Positions 1 to 64,000 of a stretch of DNA of 64,000 nucleotides are shown piece by piece (within the stretch, counting starts at the first letter, position 1; each line of letters begins with the position of its first letter). A program made the position numbers and the translations under genes. The notes under the pieces are model-generated. The model was not told the DNA's origin. It saw only the letters and a program-made list of their open reading frames with translations, and did no database searches. This DNA comes from Octopus vulgaris (Eukaryota), in assembly GCA_951406725.2 (NCBI GenBank), contig OX597815.1, positions 2,170,001-2,234,000 of the forward strand, read 5' to 3'.

Positions 1-515
1 TTTCCAGTGAATCACAGTTACAGAAAAATATTCAATAGACACTCAATTAAATTATCATAGAGCTGCTGTCATAATATAGAGAGCATCATCACACGCGAAC
101 ACCACTAAGAGCCTACTCCCAGTTGTAACTGTTGAGACCCCAAAACTTGTCCATTCGACAAGAGGTGCATGATTAAATCAGTCATATGTGAGGAGGAAGC
201 TATAGCAACGCTATAAGAAGAGTTACATCAGGTTATGTGAAAGCGACTTAAAAAATCGATAGGCTAAGCACATATGTTCCATCAGGTACAGGGACAAAAG
301 TAAAGCCATTAAGTTGGCAAGCCGTACCACATACAATCCACATACACCACATACAATCAAGTGGAAAATATCCGAAGCATCCATGCCAAATGTTAATAGA
401 TCAAAAAATATCAACTGTTCGTAGCTGGAAGATCGCAAATCTGTTTCAGATCTAACAACGCCACCACACTGCTCGAATTCAGATCTGAAATTTTCAGCAG
501 ATGTAAACATTTGGA
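1..515 (+). pseudogene. Penelope-like element 3' remnant (RT-GIY-YIG linker and GIY-YIG endonuclease), disrupted
   Basis: Manual translation across stops and frameshifts gives FPVNHSYRKIFNRHSIKLS*SC, SCNC*DPKTCPFDKRC, IKWKI and TLLEFRSEIFSRCKH. These match the PLE motifs KIFNRNTxKxSYSC, CNC...CP...C and LLNxRSExxSxCRH. Confidence 0.8.
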
Positions 516-719
516 AATGTCCCTTTTGACGAACTGGAAAATACCACCCTCTCAAAGGAGATATAACTCTAATTCTCACGCCCATTTTCCTTTTATTTTT
601 CCTTATTTTCCTTTACTTTTCATTTTCAGATGTTTTACCCTTCCACCTTCCAAATCTAAATTCTTGCTTTTTCCCGTATTTTCTCGTATTCTTTCATCCT
701 GTTTTAGCCCTGTAAGCAT

Positions 720-801
720 AGCCTGAAGATTGCATGAAAGCACTAAACGTGTTAGAAAATGATGTCTGTGTCGTTTTCATCGCATGAAACTATTAGTAGC
801 T
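720..801 (+). ncRNA. Type I minimal hammerhead ribozyme at the PLE 3' end (pLTR)
   Basis: agc-CTGAAGA(723-729), long stem II (tgc-atgaaa.../...tttcat-c-gca), GAAA(786-789), near-palindromic stem III ACTATTAGT, cleavage triplet GTA(796-798), then gct closing stem I. Lies directly downstream of the PLE remnant. Confidence 0.65.
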
Positions 802-862
802 CATAAAACTATATGTTGTGTTCATTAAACAATACACACACACACACACATTTATATATATA

Positions 863-1246
863 CTAGCAGTATCGCCCGGCGTTGCTCAGGTTTGTAAGGG
901 AAATAACTATAAAGCATTTTTAGAGAGTTATAGCCAAAAAATAGCAAAAAAATGGAAAAAAAATGATGGTAAATTTTTTTTTGAGAGTTAAAAAGGTGGA
1001 GTTGCGTCCCCTAGACGGTCTGTGGTTTGGGTTTCTGATTCTCGACCCCATGTCGAATTTATCGATTTTTTTCAGAACTGGGGGAACTTTTCAAAATTTT
1101 CGCTGCGTTAGTTTTGAATTATGACATTGGGCTATGTGTGTGTCAAGTTTCATCAGAATCGGTTGAAAGCCGTGGTCAGAGTGAGGGTACGAGAAAACAG
1201 ACACACAGAAAACGCACAGACAAACTGCCGTTTATATAGAGAGAGA
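863..1246 (-). mobile_element. Non-autonomous Helitron
   Basis: Minus strand starts A|TCTCTCTCTATATAAACGG and ends CCTGAGCAACGCCGGG hairpin + CGATACTGCTAG|T. No TSD; near-identical to 24278-24662. Confidence 0.85.
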
Positions 1247-1249
1247 TAT

Positions 1250-2525
1250 GGTGTGGGTGCTGGGAAGTGGTCAGTGCCAGTGTGTGCGGTGTGATGTGAT
1301 GTGGTGGAGTGGTTGTGTTGGTGTGTGTGGGATGCGAGCATGGGAATGCAAGAGTCGTGTGTAGGTTGGGGTGAAGGTGTCGGGGTAGGGGTGGGGGTAT
1401 GTGGGAATGGGGTGTGAGTGTGGGCTAGGGTATGTGGGAGTGGAATGTGGGGTGGGTTGCGATGTATAGGGATGGTGGGTTGAATGTGTAGGGGTGGGGT
1501 AACATGGAATGGGTAACGATGGAGGGAGAGGTGGAGATGAAGAGGTGGGTAGGAGTGAAGAGAGGAAGTAGGCGTCAGAGCAAGAGAGAAAAGAGGAGGG
1601 GAGTCAAATGGAGAGGAGAGAGGAGTTGGGCCTATGTGGAGCAAAGGAGCGAAGAAAGAAGATTAATTCCTGTTCACGGCGAAGATGGGAGTCTGGATGT
1701 GCAAGGACAATCCGAACACAGACAGGTGTTGTAAAGAATGTCCGGTAGAGCAGAAATGGCGCGAGACCGGAGTGTCGTTACCAAGTCTGATGTCTCGGAG
1801 GTGTTCCGCAAACCGTTTGACCGATGTATAGAGAAGGACAGAGAGAGCAGGAGATGCAGTAAATGTTTTTGCTAGAAGTGCAGGTGAAGACGTCAGTGAT
1901 ACGATAGGGTTGAAGATGGGTGCCTGTGAAGATGGTGGTGTTGGAGAGATAGGAGCAAGTGCGGCAACGTGGGCGGGAGCTGGGAAACGAGCCGGGCTGG
2001 GAGGTAGGGTTAAGGAAGTAACTGTGTACCAGGATGTCACATAGGTTGTTGGCTCATTTGAAGGAGGGTAGGGGTAGGTTAGGGAAGATGTGCGAAGTTG
2101 AGGGGGCGGAATGGAGTCACCGGAATGTTCGGAGAATGGTGCGCTGGAGAGGTAGAGTGGAGGTGTGGTAGGTGAGGGGAATCGGGAGACGGGTGACGGC
2201 GGGGTGGGTGCGGGAAAGAAAGCAGATGCATGATCCACGGAACGTGCTTTGGTAAGGGCGATGTGGACAGTGGTGAGGGGATATCCACGAAGGATGAAGT
2301 GGCGAGCGATGAGTTGAAACTGAGTCACAAAGTCATGGTTGCCACTGCAGAGGCCTGCGTAGTCGGAGGAATTGGGAGCAGGGGATGGAGAGCTTGGAGT
2401 ATTTAGGGTGAGAGTAGGAGAAGTTGAGGTATGAGTGTGAGTTGGTGTGTTTGTAGTGGAAGGAGGTGGTGAGAGTGGAGGGATGAATGCTGACCGAAAT
2501 GTCAAGAAAGGCGATAGAAGTGTTA
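1250..2525 (-). pseudogene. Penelope-like element fragment (RT C-terminus, GIY-YIG and low-complexity 3' tail)
   Basis: ORF track shows KHTNSHSYLNFSYSHPKYSKLSIPCSQFLRLRR (PLE RT thumb) and RFAEHLRDIRLGNDTPVSRHFCSTGHS (GIY-YIG), with frameshifts. Confidence 0.85.
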
Positions 2526-2611
2526 GAAGTAGTATATATATGGCAGTGCCCCAGCATGGCCACAGCTCGCGAGCTGAAACTAGATAAAATAAAAAAAAAT
2601 ATATATATATA

Positions 2612-2669
<58 letters not shown>

Positions 2670-2670
<1 letters not shown>

Positions 2671-2855
2671 GGGAAGCTTTATGAAAATAGACAAAAGACG
2701 AAGGCAGGTGGAAAACAAACGAACAATTGTATTAGTATGGCGCTCAGGAAATATAAATAAAACAAGTCTTTAACGTTTCGAGCCTACGCTCTTCAACAGA
2801 AAGATACACAGAGAGAAAAACACACAGAAAGAAGGAGAGAAAAAAAATGCGTGCA
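2670..2855 (-). mobile_element. Short hammerhead cassette, family H1 (pLTR-like); ribozyme motif at 2767-2804
   Basis: Minus strand reads tcttt-CTGTTGA-agagc-gtag-gctc-GAAAC-GTT-aaaga. Homologous to copies at 8.1, 16.3, 27.7, 32.2 and 50.8 kb; abuts (TA)n. Confidence 0.7.
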
Positions 2856-3087
2856 GTAATGTGGAAAGCATGAAATGAATGTAAAAAAAGTGGTAATATA
2901 AGAGAAAATAAAAATACAACAAACGGGACAGTTTATGTGAACAAGTTCAAGGTTGAAAGTTCAAGGTGAGAAATGTGTAGACGTCGTGGTATATTTTTTA
3001 AAGATTTCACATCAATGCAAAGTCACTTTGATCCGCGAAAGAGAGGTGCAGCCAATGGTAAGTATCCAAGAGGTATATATATATATA

Positions 3088-3257
3088 GGCGCAGGAGTGG
3101 CTGTGTGGTAAGTAGCTTGCTAACCAACCACATGGTTCTGGGTTCAGTCCCACTGCGTGGCATCTTGGGCAAGTGTCTTCTGCTATAGCCCCGGGCCGAC
3201 CAATGCCTTGTGAGTGGATTTGGTAGACGGAAACTGAAAGAAGCCCGTCGTATATAT

Positions 3258-3297
<40 letters not shown>

Positions 3298-3518
3298 TTG
3301 TGTGTCTGTGTTTGTCCCCCTAGCATTGCTTGACAACCGATGCTGGTGTGTTTACGTCCCCGTCACTTAGCGGTTCGGCAATAGAGACCGATAGAATAAG
3401 TACTGGGCTTACAAAGAATACGTCCCGGGGTCGATTTGCTCGACTAAAAAAAGGCGGTGCTCCAGCATGGCCGCAGTCAAATGACTGAAACAAGTAAAAG
3501 AGAAAAAAGAGAAAAAGA

Positions 3519-3521
<3 letters not shown>
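3088..3521 (+). mobile_element. tRNA-derived SINE, family A, full length
   Basis: Head GGCGCAGGAGTGGCTGTGTGG (A box) and GGTTCAGTCCC (B box), internal (TA)n(TG)n, tail ...GACTGAAACAAGTAAAAGAG; more than 10 copies in the window. Confidence 0.9.
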
Positions 3522-3567
<46 letters not shown>

Positions 3568-3961
3568 TATATATATATGTATGTCTATATATCTCTCTCT
3601 CTCTACTCCTCTCCATATGTGTGTGCGTGTGCGTGCGTACTTAGTAACAGTAAATGGGTGTATTTCGAACGCTCGCTGTTCCTTGCCCGTATGAAACCAG
3701 TGCAATGCCGGCATTTAATGTTTCATTTGACCAGAACAATCCAAACCGTTTTCAACGTAATTTAATTACGCAAATAAATAAAGTTTTATTTTTTGTTTTA
3801 TTTCAATCTTTGTTTAATCACTTTTTTTTGTTTACTTAACAAAATAAACAATTTCTCTGATACACTCAGACGACGCCTGGATACATTTTGGAATTACTCT
3901 TTCATTTCTTGTTATTGTTATTCTTGTAGACACTACTATTACATTCATTGCAACTGCTGTC

Positions 3962-3992
<31 letters not shown>

Positions 3993-4301
3993 CTGTTGCT
4001 GTTTTTGTTGCTATTCTTGTTTTATTTATAGTTTCAAATATTTAAAAAAAATTCTGTTTCATTTTTCTGTTTGAGAAAAAAGATAAAGTGCAGAAATGGG
4101 AAATAAAGAATTTTGATGTACATAACGTTTCCAAGGTTACTAACCGACAAGAAATGGTTTCCACCAGAAAATGGAACCAAACTGCTGCTGCTGCTGCTGG
4201 GCCAACGTGGAAGTCTCGATGTGTTAGAATTTATTTCCAGATTTCTCTCAAATTACACACTACAAGCTTAGAAAGAGATATTTAATAATGTAAATGGTAT
4301 A

Positions 4302-4712
4302 GGCGGCGAGCTGGCAGAATCGTTAGCACGCCGGGCAAAATGCGTAGCCGTATTTCTTCTGCCGTTACGTTCTGAGTTCAAATTCCGCCGAGGTCGGCTT
4401 GGCCTTTCATCCTTTCGGGGTCGACAAATTAAGTACCAGTTACACACTGGGGTCGATATAATCGACTTATCCGTTTGACTGTCCTTGTTTGACCCCTCTG
4501 TGTTTAGCCCCTTGTGGGTAGTAAAGAAATAGGTATTTCGTCTGCCGTTACGTTCAGAGTTCAAACTCTGCCGAGGTCGACTTTGCTTTTCATCCTTTCG
4601 GGGTCGATTAAATAAGTACCAGTTATGCACTGGGGTCGATGTAATCGACTTAAACCCTTTGTCTGTCTTTGTCCACTCTATGTTTATCCCCTGTGGGCAA
4701 TAAAGAAATAAA
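4302..4712 (+). mobile_element. tRNA-derived SINE, family B, with tandemly duplicated body
   Basis: Head GGCGGCGAGCTGGCAGAATCGTTAG, B box GAGTTCAAATTCC; the body unit occurs twice. Confidence 0.85.
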
Positions 4713-5009
4713 TAATGTTAATCTTAAATTCCTCCATCGGCCTGATCAGCACCGCCATGTTGGATATTTTAACAGAATTCGCTCGGGTGGAAATATCGGA
4801 ACCAGGCTTTGAGTCTGAGAATGCTGACACTATGATCTAGGGATGGTTTTTTATTTTTTGAGAATGAGTTCTTTTGCGTGCAAGGTTTTCGAAATTTCAT
4901 GGTTATGATGCTTGGCGCTATCCAAAGTTTGCAGCTCACCAAAAGCCCAAGCCCGCTTAATAAGAAACATAAACTAATGCACACACACACACACACGCAC
5001 TCACACACA

Positions 5010-5082
<73 letters not shown>

Positions 5083-6049
5083 TTACGTATACTTTATACT
5101 TTTAATAAGAATTTGATATTTTTCTTTCTACCAAAAACGTTTTGTACTTTCCCACATGAATTCAAAACATGAAGGATCATCGCTTTTAACGGCTGTTGCT
5201 ATTGGTGTTTAGCTCAAAAGTATTCCTGTCGGTACCATCACATGTGAGGCATGATGCACCTAGGAGTACATTACCTAAATGTAGCCTTGATTGTTATGTA
5301 GCCCCCAGGAGTCCTAATTCATTTAATGCCACGTTGTTGCCTATCCGCAACAGGAATTAAAAATGTTACCCCAAAGCCTATCAATATTTTCTCTCTGGCT
5401 GAGTATACCTTGGAATACATTATTAAATATGTCATTTCATTTCCCAGTGATAGGTTTGTATTCGAAATAAACTTAGTCTTTTTTGTTTTTGGAAACCGAA
5501 TGGCGGGTCGGAGGTTCCTGTTGGTTCGTTATTTGACGAGCAACACCAACTCCAGATATCCACCATTACTTACAGCCAACGCCGTATTCAAAGCTTGGAC
5601 ATTCTAATCAACATTCTCGCATTGATGCCTCCACTACGCCCCATCCGAACTAGATCTTCCGCAATCACACTCCCCCCCCCATACAATCAACCCTCAACCT
5701 CGATGCTAGTTCTCTGCTAATCGTTCATTTTCTCTCTTCGTTCCATTTGCTCTTCATCACTAATACTGGTAACATCAACATTTATTTTCACCACACCGTT
5801 TTTCCTGAGAAGAATTTTACAGTCTAAACAATAAAATACCAGATGATTGTCATGGTTGGATTGTTTAAATCAAAGCCCAATTCCAGTAATAATGGTAAAA
5901 TAGAAAACAAAGAGGAACCAGCAGCATTAATGCCGAATGACTACTTCACAAATGTCAACGATATTCTTAGAAGGAACAAATCAACATTTCCTTGTTTCAT
6001 CTGGCGACTCTGACGAAATTCAGTCCTCACCGGGAAAGAACACAAATAG

Positions 6050-6106
<57 letters not shown>

Positions 6107-6241
6107 ACACATACACACACATACACACACACATAAACACACACTCACACACACACACTCTCTCTCTCTCTCACTCACACACACATACACACACACACTC
6201 TCTCTCACACACACACACACTCTCTCTCACACACACACACA

Positions 6242-6286
<45 letters not shown>

Positions 6287-6389
6287 ACACATACACACAC
6301 ACATAAACACACACTCACACACACACACTCTCTCTCTCTCTCACTCACACACACATACACACACACACTCTCTCTCACACACACACACA

Positions 6390-6432
<43 letters not shown>

Positions 6433-6435
6433 ATA
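6050..6435. repeat. Compound (CA)n/(CT)n microsatellite with a higher-order duplication of about 180 bp
   Basis: The block ACATAAACACACACTCAC...CTCTCTCTC recurs at 6131 and 6301. Confidence 0.9.
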
Positions 6436-6769
6436 TATGTATAAACATAAATGTATATATATGAATATATATGAGAAAATAGTGTGCCTGCTTGTGTGTA
6501 AAAATAAATGCATGCATATATATATATGCAATGTTAACATGAGCGGGTAAACCTTGGGTGACACAGTTGGGTGTCAGGATAGGAACTATGGTTTGACAAA
6601 AACCAGTGGAGTTGAAGAGACCTGAGAGAGCTCCACGGTTGTCCTGGAAGTAGTGGATATGAATCCCAGAGGGCAAAGTGTTGTCTCTGTGGAGAGGACG
6701 AATAGCTTAGAAGATGGGCAGGAGAACATAAAAATCACATCTAGAGTAGGTAAAGTAGAAAATAGTGAC

Positions 6770-7120
6770 GGAAATCCTACAACTATTAGTTGCGATTGTG
6801 CAAGGGTCTGTCCGCTTGGCTCTGATTGTAAACATACAGATATCGTATACAGGTGTAAGATTACCTCAGAGAATAGAGAATATTTCTATATAGGGCCTAC
6901 CTTATGCTAAGCAGAAAATTGCCAATCATTTAAGTTCGTTTAGAAATAGGGACACTTAATGATAGTAACAAAGTATTTTTGGTTTAGTAAAGCAAAACCT
7001 TATAGAAAAGGCGATATAACGATTGTGTGGAGGAAATGTACCAAATTTTCCTTTCTAAATATATACTATTATAAACACCAGACAAGAACAGGCTATGAGA
7101 TGTACACATTGGATTAAATA
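6770..7120 (+). pseudogene. Penelope-like GIY-YIG fragment
   Basis: ORF 6653-6910 ends SCDCARVCPLGSDCKHTDIVYRCKIT...YFYIG; downstream sequence reads KIANHLSSFRNR. Confidence 0.75.
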
Positions 7121-7256
7121 TGCACTTGAACGGTTTAAAGAAACATAAATTACCATCTATAGTAATTATACTAGTTAACATAATGGTTGCGATAGTTAAT
7201 GATACTTTTGCAAATAATACTAAAATAAGTTTAGTAATAATAACAACAATATAAAA

Positions 7257-7672
7257 GGCGCAGGAGTGGCTGTGTTGTTAGTAGCTTGCTTACCAACCAC
7301 ATGGTTCCGGGTTCAGTCCAACTGCGTGGCACCTTGGGCAAGTGTCTTCTACTATAGCCTCGAGCCGACCAAATCCTTGTGAGTGGATTTGGTAGACGGA
7401 AACTGAAAGAAGCCCGTCGTATATATATATATATATATATGCGTATATATATGTGTGTGTGTGTTTGTGTGTCTGTGTTTGTCTCCCCAACATCGCTTGA
7501 CAACCTATGCTGGTGTGCTTACGTCCCCGTTACTTAGCGGTTCGGCAAAAGAGACCGATAGGATAAGTACTAGGCTTACAAAGAATAAGTCCTGGGGTCG
7601 ATTTGCTCGACTAAAAGGCGGTGCTCCAGCATGGCCGCAGTCAAATGACTGAAACAAGTAAAAGATAAAAGA

Positions 7673-7673
<1 letters not shown>
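7257..7673 (+). mobile_element. SINE family A, full length
   Basis: Same head, body and tail as 3088-3521. Confidence 0.9.
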
Positions 7674-7703
<30 letters not shown>

Positions 7704-7705
7704 CT

Positions 7706-8020
7706 GTGAAGGCGCATGGCTCATTGGTTAGAGCGTCGAGCTTACGATCCTGAGGTTGTGAGTTCGAATCCCGGACCGGGCTGCGTGTTGTGTTCATGAA
7801 CAAGGCACTTTATTTCACGTTGCTCCAGTTCACTCAGCTGTAGAAGTGAGTTGCGGTGTCATAGGTGCCAGGCTGTATCGACCTTTGCCCTTCCCTTAGA
7901 TAGGGGGGTGGCGTGCATAGGTGACTAATGGACTTCCATAACCAACCTTGTCCGGACTTGTTCCTGGGAGGGTAACTTTCTAGATGCACTCCCATGGTCA
8001 GTCATGACCGAAGGGGGTCT
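7706..8020 (+). mobile_element. tRNA-derived SINE, family C
   Basis: GTGAAGGCGCATGGCTCATTGGTTAGAGCG head, GAGTTCGAATCCC B box; homologous to 60943-61287. Confidence 0.85.
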
Positions 8021-8049
8021 CAGCATATTTCAACTATATATATATAAAT

Positions 8050-8238
8050 ATATTTGAAATTTATAGACAAACAAAACACGAGGACAGTTGTATGAGCAAC
8101 AAGCAGGTGTATTAGTTTGACGCTCGGGAAAATGAAAAAGTCTTTTACGGTTTGAGCCTATGCTCTTCAACAGAAAGGAATAAGAGAAAATAAACAGAGA
8201 GAGAATGAAGAAAAAACATGTAAATTTAGCGGTCAAGC
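8050..8238 (-). mobile_element. H1 hammerhead cassette (GAAA mutated; motif 8142-8177)
   Basis: Minus strand reads cttt-CTGTTGA-agagcataggctc-AAACC-GTA-aaag; flanked by (TA)n. Confidence 0.65.
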
Positions 8239-8250
8239 ATATATATATAT

Positions 8251-9720
<1,470 letters not shown>

Positions 9721-10421
9721 CACAAACAAAAAGTAAAAAATATATAATGAATGCACAGACGAATGGAAAAACATTAATTGAGTGCAGAAACGGATGGGAA
9801 ACAGACAGAGAAAGTCCCCAATTCTTCATCACTTATCAACCAGTTGGTGTTACTCAGTCTCGCACTGTTAATGATAAGACTGAGCTGCTTCCAATGCCCC
9901 GTGGTGGCTGCGAAATTTGCGGAGAATATTGGACCGAGAACAAACAATAGATAGGTAACAGGTGATACAGAAGTAGACGTACGAAAGAGAAGAATATTAA
10001 TAGAAGACGATGGACGAAGAACAAAGACGAAATGAATAAGAAACGAACAGAATACAGTCTTAAGGCCGAAAGAAGAGGAATGGCGGGTAAGGCTTTAGAG
10101 GGCAATCCTTTAGGATTACAAAGGCAACAAATAGCAGGCCGGGTACCAAGGGGGGACACAGAGAATTTAGGAGAGTCAGCTACGTGACCGGTGTAAAAGA
10201 AGGAGAGAAAGAAAGGCTGTCCATGGGTCACGTGTCATCAGCAGGCAGAGGAGAATGAGGACGAGAGAGAGAGAGAGAGAGAGAAAAGGGAAGGGACAAA
10301 GATGGAAAAAAGGAGACAGAAGAAAGGCGAGAAATAGAAGTAAGTGGGTGAGAGAGAGAGAGAGAGAGAGAAGGCGAGAGACAAAGAGAGAAGAAGAGTA
10401 AAGGCTAGAAATACAAGTCTC

Positions 10422-10452
<31 letters not shown>

Positions 10453-10558
10453 GATAACTTACTGTTAATAAAAACCAGGGTTCGTTGCGTTCCGTTACTC
10501 AATAAGTGAAAAACGGTATTGTAAATTCAAAACGAAAGTAATTTGATAAACAAAGTAA

Positions 10559-10756
10559 ATATTTTTATGAGCTGCTGCCAATAGTTTCATGCGATGAAAA
10601 ACAATTCAGAAAACGTCTTATAACATATCTGCTGCTTTGATGCAATCCTCTGTGGGCAGAACCTCGGGATTGCGTGAAGGCTCCAGACGTGTTATCATAA
10701 AATGCTGTCTCAGTTGTTTTTCACCGCATGAAACAGTTAGTAGCTAATAAAAATAT
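10559..10756. repeat. Head-to-head inverted pair of degenerate pLTR/hammerhead units
   Basis: Both arms are homologous to 727-810 (GATTGC...TTTTCAYCGCATGAAAC...AGCTMATAAAA); the CUGANGA cores are decayed. Confidence 0.7.
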
Positions 10757-10789
10757 ATACTGGGTTTTTTTTTCCTGCCTTTAACCCTC

Positions 10790-11290
10790 CAACGCGGAGT
10801 ATAGGCCACTTATAGTTGAATCCCATGTCGCATAATTTTTCGCTTCTGTACTAATACTCTGCCATGAATGTCCCCCTTTCTCTAGTTCCTTTTGTGTTGA
10901 TCTCCGCCACGAGTTCTTAGGCCTAACTCTCCTTCTATATCCAACCGGTTTCCACTTTAAAGCACTTTTCGCTACATTTGGTGTTTCTTGTCTAATTGTG
11001 CTACCAATCCACTTCCACTTTTTCTTAAATATTTGATCCCTAATCGAAACTTCATTTTATTCTTTGCCATAGCTCCATATTGCTTATGTGTTGGGGCCAT
11101 CTAATTTTAAGTATACTACGCAAGCATCTGTTGATGAATGATTGTATTTGCTTATTTGACTTAACTGTTGTTCGCCATGTCTCAGCCCCATGCAATAAAC
11201 ACCGCTTTTACGTTAGTGTTAAAAATTCTTATCTTGTTCTTTATTGAAATTACACTTGCGCTCCATACTTTTTTAAACAGGTTTTTTTTT
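10790..11290 (-). pseudogene. RTE-clade LINE 3' fragment
   Basis: Minus strand translates IRIFNTNVK, FINRCLRSILKIRWP, KKKWKWIG, ALKWKPVG and RPKNSWRRS. Confidence 0.8.
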
Positions 11291-11909
11291 ACTGTGTTTA
11301 CTAAATAATATCTATCTCTCACAACATGGAGTACTTTTTTGTTGACCTTTGCGTCTATACACGTATAATTCTCCTCTTATACATGTGTAAAGACAAAATA
11401 TGGGCTGTGAATGACGCAGTTGGATGGCAGGATGTGTGCGGTTTTGTGCTGTTTCTCTTCGTCATCGCAGTATATTATGTCGAACAAAGTAGCGTTGACT
11501 GCAGTATATTCTGGCAAACAATATATTTATATATTTATTCACTCTCTTCACACATGACTACTCTCTTCTCATAACATGTTCAACATGTTTGAGTGCACAC
11601 AAGCATGAAAATACCTTTCACATAGGCGCCAGCGTCAGGTGTACAGTCTGCTGTCAGACGTGAATAAAGACACAATATTTGGCCTTTGAAACTGGTGAAG
11701 TGAACCGACGCAATTTGCAAGACCCCCTGTGATCCAATGATGTCGTTCACACCACTTCTAACCTCATTACACGTCATGCCAAACAGGAGAATGACTTCTC
11801 CCAGGATTACCTCCACAGTGAAAAGACTTCTCGCGTCTGAGTGCACTCTAACATGTTGATGTTTACCTTACATGAATATCTTTCTATGTATGTATGTATT
11901 TTTCTTCTC

Positions 11910-12096
11910 CTTTACTTTTTCACTTGTTTCAGTCATTTCACTACGGTCATGCTGGAGCACCACCTTCTAGCCGAACAAATCGACCCCAGGACTTATTCTT
12001 TGTAAGCCTAGTACTTATTCAAGCCGTTTCTTTTTGCCGGACTGCTAGGTTACGGAGACGTAAACATACCAGCATCGGATGGAGACAAACACAGAA

Positions 12097-12189
<93 letters not shown>

Positions 12190-12354
12190 TATATAGGACG
12201 TGCTTCTTTCAGTTTCCGTCCACCAAATCCACTCACAAGGCTTTGGTCGGCCCGAGGCTATAGCAGAGGACACTTGTCCAAGGTGTGTCTTCTACGATAG
12301 ACTGAACCCGGAACCATGTGGTTGGTAAGCAAGCAACTTACTACACAACCACTC
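11910..12354 (-). mobile_element. SINE family A
   Basis: Reverse complement of the family A consensus. Confidence 0.85.
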
Positions 12355-12388
12355 GTATGAATGTATGTATGTACGTGTGTGTGTGTGT

Positions 12389-12422
<34 letters not shown>

Positions 12423-12424
12423 TC

Positions 12425-13212
12425 TTTTCTGTTTTTAGTCATTTAAATTCTTCCTCTAAGGAAGGAGCTGGTTTCTAACAAAGATACAAAGCTCCATTCT
12501 TAGAACTTAGATAACGAAAACGATGTAAAATTTTAGACTTGAGAAAAGTCTTGCAGGGTTTTACCGTTCCACTTCCGGATTGTATCTGTAATTCGCGAGC
12601 TGGTTGATTTCGTTTTCTGAATATCTTCTCGCGCACCAATTATTATTGGTTTAAATGTGAATTTAAAATCTGGAAGTAGAAGTTAGGTATTTCTAAGCAG
12701 ATGTCCAGAGTCATCTTCTTTCTCTTGAATTTTTAAAGAGATATTCACATCAGCAGGACAGCTGGCTGTACATACCATTTCTTGCCCGTCCCAAACAACA
12801 ATGTCCGGCCTGTTATGCCTCCACTTGACAGATGTTTTGATGAGAATGTCCCACTAGTATTCCTTGTATTGATGTCTTAGTATGTATTCGGCAATAGACG
12901 GATTCTCTATATTTTTTCTAGGAGAGTCTTTTTTCCGAATGGCATTTTATACCATGTCGCTTAGGGAGTTATACCTTGATCACATTTTTGGGTGTCTGCT
13001 AATCACGAGTGATGTCTTCCACAGAAATATTACATAATCTACATTTTCGGTTGCATCTTCTAACTCCAAGGGAATCACTGTTTCCTCTGTTGATAACGTA
13101 TTTCGTAGCAATCAGCTGTTCTTGGATTGGATTGCCTTCAGTGTGTGACGTAATGGAGCCGTCACGAGTCCTGGAGAGGTTGTGCTTCATTTTGATGTTA
13201 CTGTCTTCTTCA
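12425..13212 (-). pseudogene. 3' fragment of a LINE with restriction-like endonuclease (R4/Dong-like), between (TATG)n tracts
   Basis: RKCRLCNISVEDIT (zinc knuckle), HNRPDIVVWD, SCPADVNI, PIIIGA and GTVKPCKTFLK. Confidence 0.8.
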
Positions 13213-13547
13213 ATGTATGAATGTATGTATGTATGTATGTATGTATGTATGTATGTATGTATGTATGTATGTATGTATGTATGTATGTATGTATGTATGT
13301 ATGTATGTATGTATGTATGCGTGCATGTATGTATGTGTGTTTTGCATTTGTGTTTGTCTCCTATGTTGCTTAACAACCGATATTGGTTTGTTTGCAAAAG
13401 CGCAACTTAACGGTTCGGCAAGGGACCGAAAAAACAGAAAGAAATGATAAATTGTGAAAGAGGATGAATAAAAAGATGAAGGAAAAAACAGTATTTAAGA
13501 GAGAAATGAAAGGAAAGAAAAAAGTCAAAGCACCCAAGAAAACATAA

Positions 13548-13744
13548 CTCTTTTACTCTTTTACTTGTTTCAGTCATTTGACTGTGGCCATGCTGGAGTA
13601 CCGCCTTTAATTGAGCAACTCGACCCCGGGACTTATTCTGTCTAAGCCTAGTACTTATTCTATAGGTCTCTTTTTTCCGAACCGGGACGTAAACACACTA
13701 GCATCGGTTGTCAAGCGATGTTGGGGGACAAACACAGACACACA

Positions 13745-13824
<80 letters not shown>

Positions 13825-13994
13825 CATATATACGACGGGCTTCTTTCAGTTTCCGTCTACCAAATCCACTCACAAGGCTTTGGTCGACCCGAGGCTATAG
13901 TAGAAGACACTTGCCCAAGGTGCCACGCAGTGGAACTGAACTCGGAACCATGTGGTTGGTAAGCAAGCTACTTACCACACAACACTCCTGCGCC
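13548..13994 (-). mobile_element. SINE family A, full length
   Basis: Ends ...CTCCTGCGCC at 13994 on the plus strand. Confidence 0.9.
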
Positions 13995-14285
13995 TATGGA
14001 CATGAAAAATAATGAAGAAATTGAAAAACTGATGAAGAAAGGAAAAGATGAAGAAAAATGGTCAAATAAGAATGAAGGAACAAAGAATTGTAAGAAAATA
14101 ATTAAAAAAAGAGAAAATTTTAAAAGTGAAAAATTGAAAACTGGGAGACAAAAATGAAAAGCAGCGAGGTAAAAATGGTAGAAGAGAAAATTAAGAGAAT
14201 TGATATTGAAGAGAGAATGATAAAGACTGGAGAAGGAAGTGAAGAAAAGGAATGGAAATAAGGATGGAAGAGAGGAATAAACATA

Positions 14286-14682
14286 GGCGCAGGAGTGACT
14301 GTGTGGTAAGTAGCTTGTTTACCAACCACATGGTTCCGGGTTCAGTCCCACTGCGTGGCATCTTGGGCAAGTGTCTTCTACTATAGCCTCGGGCCGACCA
14401 AAGCCTTGTGAGTGGATTTGGTAGACGGAAACTGAAAGAAGCCCATCGTATATATGTATATATATATATATGCGTGTGTTTGTGTTTGTCCTCCCCAACA
14501 TTGCTTGACAACCTATGCTGGTGTGTTTATGTCCCTGTTACTTAGCGGTTCGGTAAAAGAGACCGATAAAATAAGTACTGGGCTTACAAAAGAATAAGTC
14601 CCGGGGTCAAGTTGCTCGATTAAAGGCGGTGCTCCAGCATGGCCGCAGTGAAATGACTGAAACAAGTAAAAGAGTATAAAAG
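14286..14682 (+). mobile_element. SINE family A, full length
   Basis: GGCGCAGGAG head to AAGTAAAAGAG tail. Confidence 0.9.
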
Positions 14683-15669
14683 ATATAGAAAGAATTTGTG
14701 GAAGATAGGGAGCAATGAACAAGGTAACGATATAGGCAACATAGAGATAGGAGCAGCAGATACAGGCAACAGACTAGCAATTGACAGGCAACAAATAACA
14801 GGCAAAATCCTATAACAGGCAGAAGAGAAGGAACTAAAGTATGAAAGGGAAGCGAAATAGAAAGAGAAGGAAGAAGATATGAGATGACATTAGCTCTGGA
14901 AATATAGACGTGGACGTTTGTGGAAACGGTAGAATATAGAAGCAACACAGTTGAAACAAGTAAATATTAAGTTATAAACAGAATCAGTTAGGTAAGAAGT
15001 AATAAAACGAGGCGATTAGGTAGCAACGATCAGAAGATGTCGAGTAATAAACTTGTTACTGGCAAAATGGCTGAAGATATGAGGTAATAAAGAGTGAGTA
15101 ATATGTGGATATCAAGCAATAAGCAGACGACATATTTGGAAGAGGCAGATGTTAGATAATACAGGTCAGTAACGCGTACGGTTCTCAGGTAAAACTGAGC
15201 AAACATCCTATCAGCATATGCATATGGATCGATACACATGAGCAGGTGAGACAGAGGTGTGTAGATGATAGGTGAAGAATAAAAGAAGGGAAGAAGAAAG
15301 AAAATGGTAAATGAAAAAGAGCAGCCACAGAAAATAAAGAGACGTGTTTAGGAGGCCATAACCACCACGATACTTGCCTCAGTCTCCTACGTATTCTGTT
15401 ATTACCTATTTTTCGAACCGCTATGTTAAAGGAGATAAAAGAGAAATTATATAAACATATTTTAGATTATGCAGTTCTATATTTAAGAGAGGAGGAATTG
15501 TGTACATTATTTACATTATTTACATTTGACGGATATTTGTTCTCATCTTGTTTGTTGTTAACACAACGTCTCAGCTCATATATACCCTCCAGTTTTCATC
15601 ATATGGTGGTGCTCCAGCATGACTGCCGTCGCATGGCTGAAACGAGTAAAAGAGTAAAAGAGTAAAGAG

Positions 15670-15823
<154 letters not shown>

Positions 15824-15840
15824 GTTGTATGTTTGTCTGT

Positions 15841-15878
<38 letters not shown>

Positions 15879-15881
<3 letters not shown>

Positions 15882-16475
15882 CTCCCCATACCCCACATAC
15901 CTCATCTCTAACCCCACCCTCTACCTACCCACAACCCCCACTCTACCCCAACCTCCAACCGAACCCACACTCCACCTGTGCTTTCCGCACTCTCGCTTCC
16001 CCCACCTCCCCACAACATCACACCACACTACACTACACCATACAACATTACATATCACATCACAACACACCACCCACACACCCATCCCCACATCTCCACA
16101 CCCACACATACATAGACACACATGTCCAGAGCACCAGCCCTCTTTCACACGTACATACATACTCTCTTATACACACACGCACCTTTGTGTTGGAGGTACC
16201 TTCGTATTGGAAGTCATTTGACCCTGTTATCTCCCCTTCTGTCCCTCTTGCGTCTGACCACTGTCCGAAGTCAGGAAGCCATGATAGATCGTTAGCTCCT
16301 ACACGCATTTCTTTCCCTCCTTGTTTCTCTCCTAGTTTTTTTCTGTGTATCTTTCTGTTAAAGAGCGTAGGCTCGAAACCTAAAAGACTTTTTCTATTCC
16401 TGAGCGCTATACTAATACATTTGTTTGTTTGTACTCCACCTGCCTTCGTCTTTTGTTTATTTTCGTAAACTTTCC

Positions 16476-16478
<3 letters not shown>
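15879..16478 (+). mobile_element. PLE 3' tail plus H1 hammerhead cassette (degenerate motif 16350-16387)
   Basis: The C/A-rich part loosely resembles the reverse complement of 1290-1450. It is followed by tcttt-CTGTTAA-agagcgtaggctc-GAAAC-CTA-aaaga; (TA)n on both sides. Confidence 0.65.
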
Positions 16479-16551
<73 letters not shown>

Positions 16552-16708
16552 ATATATATATATACATATATACATACATACACACATTCACTCACCTTTC
16601 GAAACGTTTGTAGTGCTTGACTACTTCTATTCCTCTTTCATTCACACAACTATCGTATAATAAGCAACATTTGTTCCCTTCGAACTGGGACGAAGTGTAT
16701 CGATTAAT

Positions 16709-16754
<46 letters not shown>

Positions 16755-16795
16755 GCACACACACACACACACACATACACACACACACACACATA

Positions 16796-16946
16796 GGCGC
16801 AGGCATGGCTGTGTGCTTCCCAACCACATGGGTCCAGGCTCAGTCCCACTGCGTGGCATTTTGGGCAAGTGTCTCCTACTATAGCCAAAGGTCGACTAAC
16901 GTCATATGAGTGGATTTGGTAAACAGAAACTGAAAGAAGCCCGTCG
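16796..16946 (+). mobile_element. SINE family A, 5' half
   Basis: Head through GAAGCCCGTCG, ending at the internal (TA)n where Helitron sequence begins. Confidence 0.8.
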
Positions 16947-16960
16947 TATATATATATATG

Positions 16961-17555
16961 TATATATATATAAAGGGTAGTTTGTCTGTCTGTGTGTCTG
17001 TCAGGTTGTACCCTGACCCTGACCACGGCTTTCAACCGATTCTGATGAAACTTGACACACACATAGCCCAATGTCATAATTCAAAACTAACGCAGCGAAA
17101 ATCAGTTCTGAAAAAAAACGATAAATTCGACATGGGGTCGAGAATCTAAGGTTTTTTATTTGCAACACATTTTCTGTTGTAGTTTTCGCAACTTGCAATC
17201 GATTTTCACCAAACTCATGGTGAAGCTTAATGTTACCCCAACAAACTTAATTCTGACGTTAGTTTTCCATGCAATACCTTACCATCAGAAAAAATCGATA
17301 AAATCATGCCATTTTGGGAAATCGCGTTAAAATTCAAGATGACATATTTTCGACAATATCTTTCACAAATTGGCAGGAATTTTTTTTTAAATTCACAGCG
17401 TGCATCATGTCTGGTCCAAGGAGATATATGGCCCTTTTTATTCCAATATGATACTTTATTACTGGAGAAAATCGGTTAATTAAATCATATGTGGCACACA
17501 TAGCAAACCGATTTGTGTATTAAACACAAACCACAGACTGTCTAGGGGACGCAAT
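16961..17555 (+). mobile_element. Helitron 5' portion (longer variant, no local 3' CTAG end)
   Basis: TATATAAAGGGTAGTTTGTCTG...GACCACGGCTTTCAACCGATTCTGATGAAAC matches 24285-24490; CCACAGACTGTCTAGGGGACGCAA at about 17531 matches about 24500. Confidence 0.75.
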
Positions 17556-17890
17556 TGGTTGGGTTGAATTATCGATAGCTGTTTGATAGTTATTTGGGAG
17601 TGAAGAGAAGACATTGCAACCTACACATGCGCCATCGTTCCCTAGATTGGGATTATTTCCTTATGTGTTTACGGATGGTTGAATTTTGTGTGTGTGTGTG
17701 TGTGTATACATATATGTGGGGGTGTGCGTATGTGTGTATATATGGCGGGGGGGGGGGGCATGTGTAGGCTTTCATATTACATGCAGCTTACGTCAGTTGT
17801 TCATGTATACAAAGTTGCATTAAACACACACATGTATGTATGCATGGAAAAATGTGTGTGTGAGTATAATATATATGTTTGTGTGTGTAA

Positions 17891-17931
<41 letters not shown>

Positions 17932-17934
<3 letters not shown>

Positions 17935-18019
17935 CTTCTAATATTCATACGCATCTTAGAATATATGAATATATATCTATATACACATATATATATATAT
18001 ATCTCCATATCTCTCTATC

Positions 18020-18053
<34 letters not shown>

Positions 18054-18185
18054 GTGTGTATGTATATATATATAATATATATATATATATATTTCTTCTA
18101 ATATTCATACGCATCTTTGAATATATGAATATATATCTATATACACACATATATATATATATATATCTCCATATATCTCTCTCAT
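17932..18185. repeat. Local tandem duplication (period about 160 bp) in a TA-rich tract
   Basis: TTTCTTCTAATATTCATACGCATCTT at 17932 and 18092. Confidence 0.85.
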
Positions 18186-18206
18186 ATATATATGTATATA
18201 TATATG

Positions 18207-18241
<35 letters not shown>

Positions 18242-18261
18242 TTGTGTATATATATATATAT

Positions 18262-18445
18262 CAAAATGTGACCTTGGGTGTACCGTTGGCGATTTTTTCC
18301 CTCTGTCTTCCCTTCTCTGGATCTTTCTTTCTCCTATGTTTCCGACGAAGAGCTCCGCTCGAAACGTTAAACCCTCCTTCTTTCCTTCTTTCCTGAGGGT
18401 CCAATAATACTATATTTGCTCCACGTCCTCGCGTTGTTGTGTTTT
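18262..18445 (+). mobile_element. Short hammerhead cassette, family H2; motif 18338-18372
   Basis: gttt-CCGACGA-agagc-tcc-gctc-GAAAC-GTT-aaac; (TA)n flanks; homologous to 49108-49310. Confidence 0.7.
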
Positions 18446-18723
18446 TATATATGTATAAATATATATATCATTACAGATATAGGGTGAAATATAATTATTT
18501 TAATAAAATCAACAAATTTCACCTAGTAGTATTTCGGTATGGAAAAAGATCATATTCGGTGAAAAACTTATATAATTATAATAATAAGGGTTTTTGCAAC
18601 AAGTTGCTTGACCACATACACAAAATTTTAGAAATAGCAGCCAAAGGGCTATTATATAGTAGTAAGTTTGCCTTTTTATTGTCTTCAAAAGTTTGTGTTT
18701 GGATAATATTTTTTATGTAAAAG

Positions 18724-19011
18724 TTGTGCAACAACTAATAAATACAAAATACATTCGGTTGTGCCAATTCTTTGCACGGGAAACCTGCCTTTGTGTGGCG
18801 TGTTTCCCCATTTTGTAAATTCGTCTTCGGCTTTCCTCGCCATTCTCTGCTTTGAGCATGGCGACTTCAAAGCCATGAAGTCGTTCTTCGAGAAGAACGG
18901 TGGTCTCCTTGGCAACGCTTACGACGTGTGTTTTCCCTATCCTCCCCTTCCCCACAGTTTATCGAGGGAGGGAAAGAAGGGGAGGAGCAAGACAGGTGCA
19001 GGTGCGAGCAT
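18724..19011. repeat. Module of about 285 bp, direct repeat of 23986-24266 and reverse-strand homolog of the Helitron interior 50250-50460
   Basis: Near-identical sequence AAATACATTCGGTTGTGCC...GGTGCAGGTGCGAGCAT at both sites. Confidence 0.9.
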
Positions 19012-19061
19012 GGACGCCGACACACGAAGAATTGGAAGAACCCAGACGACAGCTTCACAGT

Positions 19062-22000
19062 CAAACGACTACTACGGACAACTCTGCCACGACCATCACC
19101 ACGACCACCACGACCACCATCACGACCACCATCACCACCACAACCACCACCATCACCACCACCATCACCACCACCATCGCCGCAACCATCACCACCACCA
19201 TCGCTGCCAACACCACGACCACCATCACCACCACCATCACCACCACCATCGCCGCAAGCACCACCACCACCACCAACGCCGCCACTACCAACACCACCAC
19301 CTCCATCACCACCACCATCACCACCATCACCAACTCCACCACCACCACCAACACCATCACCACCACCATCGCCGCAAGCACCACCACCACCACCAACGCC
19401 GCCACTACCATCACCACCACCTCCATCACCACCACCATCACCACCATCACCAACTCCACCACCACAATCACCACCAACTCCACCACCACCACTATCTCCA
19501 CCGCCACCACCCCCACACCACCATCATCACCACCACCACCCCCATCACCAACTCCACAACCACCACCACCACCACCACCACCACCACACCACCACCACCA
19601 TCACCACCATCACCACCACCAACTCCACCACCACCATCACAACCACCACCATCACAACCGACACACGAAGAATTGGAAGAACCCAGACGACAGCTTCACA
19701 GTGAACCACTACTACGGACAACTCTGCCACGACGACCACCACCACGACGACCATGACCACAACGACCACCATCACCACCACCACCACCACCATCACCACC
19801 ACCATCACCACCACCATAGCCGCCACCATCACCACCACCATCGCTGCCACCACCACCACCGTCATCACCACCACCATCACCACCACCATCGCCGCCAGCA
19901 ACACCACCACCACCAACGCCGCCACCACCACCACCACAACCACCACCACCATCAGCATCACCACCATCACCACCATCACCAACTCCACCACCACCACCAT
20001 CACCACCACCAACTCCACCACCAAAACCACCACCAACTCCACCACCACTACCATCTCCACCGCCACCACTACCACCACCACCATCATCACCACCACCATC
20101 ACCACCACCACCATCACCACCACCAACTCCACCACCACCACCACCACTAACTGCACCACCACCATCACCAACTCCACCACCACCAACACCACCATCACCA
20201 CCACCAACTCCACCACCACCACCAACACCAACTCCACCAACAACACCACCAGTACCATCACCACCACCAACTCCACCACCACTACCACGACCAACTCCAC
20301 CACCACCACCATCACCACCACCATCGCCAAAACCACCACCACCACCACCACAACCACTACCAACGCCGCCACCACCACCACCACCACCATCACCACCACT
20401 ACCACCACCATCACCACCACCACAACCATCATCAACTCCACCATCACCATCACCACCACCACCACCACCACCATCACCACCACCACCATCACCACCATCA
20501 CCACCACCACCAGCATCATCACCACCACCAACTCCACCACTACCACCATCACCAACTCCACCACCACCACCATCACCACCACTACCACCATCACCACCAT
20601 CACCAACTCCACCACCACAACAACCACCATCACCACCACCAACTCCACAACCACAACCACCACCAACTCCACCACCACCACCGCCACCACCACCAAAATC
20701 ACCACCACCACCATCATCACCAACTCCACCACCACCACCATTCACCACCACCACCATCACCACCACCACCATAACCACCATCACCACCACCACCATCACC
20801 ACCACCACCACCACCACCATCACCACCACCAACACCACAATCACCACCATTACCACCACCACCACCACCACCACCACCATCACCACCACCAACACCACCA
20901 CCATCATCACCACCACCAACTCCACCACCACCACCACCACCAACTCCACCACCACCACCACCACCACCACCACCAACTGCACCACCACCATCACCAACTC
21001 CACCACCACCACCACCATCACCACCTCCAACACCACCACCACCACCACCACCAACTCCACCACCACTACCACCACCAACTCCACCAACACCACCATCACC
21101 ACCACCATCGCCACCACCACCACCACCACGACCACTACCAACGCCGCAACCACCACCACCACCACCATCACCACCACCACTACCACCACCATCACCACCA
21201 CCACCACCATCATCAACTCCACCATCACCATCACCACCACCACCACTACCACCATCACCACCACCACCACCACCACCACCACCACCACCACCACCACCAC
21301 ATCACCACCACCAACTCCACCACCACCACCAACAACAACTCCACCACCACCACCACCACCATCATCACCACCAACTCCACCACCACAACCACCAACAACT
21401 CCACCACCACCACCACCACCAACTGCACCACCAACTCCACCACTACCACCACCACCAACTCCACCACCACAACCACCACCAACTCCACCACCACCACCAC
21501 CACCAACTGCACCACCACCATCACCAACTCCACCACCACCACCACCACCATCACCACCACCAACTCCACCACTACCACCACCACCATCACCACCACCACC
21601 AACACCACCACCACCACCACCACCACTCCACCACCACAACCACCACCAACTCCACCACCACCACCACCACCAACTGCACCACCACCATCACCAACTCCAC
21701 CACCACCACCACCACCATCACCACCACCAACTCCACCACCACCACCACCACCAACTCCACCACCACAACCACCACCAACTCCACCACCACCACCACCACC
21801 AACTGCACCACCACCATCACCAACTCCACCACCACCACCACCACATCACCACCACCACCAACACCACCACCACCACCACCAACAACTCCACCACCACCAC
21901 CACCACCAACTGCACCGCCACCATCACCAACTCCACCACCACCACCACCACCATCACCACCACCAACTCCACCACCACCACCACCAACAACTCCACCACC

Positions 22001-23770
22001 ACCACCACCACTACCATCACCACCACCAACTCCACCACCACTACCACCACCAACTCCACCAACACCACCATTACCACCACCATCGCCACCACCACCACCA
22101 CCACGACCACTACCAACGCCGCCACCACCACCACCACCACCATCACCATCACTACCACCACCATCACCACCACCACCACCATCATCAACTCCACCATCAC
22201 CACCACCACCATCACCACCATCACCACCACCACCACCATCATCACCACCACCAATTCCACCACCACCACCACCAACAACTCCACCACCACCACCACCACC
22301 ATCACCACCACCAACTCCACCACCACAACCACCACCAACTCCACCACCACCACCACCGCCACCACCATCACCACCATCACCACCACCATCGCCACCACCA
22401 CCATCACCACCATCACCACCACCACCATCATCACCAACTCCACCACCACCATCACCACCACCACCACCACCACCACCACCACCACCACCACCACCACCAC
22501 CACCATCACCACCACCACCATCACCACCACCACCATCACCACCACCACCATCACCACCATCACCACCACCACCATCACCACCACCACCATCACCCCCACC
22601 ATAGCCCCTCCCCACCACCCCCACCACCATCACCACCACCACCACCATCATCACCAACATCACCACCATCACCACCTCCACCACCACCACCACCACCACC
22701 ACCTTCACCACCACCACCATCACCACCATCACTACCACCACCATCACCACCACCACCACCACCACCATCATCATCACCACCATCACCAACTCCACCACCA
22801 CCACCACCACCATCACCACCATCACCACCACCACCATCACAACCACCATCACCACCACCACCACCATCATCACCACCACCATCACCACCATCACCACCAT
22901 CACCACCACCACCACCACCACGTCGACCTTCATCACCACCATCACCACCATCACCACCACCACCACCACCATCATCACCACCATCACCCCCACCACTACC
23001 ACCACCACAATCACCACCACCACCACCATCACCACCACCACCACCATCACCACCACCACCACCACCATCATCACCACCAACACCACCACCACCACCACCA
23101 CCACCACCACCACCACCACCACCACCATCACCACCGCCACCACCACCATCATCACCACCATCACCACCACCACCACCACCACCACCACCAAAACCCTCAC
23201 CACCACCACCACCACCGCCACCACCACGACCATCACCACCACCAAAACCACCACCACCACCACCACCACCACTACCACCACCACCACCACCAACTCCACA
23301 ACCACCACCATCACCACCACCATCACCACCACCATCACCACCACCACCACCACCACCACCACCACCAAAACCACCACCATCACCACCACCATCACCACCA
23401 CCACCACCACCATCACCACCACCAAAACCACCACCACCACCACCACCACCACCACCACAAACCACCACCACCATCACCACCACCAACTCCACCGCCACCA
23501 ACTCCACTACCACAACCACCACCACCACCACCACCACCAACTCTACCACCACCAACTCCACCACCACCACCACCACCACCACAAACCACCACCACCATCA
23601 CCACCACTACCACAACCACTACCACCATCACCACCACCACCACCACCACCACCACCAACTCCACCACCACCAACTCCACCACCACCACCACCACCACCAC
23701 CACCAACTCCACCACCATCACCACCACAACCACCACAACCACCACCACCACCACCATAACCAACACCACC
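19062..23770. repeat. Degenerate (CAC)n array of about 4.7 kb with higher-order repeats
   Basis: Read directly; recurrent ACCAACTCC and ACCAACGCC variants. The unique leader at 19017-19090 is repeated at 19658-19731. Confidence 0.97.
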
Positions 23771-23985
23771 AATTTCCCGTGTGTCGGCGTCCAGGCTCAC
23801 ACCTGCACCTGTGAAGCGTTGTCATGGAGACCACCGTTCTTCTCCCAAAAATTCTAAACTTCGTATTCTTGTAGAATCTGTCAAAATAAAACATTTTTTT
23901 CTCTTGGCTTTATTCAGAAAATTCTAGAGTTTCTAAGATATTTGCTGTTTTTTCTTCTGCAATTTCAACTAATCAATGACGTCTA

Positions 23986-24266
23986 TTGCGCAACAACCAA
24001 TAAATACATTCGGTTGTGCCAATTCTTTGCACGGGAAACCTGCCTTTGTGTGGCGTGTTTCCCCATTTTGTAAATTCGTCTTCGGCTTTCCTCGCCATTC
24101 TCTGCTTTGAGCATGGCGACTTCAAAGCCATGAAGTCGTTCTTCGAGAAGAACGGTGGTCTCCTTGGCAACGCTTACGACGTGTGTTTTCCCTACCCTCC
24201 CCTTCCCCACAGCTTCACGAGGGAGTGAGAGAAGGGGAGGAGAAACACAGGTGCAGGTGCGAGCAT
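23986..24266. repeat. Second copy of the 18724-19011 module
   Basis: Direct repeat, cut at GAGCAT by (TA)n and a Helitron. Confidence 0.9.
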
Positions 24267-24277
24267 ATATATATATA

Positions 24278-24662
24278 TCTCTCTCTATATAAACGGCAGT
24301 TTGTCTGTGCGTGTTTCTGTGTGTCTGTTTGCTTGTACCCTCACCCTGACCACGGCTTTCAACCGATTCTGATGAAACTTGACACACACATAGCCCAATG
24401 TCATAATTCAAAACTAACGCAGCGAAAATTTTGAAAAGTTCCCCCAGTTCTGAAAAAAATCGATAAATTCGACATGGGGTCGAGAATCAGGAATACGAAC
24501 CACAAACTGTGTAGGGGACGCAACTCTACCTTATTTAAATCTCAAAAAAAAATTTACCATCACTTTTTTCCATTTTTTTGCTATTTTTTGGCTATAACTC
24601 TCTAAAAATGCTTTATAGTTATTTCCCTTACAAACCTGAGCAACGCCGGGCGATACTGCTAG
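24278..24662 (+). mobile_element. Non-autonomous Helitron
   Basis: A|TCTCTCTCTATATAAACGG ... CCTGAGCAACGCCGGGCGATACTGCTAG|T. Confidence 0.85.
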
Positions 24663-25221
24663 TTTAGTATGAAAGATTAAGAAAATGAGAGAGACTGAAA
24701 CAACGTGTTAACGATACGAGATACTTTATTCGACTGCCGTGTTGTACAAGTTAATTGTTGAAAGTCCTTTTATGAAGGGAGACAATGGGCGACGTTGATT
24801 GTTCATGTTTGTTGTGATGATTATATAACACTTATGACGTTATATCATATAACGTTTTTTTAAACAATATTAATAGCGTTCTGTCAATCGCTATACAAAT
24901 CCATCATTTTTTGCTAAAATGTCTTATTGACGAGTTTCGTTTTTTTCACTTTCCCGAAGAGAAGATTGCATTATTTATACCATTTATTCTTTTGAATAGT
25001 ATCAGTGGAATTTTCGAAACGTATCGAAAGTAAAAATATTTGATTACACCTGCGTTAAACTCCATTTATTTATTCATATATTATTCAAAATATTCAACGT
25101 AAACACGAAGTTTCTACCTTTATAAACAAGGAGTTACAACACCTTTACTTGTGAGATTTTTGCTGCCCTGGTAACTATTTTTTTTTCCGTGTTAATTGTT
25201 AACAAGGTAAAAATACACTCA

Positions 25222-25367
<146 letters not shown>

Positions 25368-25454
25368 ATTGGCAGAGCTTGGAGAAATGAGTTTTCAGTC
25401 AAGTACATCAGTCTTGGACTCTGATCTATAAACAGAGGCCTTTAAATACCCTTT

Positions 25455-26645
25455 AAATCCACTTTCCATGCTGGCATGGGTTGGATGGGTCATTAGTATC
25501 TAAGTCATTTCTTACTGGGAGCTACAACACCCAAAGACCGGTGACTGTATGTGTTATTGGGTTTGGATGCCATTCCTATCACCAACTACTTTACAGAGTG
25601 TGCTGGGTACATTTTCTCATGGCAACCTTAATGAAATCTTATCTCACCTTGTAAGATCACTTTTAGAGGACCTCGTTATAACAAGTAACAGTGTGTGGGT
25701 TTTTATATGGTTGCTCAACCTGCTAGCAATAGTGAAATCTCCCATAAATCACACATAAATGAGAAGGACATGTTTGCCAGTCTTAAATATACAAAATAAT
25801 AGGATAGTCATGGTTAGATTGCTTTTGATTATGGGTCTTCTCAACACAGGGCTGAAATAGAGCAAAATTACAGTGAAGGAACTTCTATGTGGTTACATTA
25901 CCTGCTAAAAATAATGACCAAATCTCCCTCAAATCACATCTTGTCATCTTAAAAGAAGGATACAGTGGATAATGTAATCCTAGATATACATGTGCAAAAC
26001 AACAACAACAACAAAAAAGACAGATGGTCATGGATGGAATGCCTTTGATCCTAGGCTTTGTGGATCCAGACTGAAATTTGCACTAAACAAGGACTACGGC
26101 AACAAAACAAAAATGAAGTGGGGATGGCGACTGTTATCAGACCAACAGACTGAGCTGAAATAAATAAAGCCTCTTGCTTAGCACTCTAATACAGTGCATA
26201 TAGCAACATGTTGAAATCCATTTTTTAAAAACATTTTAGCATTTAATCCAACCATATGCATCCAATCCAAATATTGTTTTATGTTTAAAACAGCCAGAAT
26301 CGGTCTCTCACACCTACCCTACAATGTTGTTCTAAAAATAAGTAATTGCATCATTGAAATCTTGAAGCTAAGAGATAATTCAGGATTAATTCAAAACAAT
26401 AGGAATAAATAAGCATTACTTTTGACAAAATGACCAAGAACTACACACATATGTATTGATAATGTTGTTGTTTAACCCCGGGTCATGTGATCAACAATAT
26501 TTCCTGTCATGAACATCATCCCTTTTTGTATATCATGAACAACATTATTCAGTTTTATCCTTTCATTAAGGTAATAGACATGACTTTAGAGACAGTGGAG
26601 ATTTGACTGCTATTTCTAGCAGATCGGACGTCTACACAGAGTCTC
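25455..26645. repeat. Cluster of old, diverged interspersed-repeat fragments (unclassified)
   Basis: The motif CTGCTAG/AAA..ATAG/AT..CCAAATCTCCC recurs at about 25720 and 25900 and inverted at about 26600; no ORF. Confidence 0.45.
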
Positions 26646-26672
26646 TGTATTTATCTCATTGTATTGTTTACA

Positions 26673-27057
26673 TCTTTATATATAAAAGTGAAGTTGTGTG
26701 TCTGTCTCCTACGATTTAGATTCCTAACTCCTCCCACATTTTGCGGTGCAGTTTAACCAAAACCGGGTATCTTATAGTCGTGATTCATATCGAGCCCTTC
26801 TGGGTATTAGCGCGCGTCTACGATGAATCTACGATTTAAAAAAAATTTACCATCATTTTTTCTATTTTAATGCATTTTTTCGCTATTACATAAGGGAAGT
26901 AACTCTCTAAAAATGTCTACGATGAGTCAATGATTTAAAAAAAAATTACCATCATTTTTTTTCCATTTTTTTTGCTATTTTTTGGCTATAACTCTCTAAA
27001 AATGCTTATATAGTTATTTCCCTTACAAATCCGAGCAACGCCGGGCGATACTGCTAG
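26673..27057 (+). mobile_element. Non-autonomous Helitron (subfamily 2)
   Basis: A|TCTTTATATATAAAAGTG ... CCGAGCAACGCCGGGCGATACTGCTAG|T; homologous to 51438-51827. Confidence 0.85.
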
Positions 27058-27800
<743 letters not shown>

Positions 27801-29130
27801 CACTGTCTCGAACCATACGAAATTCTAGTTCGGTGCTGCATCCGCTTCGTCTCTTGTAAGAAACGATTCAACCAATGAATTGCTGTGAAACAACTTTGGA
27901 AAATATTATTAAAAACAGCCAACCAGAGTCAAGGAAATTAATATAAGGAATGTCGGTTCTATCCATTTTCAGATCTAGACAGCTTTATCACCCTGCCAGA
28001 TAATACAAATTCTCAATATACGGAATCGCAGAGTTCCTACCTATGATTTTTGGTTTTCAATATATTCTTTGCTTCACCGTTGGGAAGAAATATTTATCAG
28101 ACGAAAAGTGATTAGTGGCGTTAAATAAAAGTGATTAGCGATGATAGCAAGTTGATATCTGTTGTAAAATATAAAGATAGGGCACCTGTTTGAGTGGGTG
28201 TTTTTGCGCAAAACGTATGAGGAACTGTTTTTGTATTAGATATCAGTCACAACACTGGAATCGAAAGTGAATTCTTGCAAGACCTCCGGTGTTAGTGTCG
28301 CCTCTCCTTATTATTTCCATTAACGTAGGTGGATTTCGCTAATACTTTATTGGAAAAACGAAAGCGGCAATGATATTTACAAGAAGATTCTCTAAAATGT
28401 ACACTTGTACCAGTTCCCCACCACAAAAAAAGCAAAACAAAACAAAACAAAATAAACAAAGCGTGCTTACAGACGCTACAAGACTTTCTCATAAGCCTCT
28501 TTCTTCAACAATAATGATTTGCAAGATAATTGGACCAACTTTTCTAGTCATTAAAATGTGATATTACTTCAGCATGATATCTGTTTCTTCAGCTCATCAA
28601 ATTATTTGCGTACGAAATTGCTGGCCGAATATTAATGGTTGTAAATTCCTTGTCGATTAACTGTACTTTTAACTTTTAATAAACAAGCTCCCCAGACAGG
28701 AACAACTTCCAGCTGCAACAGATAATGTGTAATTGTCTCATGTGTTCCTTCCTTTTGATTGTAAAACAATTCGTAGTGACGCTACTTTAGCAGAGCGTTT
28801 TAATATTTGAAGTATTGTACATACGAAAGGAACTCCCAGCTTGTTGAATAGAAACCTCTTCAGCATTTCTCAAAGAAATACTTTTTTAAAAAAATTCTAT
28901 GAGAATAAATTAACTATGAAAGAAACATTCATCCGTTTTACAGTGTCTCGTTGATTGCAGAGGTGCAGCCATGCTCTATGTAGAACGAATTGACACTATC
29001 AAGAACAAAACAACAGCAAGAACAACATAAAAAACAAGTTTTCTCAGTTGGTTCTGCGTTAATTGGTGGTGGGTTTATTCGTGTTAACATTGTTAACATA
29101 TATACATACATACATAAATGCATACATACA

Positions 29131-29688
29131 TGGTGGCTTCCCCCTCGTTATCGAGTTTGGCCATTACACGAAGCTTAATCAATGTTGTTATCGTACAATG
29201 CCTGTGCAAGAAGATTTTTTTTAAAGTGAGGAAAGGCTGTGCACTGAGTCAATCCCACTCATTAAGCAACAGAAGCCATAATCCGAAGAGAAGAACAAGT
29301 CAACATAATCGGTAACCACTGAGCCGCAGGTTTTATATCGGAGTTATCCTAGTTACCTGAGTTACCTTCTCCTAGAAGGATGCCCTAACAAAGGTTAGGA
29401 GTCCTTCACTCACAATGGTTTAACCACGCGATCGGGTATTCAGTCCGATTATTTCTATGTCCCCGCGCATGATACAGCCTTAACACATTTATTGGATGGC
29501 AGTTGACTCTCAAGAGTTCCTCCGCCCTTTGAGGGGTTTTGTTCTTCATCCCGCAGGGTGTCCAATAAACACCCTCCTCACCAAGCAAGCTTGGTGGGGT
29601 TGCCGGTTTAGTCGCCGACGACCCGACCATGCAACAGGTTGTACTGGATTACATGTTACCAGTAGCACTCGAAAGTGACCTGACATAA
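29131..29688 (-). mobile_element. Structured non-coding element resembling an RTE-LINE 5' UTR, between (CATA)n tracts
   Basis: Multiple hairpins; GGCATCCTTCTAGGAGAAGG...TAAAACC resembles RTE 5' UTRs as I recall them; AGGCTGTGCACTG is shared with about 34333, upstream of an RTE fragment. Confidence 0.55.
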
Positions 29689-30362
29689 ACATACATACAT
29701 ACATACATACATACATACATACAAACATACATACATACATACATACATACATACATACAAACATACATACATACATACATACATACATACATACAAACAT
29801 ACATACATACATACATACATACATACACACATACATACACACACACATACATACATACACACACACATACAAACATACATACACACATACATACATACAT
29901 ACATACATACATACATACATACATACATACATACATACACACATACATACATACATACATACATACATACACACATACATACATACATACATACATACAT
30001 ACATACAAACATACATACATACATACAAACATACATACATACACACATACATACATACATACATACATACATACATACATACATACATACATACATACAT
30101 ACAAACATACATACATACATACATACGTACGTACGTACATACATACATACATACATACATACATACATACATACATACAAACATACATACATACATACAT
30201 ACAAACATACATACATACACACATACATACATACATACATACATACATACATACATACATACATACATACAAACATACATACATACATACATACGTACGT
30301 ACGTACATACATACATACATACATACATACATACATACATACAAACATACATACATATATAC
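29688..30362. repeat. (CATA)n microsatellite of about 670 bp
   Basis: Read directly from the sequence. Confidence 0.98.
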
Positions 30363-30606
30363 ATAAATGCTTATCAATATAGGATTTCATTATAGGGACA
30401 ACTCTTCTGTGAAACAATCGTAAAATGCTTTAAATAATTAATTCAAAACTTTTAAATTATCAAATTTATTTATACATTTATATATTTTTATATTTATTAA
30501 TTTATATATATTTTTAATACAATAAGTATTTTCACAAGGGTATATCTTTATGATGAGTTTGGATATTAATTTCTTTATATTAATAATAATAATAATAATA
30601 ATAATG

Positions 30607-30657
<51 letters not shown>

Positions 30658-30699
30658 TATTATTAAAAAATAAATGTATATGCATACATATGTACATGC

Positions 30700-31100
30700 G
30701 CAGAGGAATGTACCGTTATAGAGGTCAGCTGCCCTGCAGATATAAATATCTCTTTAAAAATCAAAGAAAAAGAGGACATCTCTGCTTCGAAACCTCCAGT
30801 TTCTATATCCAGACTATGAATTCATATTCATACCAATAATAATTGGAGCACTAGGTTTTGTTAATAAATGCTTAAAGGAGAATCTGGATAAACTGGGATT
30901 TTCAAAAAGAGAAACTGACCGGCTGATTCGTACATTACAAGTGCAATCTGTGAGTGGAACAATAAAAATATGCAAGACTTTTCTCAAATTCCAAATGTGA
31001 ATTCGTTTGTGTTAACTACATCCCAAAGATGGAGCCTTGTATCTTTGTTGGAAACCGGCTCTCTCCTCAGTCGAGGATTATAATTGAAAAATAGAAGAAC
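30700..31100 (+). pseudogene. 3' end of the RLE LINE (same family as 12425-13212)
   Basis: TVIEVSCPADINISLKIKEKED...FIPIIIGALG...SGTIKICKTFLKFQM*, then a 3' UTR and (CATC/CATA)n. Confidence 0.85.
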
Positions 31101-31454
31101 ATCCATCCATCCATCCATACATACATCCATCCATCCATACATACATACCCAAGACATCATAAAGAAAAGTGAAGAATTATGCATCTTCAAAATTTGTTTA
31201 TTACAATATTATTCTCCTTATGTTCCAATTTGACACATGTTTCTACTGGATAGGTGTTCTAATATCCTTTCATGTAGCATCCATGTACATGTAGCTGATT
31301 CGGTTGCAGTGCACATGCATCCAGGGTAGACATTCCTATGCAGCCTTGTTCAAGTGTTTACTCATTCGGATGGGTGAAGCGAACTCTCATTCTGGGTGAT
31401 GGGGTCATAAAATCTTAGGGTTCAGGACAGTAAAGCTTGCTTTGATATACGATA

Positions 31455-31628
31455 TACTTTTCTACTCTAGGCACAAGGCCCGAAATTTTTGGGAGGGGCC
31501 AGTCGATTAGATCAACTGGTTCTTAATTAACCGACACCAAAAGGATGAAAGCAAAGTCGACCTCGGTGGAATTTGAACTCAGAAAGTAAAGACAGACGAA
31601 AAACCGGTAAGCATTTCGCCTGGCGTGA
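31455..31628 (-). mobile_element. SINE related to family B with an alternative tail
   Basis: AAAGTCGACCTCGGTGGAATTTGAACTCAG is shared with family B. Confidence 0.7.
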
Positions 31629-31682
31629 TACAATATGGCTGTAATTTTGGTGTCATTTCAACCTAGAATGATCTTTTAGAAG

Positions 31683-31742
<60 letters not shown>

Positions 31743-31743
<1 letters not shown>

Positions 31744-32066
31744 AAAGACACCTGTTGTTAATGTCCTGTTGTTTCCATTTGTATTTGTGTACCACTTCTA
31801 CGGTTTTGTCCGTCCTTGTTTTCGTATACATTCGCTGCTCTCTTCCAAGGAATCTAGTGCTCTTAGCTTAGATCTTCCTTGGGGCTAGCCAGATTGGAGC
31901 AGTCTCGAATATAACCAGCCGAAACTGCAAAGATGATTTGGAACTTTACTGACGAAATAAAACTCCGAATGACACGTCCTTGTTTTTTCTTGTCCCTTTT
32001 TTATATCATCTGTCTGTCTGAATGTTTTGTTGTCTCCTGTTGTGTTCTTGTCCCATTTTTTGTATT

Positions 32067-32068
<2 letters not shown>
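31743..32068 (+). mobile_element. Short (TA)n-embedded cassette, family H3
   Basis: Homologous to 50970-51255 (CCAAG.AATCTA.TGC...TAGCTTAG...CCTTGGGGCT.GCC...CAGCCGAAA...CTGA.GAA). Confidence 0.65.
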
Positions 32069-32122
<54 letters not shown>

Positions 32123-32125
<3 letters not shown>

Positions 32126-32325
32126 AGAGTTTACGAAAAAAAAAACAAAAGACGAAGACAGGTGGTGTAGAAAACAAACAGATGTATTAGTATAACGCTT
32201 GGGAATTGAAAAAGTCTTTTACGTTTCGAGCCTACGCTCTTCGACAGAAAGGAACACAGAAAGAAACAAGGAGAGAAACAAGAAGAGAATAAAATGTGTG
32301 TAGTGGCTAACGATCTATCATGGCA
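32123..32325 (-). mobile_element. H1 hammerhead cassette, best-preserved copy; motif 32216-32251
   Basis: Minus strand reads cttt-CTGTCGA-agagc-gtag-gctc-GAAAC-GTA-aaag; (TA)n on both sides. Confidence 0.75.
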
Positions 32326-32342
32326 ATATATATAATATATAT

Positions 32343-32404
<62 letters not shown>

Positions 32405-32724
32405 GCATGTGTGTATGTGTGTTGAGTGTGCGTGTTTATGTTGAATATTGTAACTGTTGAAGTGTTTGTGGTTGTACATACAACACATGCACACACGCAT
32501 GTAAACCAGAATGGATACATTCATATACTGGAGTGCTTAGACGAGCCGTAAATTACTGAAGGTATGGAGGGAAGTGGTCACGGCAGGATTGTCTTTGTTC
32601 ATGAATTTGTTCGATTAGAGTTGATTTGGACTAAAGCTCAACAACAACAACAACAACAACAACGACAGCGCATTGGATTATAACTACTGACAGTAGTATT
32701 TGGTAGTGGAATTCGCGTCCACTT

Positions 32725-32778
<54 letters not shown>

Positions 32779-33351
32779 AAGTGGGAGGAGGAAAGACAGA
32801 GAGAAAGAGAGCGACTCCCACCTCCAATAGTTGTAATGGAAGCTGATTGAGAACAGGATGTATTTAAGAGATTAGTGGTAACTCATGTTTGATTGTCTGA
32901 TTACAAATGGAGAGACAATTTCCGTTGAAGACGCTACGCACAATCTTGAGATTTCGTTTACAAACAGAAAAATATTCAAATGAATCGGGAAGCAACGATG
33001 ATAATTCTCTCCACCGTATCTTCGTGGGTTTCATCTCTCTCAATTACGTCACACGAAAATTAAGTTATCTTAGAAAAGCGCCGATGGTTTTGTTTCGTGT
33101 TCTTCTTCCATGGAACTGTGAAAGTTTGGCTGGATGAGTCACCGATATAGAAAAGGAAATGAAGGAAAAAGAAAAAAAAAGGGAAAAAGAAAAAAGCAAC
33201 AGATAAAAAAACAGATATACAACCTGAGGAAATTAACAATTTTTGTAGTATTGATAAACAGGTGTTAACATACACGCACATAAATATGTGTATATACATA
33301 TGCACGCATACATACATATCTACATGCATACATACATATATACATAATACA

Positions 33352-33385
<34 letters not shown>

Positions 33386-33404
33386 CATTCATACTTGATT
33401 CATA

Positions 33405-34105
33405 CATGATGGCTGCCACTTCTTCACAGAAGACGGCCATCTCTTCAATTAATAAATACTGTCATGAGATCTTATATGACAAGCAAGTCCTGCAGATCTT
33501 ACAAATATTTTTAAGCAGAAAAGTGTCTGGGATTGTAGCTAAGTCCTGTCTACGAAGTGCTCGTTTCAAGATAGATTGCTCGATTCTTGGAGCTTCAAAT
33601 TCTTTACATCTATTGTAGATTATTTGTTTCCAAACCGATCGATCATGCGTCATCTGCTCCTATTCTTCAACTTTCCCATTAAGAGACTTATGGTTGTTTT
33701 TGACTGCATCCCTAAAACTTTTCTTAGATTTATGTCTCGGACGTTTTCCAGGCTGCAACTTCCCGTAAAACAACTGCTTTGGCAACCTGTCATCCTGAAT
33801 TCTAGCAAGATGCCCAACCCAACGCATCTGACTGCGTATGTGGGTCATTTCAATACTGGATGTGTTAGCTTGCTGAAGAACAACGGTGTCTGGTGTTAAA
33901 GATTTCCATTTGATGTCTAGTATTCTCTTTAGGAAAGCCTGATGGAATATTTCTAAAGCCTTGATGTGGCGCCAATATGTCGTCCAGATCTCATGAAAGG
34001 GCAGGACGACCGTTAAAATGAAAGATTCATAGGTTTTGAAGGTGATACCTCTATCAGACCACACACGATTTTCAAGCCTTCCAAATGCTTTGCTAGCTTT
34101 TTCAA
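33405..34105 (-). pseudogene. RTE (BovB-like) LINE 3' fragment
   Basis: IEKASKAFGRLENRVW...FHQAFLKRILDIKW...MRWVGHLARIQDDRLPKQLFYGKL. Confidence 0.9.
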
Positions 34106-34181
34106 TACATACATACATACATACATACATACATACATACATACATACATACATAAATACATACATGCATGCATGCATGCA

Positions 34182-34213
<32 letters not shown>

Positions 34214-34681
34214 ATAAAAATTTCTCCAAGACACCTCTCCACAGCAACCCACCTTAAAACCTTAATTACTATTCCATTCAAACCCACACACACAAGCAAG
34301 ATTATTATTATTTTAATTGGGACAGAGCAAAGAGGCTGTGCACTGTAGTTTCACTCATCCGTTCAGGAGATGTTAACATAATGCTGGAGATTAGAGAAAA
34401 ATGCCATCATTTATAACGAATTAATGAGAAATATACAGCGACTTCACTCAGACAATAACTTCGGCTCTTTCCATATATGGAAACTATTGGGTTACTTGGA
34501 CTGTCTCAGCGTCAATCTGCAGAAGTTGGTCTTCAAAAATCTAGAGAAAACACGGCTAATTAGGTAATTAGTGTTCATAAAGCAACTCTGTAGATATTTA
34601 AAACATTTCAGAAATTTAGTAAGTAACAATTGTATGTACACACGTGTAGGCATGCTAATATTGTGTGTGTACACACATACA

Positions 34682-34724
<43 letters not shown>

Positions 34725-34868
34725 ACAAACGTACATAAAGACATACATACATGAATGCATACGTACATATGTATATATGAATCTGCGTATGTATGTATAT
34801 ATGTATGTACGTATGTACTTACATATGTACATACATACGTAGAAACATATATACGTACATACATATAT

Positions 34869-35484
34869 ATTTCTTTATTGCCCACAGAGGGCTAAACATA
34901 GAGGGGACAAACTAGGGGACTAAGTCGATTACATCGACCCCAGTAATTAACTGGTACTTATTTAATCGGCCCCGAAAGGATGAAAGGCAAAGTCGACCTT
35001 GGCGGAATTTGAACTCAGAATGTATCGTCAGCCGAAATACCGCTAAACATTTCGCCCGGTGTGCTAACGTTTCTTATTTCTTTATTGCCCATAAGGGGCT
35101 AAACGTAGAGGGGACAAACAAGGACACACAAAGGGATTAAGTCGATTACATCCCTAGTGTGAACTGGTACCTAATTTATCGACCCCGAAAGAATGAAAGG
35201 CAAAGTCGACCTCGGCGGAATTTGAACTCAGAACGTAGCCGCAGACAAAATACCTATTTCTTTACTACCCACAAGGGGCTACTCACAGAGAAGACAAACA
35301 AGGACAGACAGACGGATTAAGTCGATTATATCGACCCCAGTGCATAAATGGTACTTAATTTATTGACCCCCGAAAGGATGAAAGGCAAAGTCGACTACGG
35401 CGGAATTTGAACACAGAACGTAGCGGCAGACGAAATACCGCTATGGATTTCGCCCGGCGTGCTAACGTTTCTGCCAGTTCGCCG
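34869..35484 (-). mobile_element. SINE family B tandem array (three bodies)
   Basis: GGATGAAAGGCAAAGTCGAC...GGCGGAATTTGAAC occurs three times. Confidence 0.85.
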
Positions 35485-35547
35485 ACTTACGTACATACAT
35501 ATATGCATACATACATACATGCATACATACATACATACATACATACA

Positions 35548-35581
<34 letters not shown>

Positions 35582-36051
35582 CATACATACATACACGCAT
35601 ATTTTCCAATAAAAAAGAGATTGACAAACGCGACGCTCTAATACAAGAAGACGTCCGAAGGCGCCGCTCTGCAGAATAAAATGAACATTGAACAAAGGGG
35701 TTACAAGGGAAGCTTTCTAACCACATAGCCTTATCTAGCTCTTAAAGCGTTTCAACCGTGACCTTCTCTTAGAGTATTAAAGATTATATTGTCTGATACA
35801 TCCTTCGTTGGTTAAAAAATTGCGGTGCTGAAATTCGAGGGAGATTTCGCTATCATTTCTAACCGATTGAATACAACGCAATTTCGCTTTTAACTCGTTT
35901 ATATTCTTTAATGGGACAGGACTGTGTTGTCGGATTAATTGTCCCCAGTACATGACTGGTATCCACATCATTGATCAAGGAAGAATGAAATAAAGCAATC
36001 ATCCCTGGTTACACGAAGGGCCACAGCTAAATTTTGCACAATAGCCCGACC

Positions 36052-36293
36052 GTTACTATAGTAACATAGCATTGGGTGGACTCTGTTGTCACCATAGTAA
36101 CCTTTTGTTGTATAGTTTTCAACCGTTTCTATAGTAACATTGTGTAGCATGGTTCTCTGTCGTTACTATAGTAATACGGCGTTGGGGATCTCGCTATCGT
36201 TACTATGGAAACACAGCTGCGTGGATTTCTAGCTTTCTGTTCTTACCATAGTTACAAATTGTGTTTTGGCTCTGTGCTTGTTACTATAGTAAC
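36052..36293. promoter_or_regulatory. Array of seven 14-bp palindromic RFX X-box-like motifs at a period of about 37 bp
   Basis: GTTACTATAGTAAC 36052, GTCACCATAGTAAC 36088, GTTTCTATAGTAAC 36125, GTTACTATAGTAAT 36162, GTTACTATGGAAAC 36199, CTTACCATAGTTAC 36242, GTTACTATAGTAAC 36280. The repeats are certain; RFX binding is inferred. Confidence 0.6.
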
Positions 36294-37123
36294 AGTTTGG
36301 CGTGTGGTTGTGAATCGCACGAGCGCGCACACACTCGTACACGCACATACACACACATACACATATGCATACGCGCAAAACTACACATGCGTACACGCAC
36401 ATTTGCCCGCATTCACGGGTGCGCTTATACTCTCTATAGACATGGGTGCATACATACACGCATATACACATCAGGCATACGCAAATATATATATGCACGT
36501 ACACACGCGTACAGACATACACCCACACACACACATGCATGCACACGTATACATACAAGCATATCCATCCGCAGGCACGCAAGCGCTTACACGCACGTAC
36601 GTAACCCCTTAGCCAGAGAAACCCACCAGACACAGCGTCTTGTGACATACGGCGGTGCCATAATTAATCCCGTGATTGGTGAGAGAGAACCGTTATTGTG
36701 TACGGAACATGTCTATGAAATGTTGTCATCTCCGAGATAAGATATTTATCAAAAGACGACACACAGACGAGCAGATGTTGGAATACATGACCAGAGAAGA
36801 TAGCAAGAGAGTCATACTTCTTATCATCAGCGGTTCACTTTCGAATGAGAACGGCCATCTTCCACCGCTTACTTTCAGCGCAGAATTCCTAAAAATTCTC
36901 GTTATTGCTGATTAAATTGATATTTATTATTGCTGTTATTGTTGTTGTTAAAAGAAATCATTATTATTATTAAAATAAAAAGAAATCATCATTATTGTTG
37001 TTGTTGTTGTTTTTGTTTTTATTAGATTGTTCTCCATGTTTATGGCCCTTGTGGCCAATAAAAGATTCAGATTTGTTTTTGAAGGGAGAGCCCGGTGTAG
37101 CACATCCATGTTGTTGCTAGTGG

Positions 37124-37275
37124 TCTTCTTCTTCTTCTTCTTCTTCTTCTTCTTCTTCTTCTTCTTCTTCTTCTTCTTCTTCTTCTTCTTCTTCTCCTTC
37201 TTCTTCTCCTCCTCCTCCTCCTCCTCCTCCTCCTCCTTCTTCTTCTTCTTCTTCTTCTTCTTCTTCTTCTTCTTT
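37124..37275. repeat. (CTT)n/(CCT)n microsatellite
   Basis: Read directly; adjoins the 3' end of the minus-strand LINE. Confidence 0.95.
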
Positions 37276-37279
37276 CATT

Positions 37280-39352
37280 TTATCCCAGGTTTTGTTAGAA
37301 CTCCTGGTGTATTGCATGCGTAGCGGGCTTACTACCTGCAACCTACGGCACCTTGCTATCTGTTCTTTTCAACTAATACTCTCTTGACTATTCTGGCCGT
37401 GCCAAGGAGGCAAATCTTTTGTTTCATTTTTATTTTCCCCTTTGCCTGGTGGCTGTAGCGAAAGAGGTTGTTTGGTGGACAAGGCTGAAAGGCATGGGGA
37501 CAGATACATTCCTCTTTGGTAGGGCTCTCATTGACTTCGTCAAGTTTCACTTGAAAAGGAAAGTAAGAGTGAAGAGGGAAGCGTTGTCCTCGAGTGAGTT
37601 TATTTAAGGGTGGGTGAAAGTTGCGAAAATGGCAAGAGTGGATGGTACCTCTTTAAGAGTCAAGGAACTGGGGAGGGTACTTGCTCATAGGATTTCAGAG
37701 AAATTTCGGACCGTGGGGTTCCTCGATTATCCCTAGAAGTCTTCCTCTATCAGGAGATCCACATCTCTATCATCCTCCCCACCACTTTTTTAACCTTTCT
37801 ATGTTATGCATACTTTTGCAGTGTATACCGTGTATACGTACTTTCTTTCTTTCCTATTTTTATCATTTCATTATAGGTAAACCCCCACACTTTATGTCTG
37901 TTTTTGTATTGCCCCACCTCAGTTTGGGTTTTGCTGGTATCTGAGCTTGGTAGCAATCAGCTCCTTTTGCTATCATTCCTAGGGTACCTATGACAACAGG
38001 TATTGTTTTAGACTTGAGGTTCCACATTTTGTCAATTTCTTTTTAAAGATCTTTATACATGCTCAGTTTTCGGTAGGTCTTGACAGATAGATTAATATCG
38101 ATTGGGACAGTCATATCAATGAGGACGAAGGATTTTTGTCTGAAGTCATTCAATACAATGTCTGGCCTGTTTGGCCATCTATCTCTCTGTCAGTTTGAAA
38201 GATAAATGAAAGATAGATGGTGAAGTTCCAGTGGACAGAGATGTAATCATTTTCAAGCACTGGAGGTGGTTTGTGTTCCCACCAGTTTTTATCATGGGAC
38301 AGGTCCAACTTTTCGCAAATTACCCAGTGAATATATTATGCTGCTCTACCATGCCTGTTGAGATACTCTGTAGGCTCAAGAAGACTTCACCTGGAGACAA
38401 CATGATCAATGGTTTCATTTTGTTGTTGACCTACACGTTGGGCAGCTGCCATTCTTTAATATGCTGGCCTGGTAGTTCCTCGTAGGTAGGCATTGATCTT
38501 GGGCTGCTATGATAAGCCCTTCTGTTTCTGATTTCAAGCCATACGCCATTAGCCATTGATGGGTAACCATGGATGGGCATTATTAGTTCTCTCTGGGTAT
38601 TTGCCTTTGAGAGAATTTTCTTGCCATTTATCATTCAGAATATCTAAGGCAGCAGTTTTAGGACGGGTTTTCATACGCTTAGCTTTATCTGTGCTTGTTT
38701 CACTAGAAATGAATTCAGGAATTTGTTGTATTTGGAATTCACTTAAATATTCCTTTGCCTGTTTTGTTACTGAGTATGATGCTTTCTTGTTTTCATGTTT
38801 TGAGACAAGTTTTAACAGCCAGTCATCAGAAATTTTCAGGTAGGTGTCTTGGTCAATTGTGGCAATCTTCATTGTTATTGCCAGTTGTAAAAGTCCATGG
38901 CCTCCCTCTTTTCTTGGCAGATAAAGTCGTTCTGTATCTGCCTTAGGGTAGTGCATTCTATGCATTGTCAACAATTTTCGTATTTTTCTGTCAAGATTAC
39001 ATATTTCAGTAATTGACCAGTTATCGTTATTGAAACTGTAGGTCACGACTGGTTTGGCTAAATCATTGTCTGCTTCGATCCTGTTTCTTGCATCCAGCTC
39101 TGTCTTGAATATTGCTCTTACTCCGCAAAAATATTCTCTTCTGATTCTTTTCCTCATCACTGAATGTTTGATTCCGTTCCCTTCAAATAGCTACAGGTAT
39201 TTGTAGCTTTCTGCTGGTCAAGATTAACGTTAGATGTTTCTGTCATTTTTCCTTTGATAAAAGTAGCTTTTGCACATTTATCGAGCCCAAATTGCATCCT
39301 CATGTCATCACTGAATTGTTTAACAATCGTTAGTAAGCCCTTGAGTTGTTGG

Positions 39353-39393
<41 letters not shown>

Positions 39394-40700
39394 GGTCATT
39401 TGTTTGCAAAGAGCTTTAAATCATCCATGTAAATGAGACGATTTATACTTTTATCAAACATTTTATAACCGTACTGTACATCATTGAGTAATTTCGAGGG
39501 AGGTATTAAGACTAGACAAAAGAGAAGTGGTGATAGTGAGCCACCCTGGAAAATGCCACATGAAATTATTACACCACCAGCATTAAGAGATTCATTGTCA
39601 CTGTTCAAAGTCAGTGTGGTTCTCCATGATCTCATACTTACAGGCGAAAAGTTTCGCAGAGTAGGTGCTATCTTATACATTTCCAGACATTTCTTAATCC
39701 AGTTACGTGGTAGACTATCAAAAGCTTTTTTATAGTCTGTCCAGGCTATTGACAAGTTTTCGTGTCGTTTGTGACAATCTTCTAAGATCATCTCATTGAT
39801 GAGTAACTGATCTCTACAACCATAGAACCCACGTTTACATCCCTTTTGCTCATTAGGTAATATGCTACTTTCTATTAAAACAACTATAGGGATATTCAGT
39901 CAGAACAGATATTAGCGTTTTATACATTGTTTTTAAGCAAGTTATAGGGCTATAATTTTTTGATTTTCATATATTTTTTCTTTAATTTTCAGGTTTTTGT
40001 AGGTTTTTATGGTCTTGTCAAACTTAAGGTTTTTTTTAAACATTCAGTCAGACCTAATTAGCTGAATTTGGTGTTGAATACACTCTTGCCAAGAAGGCGT
40101 CTTTGGGAATGTTGTCGTTTTCTAATCTTTTCACCGCAAAGAATCCTTGAGATTTTTGTGGATGCATAGTACAGGTGGTTGAGATTTGTAATATCAACAT
40201 CTTTAGCTGAAATATATATCCTTAAGTGCAAGGCAAATTTTACCAATTATTTTCAGATTTTGGTTAGAGTTGCGGATTTGGGGGAGAGTTCCGGGTTCAT
40301 TCACACTGGTTTCTTTAATTTTCAGCCATTCAATTATGATTTGATTTTTTAGATCATGTAGTTCTGTTGGGTCAATTTCTGTGTGACTTTCATTTTCATC
40401 TGCCTTAGTGTTTATGGTTGGTTCAGAGATTAATTCACTTTGCTTTATTGCATTTTCATCAGCCCTGGGCTGGTTTATAATTATTTCTTCTGTAGTATCT
40501 TTTCCAGCTTCGTTCTTTTTATCTTTTAATGATTGTTTAATTTGGTCAATGTCTGCTTCAGTTAGTAATTTCTTTTTCAGAATGTTTCTTCTGACGTTGA
40601 CAAGTTTGTTACTGTCTACGTAGGGTCTTACTTCAATGTGTTTCTGTCTCCAGTTTAAGTAGGTTTGTACAGTGTTAGATTTATTTGTGGGGAAATATAT
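37280..40700 (-). mobile_element. Decayed, near full-length R4/Dong-clade LINE (RT, zinc knuckle, restriction-like endonuclease)
   Basis: [75 protein letters not shown] and QKICLLGTARIVKRVL; many frameshifts. Confidence 0.9.
37440..37915 (+). mobile_element. 3' fragment of a Tx1/L1-like LINE nested in the R4/Dong element
   Basis: CLVAVAKEVVWWTRLKG...FHLKRKVRV resembles the Tx1 ORF2 C-terminus, followed by a pyrimidine-rich UTR; it interrupts the RLE tail. Confidence 0.55.
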
Positions 40701-40734
40701 GTTGTTGTTGTTATTATTATTATTATTGTTGTTG

Positions 40735-40766
<32 letters not shown>

Positions 40767-40857
40767 GTTGTTGTTGTTGTTATTATTATTATTATCATTA
40801 TTATTATTGTTGTTGTTGTTATTATTATTATTATTATTATTGTTGTTGTTGTTGTTG

Positions 40858-40912
<55 letters not shown>

Positions 40913-40922
40913 CATCATCATC
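40700..40922. repeat. (TTA)n/(TTG)n microsatellite
   Basis: Read directly from the sequence. Confidence 0.95.
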
Positions 40923-42386
40923 AAGGTGACAAGCTGACGAAATTGGTTGAGCGTTGGACAAAACGCTTTGAAGAATTTCTTCCGGGTCTTTTCCGTTTTA
41001 GTTCAATGCCCGTCTGGGTTAATTTGTATTTCATCCTTTCGGGTTGGGTTTCAATTGTATTAACGGAAGTTTTTCGGATTGTTTGAAGGTTTATCTAATC
41101 ATCTCGGAAAGAAAAAAAGAAGCGTTTGTTTTGAGGTATTTTTAAATATTTATATATTCTTATTAAAAAGTCATTTGTGATATTTTCACAGATCGTAATA
41201 TGGCTTCCTCAGAAGTAGAAGGAAGAGATGTTCGTCACAGTGGTTGCACTAGTTGTCTCAGGTAACACGCCTTCAAATTACTTTCAAGCAAAAGAAAATA
41301 TATAATGGAAAAGAGAAATATCTATATAGTTAAATTTTTCAAATGGAAATGTTTATAATTATACAATGGAAGACACCATGGAAAATAGTGCTGGAATCAT
41401 TAATTTGTATGGTGATAGTGGTGGAGGAACTGCATGAAGAGTAGCAACAATAACAGCAACAACGGCATTCTCTCATCTGCAAATGCTGTGAGTGAAAACG
41501 AGGGACTTGACAGGAAGCATCTCAAAGCAAAGAAGAACTGAACGAAATACAGAGGAGAGTGCTTCCTTGCTCGATATCGTTGGAAATGAAATACTTGTGC
41601 TCAAAAATATAAAAGAAAATTACGGTGAGTGGTTTTTATATTCCTATGAAAGCTGCAGCTGATGTGTGGAAGGATATATCCTCCATCGGTCCGGGAACGA
41701 TATATTAAGACCCTGCAAAAGGCGTAAAGACAAATATAGCACAAGCCCTCAAGATTAGTGTCCGGCGTGCTGGAAGACGTGTGACAGTGAGGCACCTGTT
41801 AGCTATTGTTAAAGCGTTTCTCTAAAACCTGCTTTAAACCTAGGCTCTGGTTATCGGCTGTGGCTCGGTCAGCGAATCCTCTGCGACGGTCGACAATCAA
41901 CCGCAAGACGAGCTGCTACGTATGTGTTTACATGTGACTGGGGACCACCCGTGAACTTGTATTCCCACTGAATTTCCGAAATCAGCTCAACTCCACCCAA
42001 GTACAAGAACATGTAAATAGAGACAAGTTGAACCATAAACCTGTTCATTGGGCGATGCCACGGTATAGGAGTGTTAGGAATACTCGAATAATGACCATAG
42101 ATATTGGCGGAGGTGCCAAAGCTTGGCTCTGGTGTTACCCTTTACTCGATATTATTGACGTGTCGAGGTTAGAGGTGAGTTCTATTATCGGTTTCGATCT
42201 GCGTGGATATTCATTCCCTAATGATACCCGCAAAGCACAAGACTATGTCGATATTGTAACCTAATTACTAGGAGTGCAGTGCAGAGGGTTCACTTATCAA
42301 ACAGTAGCAGTTTAATAATTGACTTGAGGAACTTTTGTAGAGAAAAGGACACGAAAAAAGGGGTCTAGCTTACAGCTGCGCTTAAA

Positions 42387-42638
42387 CATCTAAAATAAGG
42401 GAACGGAGGAGATAAAATCCAGACTATATATGTTTCATAGCGGAACCTCAGAAGCAGTAAATTATCCAGACGAGGGGTAGACCCCAAGCTGTTTTTCAGG
42501 CGAAGGGTACCTTGATCCTTGGCCTGAAGAGTAGCTTCCGGTCTAACTCGCGTTTGGATAATTTACTGCTTCTGAGGTTTTGCTAGTCATGAAACAACAT
42601 ATCTAGCCTGGATTTTATCTCCTCCCTAATTTTAGGTG
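42387..42638. repeat. Head-to-head inverted pair of hammerhead cassettes, family H4
   Basis: Arms 42405-42475 and 42547-42625 are reverse complements. The plus unit reads ggc-CTGAAGA(42524)-gtagc...GAAAC(42591)...CTA-gcc. Confidence 0.7.
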
Positions 42639-42863
42639 GTTATTCGCATATACAGCAACCCCAGTTCCTAACTGTGAACTATAAAATAACCTATTTTTTT
42701 TTCAGCTAATCCTACTTCGATACGGGAAAATGTCTCACAACCTTCTGCACCAATAAACCGCTGTTGTTGCTGAAAGTTGTTTTTTATATCTTTTACAACT
42801 CCTTGAAGCACACTAACTTCCTACAGCTTGATCCTTGGATCTTACATTTACACATTGGGGGGA

Positions 42864-43249
42864 GGAAGCACTCCGTCGGTTACGATGACGAGGGTTCCGG
42901 TTGATCCGAATCAACGGAACAGCCTGCTCGTGAAATTAACGTGTAAGTGGCTGAGCACTCCACAGACACGTGCACCCTTAACGTAGTTCTCGGGGATATT
43001 CAGCGTGACACAGAGAGTGACAAGGCCGGGCCTTTGAAATACAGGTACAACAGAAACAGGAAGTAAGAGTGAGAGAGAAAGTTGTGGTGAAAGAGTACAG
43101 CAGGGATCACCACCATCCCCTGCCGGAGCCTCGTGGAGCTTTAGGTGTTTTCGCTCAATAAACACTCACAACACCCGGTCTGGGAATCGAAACCGCGATC
43201 CTATGACCGCGAGTCCGCTGCCCTAACCACAGGGCCATTGCGCCTCCAC
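42864..43249 (-). mobile_element. tRNA-derived SINE, family D, full length
   Basis: Minus head GTGGAGGCGCAATGGCCCTGTGGTTAGGGCAGCGG, B box GTTTCGATTCCC; tail shared with 44298-44535. Confidence 0.85.
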
Positions 43250-43289
43250 ATTTTACACATTAATGTATATACATATACATGTGTGTGTG

Positions 43290-43525
43290 TGTGCATGTGT
43301 GTGTTTGTGACTGTGTTTGTCTCCAGCCACCGCTTGACAATCGGTGTTGGTGCGTTTACGTCCCCATAACATGCGGTCAGGCAAAAAGAACAGATAGAAC
43401 GAGTACCAGTATTAAAAGAAAGAAAGAAAAAAATGAAAAGTTCTGGGGTCGATTCATTCATATAAAAGCTCTTCACAGCAGTGCCCCAGCATGGCCTCAT
43501 TTTGATGACTGAAACCAGTGAAATT
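43290..43525 (+). mobile_element. SINE family A, diverged 3' half
   Basis: CGCTTGACAATCGGTGTTGG...CCCCAGCATGGCC...GACTGAAAC. Confidence 0.75.
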
Positions 43526-43567
43526 TAAACAGAGAAATACACTCATATGCCCTCATAAACACACACA

Positions 43568-43636
<69 letters not shown>

Positions 43637-43803
43637 ACACACACACACAAACACTTAATCTTGTGGTGAAAACATTGATTTGAAGACATGGTTTCTGTAG
43701 AAGATACGATGAGAGACAGCCATGTGTTGAGGCGATAACAACAAAACTGTAGATTTGTTTCAAATTGTTAGACAAGAGGTCGCTAATGAGAAGCTTTGAG
43801 GAT

Positions 43804-43841
<38 letters not shown>

Positions 43842-44297
43842 ATGGTAGTGGTGGTGGTTTTAGTAATAGTAGTGTTTGTAGTAGTAGTAGTAGTAGTAGT
43901 AGTAGGTTAAATTTTAAGAATATTCGAGAGAAACAGTGTCTTAGTGGAATCTAACGAGTAACTGAATATTTTCGAAATTATCTTCATTTTAGTAATGAGG
44001 TTTTATTAGGATTAAAAAGCAGTTAAAGATACGGATTAATCTCTTTAGATTTAATTGCTGAGAACAAGAACATTAATAAGAAATAAATCTCATTTGATTA
44101 TTAGTTGCTGTTGTTATTGTTGTTGTTGTTGTTGTTGCAGAATAAACATATTTTTGAAGAAAAAGAAACTGTTGGAATAGTTTGCATAATGAATGAGCTG
44201 GATCCTCAATCCGTTTCAACTACTTCTGCAAATAGGCGCCGGGTTAAATAAAATGAACGAAAAATTTGAGATGTGCGCAGTTGAAAGAGCATTAAAT

Positions 44298-44535
44298 TGA
44301 AGGCGCGTGGTTGGGGGATTCGGATCACGATCGTAAGGTTGCCAGTTCAATTCTCGGCGGCGTGTCGTGTCCTTGAGTAAGAAAATGTTTTGTACCTGTA
44401 ATTCAAAGGGTTCATTCTGGGGCAGTCTGAATCTCACCGAGAACTCTGTTAATGGTTCGCGTGTCTGTGGAGTGCTCAGCCACTTGCATGTTAATTTCAC
44501 GAGGAGACCAGTCCGTCGTAGTAACCGACGGAGGC
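44298..44535 (+). mobile_element. Diverged SINE related to families C and D
   Basis: TGAAGGCGCGTGG head and GTGTCTGTGGAGTGCTCAGCCACTTGCATGTTAATTTCACGAG tail. Confidence 0.7.
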
Positions 44536-44807
44536 CTTGTTCATTGAAGCGAAAAAGTCATCAATGTATCATACTGAACGCATATACACCTTTGATGCTA
44601 TGATTTTCGTTCGAGGGAAAACCTCTGTATAAATATACTGTGTTAGTCAGTTGAGGCCTTCAGTTGTTTGCAAATATTACATCAGATCTCAGAACTGGTG
44701 AGAACTCGATCGCTGAGATACGACTTTGTTATAGTAAACCATCAGCTGACATTTCTTTCTCTCTATTCTCCAATCATTAGAAAAATCCCCCACCATCAGG
44801 ACTGCCA

Positions 44808-47500
44808 TCACCCCCGAACAGCTGGGCGAAGTACTCCCGAAAAAGCCTCATACATTTCCTCGGGTTCATTTACCAAGACATCATTTTGATTCTTCAAAAA
44901 CCGAATAGTGGAATTATTTCCTTGCCGAGCTTCCACCACTGGGGCCCATCCAGCGGCCTTGATTCCTTCACTTACCATCTCACGTAACTTAGCTCTGGCA
45001 ATACTTCCCATGTGTTGGGCTTCAAGATGCTGGTTCAACTCCACTCTCTTCACCTTCACTTGGTCCGCATTACCAGTCCTCCAGGCTTCTTCTAGTTCCT
45101 TAACTAGACCATCTCTTATTCTACGTCCCTTCATGGCTAAAATTTTGCTAAACCTAATAGACTCATATTTTTTGGATCTTTTTAGGGCGTACCACCATTT
45201 GTTATTAATGATGGTACCTGTTAATGCCCTCTGTATTAACATCACGATCTGCTTTCTGTACTCCTCAATCGCCAAAAGGGACGTATTGAGTTTCCAGTAG
45301 CCAGATCCCTGTCTATGCAACTTATCTACGGTCAGCTTACAGGTAACCATCTTGTGATGACTGTAGCTGACTAGATAAAACAGTGGACACTTAGCTATGG
45401 ATTTATCTGTTTTTCTAATTAAAACCCTATCTAGATATGTTCTGGAAGACCCGTCACTATTTGACCACGTCCACTATAGAGTGTTCGGGTGTTCCAACAT
45501 ATATATGGATCTGCCAACTGAAAGTGACTTAGCATATCCCGTAAGTCAGGGTTACATTTTCTATTCATGTTCGAGCCAACACAATCTGTGTGTGCGTCAC
45601 GTTTGTGTTAAAGTCTCCTATCAGTACTAACGAATGTGACATGGCCAGGAACTTGCCCAGGTCACGAAAACAACTTTGTGGGCCCATAACGTTGGGTGAA
45701 TAAATTGCAACCAGCCTGATTATCTTGCCACAACTGAATGTCAGGTCAAGGACTCACAACCTGCCTTCTGGATCAGAAAAAAACAACTTTTTCTCGGCTA
45801 TCCGGTTTCTTTTTAGTAGGACCAACATCCCACCCACACCTCCCGCCCGACTCGGAGAAACGTATGTCTCATAGCCGTTCAGGAGGGGGAGCAGATCTCT
45901 TGGTCCCTTCACCCTGGTTTCCGTTGCAACAATCACAACTAATTTTCTTGACCTGATGTCATTTAGGAAGCGCCCTTGCTTCCAAAATAATAGACATCAG
46001 GCCGCGAACATTTACACAACCAATGTGAATATACATTACTTAGATATTTAATCCAGGGTGTCCTGTGGAGAGGGACTCTCCACCTTTTCTTGACATAGGG
46101 TCGGAGGTGGCAAGTCTTGAAAAATGGATTGATTAAAATTCGATCTCGTCATCGACACCGACTTTCTATACGTGTAAATATAATACATTATAATACAATT
46201 TATCCATTTCGTAGAACTCGTAGTTCTTCCATTTATCAGAAAGTTCTGTAATCCTAGTGGCTGATTTTTGTCGCTTTTATTTCTCTCATTAAATCTTCAT
46301 TTTTGCTACATAACTCGACCATCCCTCTGTCTTTTGCTTCCTTCCTTACTATTTTTGGTTTGTCTCTTTTCGCAGTATTATTTGGTCTTAGTTCGACCTG
46401 TTTTTGTTGATTTGAGCTTTCCATTATTCTCTCGTTGTTAGTTGCTTTCTTTTCTTCTGTTTCTCTCTTTCTCTCCTCCTCCTCGCCATCGGATTCTTCC
46501 TCGCCGTCTCTACAGTGTTATTTTTATATGCCCCAGCTGGCCACACTGGAAACATCGGGGCTTACGCCCCTCGACGAATACGCTAAGGAATTCCTCCACA
46601 ATTTCTACTTTCTCCGGAAACTGTTCTCCGGAAACTGTTCTACTTGTATTAGGAGGTGAACTGTTTAACCGGTCAAAGAAGCCTTTTCTGTGACGGTAGC
46701 CTGAAGGAGCGTTATAATATCTTCCTTTTCTGCCAGGACTGCCGTCATCAACCACAGGGTCGACTTGCGGTGGGACCCTTGTTATGTGTGTCTTTGACGT
46801 CCTCATTCCTGAATATATTGGAATTAAAACAACAACCTCCGTTTCTAAAGATTTAACTAAGTGCATTTGTGCAGTTTCTATATCTTTTAGTCGTACTTCG
46901 GTAGTACCAAACTTCTTCCCTCTGGCTAAGTATGTGATATTCCTGCCAGATGGGTTTCAAGCACTTCTCATCTTTCTCTTCGCTGACTTGATCAATTTTT
47001 TTCCTTTTTAGACAGCAAGATTTAAAAATATTGATTTTTCTTTTTTCTAACATTAATATTTCTTCCGGGGGTTTAACTTTCACAACACCGTCTTCAATTG
47101 TTATCATATCTTTGAACTTTATCAGATCATTTTTGTTTGTCGACAGCTGGCGGGTTCCACCTCCAGCCGCCGATGCATAATTTCTTTTTTGTTTATTTTC
47201 TTCTGTTTGAAGGCTTTTCACGTCAATATTCCTCTTTGCAACAGGTACACATTGATGGTTGAAAAAATTCACTTTCAGATGAATCCGAAATATCGCCAAA
47301 TATTAAACTTTCAATCTTTTTTCCCTCCCTGTTGGTTGACGACTCTTCGCCAGACGAAGGTGCATTTTTCGGCATCGTGCCAGCAATTAAAGTTTCCCCC
47401 AGAAGGGAAAACACACGATAGTTTTCGAACGAAGACTATCACACAAATAATTATAACAGGAAATAATACAAAAACAGTCAACAGAAACTTGCACTTACTA
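44808..47500 (-). mobile_element. Tx1/L1-clade LINE 5' part: ORF1 (CCHC knuckle) and ORF2 APE endonuclease (ATG at 46036), 3'-truncated and decayed
   Basis: ORF1 has PRCFQCGQLGHIK. ORF2 has MYIHIGCVNVRGL, ATETRV, DPEGRL, WTWSNSDGSSRTYLDRVLI and GSGYWKLNTSLL. Confidence 0.88.
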
Positions 47501-47552
47501 TACAGACGCACTCCAATAATAATTACCAATAAATCCAAATTCACACAGACGA

Positions 47553-48154
47553 TATACCTATTTCTTTACTACCCAAAAGGGGCTAAACACAGAGAGGACA
47601 AATAAGAACAGACAATCGGATTAAGTCGATTACATCGACCCCAGTGCGTAACTGGTACTTATTTGATCGACCCTGAAAGGATGAAAGGTAAAGTCGACCT
47701 CGGCGGAATTTGAACTCAGAACGTAGCGGCAGGCGAAATACCTATTTCTTTACTACCCACAAGGGGCTAAACACAGAGAGGACAAATAACAGACAATCGG
47801 ATTAAGTCGATTACATCGACCCCAGTGCGTAACTGGTACTTATTTGATCGACTTCGAAAGGATGAAAGGTAAAGTCGACCTCGGCGGAATTTGAACTCAG
47901 AACGTAGCGGCAGGCGAAATACCTATTTCTTTACTACCCACAAGGGGCTAAACACAGAGGAGACAAACAAGGACAAACAAAAGGATTAAGTGGATTATAT
48001 TGACCCGAGTGCGTAACTGGTACTTAATTTATTGACCCCGAAAGGATGAAAGGCAAAGTCGACCTCGGCGGAATTTGAACTCAGAACGTAACGGCAGACG
48101 AAATACGGCTACGCATTTCGCTCGGCGTGCTAACGATTCTGCCAGCTCGCCGCC
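47553..48154 (-). mobile_element. SINE family B, one head plus three tandem bodies
   Basis: Unit TACCTATTTCTTTACTACCCA...GAACGTAGCGGCAGGCGAAA at about 47555, 47739 and 47920; head ends at 48154. Confidence 0.9.
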
Positions 48155-48441
48155 CTCACAAGCGTTTTATCCCTTTATGAAATCATTAAACAGAGAAGGG
48201 CCATAGTATCGCCCCTTCTTTCGTTTCCTATGTAAACATATAACCCGCACCCACGACAAACCCGAAAACAAACCCAAACAAAAGTTTCGTGCGTCATTCA
48301 AATTATTATTTCCTTCTTCATCCATTTTGTTTTCATTGTGGTTTTTTTCTTTTACTTTTTCTCCTCATATTATATTTATTTATTGCTCCGCTAGTTAAAT
48401 GTTGTATAAATTCTGATGGTTGCTATACGAATGCTGCTATT

Positions 48442-48484
<43 letters not shown>

Positions 48485-48579
48485 AAGCAGTAGTTTAAAT
48501 CAACTTTTATCAGGCCAATAAATCACCACTTCACACATCCGTATATAAATATATTGTATGTATGTTGTATATATGTGTA

Positions 48580-48618
<39 letters not shown>

Positions 48619-48644
48619 GCATGTATATACATATACATATATGA

Positions 48645-48677
<33 letters not shown>

Positions 48678-48826
48678 CACATATATTTATGTATATATAT
48701 ATATATATATATATATGTACATGCATATATATATATATATATATATAGACAAATATATACTTACATACACACATATATATATACAGATACAAACACATAT
48801 GTTTATATACGAATGTACATACATGC

Positions 48827-48859
<33 letters not shown>

Positions 48860-49107
48860 CAAAGGAAAACGTTTATTGATTATGAATTCAGGCACTTGTT
48901 TGTTCCTATGTACATAGAAATATAATTGACTCTGCACACTGATTCACGCGCGCGCAGACAGACGCAGTTACACACGCATACACATATGACACACACGCAC
49001 ATGCACCCACGTGCATATACATGTCTATATAGATATATCTGTTCACATATGCATAAAGGCTCACATTCATACCTACGCATACACCCATCTTAACACTTAT
49101 ATATATA

Positions 49108-49310
49108 GTTAATCCAAATAAGAAAGCACAACAACGCGAGGACGTGGAACAAATATAGTATTATTGGATGCTCAGGAAAAAAGGAAAGAAGGAGGACTCA
49201 ACGTTTCGAGCGAAGCTCTTCGTCGGAAACATAGGAGAAGGAAAGATCCAGAGAAGGGAAGACAGAGGGAAAAAATCGACAACGGTACACACGCGGTCAC
49301 ATTTTGAAAT
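49108..49310 (-). mobile_element. H2 hammerhead cassette; motif 49196-49230
   Basis: Minus strand reads gttt-CCGACGA-agagc-ttc-gctc-GAAAC-GTT-gagt; (TA)n on both sides. Confidence 0.7.
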
Positions 49311-49355
<45 letters not shown>

Positions 49356-49729
49356 CATATGCATATATGGGTACATGACGTCACCAACGATGCAAATAAC
49401 ATGAAATGCTTAAACAACGAGAAAAAATGGAAACAGGACAAGTAAACACAGAGAAAGGGCCCTTCATCAGCTGTCGGCTCCCTATCTACTCCTCATTTTG
49501 AGCATTCAGTAACAATATGAGTCTTCAAAGACAGTTGCTCCCATAAATTCTAAAATAAAATTTAGGATTTATAGAGGGTTGAAGTTGGGAACAAAAAAAA
49601 AATGACAGTGGAGACATACAAGGAAACCGAAGAAAACAAGCATGGGGGTCGTTAGACCAGAACAGGCGGAAAATAGTGAACGCTGGGAGAAAAATTTTAT
49701 TTTTGTAAAGAGAAAAGATAGCAGAGAGA

Positions 49730-49763
<34 letters not shown>

Positions 49764-49898
49764 AAACACGTCCGTTCTTTTAAACATCCGAGCACAAAAA
49801 GAGAGATGATCACGCGAGAAAAAGAAAGATGGATGATGGTCACGTGTGAACAATGAGAGAAAGAAAGAGAGAAGAAGAGAAAGAGGAAACAGTGAGAT

Positions 49899-49955
<57 letters not shown>

Positions 49956-50030
49956 CTGACAGACAGATAGAAACGATTATTTATTTTTTAATTGAATGCA
50001 ACGTATCCGCTTAATACTTATATATATATA

Positions 50031-50536
50031 TCTATATATATAAAACTCTAGTTGTGTGAGTGTCTGTCCCCTTCGATTTAGATTCCTAACTCCTCCCACA
50101 TTTTGCGGTGCAGTTTAACCAAATTCGGGTATCTTATAGTCGTGATTCATATCGAGCCCGTCTGACTATTAGCGCGCGTCAACGATGAGTCTATGATTTT
50201 AAAAATAATTTAACATCATTTTTTATTCCATTTTAATGCATAAAATGCATCGTGTGTCGATGGCGGCGGAGTTGGCGTCCACGCTCACAGCTGCACCTGT
50301 TTGCTTCTCCCCCTTCCCTCCCTCGTGAAGCTGTGGGGAAGGGAGTGTAAAGAAATCAACGTCGTAAAGCGTTGTGAAGGAGACCAGCGTTCTTTTAGAA
50401 CAACGACTTCATGGCTTGAAGACACCAAAACAAAAATGGCTAAGAAAGCCCGAATTTATAAGGGAAGTAACTCTCTAAAAATGCTTATATAGTTATTTCC
50501 CTTACAAACCCGAGCAACGCCGGGCGATACTGCTAG
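50031..50536 (+). mobile_element. Non-autonomous Helitron (longer subfamily 2 variant)
   Basis: A|TCTATATATATAAAACTCTAG ... CCCGAGCAACGCCGGGCGATACTGCTAG|T. Confidence 0.88.
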
Positions 50537-50586
50537 TATATATATAAATATCAAACTTACCTGGAAACTGATACGTTGCATTCAAT

Positions 50587-50633
<47 letters not shown>

Positions 50634-50666
50634 GTGTGTGTGTGTGTGTGTTTGTGTGTATGTGTA

Positions 50667-50747
<81 letters not shown>

Positions 50748-50753
<6 letters not shown>

Positions 50754-50940
50754 TACAAAAGAAAAAATCAAAAGACGACGACGGTTGTGTAAACAACAAA
50801 CAGATGTATTAGTTTAACGGTCGGGAAGTGAGAAAGTCTTTTACGTTTCGAGGCTACGCTCTTCGACAGAAAGGAACACAGAAATAAGCAGTGAGAGAAA
50901 ATAGAAAAAGGTTTAGTGGCTAGAGATCTATCATGGCGAA
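50748..50940 (-). mobile_element. H1 hammerhead cassette; motif 50838-50873
   Basis: Minus strand reads cttt-CTGTCGA-agagcgtagcctc-GAAAC-GTA-aaag. Confidence 0.7.
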
Positions 50941-50969
50941 TGATATATATATATGTATATATATATATT

Positions 50970-51255
50970 TGTCTCAAAGTCGTAAGTGTCATTCCTGTTT
51001 TTATTCGTTACTGTTTCCAATTTTATCTTCGTCTCTTGTTTTCCTATTCGTCTCTGTTGTCACATTCTTTCCTTCTACCAAGCAAATCTAATGCCCATAG
51101 CTTAGCTTTTCCTTGGGGCTGGCCTTTTCGGAGCAAATCTCAGAATTAAACAGCCGAAATTTGCCATGATGAATCGGTTTCTGACTGAAGAATGAAGGCC
51201 CTGAATTACTGTCTGTTTTTCCGTGTTTGTCAATTCGTGAATTTCCCTTTCTTTA
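50970..51255 (+). mobile_element. Family H3 cassette
   Basis: Homologous to 31743-32068; TA-rich flanks. Confidence 0.6.
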
Positions 51256-51271
51256 TATATAAGTTTTATTC

Positions 51272-51361
<90 letters not shown>

Positions 51362-51437
51362 ATAGTTACATGCAGCTTTTTTGCAAAAGAAAAGGGAGTA
51401 CTCAAAAGATCATAAGTCATTCCTCATTTAGACTAAA

Positions 51438-51827
51438 CTAGCAGTATCGCCCGGCGTTGCTCGGGTTTGTAAGAGAAAATAACGATATAATCATTTTTAG
51501 AGAGTTATAGCCAAAAAATAGCAAAAAATGCATTAAAAATGGAAAACAAAGTGATGGTAAATTTTTTTTTAAATCGTTGACTCATCGTAGACATTTTTAG
51601 AGAGTTACTTCCCTTATATAATAGCGAAAAAATGCATTAAAATGGGATAAAATGATGGTAATTTTTTTTTTAAATCGTAGACTCATCATAGACGTGCGCT
51701 AATACCCAGAAGGGCTCGATATGAATCACGACTATAAGATACCCGGTTTTGGTTAAACTGCACCGCAAAATGTGGGAGTAGTTAGGAATCTAAATCGTAG
51801 GAGATACCTCACTTTTATATATAAAGA
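51438..51827 (-). mobile_element. Non-autonomous Helitron (subfamily 2)
   Basis: Minus strand A|TCTTTATATATAAAAGTGAG ... hairpin + CTAG|T. Confidence 0.88.
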
Positions 51828-52224
51828 TTTTTGTCTTTTTCTCGCCTTTCCAGGTTTACACTACAGACATGATTTGGAGAACTTTTCGGCTTCGGTCCAA
51901 TGCATTCTACTTCTTTACACTGCCATGGGTTCCTTCGTTGGCATATATGATCCTTATATTCCTTTGCCGGTATCTCACTTCCATCATTTTGAGGTAGTCC
52001 AAGTTTCACGTGTCAATTCGTTGACCTTTGTGTTTTCATGCGCCAGTTTCGCTACTGGAGTCATATTGCCATTTCTATTATGTTCGTGTCTTTTTCATAT
52101 TATTGCTGTGTGGTCGCAACATTTCGAAACCACCCAACATAAACAATGCGTGTGTGCGTCTATACACACACACACACACACATGTATGTATGTATGTATA
52201 TATATATATATATTCATATATATA

Positions 52225-52281
<57 letters not shown>

Positions 52282-52341
52282 CACATATGCATGTATATAT
52301 ATATACATATTTATATGCATATATATATATTACATATCCAT

Positions 52342-52401
<60 letters not shown>

Positions 52402-52419
52402 ATGTGTATATGTTTGTGT

Positions 52420-52614
52420 GTATGTGTCTGTCCCCCCCCCCACCGTCGCATGACAACCAATGCTGGTGTGTTTACATCCCCGTAACATAGCGGTTCGGCA
52501 AAAGAGAGCGATAGAATAAGTCTAGGCTTACAAAGAATAGGTCCAGAGCTCGATTTGTTCGACTAAAGGCGGTGCTCCACCATGGCCACAATCAAATGAC
52601 TGAAACAAATAAAA

Positions 52615-52647
<33 letters not shown>

Positions 52648-52807
52648 CGCAGGAGTGGCTGTGTGGTAAGTAGCTTGTTTACCAACCGCATGGTTCCGGG
52701 TTCAGTCCCACTGCGTGTCACCTTGGGCAAGTGTCTTCTACTATAGCCTCGGGCCGACCAAAGCCTTGTGAGTGGATTTGGTAGACGGAAACTGAAAGAA
52801 GCCCGTC

Positions 52808-52844
<37 letters not shown>

Positions 52845-53043
52845 TGTGTGTGTTTGTCCCCCAGCATTGCTTGACAACCGATGCTGGTGTGTTTATGTCC
52901 CCGTTACTTAGCAGTTCGGCAAAAGAGACCGATAGAATAAGTACTGGGCTTACAAAAGAATAAGTCCCGGGGTCGAGTTGCTCGATTAAAGGCGGTGCTC
53001 CAGCATGGCCGCTGTCAAATGACTGAAACAAGTAAAAGATTAA

Positions 53044-53046
<3 letters not shown>
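52420..53046 (+). mobile_element. SINE family A: 3' half (52420-52617) and a full copy (52646-53046)
   Basis: Matches the family A consensus. Confidence 0.88.
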
Positions 53047-53092
<46 letters not shown>

Positions 53093-53341
53093 TGCATATA
53101 CATATAAATGCAATAGATTCCTCCTATTGACCTATTGGTTAGAGTGTTGCAGTTGTGCTCATCTGATCGTGGGTTTGACTCCCGGACCGTGCAATGTGTT
53201 GTGTTCTTGAGCAAAACTCTCCACTTCATGTTGCTCCAGCCCACTCAGCAGTAAATGTGCAACCCTGAGACAGGCTAATCTTCCGATCAGGAAGAACTTA
53301 GGCCTGCACGCCTAACCAGCGGGGCGGTATTTTTGAAAAGC

Positions 53342-53560
53342 TGTGTTTAGCCCCTTGTGGGTAGTAAAGAAATAGGTATTTCTTCTGTCTTTACGTTCTG
53401 AGTTCAAATTCCGCCGAAGTCGACTTTGCCTTTCATCCTTTCGGGGTCGATTAAATAAGTACCAGTTACGCACTGGGGTCGATGTAATTGACTTGATCCG
53501 TTTGTCTGTCTTTGTTTGTCCTCTTTGTGTTTAGCCCCTTGTGGGTAGTAAAGAAATAGA
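53342..53560 (+). mobile_element. SINE family B, headless body unit
   Basis: TGTGTTTAGCCCCTTGTGGGTAGTAAAGAAATAG occurs at both ends. Confidence 0.8.
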
Positions 53561-54072
53561 TAAGCACACGCATGTTCATATCTCTCGGAAAAAGAAAAAT
53601 ATGCTACCCATCGTTTTATCCCACAACATGGCAGAATTTTTCTTCAGTAAATTTCTTCCTTTAAAATCTTTTGTGTTTTAATGTTTGTTGTTTTTAATAA
53701 TTTTTTGCTGTGTTTTATGTGTTTTGTATAAAACACCAGCAGAACATCTTCTTCCACTTCATCGGCGAATCCTTGCAACCATTGCATCCGAATGAGGTGC
53801 TTGTATTTTGCTGCGCATTCTTCCACATAAAGGAATTTCATTATTCACTTGAAGAACTGGATTAGATATTGAAATAAGTGGCTTTTAGGAAACCGTCCCC
53901 TTTCTTGAAACTATCTCATCAAACATATTATGACGTTTCAACGAATGAAATTATTGAATGCAAGACCATGCTACAGTGGCACGGCGACCATTGCGTTAAT
54001 ACAACGGAAAAATAACTCGGACATTTGTAGTAAAATCTATATTAAGTTCTATGAGAAACAATTAGATATTGT

Positions 54073-54174
<102 letters not shown>

Positions 54175-54304
54175 CTCGATCCTTTCCCCTCTTTCTCTTT
54201 CTCTCTCTCTCTCTCTCCACACACACACATATATATATATATATGTGTAGAAAATAATAAAAAGGAATTTTGTAGAATCTTCGTTCGGCTCCATTTCTTC
54301 CCTT

Positions 54305-54359
<55 letters not shown>

Positions 54360-54363
<4 letters not shown>

Positions 54364-54560
54364 AAATTAAGGAATGGAGCAGGTAAAATCCAGTCTACAT
54401 ATGTTTTCATAGCAGAAGCTGGTGAATAGCAATCCTCGAAACGAGGGGTAGTCCGCTGGCTACTCGTCGGGGCCAACGAATCCCTTTTATACCCCCGACG
54501 GACTCTTCGAAGATTACTCACTTCCAATGCCTTGATTCTTGGATCTTACCTTTGCATATT
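54360..54560 (-). mobile_element. H4 hammerhead cassette; motif 54393-54474
   Basis: Minus strand reads gcc-CCGACGA-gtagc...gctat-GAAA-ACATATGT-A-gac; homologous to the 42.4-kb arms. Confidence 0.6.
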
Positions 54561-54569
54561 GTATATATT

Positions 54570-54940
54570 CTTTTATTTTTTTATCCTTTTACTGGTTTCA
54601 ATCATTTGACTGCGGCCATGCTGGAGCACCGCCTTTAGTCTAGCAAATTAACCCCAGGACTTATTTTTTGAAAGCCTAGTACTTATTCTATCGGTCTCTT
54701 TTGCCGAACCGCCAAATTACAAGAATAAAACCACACCAGCGTCGATTGTTAAGCGATGGTGGGGGACAAACAGACACAAACACACACACACATACACACA
54801 TATATATATATATATATACACGACGAACTTCTTCCAGTTTCCATCTACCAAATCCATTCACAAGGCTTTGGTCGGCCCGAGGCTATAGAAGAAGACACTT
54901 GCCCAAAGTACCTCGCAGTGGGACTGAACCCGGAACCATA
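54570..54940 (-). mobile_element. SINE family A, head truncated
   Basis: Matches the family A consensus. Confidence 0.8.
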
Positions 54941-55049
54941 TATATATATATAATGAAAAAGAGAAATACAATTGACAAATTAACAATTAATTTACATTAT
55001 AATATAATATAATATAATATAAGATAACATAACAAACTTTAAAACACCA

Positions 55050-56550
55050 CAGATAAAGCCAGCAATTTTCCCGCACAACTATTCTGAAAGTCCAGAAGAT
55101 CTCTTGAGAAACACTCTGCTATGATCTGTCAAACCATGGAAGTCCCTTCCTCCAAGAATTCACGAAAACCGTCAACGGATGAAACCGAGAAAAGCTCCTG
55201 GTCTAGTCAACATCACCCTGGAGCTTTTTACTCATGGTGGGTACGGATTGAAAACCAAGATGTTCAACCTGATACTGCAAATGTGGGGCGCCAAGACTGT
55301 TCCGGATGACTTCAAAAACCCAAACGTCATTTCCATCTAGAAAGGGGACCGGTCAGTGTACAACAATTATCGCGGCGTCCCGCTGCTCAGAATTACTGGC
55401 AAGATTTTCGCCAGAATTCTTTTGGCTCGTCTACTGGTTGCTGTGGAAGAAGTCCTCCCAGAATTTCAAAGCAGCTTTTGGCGCTCACGTGGAACTATTC
55501 ACATGGTCTTCTGTGTAAAGCAACTCTAGGTAAAGGTCCGTGAACAGCAGCAATCATTCACCATCTGGGACCTTCGCAAAGCCTTCGACAAGGTTGCCCG
55601 ACCGGCGATGCATTCTGTACTCCGTCGCTTTGGTTGTCACGGTCACTTCGTTGACCTGAACACCACGCTCCGTGACGCTATGGTAGGAAACATTTGCACA
55701 CAGAATGCAGTCTCTGAGTCATTCTCCATCTCCGGAGGCCTGAAACAAGGCTATGTCTTGGCTGCATCTTGGTTTCGGCCTTGTTCTCCATCTACATGGC
55801 GGCGATTCTCAATGAGATCACTCATTACTCTCCTGGTGTTGACATTCGCTATCACCTGGACGGCGGTCTCTTCAACCTCGCTTGCCTCCTGAGATCCCAA
55901 ACTCGAACATCAAGTAACAATACCAAGGAGTTCCACTACACAGTTGACAATGTCCCCCCTACCTCCTCCGTTTCCGACCTCCGGTGCTGTTCGATTCTTG
56001 TCTCCGAAACCTTCCATCGCCTTGGGCTGGAAGTGAATGCAGACATAACAAAGATACTTGTGCAATCCGTTCTTGAACAAGAAATGCCAGAAGTAACCAT
56101 CAATATACGAAGAGACCTCTGGCAGTCGTCAACGACTTTCAATACCTTCACAACACTCTCTCATAATCCGGAACATGTAAAAGAGATATTTAGCACCGCA
56201 TCAAATCTGCTCATTGTGCTTTCAGAAAACTCTGCAAGCGCATATTCAACAACCACGGGTTCTCCCCCCGAACAAAACACACGGTGTTCCACGCCATTGT
56301 CATCTCCACCTTACTCTACGCTGGCAAGACATATACCCTGCATCGAAAAGACCCGAAAAAGCTTGAACATTTCCAACAAGCTAAACCCCGGTGGATCCTC
56401 AGTATCAAAGTTCTTAATCGTTCAGAAATTTCAAGCATTGAAGCTGCCATCCTCAAGCATCGCCTCAGATGGTCAGGACATGTCATCTGAATGGCCCCTT
56501 CAAGATTCCTGCGGACCATCCTCTACAATGAGCTTGTCAATAGCAAACGA
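55050..56550 (+). pseudogene. RTE-clade LINE RT and C-terminus, decayed
   Basis: WDLRKAFDKV, GLKQGYVL, LFSIYM, IRYHLDGGLFNL, FHAIVISTLLYAG and HRLRWSGHVI. Confidence 0.88.
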
Positions 56551-56589
56551 CATCGAATACCCCCCCCACCACCACATACATACATAATC

Positions 56590-56845
56590 CAAATTAAAAA
56601 TTTACATTTATACCAATAATAACTGTCTGGATAAGCTTGGATTTTCAGAAAAAAGAAATTAACCAACTTGCGCATTACAAATACAATCTGTAAGTGGAAC
56701 AGTCAAAATATGCAAGACTTTTCTCAAGTTTAAAACGTGGCATTGCTTTCGTTATCTTCATTCCAACGATGGCGTTTTGTATGTTTGTTAGAAAGCAGCT
56801 CCTTCTTCAGAGGAAGAATTTAGATAATTAAAAAACAGAGCAGAA
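56590..56845 (+). pseudogene. 3' end of the RLE LINE family, in (CATA)n
   Basis: LQIQSVSGTVKICKTFLKFK plus a 3' UTR homologous to 30960-31100. Confidence 0.8.
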
Positions 56846-56962
56846 CGTACGTACATACATACATACATACATTAATACATACATACATATATACATACAT
56901 ACATACATATATACATACATACATACATACATACATTAATACATACATACATACATACATAT

Positions 56963-56993
<31 letters not shown>

Positions 56994-57373
56994 CATACAT
57001 ACATACATACATTAATACATACATACATACATACATACATACATACATACATACATACATGCATACATACATACATACATACATACATACATAAATACAT
57101 ACATACAAACATACATACATACATACATACATACATACATAGATACATACATACATACATGCATACATACATACATAGATACATACATACATACACACAT
57201 ACATACATATATGCCTTTGATTCACAAATATATATATTTTCTCATGGAATAAAGCGGCGGGCATTTTGAACTGGCCATGATGCATACGTGCATATATATG
57301 TAGGTATATGTTCGTATATGTAAGTATTCGTATGTTGTTTATATATATGTATTTATGTTTCTTTTCTGTGTGT

Positions 57374-57431
57374 ATTCTACTGATGAGGCAAAGCATTCCT
57401 AAATGCAAAGTCAGAAATCCGGATCTAGAAT
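57374..57431 (+). ncRNA. Type I minimal hammerhead ribozyme, near-canonical
   Basis: attcta-CTGATGA-ggc...gtc-a-GAA-ATCCGGAT-C-tagaat: perfect 6-bp stem I, palindromic stem III, AUC cleavage triplet, one extra A before GAAA. Confidence 0.75.
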
Positions 57432-57574
57432 TATCCAGTCATTTTTTACTAGTTTCATCTCGTCTCATTGTTATCTCTCCGAGTTAATATATGGACAATT
57501 AAGGTGGTTTTAGAGTCAGATCATGGCTGCTATTTCCAGTATGGTGGTATCTCGTAGATGCCCTAATTTATAAT

Positions 57575-57636
<62 letters not shown>

Positions 57637-57637
<1 letters not shown>

Positions 57638-57852
57638 TCTTTTACTCTTTTGCTTGTTTCAGTCATTTGACTGCGGCCATGCTGGAGCACCGCCTTTAGT
57701 CGAGCAAATCGACCCCCGGGACTTATTCTTTGTAAGCCCAGTACTTATTCTATCGGTCTCTTTTGCCGAACCGCTAAGTGACGGGGACGTAAACACACCA
57801 GCATCGGTTGTCAAGCAATGCTAGGAGGACAAACACAGACACACAAGCACAA

Positions 57853-57885
<33 letters not shown>

Positions 57886-58056
57886 CATATATACGACAGG
57901 CTTCTTTCAGTTTCCGAATACCAAATCCACTCACAAGGCATTGGTCGGCCCGGAGCTATAGCAGAAGACACTTGCCCAAGATGCCACGCAGTGGGACTGA
58001 ACCCGGAACCATGTGGTTGGTTAGCAAGCTACTTACCACATAGCCACTCCTGCGCC
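57637..58056 (-). mobile_element. SINE family A, full length
   Basis: Matches the family A consensus; TA flanks. Confidence 0.9.
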
Positions 58057-58499
58057 TATATATATATATATAATGTGTGTGAGTGTATATGAGTGTGTGT
58101 GCGCGCGCATTTATAAACATGTATTAAGTTATCTGTAAGCTAGGTTTAAGTTCGTCTCTCCTCTTTATAACTTGTCCCCTGCTTCCACATAACCTTCGTC
58201 CTAGAAATCTAAGATGCACAAAATCTCACTATACAATGTCACTATGCGTTGTCACTACGCTACGTTACACACACACACACACACATGCGCACGTGCACAC
58301 ACACACATTGTTTCACTATGAAATTGCACCGGGCCTACAGTCCCATTGATGATAGCCCGACAACGAGGTTAGTAGGTCAGCAGTCGAACCGAATCGCTTC
58401 AATGCAATCATGCGCCGATGACGTCATCAGAGCTAACATTTTCATGCTTCAGGCAGCGCAGTCGATCCAGTTGTTAACCTTGTTTTATTTCATATTCCT

Positions 58500-58534
<35 letters not shown>

Positions 58535-58664
58535 TACATACATACATGTAGACATAACATAAACATACACATACATGCATAAACGTATATATACATACAT
58601 ACATACATACATACATGTGTGTATATATATATATGTACGTACGTACATACATATTAACTTGTAT

Positions 58665-58746
<82 letters not shown>

Positions 58747-58845
58747 CTAGCATTAATACTCGTCGTTGATCGGGGAATTACCTTTGCTGTTTGTCGGGAG
58801 CCACATTTAAAGTATTAATTTGATACTGATTAGAAGATCGAAAAT

Positions 58846-58889
58846 CTACCTGAAGAATGTCAGTAGAAGACAGGAAACAATTGTAGTGG
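58846..58889 (+). ncRNA. Type I minimal hammerhead ribozyme in a (TA)n-flanked cassette (about 58748-58975)
   Basis: ctac-CTGAAGA-a-tgtc-agtagaa-gaca-g-GAA-ACAATTGT-A-gtgg: stems I and II pair, palindromic stem III, GUA triplet. Confidence 0.75.
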
Positions 58890-58973
58890 CGGTTTATTTA
58901 ATTTATATTAAAATTTTATGTATTGATTAAGTCTTTCCTTGTTTGATTTTAAAATAGTGGTTTTGTCTCGAAT

Positions 58974-59054
<81 letters not shown>

Positions 59055-59235
59055 AAAAAATGAAGTTCGAAAATGCTGCTGTATTATACAATTTTTAATT
59101 TTTATATATACATTATAACATGTTTCAGTTCCTGAAATGAACCTTATCAAAAAAAGTTATATATAAAAAGAGACAGCTCATGCCGTCAAACACAAGAAAT
59201 TCATTTATAATACACAACGGAGTCAGACATCTTAG

Positions 59236-59305
59236 AGTTCATGTATAGTTGATATATAGTTCATGTATAGTTGATATATAGTTCATGTATAGTTGATATA
59301 TAGTT
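59236..59305. repeat. 22-bp minisatellite, three copies
   Basis: AGTTCATGTATAGTTGATATAT repeated perfectly. Confidence 0.95.
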
Positions 59306-59539
59306 TGAAGTATATGTTCAAAGTGTTCGATGCAGTGGCCCACGGTGGCGATACGTATTCAATACAAAAAACAGATCAAAGTGGTGGAAAGCGGTCAATA
59401 CAGAAGATTGATGTTTCCGAAAGAGCGAGGAATTCATTTTTACCTTAAGCAAATGTGATGAACCATGGTGGAGGTTCGCTGGGTGGTTCTAGTGATTTTT
59501 TGTGAAATGCTCGGTTTTATAATGCCTGTTAGGTGGTCA

Positions 59540-59742
<203 letters not shown>

Positions 59743-59914
59743 CATTTAATCCTCCTGTATGTGTGTATTTTCATAAGAGAAAAATATGTAATAATTGAAG
59801 TAGAAAAGTGATCAATTTCATACATGAACTTCTGTTTGTTTATTATATGACAATAATAAGTGAGTAACATGTGTTATTTCATTTATTAATGCAGTAATGG
59901 TGATTATATATCGT

Positions 59915-60490
59915 TATAAGAGAAAACAGGAGCCCATCTTTTCAGCCGAAGACGACAATGAGAAGCTGTAGCTTGTGGTTGTGGTGAATTCGATGGTGTA
60001 GTTAACACAATCCTGATCATCAACAACACTCTCAATTGAGTTATAAGTGAATATTTCTCCCGGAAGTTTATTCAATAGCATATTATTAATGCTGTTTACA
60101 GCAACATTTTTTCAGAGCCGGGATAGCTCGCTCACAGATCCAATCTGTATTGCTATAATTATGAAGAAGATTAGGAAAGATTTCATCCACCAAATCATCG
60201 ACGGAATCAGTTGAGTTACTTATTGGATTGAGTGTAAGAAACTGTTCTTCGTCGATTGGAAGTCTCCTTTCACCGAGTTTCAAAAGCTGCTCTGCAAAGA
60301 GTTCAGCTGATTGGTCTATTGAAAGCCTCGATCTCATATCTGTCGAAAGTTGAAGTGTCTTCACATGATGCCATAATACAGAAGACTTTATTGAAGCGCA
60401 ATCAATTAGTGTTGCCACCCTTGAACCATTTAGTTTCATTCTGTGGGACAAACAAACTCACGGACAGACTCTTATATATATATATATATA
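59915..60490 (-). mobile_element. Helitron fragment carrying part of the PIF1 helicase
   Basis: ASIKSSVLWHHVKTLQLSTDMR...FAEQLLKLGE...IFPNL...WICERAI, a frameshift, then INNMLLNKLPGEIFTYNSIESV...NYTIEF. Helitron-like 5' end TATATAAGAGTCTGTCCGTGAG at about 60480. Confidence 0.85.
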
Positions 60491-60573
60491 TCAATAATAC
60501 AGTGATTGTTTCTTGTCAGGAACAAAAAGATTAATAGGACTGCTATAGAAGTGCTCAATTGAAAGAGACAAAT

Positions 60574-61352
<779 letters not shown>

Positions 61353-61373
61353 GTATATATGTATGTATATATG

Positions 61374-61416
<43 letters not shown>

Positions 61417-61421
<5 letters not shown>

Positions 61422-61540
61422 ATCCAAACATGAAAACACAAAGAAAAAACACAACAACTCGAGGACGTGGAACAAATATAGTATTATTGGACGCTCAGGA
61501 AGGAAGGGAAGAAGGAGGAAAAAAATCGCCAACGGAACGA
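61417..61540 (-). mobile_element. H2 cassette with the hammerhead deleted
   Basis: Matches 49108-49195, then jumps to AAAAAATCG.CAACGG (49270). Confidence 0.7.
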
Positions 61541-61564
61541 TTATAGATGGACAGACAGACAGAC

Positions 61565-61625
<61 letters not shown>

Positions 61626-61639
61626 TAAGTATACTGTGT

Positions 61640-62335
61640 GGACTACGCTTATTTTCCTGAACTTATCCTGAAATTACCGAAGTTCCAATTTAAAGGGTAT
61701 TTTTGGACCTGTATCTGGTTGCTCTTGCTGACCAAATTATGTGAACTCTTCTTCTTAATCTGGGAATCAGGACCAGTCCCACAAGGGCTGGCCGTCTTTA
61801 CAAGCAGGAAAGACAGTAAAGGTAAATGTGACAACCATAGAGGTTATCTCCATTTTGTGTGTTAATGGGAAGATCGTTGGAAGGGTTATCTTAACTCGAC
61901 TAAATGATGACCTCGCCAGCTTCGTGTTGCCTGAATCTCAGTGTGGATTTCGGGTTGGGAGAGGTACAGTGGATTTGATTTTTAGCTCAAGGCAGCTGCT
62001 GGAAAAGTGTCGTGAGCACAACAGAAACGTTTTTGTCACTTTTGTAGATTTAACTAAAGCTTTCGACGCGCTATGTAGGGATACTCTTTGGGTTGTCCTT
62101 AGAAAGCTAGGTGTTCCCGAAAAGATGTTCAATGTCATCATTTCTTTCCATCAAGGGAGGATGCCTCCTGTCAGATCTAGCTGGGAAGTATTCGATTCAT
62201 ACACAGTCTTAAGTGGGGAAAAACAGGGCTGTGTTCTTGCACCAGGTCTTATTCGCTTTGTATGTATCCATCATGTTGGAAACAGCGTTTGAGGGTGTTA
62301 AAGAAGGAGTAAAGTTTGAGTACAGAACTGGTGTC
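61640..62335 (+). pseudogene. RTE-clade LINE RT fragment
   Basis: LPESQCGFRVGRGTVDLIFSSRQLLEKCREHN...FVDLTKAFD...KQGCVLAP. Confidence 0.9.
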
Positions 62336-63915
62336 ATGAAATTATCTAAGCATTCTCACGAAAGTTTTCAGGGCAGACTAGCTTTTTTAGGATTTCCCAA
62401 AGTGCAACTCTATTGACGGAACCAACAGCTTTCGTCAGATCAATAAAAACCTGATATAAGTCCATATACTGTTTGATGCATTCTCTTATAACTGTCTAAC
62501 TGAAAATACCATCTCCATAGAACTCCTACTACCTCTACACACTTATTGCGTTTCTGGTAGAACCTCATCAGCAATGTGCAGAAGCAATCCGTCTAGCATT
62601 ACCCTACAAAGGACCTTTTCAGCGACAGCTAACAGACAAATGCTACAGAAATTATCACAGACATCCTTTCCACCTTTCGATTTATAGAGGATCTCTATCA
62701 CGCATCGAGCCAATCCCGAGGAACCACGTCACTATGCCAAAACCCTCTGAATCGCATCCGTCAACATTGTACAGAGATGATCACCACCATATTCATATAT
62801 CTCTGCACCCAATCCATCCATACCAGGGGCCTTTCCATTGTTCAATTTTCCGATTGTAAAGGAGTTTGAAATTTCGGGCATCACCAAACGTCGTAATTAA
62901 GAAATTAAAAGGCCTCGCACCATTGCACAGCATAGTAAAACACCTCTATGGACACAACACTGTGTGAATCTCGACATTTAGACATTGGGCTCTCATGTGA
63001 ATAGGCCAAAACAGCTTCCCATCGATATGTCTACTGCCCTGATCGAATCTATATTGTCAACGTTATTAAAACTTTCTCTTCAAAATTATTCATTGTATTA
63101 ATTTTGCATCAAAATTAACATAGCATTTACACACGTTTGGTGTCGGAGAATAGAGAACTCAATCGCATAGTAGAGATCGATAATGTTGCATATTGTTTGA
63201 GTGGGTCTCCTGCTACTCAGAGTTTCGCCTGTGGATGCTCAGGTTCTTTAAACGAAGACCTTTTCCATCCACTTGTAGAAGTCAACATAGTGAGACTCAC
63301 TCGATCAAAGTAAAATGACATAAATAGTAACATTAAACTCTTTAATTATCGTTACGTTAATGAATATAATACTAAGTTTCAGCCAAATGCCTATTGTAAA
63401 CGAAGAACAGATGAAGATGGCGCCACTAGAAAACGACAATTTAATATGTAGGTCAAGCGAAGAAGAAAAGTACTCTTATCTCAGCCGTCAAAACACTTGT
63501 CACAAATTGTTGCTGCGACTCGGTGTTATCAGAAGCAATCGTCTAACGTCGTAGATCTTCCATTGTTTTCTTTCTCTTATATAACTTATATTTATTCAAC
63601 GGCTTCCTTTCAAACATCACTGATAGACTCTTGCTAATTTAAATCTTCTTTGTTTGTCTCCCTTCGTCCATATTCCATCTAATGTACATCTTTTATTATT
63701 TTCAATCAAAAGTTAGGAAAATTTTAATGGAATGATTTTCGGTAATTACAAGTTTAGGTTTCACCACCTTAATTATACAAATCAACTTTAAATTTTTTCA
63801 TTTACTAAAAATTTTCACCGAATATATTTTATTTTTGAATTCATTGACTGAATTCTCAACACAAGTGTTCTATTAATGATTGTATTGCCATTTCTTTGTT
63901 TCTTTGTTTCTTTTT

Positions 63916-63987
<72 letters not shown>

Positions 63988-64000
63988 TCACATACACATG

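What the first reader, a model, noticed from the sequence alone, without database searches (positions are those of the whole stretch)
36052..36293. Phased array of seven X-box palindromes separated by diverged spacers
Seen: a 14-bp palindrome (consensus GTTACTATAGTAAC) at start-to-start intervals of 36, 37, 37, 37, 43 and 38 bp, with 22-29 bp spacers that are all different and only faintly related (most end in a CTCTGTY-like word), in otherwise unique sequence. Known: five of seven fit the RFX X-box consensus RTHNYYWTRRNRAC; RFX factors drive ciliary and sensory-neuron genes, typically through one or two boxes. Inference: an old 37-bp minisatellite in which only the palindrome and the spacing (about 3.5 helical turns) were retained, implying selection for a multivalent protein-binding platform; a recombinase or transposase site array is an alternative.
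Basis: partly seen in the sequence, partly recalled or inferred. Interest (0 to 1): 0.75.

Follow-up and report, generated by a model that had tools for sequence, protein, structure and literature searches.

The report
Old RFX-box minisatellite, not helically phased
This is an old, single-copy tandem repeat in an octopus-type genome whose units have decayed except for a 14-base word matching the binding site of RFX gene regulators; it likely acts as a redundant cluster of RFX landing sites, but its even spacing is inherited from the repeat, is broken in related species, and no target gene or binding is shown.

Summary
In detail: seven 14-bp palindromes at the stated spacing, the only such sites in the window. 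The array is single-copy and has an orthologue in four other organisms. Boxes match their consensus at 89 of 98 positions, spacers at 97 of 156, beyond what uniform decay gives. Between species the result is mixed. Close relatives show 0 box and 8 spacer changes. The most distant one shows 6 box and 15 spacer changes (p=0.18) and erodes boxes 1, 2 and 4. Phasing is not supported: the 43-bp step comes from a 29-bp deletion of a decayed eighth unit, another species lost 5 bp, and 31 X-box clusters genome-wide share no helical phase. Paired X-boxes are enriched (33/32 versus 0/0 control), but those checked lie beside non-ciliary genes or in transposons. No ciliary gene was found within about 100 kb. 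Best reading: a homotypic RFX-site cluster made by local duplication, boxes probably kept by selection, spacing not. It is a new member of a known kind.

The parts
36052..36065 (.). Box 1, perfect palindrome, X-box match
   Evidence: no change listed in organisms B, C, D; first base changed in E
36088..36101 (.). Box 2, X-box match (2 mismatches to the array consensus)
   Evidence: in E a 5-bp deletion removes its first two bases and positions 4, 6 and 9 differ; alignment there is ambiguous
36125..36138 (.). Box 3, X-box match
   Evidence: no change listed in B-E
36162..36175 (.). Box 4, X-box match on the - strand only
   Evidence: positions 3 and 5 differ in E
36199..36212 (.). Box 5, X-box match
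   Evidence: no change listed in B-E
36213..36241 (.). Long spacer: site of a 29-bp deletion that removed a decayed eighth box; D and E keep it, giving 72 bp = 35 + 37
   Evidence: insertion rows (runs X8, X12, X17); the decayed box (4 of 14 mismatches in E) was read by eye from those rows
36242..36255 (.). Box 6, degenerate (3 mismatches, fails the relaxed consensus on both strands) yet with no change listed between species
36280..36293 (.). Box 7, perfect palindrome, X-box match
   Evidence: no change listed in B, D, E; the C contig ends at 36285
36052..36316 (.). Whole decayed 36-37 bp tandem array (seven units here, eight in D and E)
35600..36051 (.). Single-copy upstream flank, orthologous in B-E, 6-9% diverged in E, with short relics of dispersed repeats

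Best explanation
The array is an old 36-37 bp tandem repeat built around an X-box-like palindrome, and it likely works as a redundant (homotypic) cluster of RFX binding sites in which purifying selection has probably kept several boxes while spacers, spacing and box number drift. Shown: common descent of the units, much better preservation of boxes than spacers, single-copy orthology in five organisms, loss and decay of single boxes, RFX genes in the genome. Inferred: local duplication of one bound site as the origin, RFX binding, an enhancer-like effect on a distant or unrecognised transcript, and selection as the reason the boxes persist.
For: Boxes 89 of 98 versus spacers 97 of 156 matches to consensus, Fisher p=2e-7. 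Under uniform decay of seven 37-bp units, a best 14-column window this conserved arose in at most 0.15% of 20,000 simulations per setting, in star and serial-duplication models. The conserved window is also a palindrome that fits the X-box; a validated C. elegans box (osm-6) differs from box 2 at one base and from the array consensus at one base (PMC3245922 table passage, compared by eye). Versus B/C/D: 0 of 98 box and 8 of 144 spacer positions changed, p=0.014. Boxes 3, 5, 6 and 7 show no listed change even in E. Five RFX-domain loci exist, one RFX1/2/3-like by eye. Paired full X-boxes 12-40 bp apart: 33 forward and 32 reverse against 0 and 0 for the reversed control and 0.8 expected from single-site density. 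Local duplication as a source of site clusters is documented (PMC3188502 abstract; PMC8559717 passages), and three tandem X-box-variant copies drive a reporter in worm neurons (bioRxiv 2021.02.03.429678 passages).
Against: Versus E: 6 of 98 box and 15 of 144 spacer changes (p=0.18). The box rate (6%) equals the flank rate (6-9%), and changes seen only in E are 6 versus 8 (p=0.68). E has damaged boxes 1 and 2. An eighth box decayed and was deleted. Three D-only changes were hidden and could fall in boxes. The nearest Pfam-recognised host gene found is a chitin-binding (CBM_14) gene about 75 kb downstream; small exons could have been missed. With a truncated 11-bp core, triples are not enriched (28/11 versus 22/25 control). 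An X-box match alone does not predict RFX control in Drosophila (PMC2375033 passage). There are no binding, chromatin or expression data.
Confidence: 0.5

Rival explanations
1. Mutation-driven cluster with little or no present function. A germline-bound or palindromic X-box promotes short local duplications and box-centred repair, so boxes are renewed and spacers are not, without selection for gene regulation.
For: 24 of 31 paired-box loci match neither of the two repeat families tested and many look like independent local duplications with periods of about 9-54 bp, several between or beside exons of unrelated genes. Human germline-bound sites gain motif-duplicating insertions (PMC8559717 passages; RFX is not mentioned there). 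Box changes run at flank rate on the E branch.
Against: The insertions in that paper are 5-20 bp and would copy spacers too. No listed change between species restores a box; the one insertion/deletion seen in A-C removed one. The 0 versus 8 result in B-D fits constraint better.
Confidence: 0.22
2. Orphan relic of an extinct DNA transposon end. The boxes were conserved while the element was active, and the copy has been neutral since insertion.
For: X-boxes do sit in transposon ends here: 7 of the first 13 other loci with the exact 14-mer share the flank of a mariner-type element with long inverted repeats and an HTH_48 remnant, and a second repeat family carries pairs. It would explain both the within-array contrast and the neutral rate in E. 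Unchecked notes from other genomes report X-box arrays at Academ and Helitron ends.
Against: No second copy of the array or its flank in the genome or among the contigs laid from four other organisms. No partner cluster in 264 kb. Spacers resemble the mariner end only marginally (6 of 300 shuffles reach the score) and the second family not at all (81 of 300).
Confidence: 0.17
3. One reading: a helically phased multivalent platform in which the 3.5-turn spacing is itself selected, controlling a ciliary or sensory gene.
For: Five of six steps are 36-38 bp, and with the eighth unit the long step splits into 35 + 37 in D and E.
Against: Even spacing is expected of any tandem repeat. A, B and C carry a 43-bp step and E a 31-bp step. 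Other clusters show no phase at 10.0-10.6 bp (p 0.44-0.57 per locus). No ciliary gene was found nearby.
Confidence: 0.08
4. Array of recombinase or transposase recognition sites with captured spacers (integron- or CRISPR-like).
For: Palindromic repeats with dissimilar spacers of similar length.
Against: Spacers descend from one unit (z about 5), match nothing else in the genome and are the same in order and content across five organisms. No recombinase frame was recognised in the ORF lists (outputs partly cut, judged by eye).
Confidence: 0.03

Closest known systems
RFX/DAF-19 X-box promoters with multiple boxes (C. elegans F25B4.2; PMC3245922, abstract and passages read)
   Same: 14-bp imperfect palindrome fitting the X-box consensus; more than one box per locus
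   Different: Validated worm boxes mostly lie within 500 bp of a start codon and the studied gene has two; here seven to eight in a decayed repeat, with no gene start identified
Homotypic binding-site clusters formed by local duplication (Nourmohammad and Lassig 2011, PMC3188502, abstract; Kaiser et al. 2021, PMC8559717, passages)
   Same: Neighbouring sites within about 50 bp share ancestry through tandem duplication
   Different: Longer unit (36-37 bp), more copies, RFX motif, and near-complete spacer decay; binding not shown
HSE-bearing Helitron repeats of Caenorhabditis (Garrigues et al. 2019, PMC6927752, passages)
   Same: Dense array of one transcription-factor motif within repetitive DNA
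   Different: Those are multicopy transposons with shown HSF-1 binding; this array is single-copy with no element ends
CENP-B box in alpha satellite (recalled; also named in an unchecked note)
   Same: A protein-binding box outlasting the rest of a tandem unit
   Different: 240-bp dispersed locus rather than a centromeric satellite; different motif

Membership tests
RFX X-box cis-element | Match to the 14-bp X-box consensus | tested here: met
   5 of 7 on + strand, 6 of 7 on either strand; consensus taken from the finding, variants recalled
RFX X-box cis-element | RFX factor encoded in the genome | tested here: met
   6 matches at 5 loci over the PF02257 cut-off
RFX X-box cis-element | Box conserved between species above background | tested here: inconclusive
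   0/98 vs 8/144 in B-D (p=0.014); 6/98 vs 15/144 in E (p=0.18)
RFX X-box cis-element | Promoter-proximal to a ciliary or other RFX target gene | tested here: inconclusive
   No such gene recognised in 264 kb; nearest Pfam host gene CBM_14 about 75 kb away; short or non-coding exons not excluded
RFX X-box cis-element | RFX binding and RFX-dependent expression | not testable with these tools
   needs EMSA, ChIP or reporter
Homotypic cluster by local duplication | Units share ancestry outside the motif | tested here: met
   spacer similarity above all 2000 shuffles; unit alignment
Helically phased array | Spacing kept modulo one helical turn across species and loci | tested here: not met
   29-bp and 5-bp indels; Rayleigh p about 0.45 over 31 loci
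Transposon subterminal repeat (mariner, Academ, Helitron) | Dispersed copies sharing array and flanks | tested here: not met
   single hit; 5 hits to a spacer-plus-box pattern, with no shared array beyond the unrelated C3 cluster; these searches skip very common words
Transposon subterminal repeat (mariner, Academ, Helitron) | Element ends, target-site duplication or partner end | tested here: not met
   no partner X-box cluster in 264 kb; no long inverted repeat in 35000-37400
Structured non-coding RNA | Rfam match over the array | tested here: not met
   0 of 45 matches at E<=1 overlap 36052-36293; none reaches its gathering score

The most novel reading that the evidence does not exclude
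RFX-bound X-boxes in the octopus germline act as seeds of local tandem duplication, so the genome has repeatedly and independently grown X-box minisatellites (this one, and arrays on C3, C14, C17, C22, C26). These then mature into RFX-responsive enhancers in non-ciliary genes, with mariner-type ends supplying new seeds. This array would be the old, mature end of that series.
Probability: 0.15. Interest if true: 0.7.

Novelty: new member of a known kind. Interest (0 to 1): 0.38.

Why it matters
If functional, it shows that a decayed minisatellite can be kept as an RFX enhancer far from any classical ciliary promoter. It also offers a natural allelic series (seven or eight units, boxes lost one by one, spacing changed) for testing whether site number or spacing matters. 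The genome-wide set of young and old X-box arrays would let one follow how homotypic clusters arise. If non-functional, it warns that X-box clusters are poor predictors of ciliary genes in repeat-rich genomes.

Tried and rejected
Expression: no RNA holder listed for 35600-36330; this is no evidence either way, and both read-laying runs went to the cross-species test, so no transcript start was mapped. Target gene: exon and ORF scans of 264 kb (23 and 45 partly cut) and Pfam on 18 ORFs chosen by eye found only CBM_14 exons and transposon remnants near the array. A splice-flanked 70-bp candidate exon at 41192-41261 found no in-frame partner and one weak paralogue. Derivation from the mariner end: weak and rejected. 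Relation to other arrays: BLAST hits to them are box-driven, 60-75% identity. Triples of a truncated core: no excess over control; a triple search with full boxes could not be run. The copy number of the mariner-type element was not obtained, so its share of the 8,672 single boxes is open. CpG observed/expected is 1.0-1.4 across 34900-37000 against a median of 0.81 and 90th percentile of 1.12, but SINEs and simple repeats inflate it and the array itself is 0.77; not used. Rfam: nothing. Literature: seven full-text searches found no description of X-box minisatellites in cephalopods. The library lacks most subscription papers, and supplements were not read. Earlier notes near this place or by sequence: none.

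Full report
Setting. The window is G000:C2:2170001-2234000, 2.2 Mb from the start of a 215.6-Mb contig in a 2.8-Gb genome. It is rich in microsatellites, SINE-like repeats and LINE fragments. I recognise the SINEs as octopus-type from memory, and unchecked notes on this genome also call it octopus.

Observation. Confirmed as written. Seven sites within 3 mismatches of the consensus exist in the window, all in the array, with the stated spacing. Five fit the relaxed X-box consensus on the + strand and six on either strand. Spacers are alike above chance, so the units share an ancestor. In a unit alignment, boxes match the majority letter at 89 of 98 positions and spacers at 97 of 156 (p=2e-7). 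Because the boxes were picked for being conserved, I simulated seven 37-bp units decaying uniformly. The best 14-column window reached 89 in at most 0.15% of runs in any star setting, and in at most 0.06% of serial-duplication runs of matching overall identity. At a uniform rate the array would be 9-13 times older than the split from the most distant organism laid; repeats may decay faster, so this is an upper bound.

Copy number. The array has one match in the genome, its upstream 450 bp one extra 38-bp match, and a spacer-plus-box pattern five hits: the array itself, one beside the unrelated C3 cluster and three isolated sites. No other X-box cluster lies in the 264 kb examined. These searches skip very common words, but the contigs laid from four other organisms also show one orthologous piece each across the array. 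It is not a high-copy transposon repeat.

Between species. Runs of organisms B, C, D and E were laid (5 of 24 listed runs). Against B, C and D, eight listed substitutions fall in the array, all in spacers (0 of 98 versus 8 of 144, p=0.014). Three D-only rows were hidden, and the C contig stops at 36285. Against E (two runs of two studies, agreeing apart from gap placement) there are 6 box and 15 spacer substitutions (p=0.18), with flanks at 5.8% and 9.0%; changes seen only in E are 6 versus 8 (p=0.68). Boxes 3, 5, 6 and 7 show no change. Box 1 loses its first base, and box 2 loses its first two bases to a 5-bp deletion and differs at three positions that the consensus leaves degenerate. Box 4 differs at two positions and, by hand, still fits the relaxed consensus on the - strand. 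So E keeps four matching boxes where the window has six.

Phasing. A 29-bp and a 5-bp change of spacing were each tolerated. The regularity is what a tandem repeat inherits.

Genome-wide context. The exact 14-mer occurs 85 times against 42 for the reversed control, and a degenerate X-box 8,672/8,680 times against 1,156/1,101. Part of this comes from transposons: 7 of the first 13 other loci with the exact word share the flank of a mariner-type element of about 0.85 kb with long inverted repeats and an HTH_48 remnant, one box in each end. Pairs of full boxes 12-40 bp apart number 33/32 against 0/0, where 0.8 are expected from density and about 4 control pairs at the same per-site rate. They fall in 31 loci: 3 mariner-derived, 4 from a second repeat family, 24 matching neither, and 9 with four or more boxes. 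Their spacers are unrelated to this array. Those with recognisable neighbours lie just behind a C2H2 zinc-finger frame (C14) or between or beside exons with APP, Apg6/Beclin, C2, helicase OB-fold and UBA domains; none looks like a ciliary promoter, though gene models were not available. Against a special propensity, triples of a truncated 11-bp core are no more common than control (28/11 versus 22/25), both counts being dominated by young homogeneous repeats.

Reader and target. The genome has five RFX-domain loci. The nearest recognised host gene is a CBM_14 chitin-binding gene about 75 kb downstream; a candidate exon at 41192-41261 could not be validated. No Rfam family overlaps the array.

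Mechanism. Most likely (0.5) one X-box with its flank was tandemly duplicated about eight times long ago, and the cluster has since served as a redundant RFX landing pad. Selection would keep enough good boxes but not any given box or the spacing. Duplication origin, box preservation and turnover are shown; binding, regulatory effect and selection are inferred. Rivals are a mutation-driven cluster without function (0.22), an orphan transposon end (0.17), the phased platform (0.08) and a recombinase array (0.03).

Relation to known systems. It works like a homotypic cluster formed by local duplication (PMC3188502, abstract and outline; PMC8559717, passages) using the RFX X-box (PMC3245922, abstract and passages; PMC2375033, passages; bioRxiv 2021.02.03.429678, passages). 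It passes the motif test, is inconclusive on conservation and gene context, and fails the phasing and transposon tests. PMC6927752 (passages) is the transposon analogue; PMC4408798 (passages) links RFX4 motifs to mammalian piRNA clusters and was not pursued. Seven literature searches found no account of such arrays in cephalopods; supplements were not read. Unchecked notes from other genomes describe X-box arrays in transposon ends and satellites; they prompted the transposon test and are not support.

Verdict. Real, old and non-random, but less special than proposed: a new member of a known kind, interest 0.38.

Noticed in passing
L016:653-1548, L014:1477-2306 (also L004, L008, L009, L011, L012): Mariner-type non-autonomous element of about 0.85 kb with inverted repeats of roughly 250 bp and an HTH_48 remnant, carrying a strong X-box about 30 bp inside each end; a likely large source of X-boxes in this genome. 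Copy number not obtained.
   Followed up: partly
L045, L052, L053, L073 (about position 1500; L073 about 5040): Second dispersed repeat family with paired X-boxes next to a CCAAT word and, in some copies, an NRF1-like palindrome (motif names recalled); looks like a transposon-borne promoter module.
   Followed up: partly
G000:C14:77727146-77727351 (L019:1467-1672): Younger seven-box array, period about 34 bp, within about 0.2 kb behind the end of a long C2H2 zinc-finger reading frame.
   Followed up: partly
G000:C22:22494491-22494821 (L070) and C26:22653173-22653886 (L074): X-box arrays with steps in multiples of about 36 bp beside a Beclin-like exon (C22), and 14 boxes at about 44 bp with higher-order duplications (C26).
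   Followed up: partly
G000:C3:143045680-143045900 (L083): Strongly decayed cluster of about six X-box-like sites at 35-38 bp steps.
   Followed up: partly
L060:1284-1780: Near-perfect 247-bp inverted repeat (99%) with an X-box in each arm.
   Followed up: no
window 41192-41261 +: Splice-flanked 70-bp segment with an ATG and 20 open codons; no in-frame next exon found; 77% match on C19.
   Followed up: partly
window 36607-36897 -: Apparently single-copy stretch with acceptor- and donor-like ends on the - strand but no open frame; possible non-coding exon or repeat relic 300 bp from the array.
   Followed up: partly
L029:7310-7636 and L030:3197-3544 +: Exons of a chitin-binding peritrophin-A (CBM_14) gene 75-81 kb downstream of the array.
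   Followed up: partly
window 19087-23771: 4.7-kb imperfect trinucleotide repeat attached to a repeat unit that recurs at 18.8 and 23.8-24.2 kb and contains an X-box-like site.
   Followed up: no
window 60089-60457 -: PIF1-like helicase fragment (below Pfam cut-off), probably a Helitron remnant.
   Followed up: no
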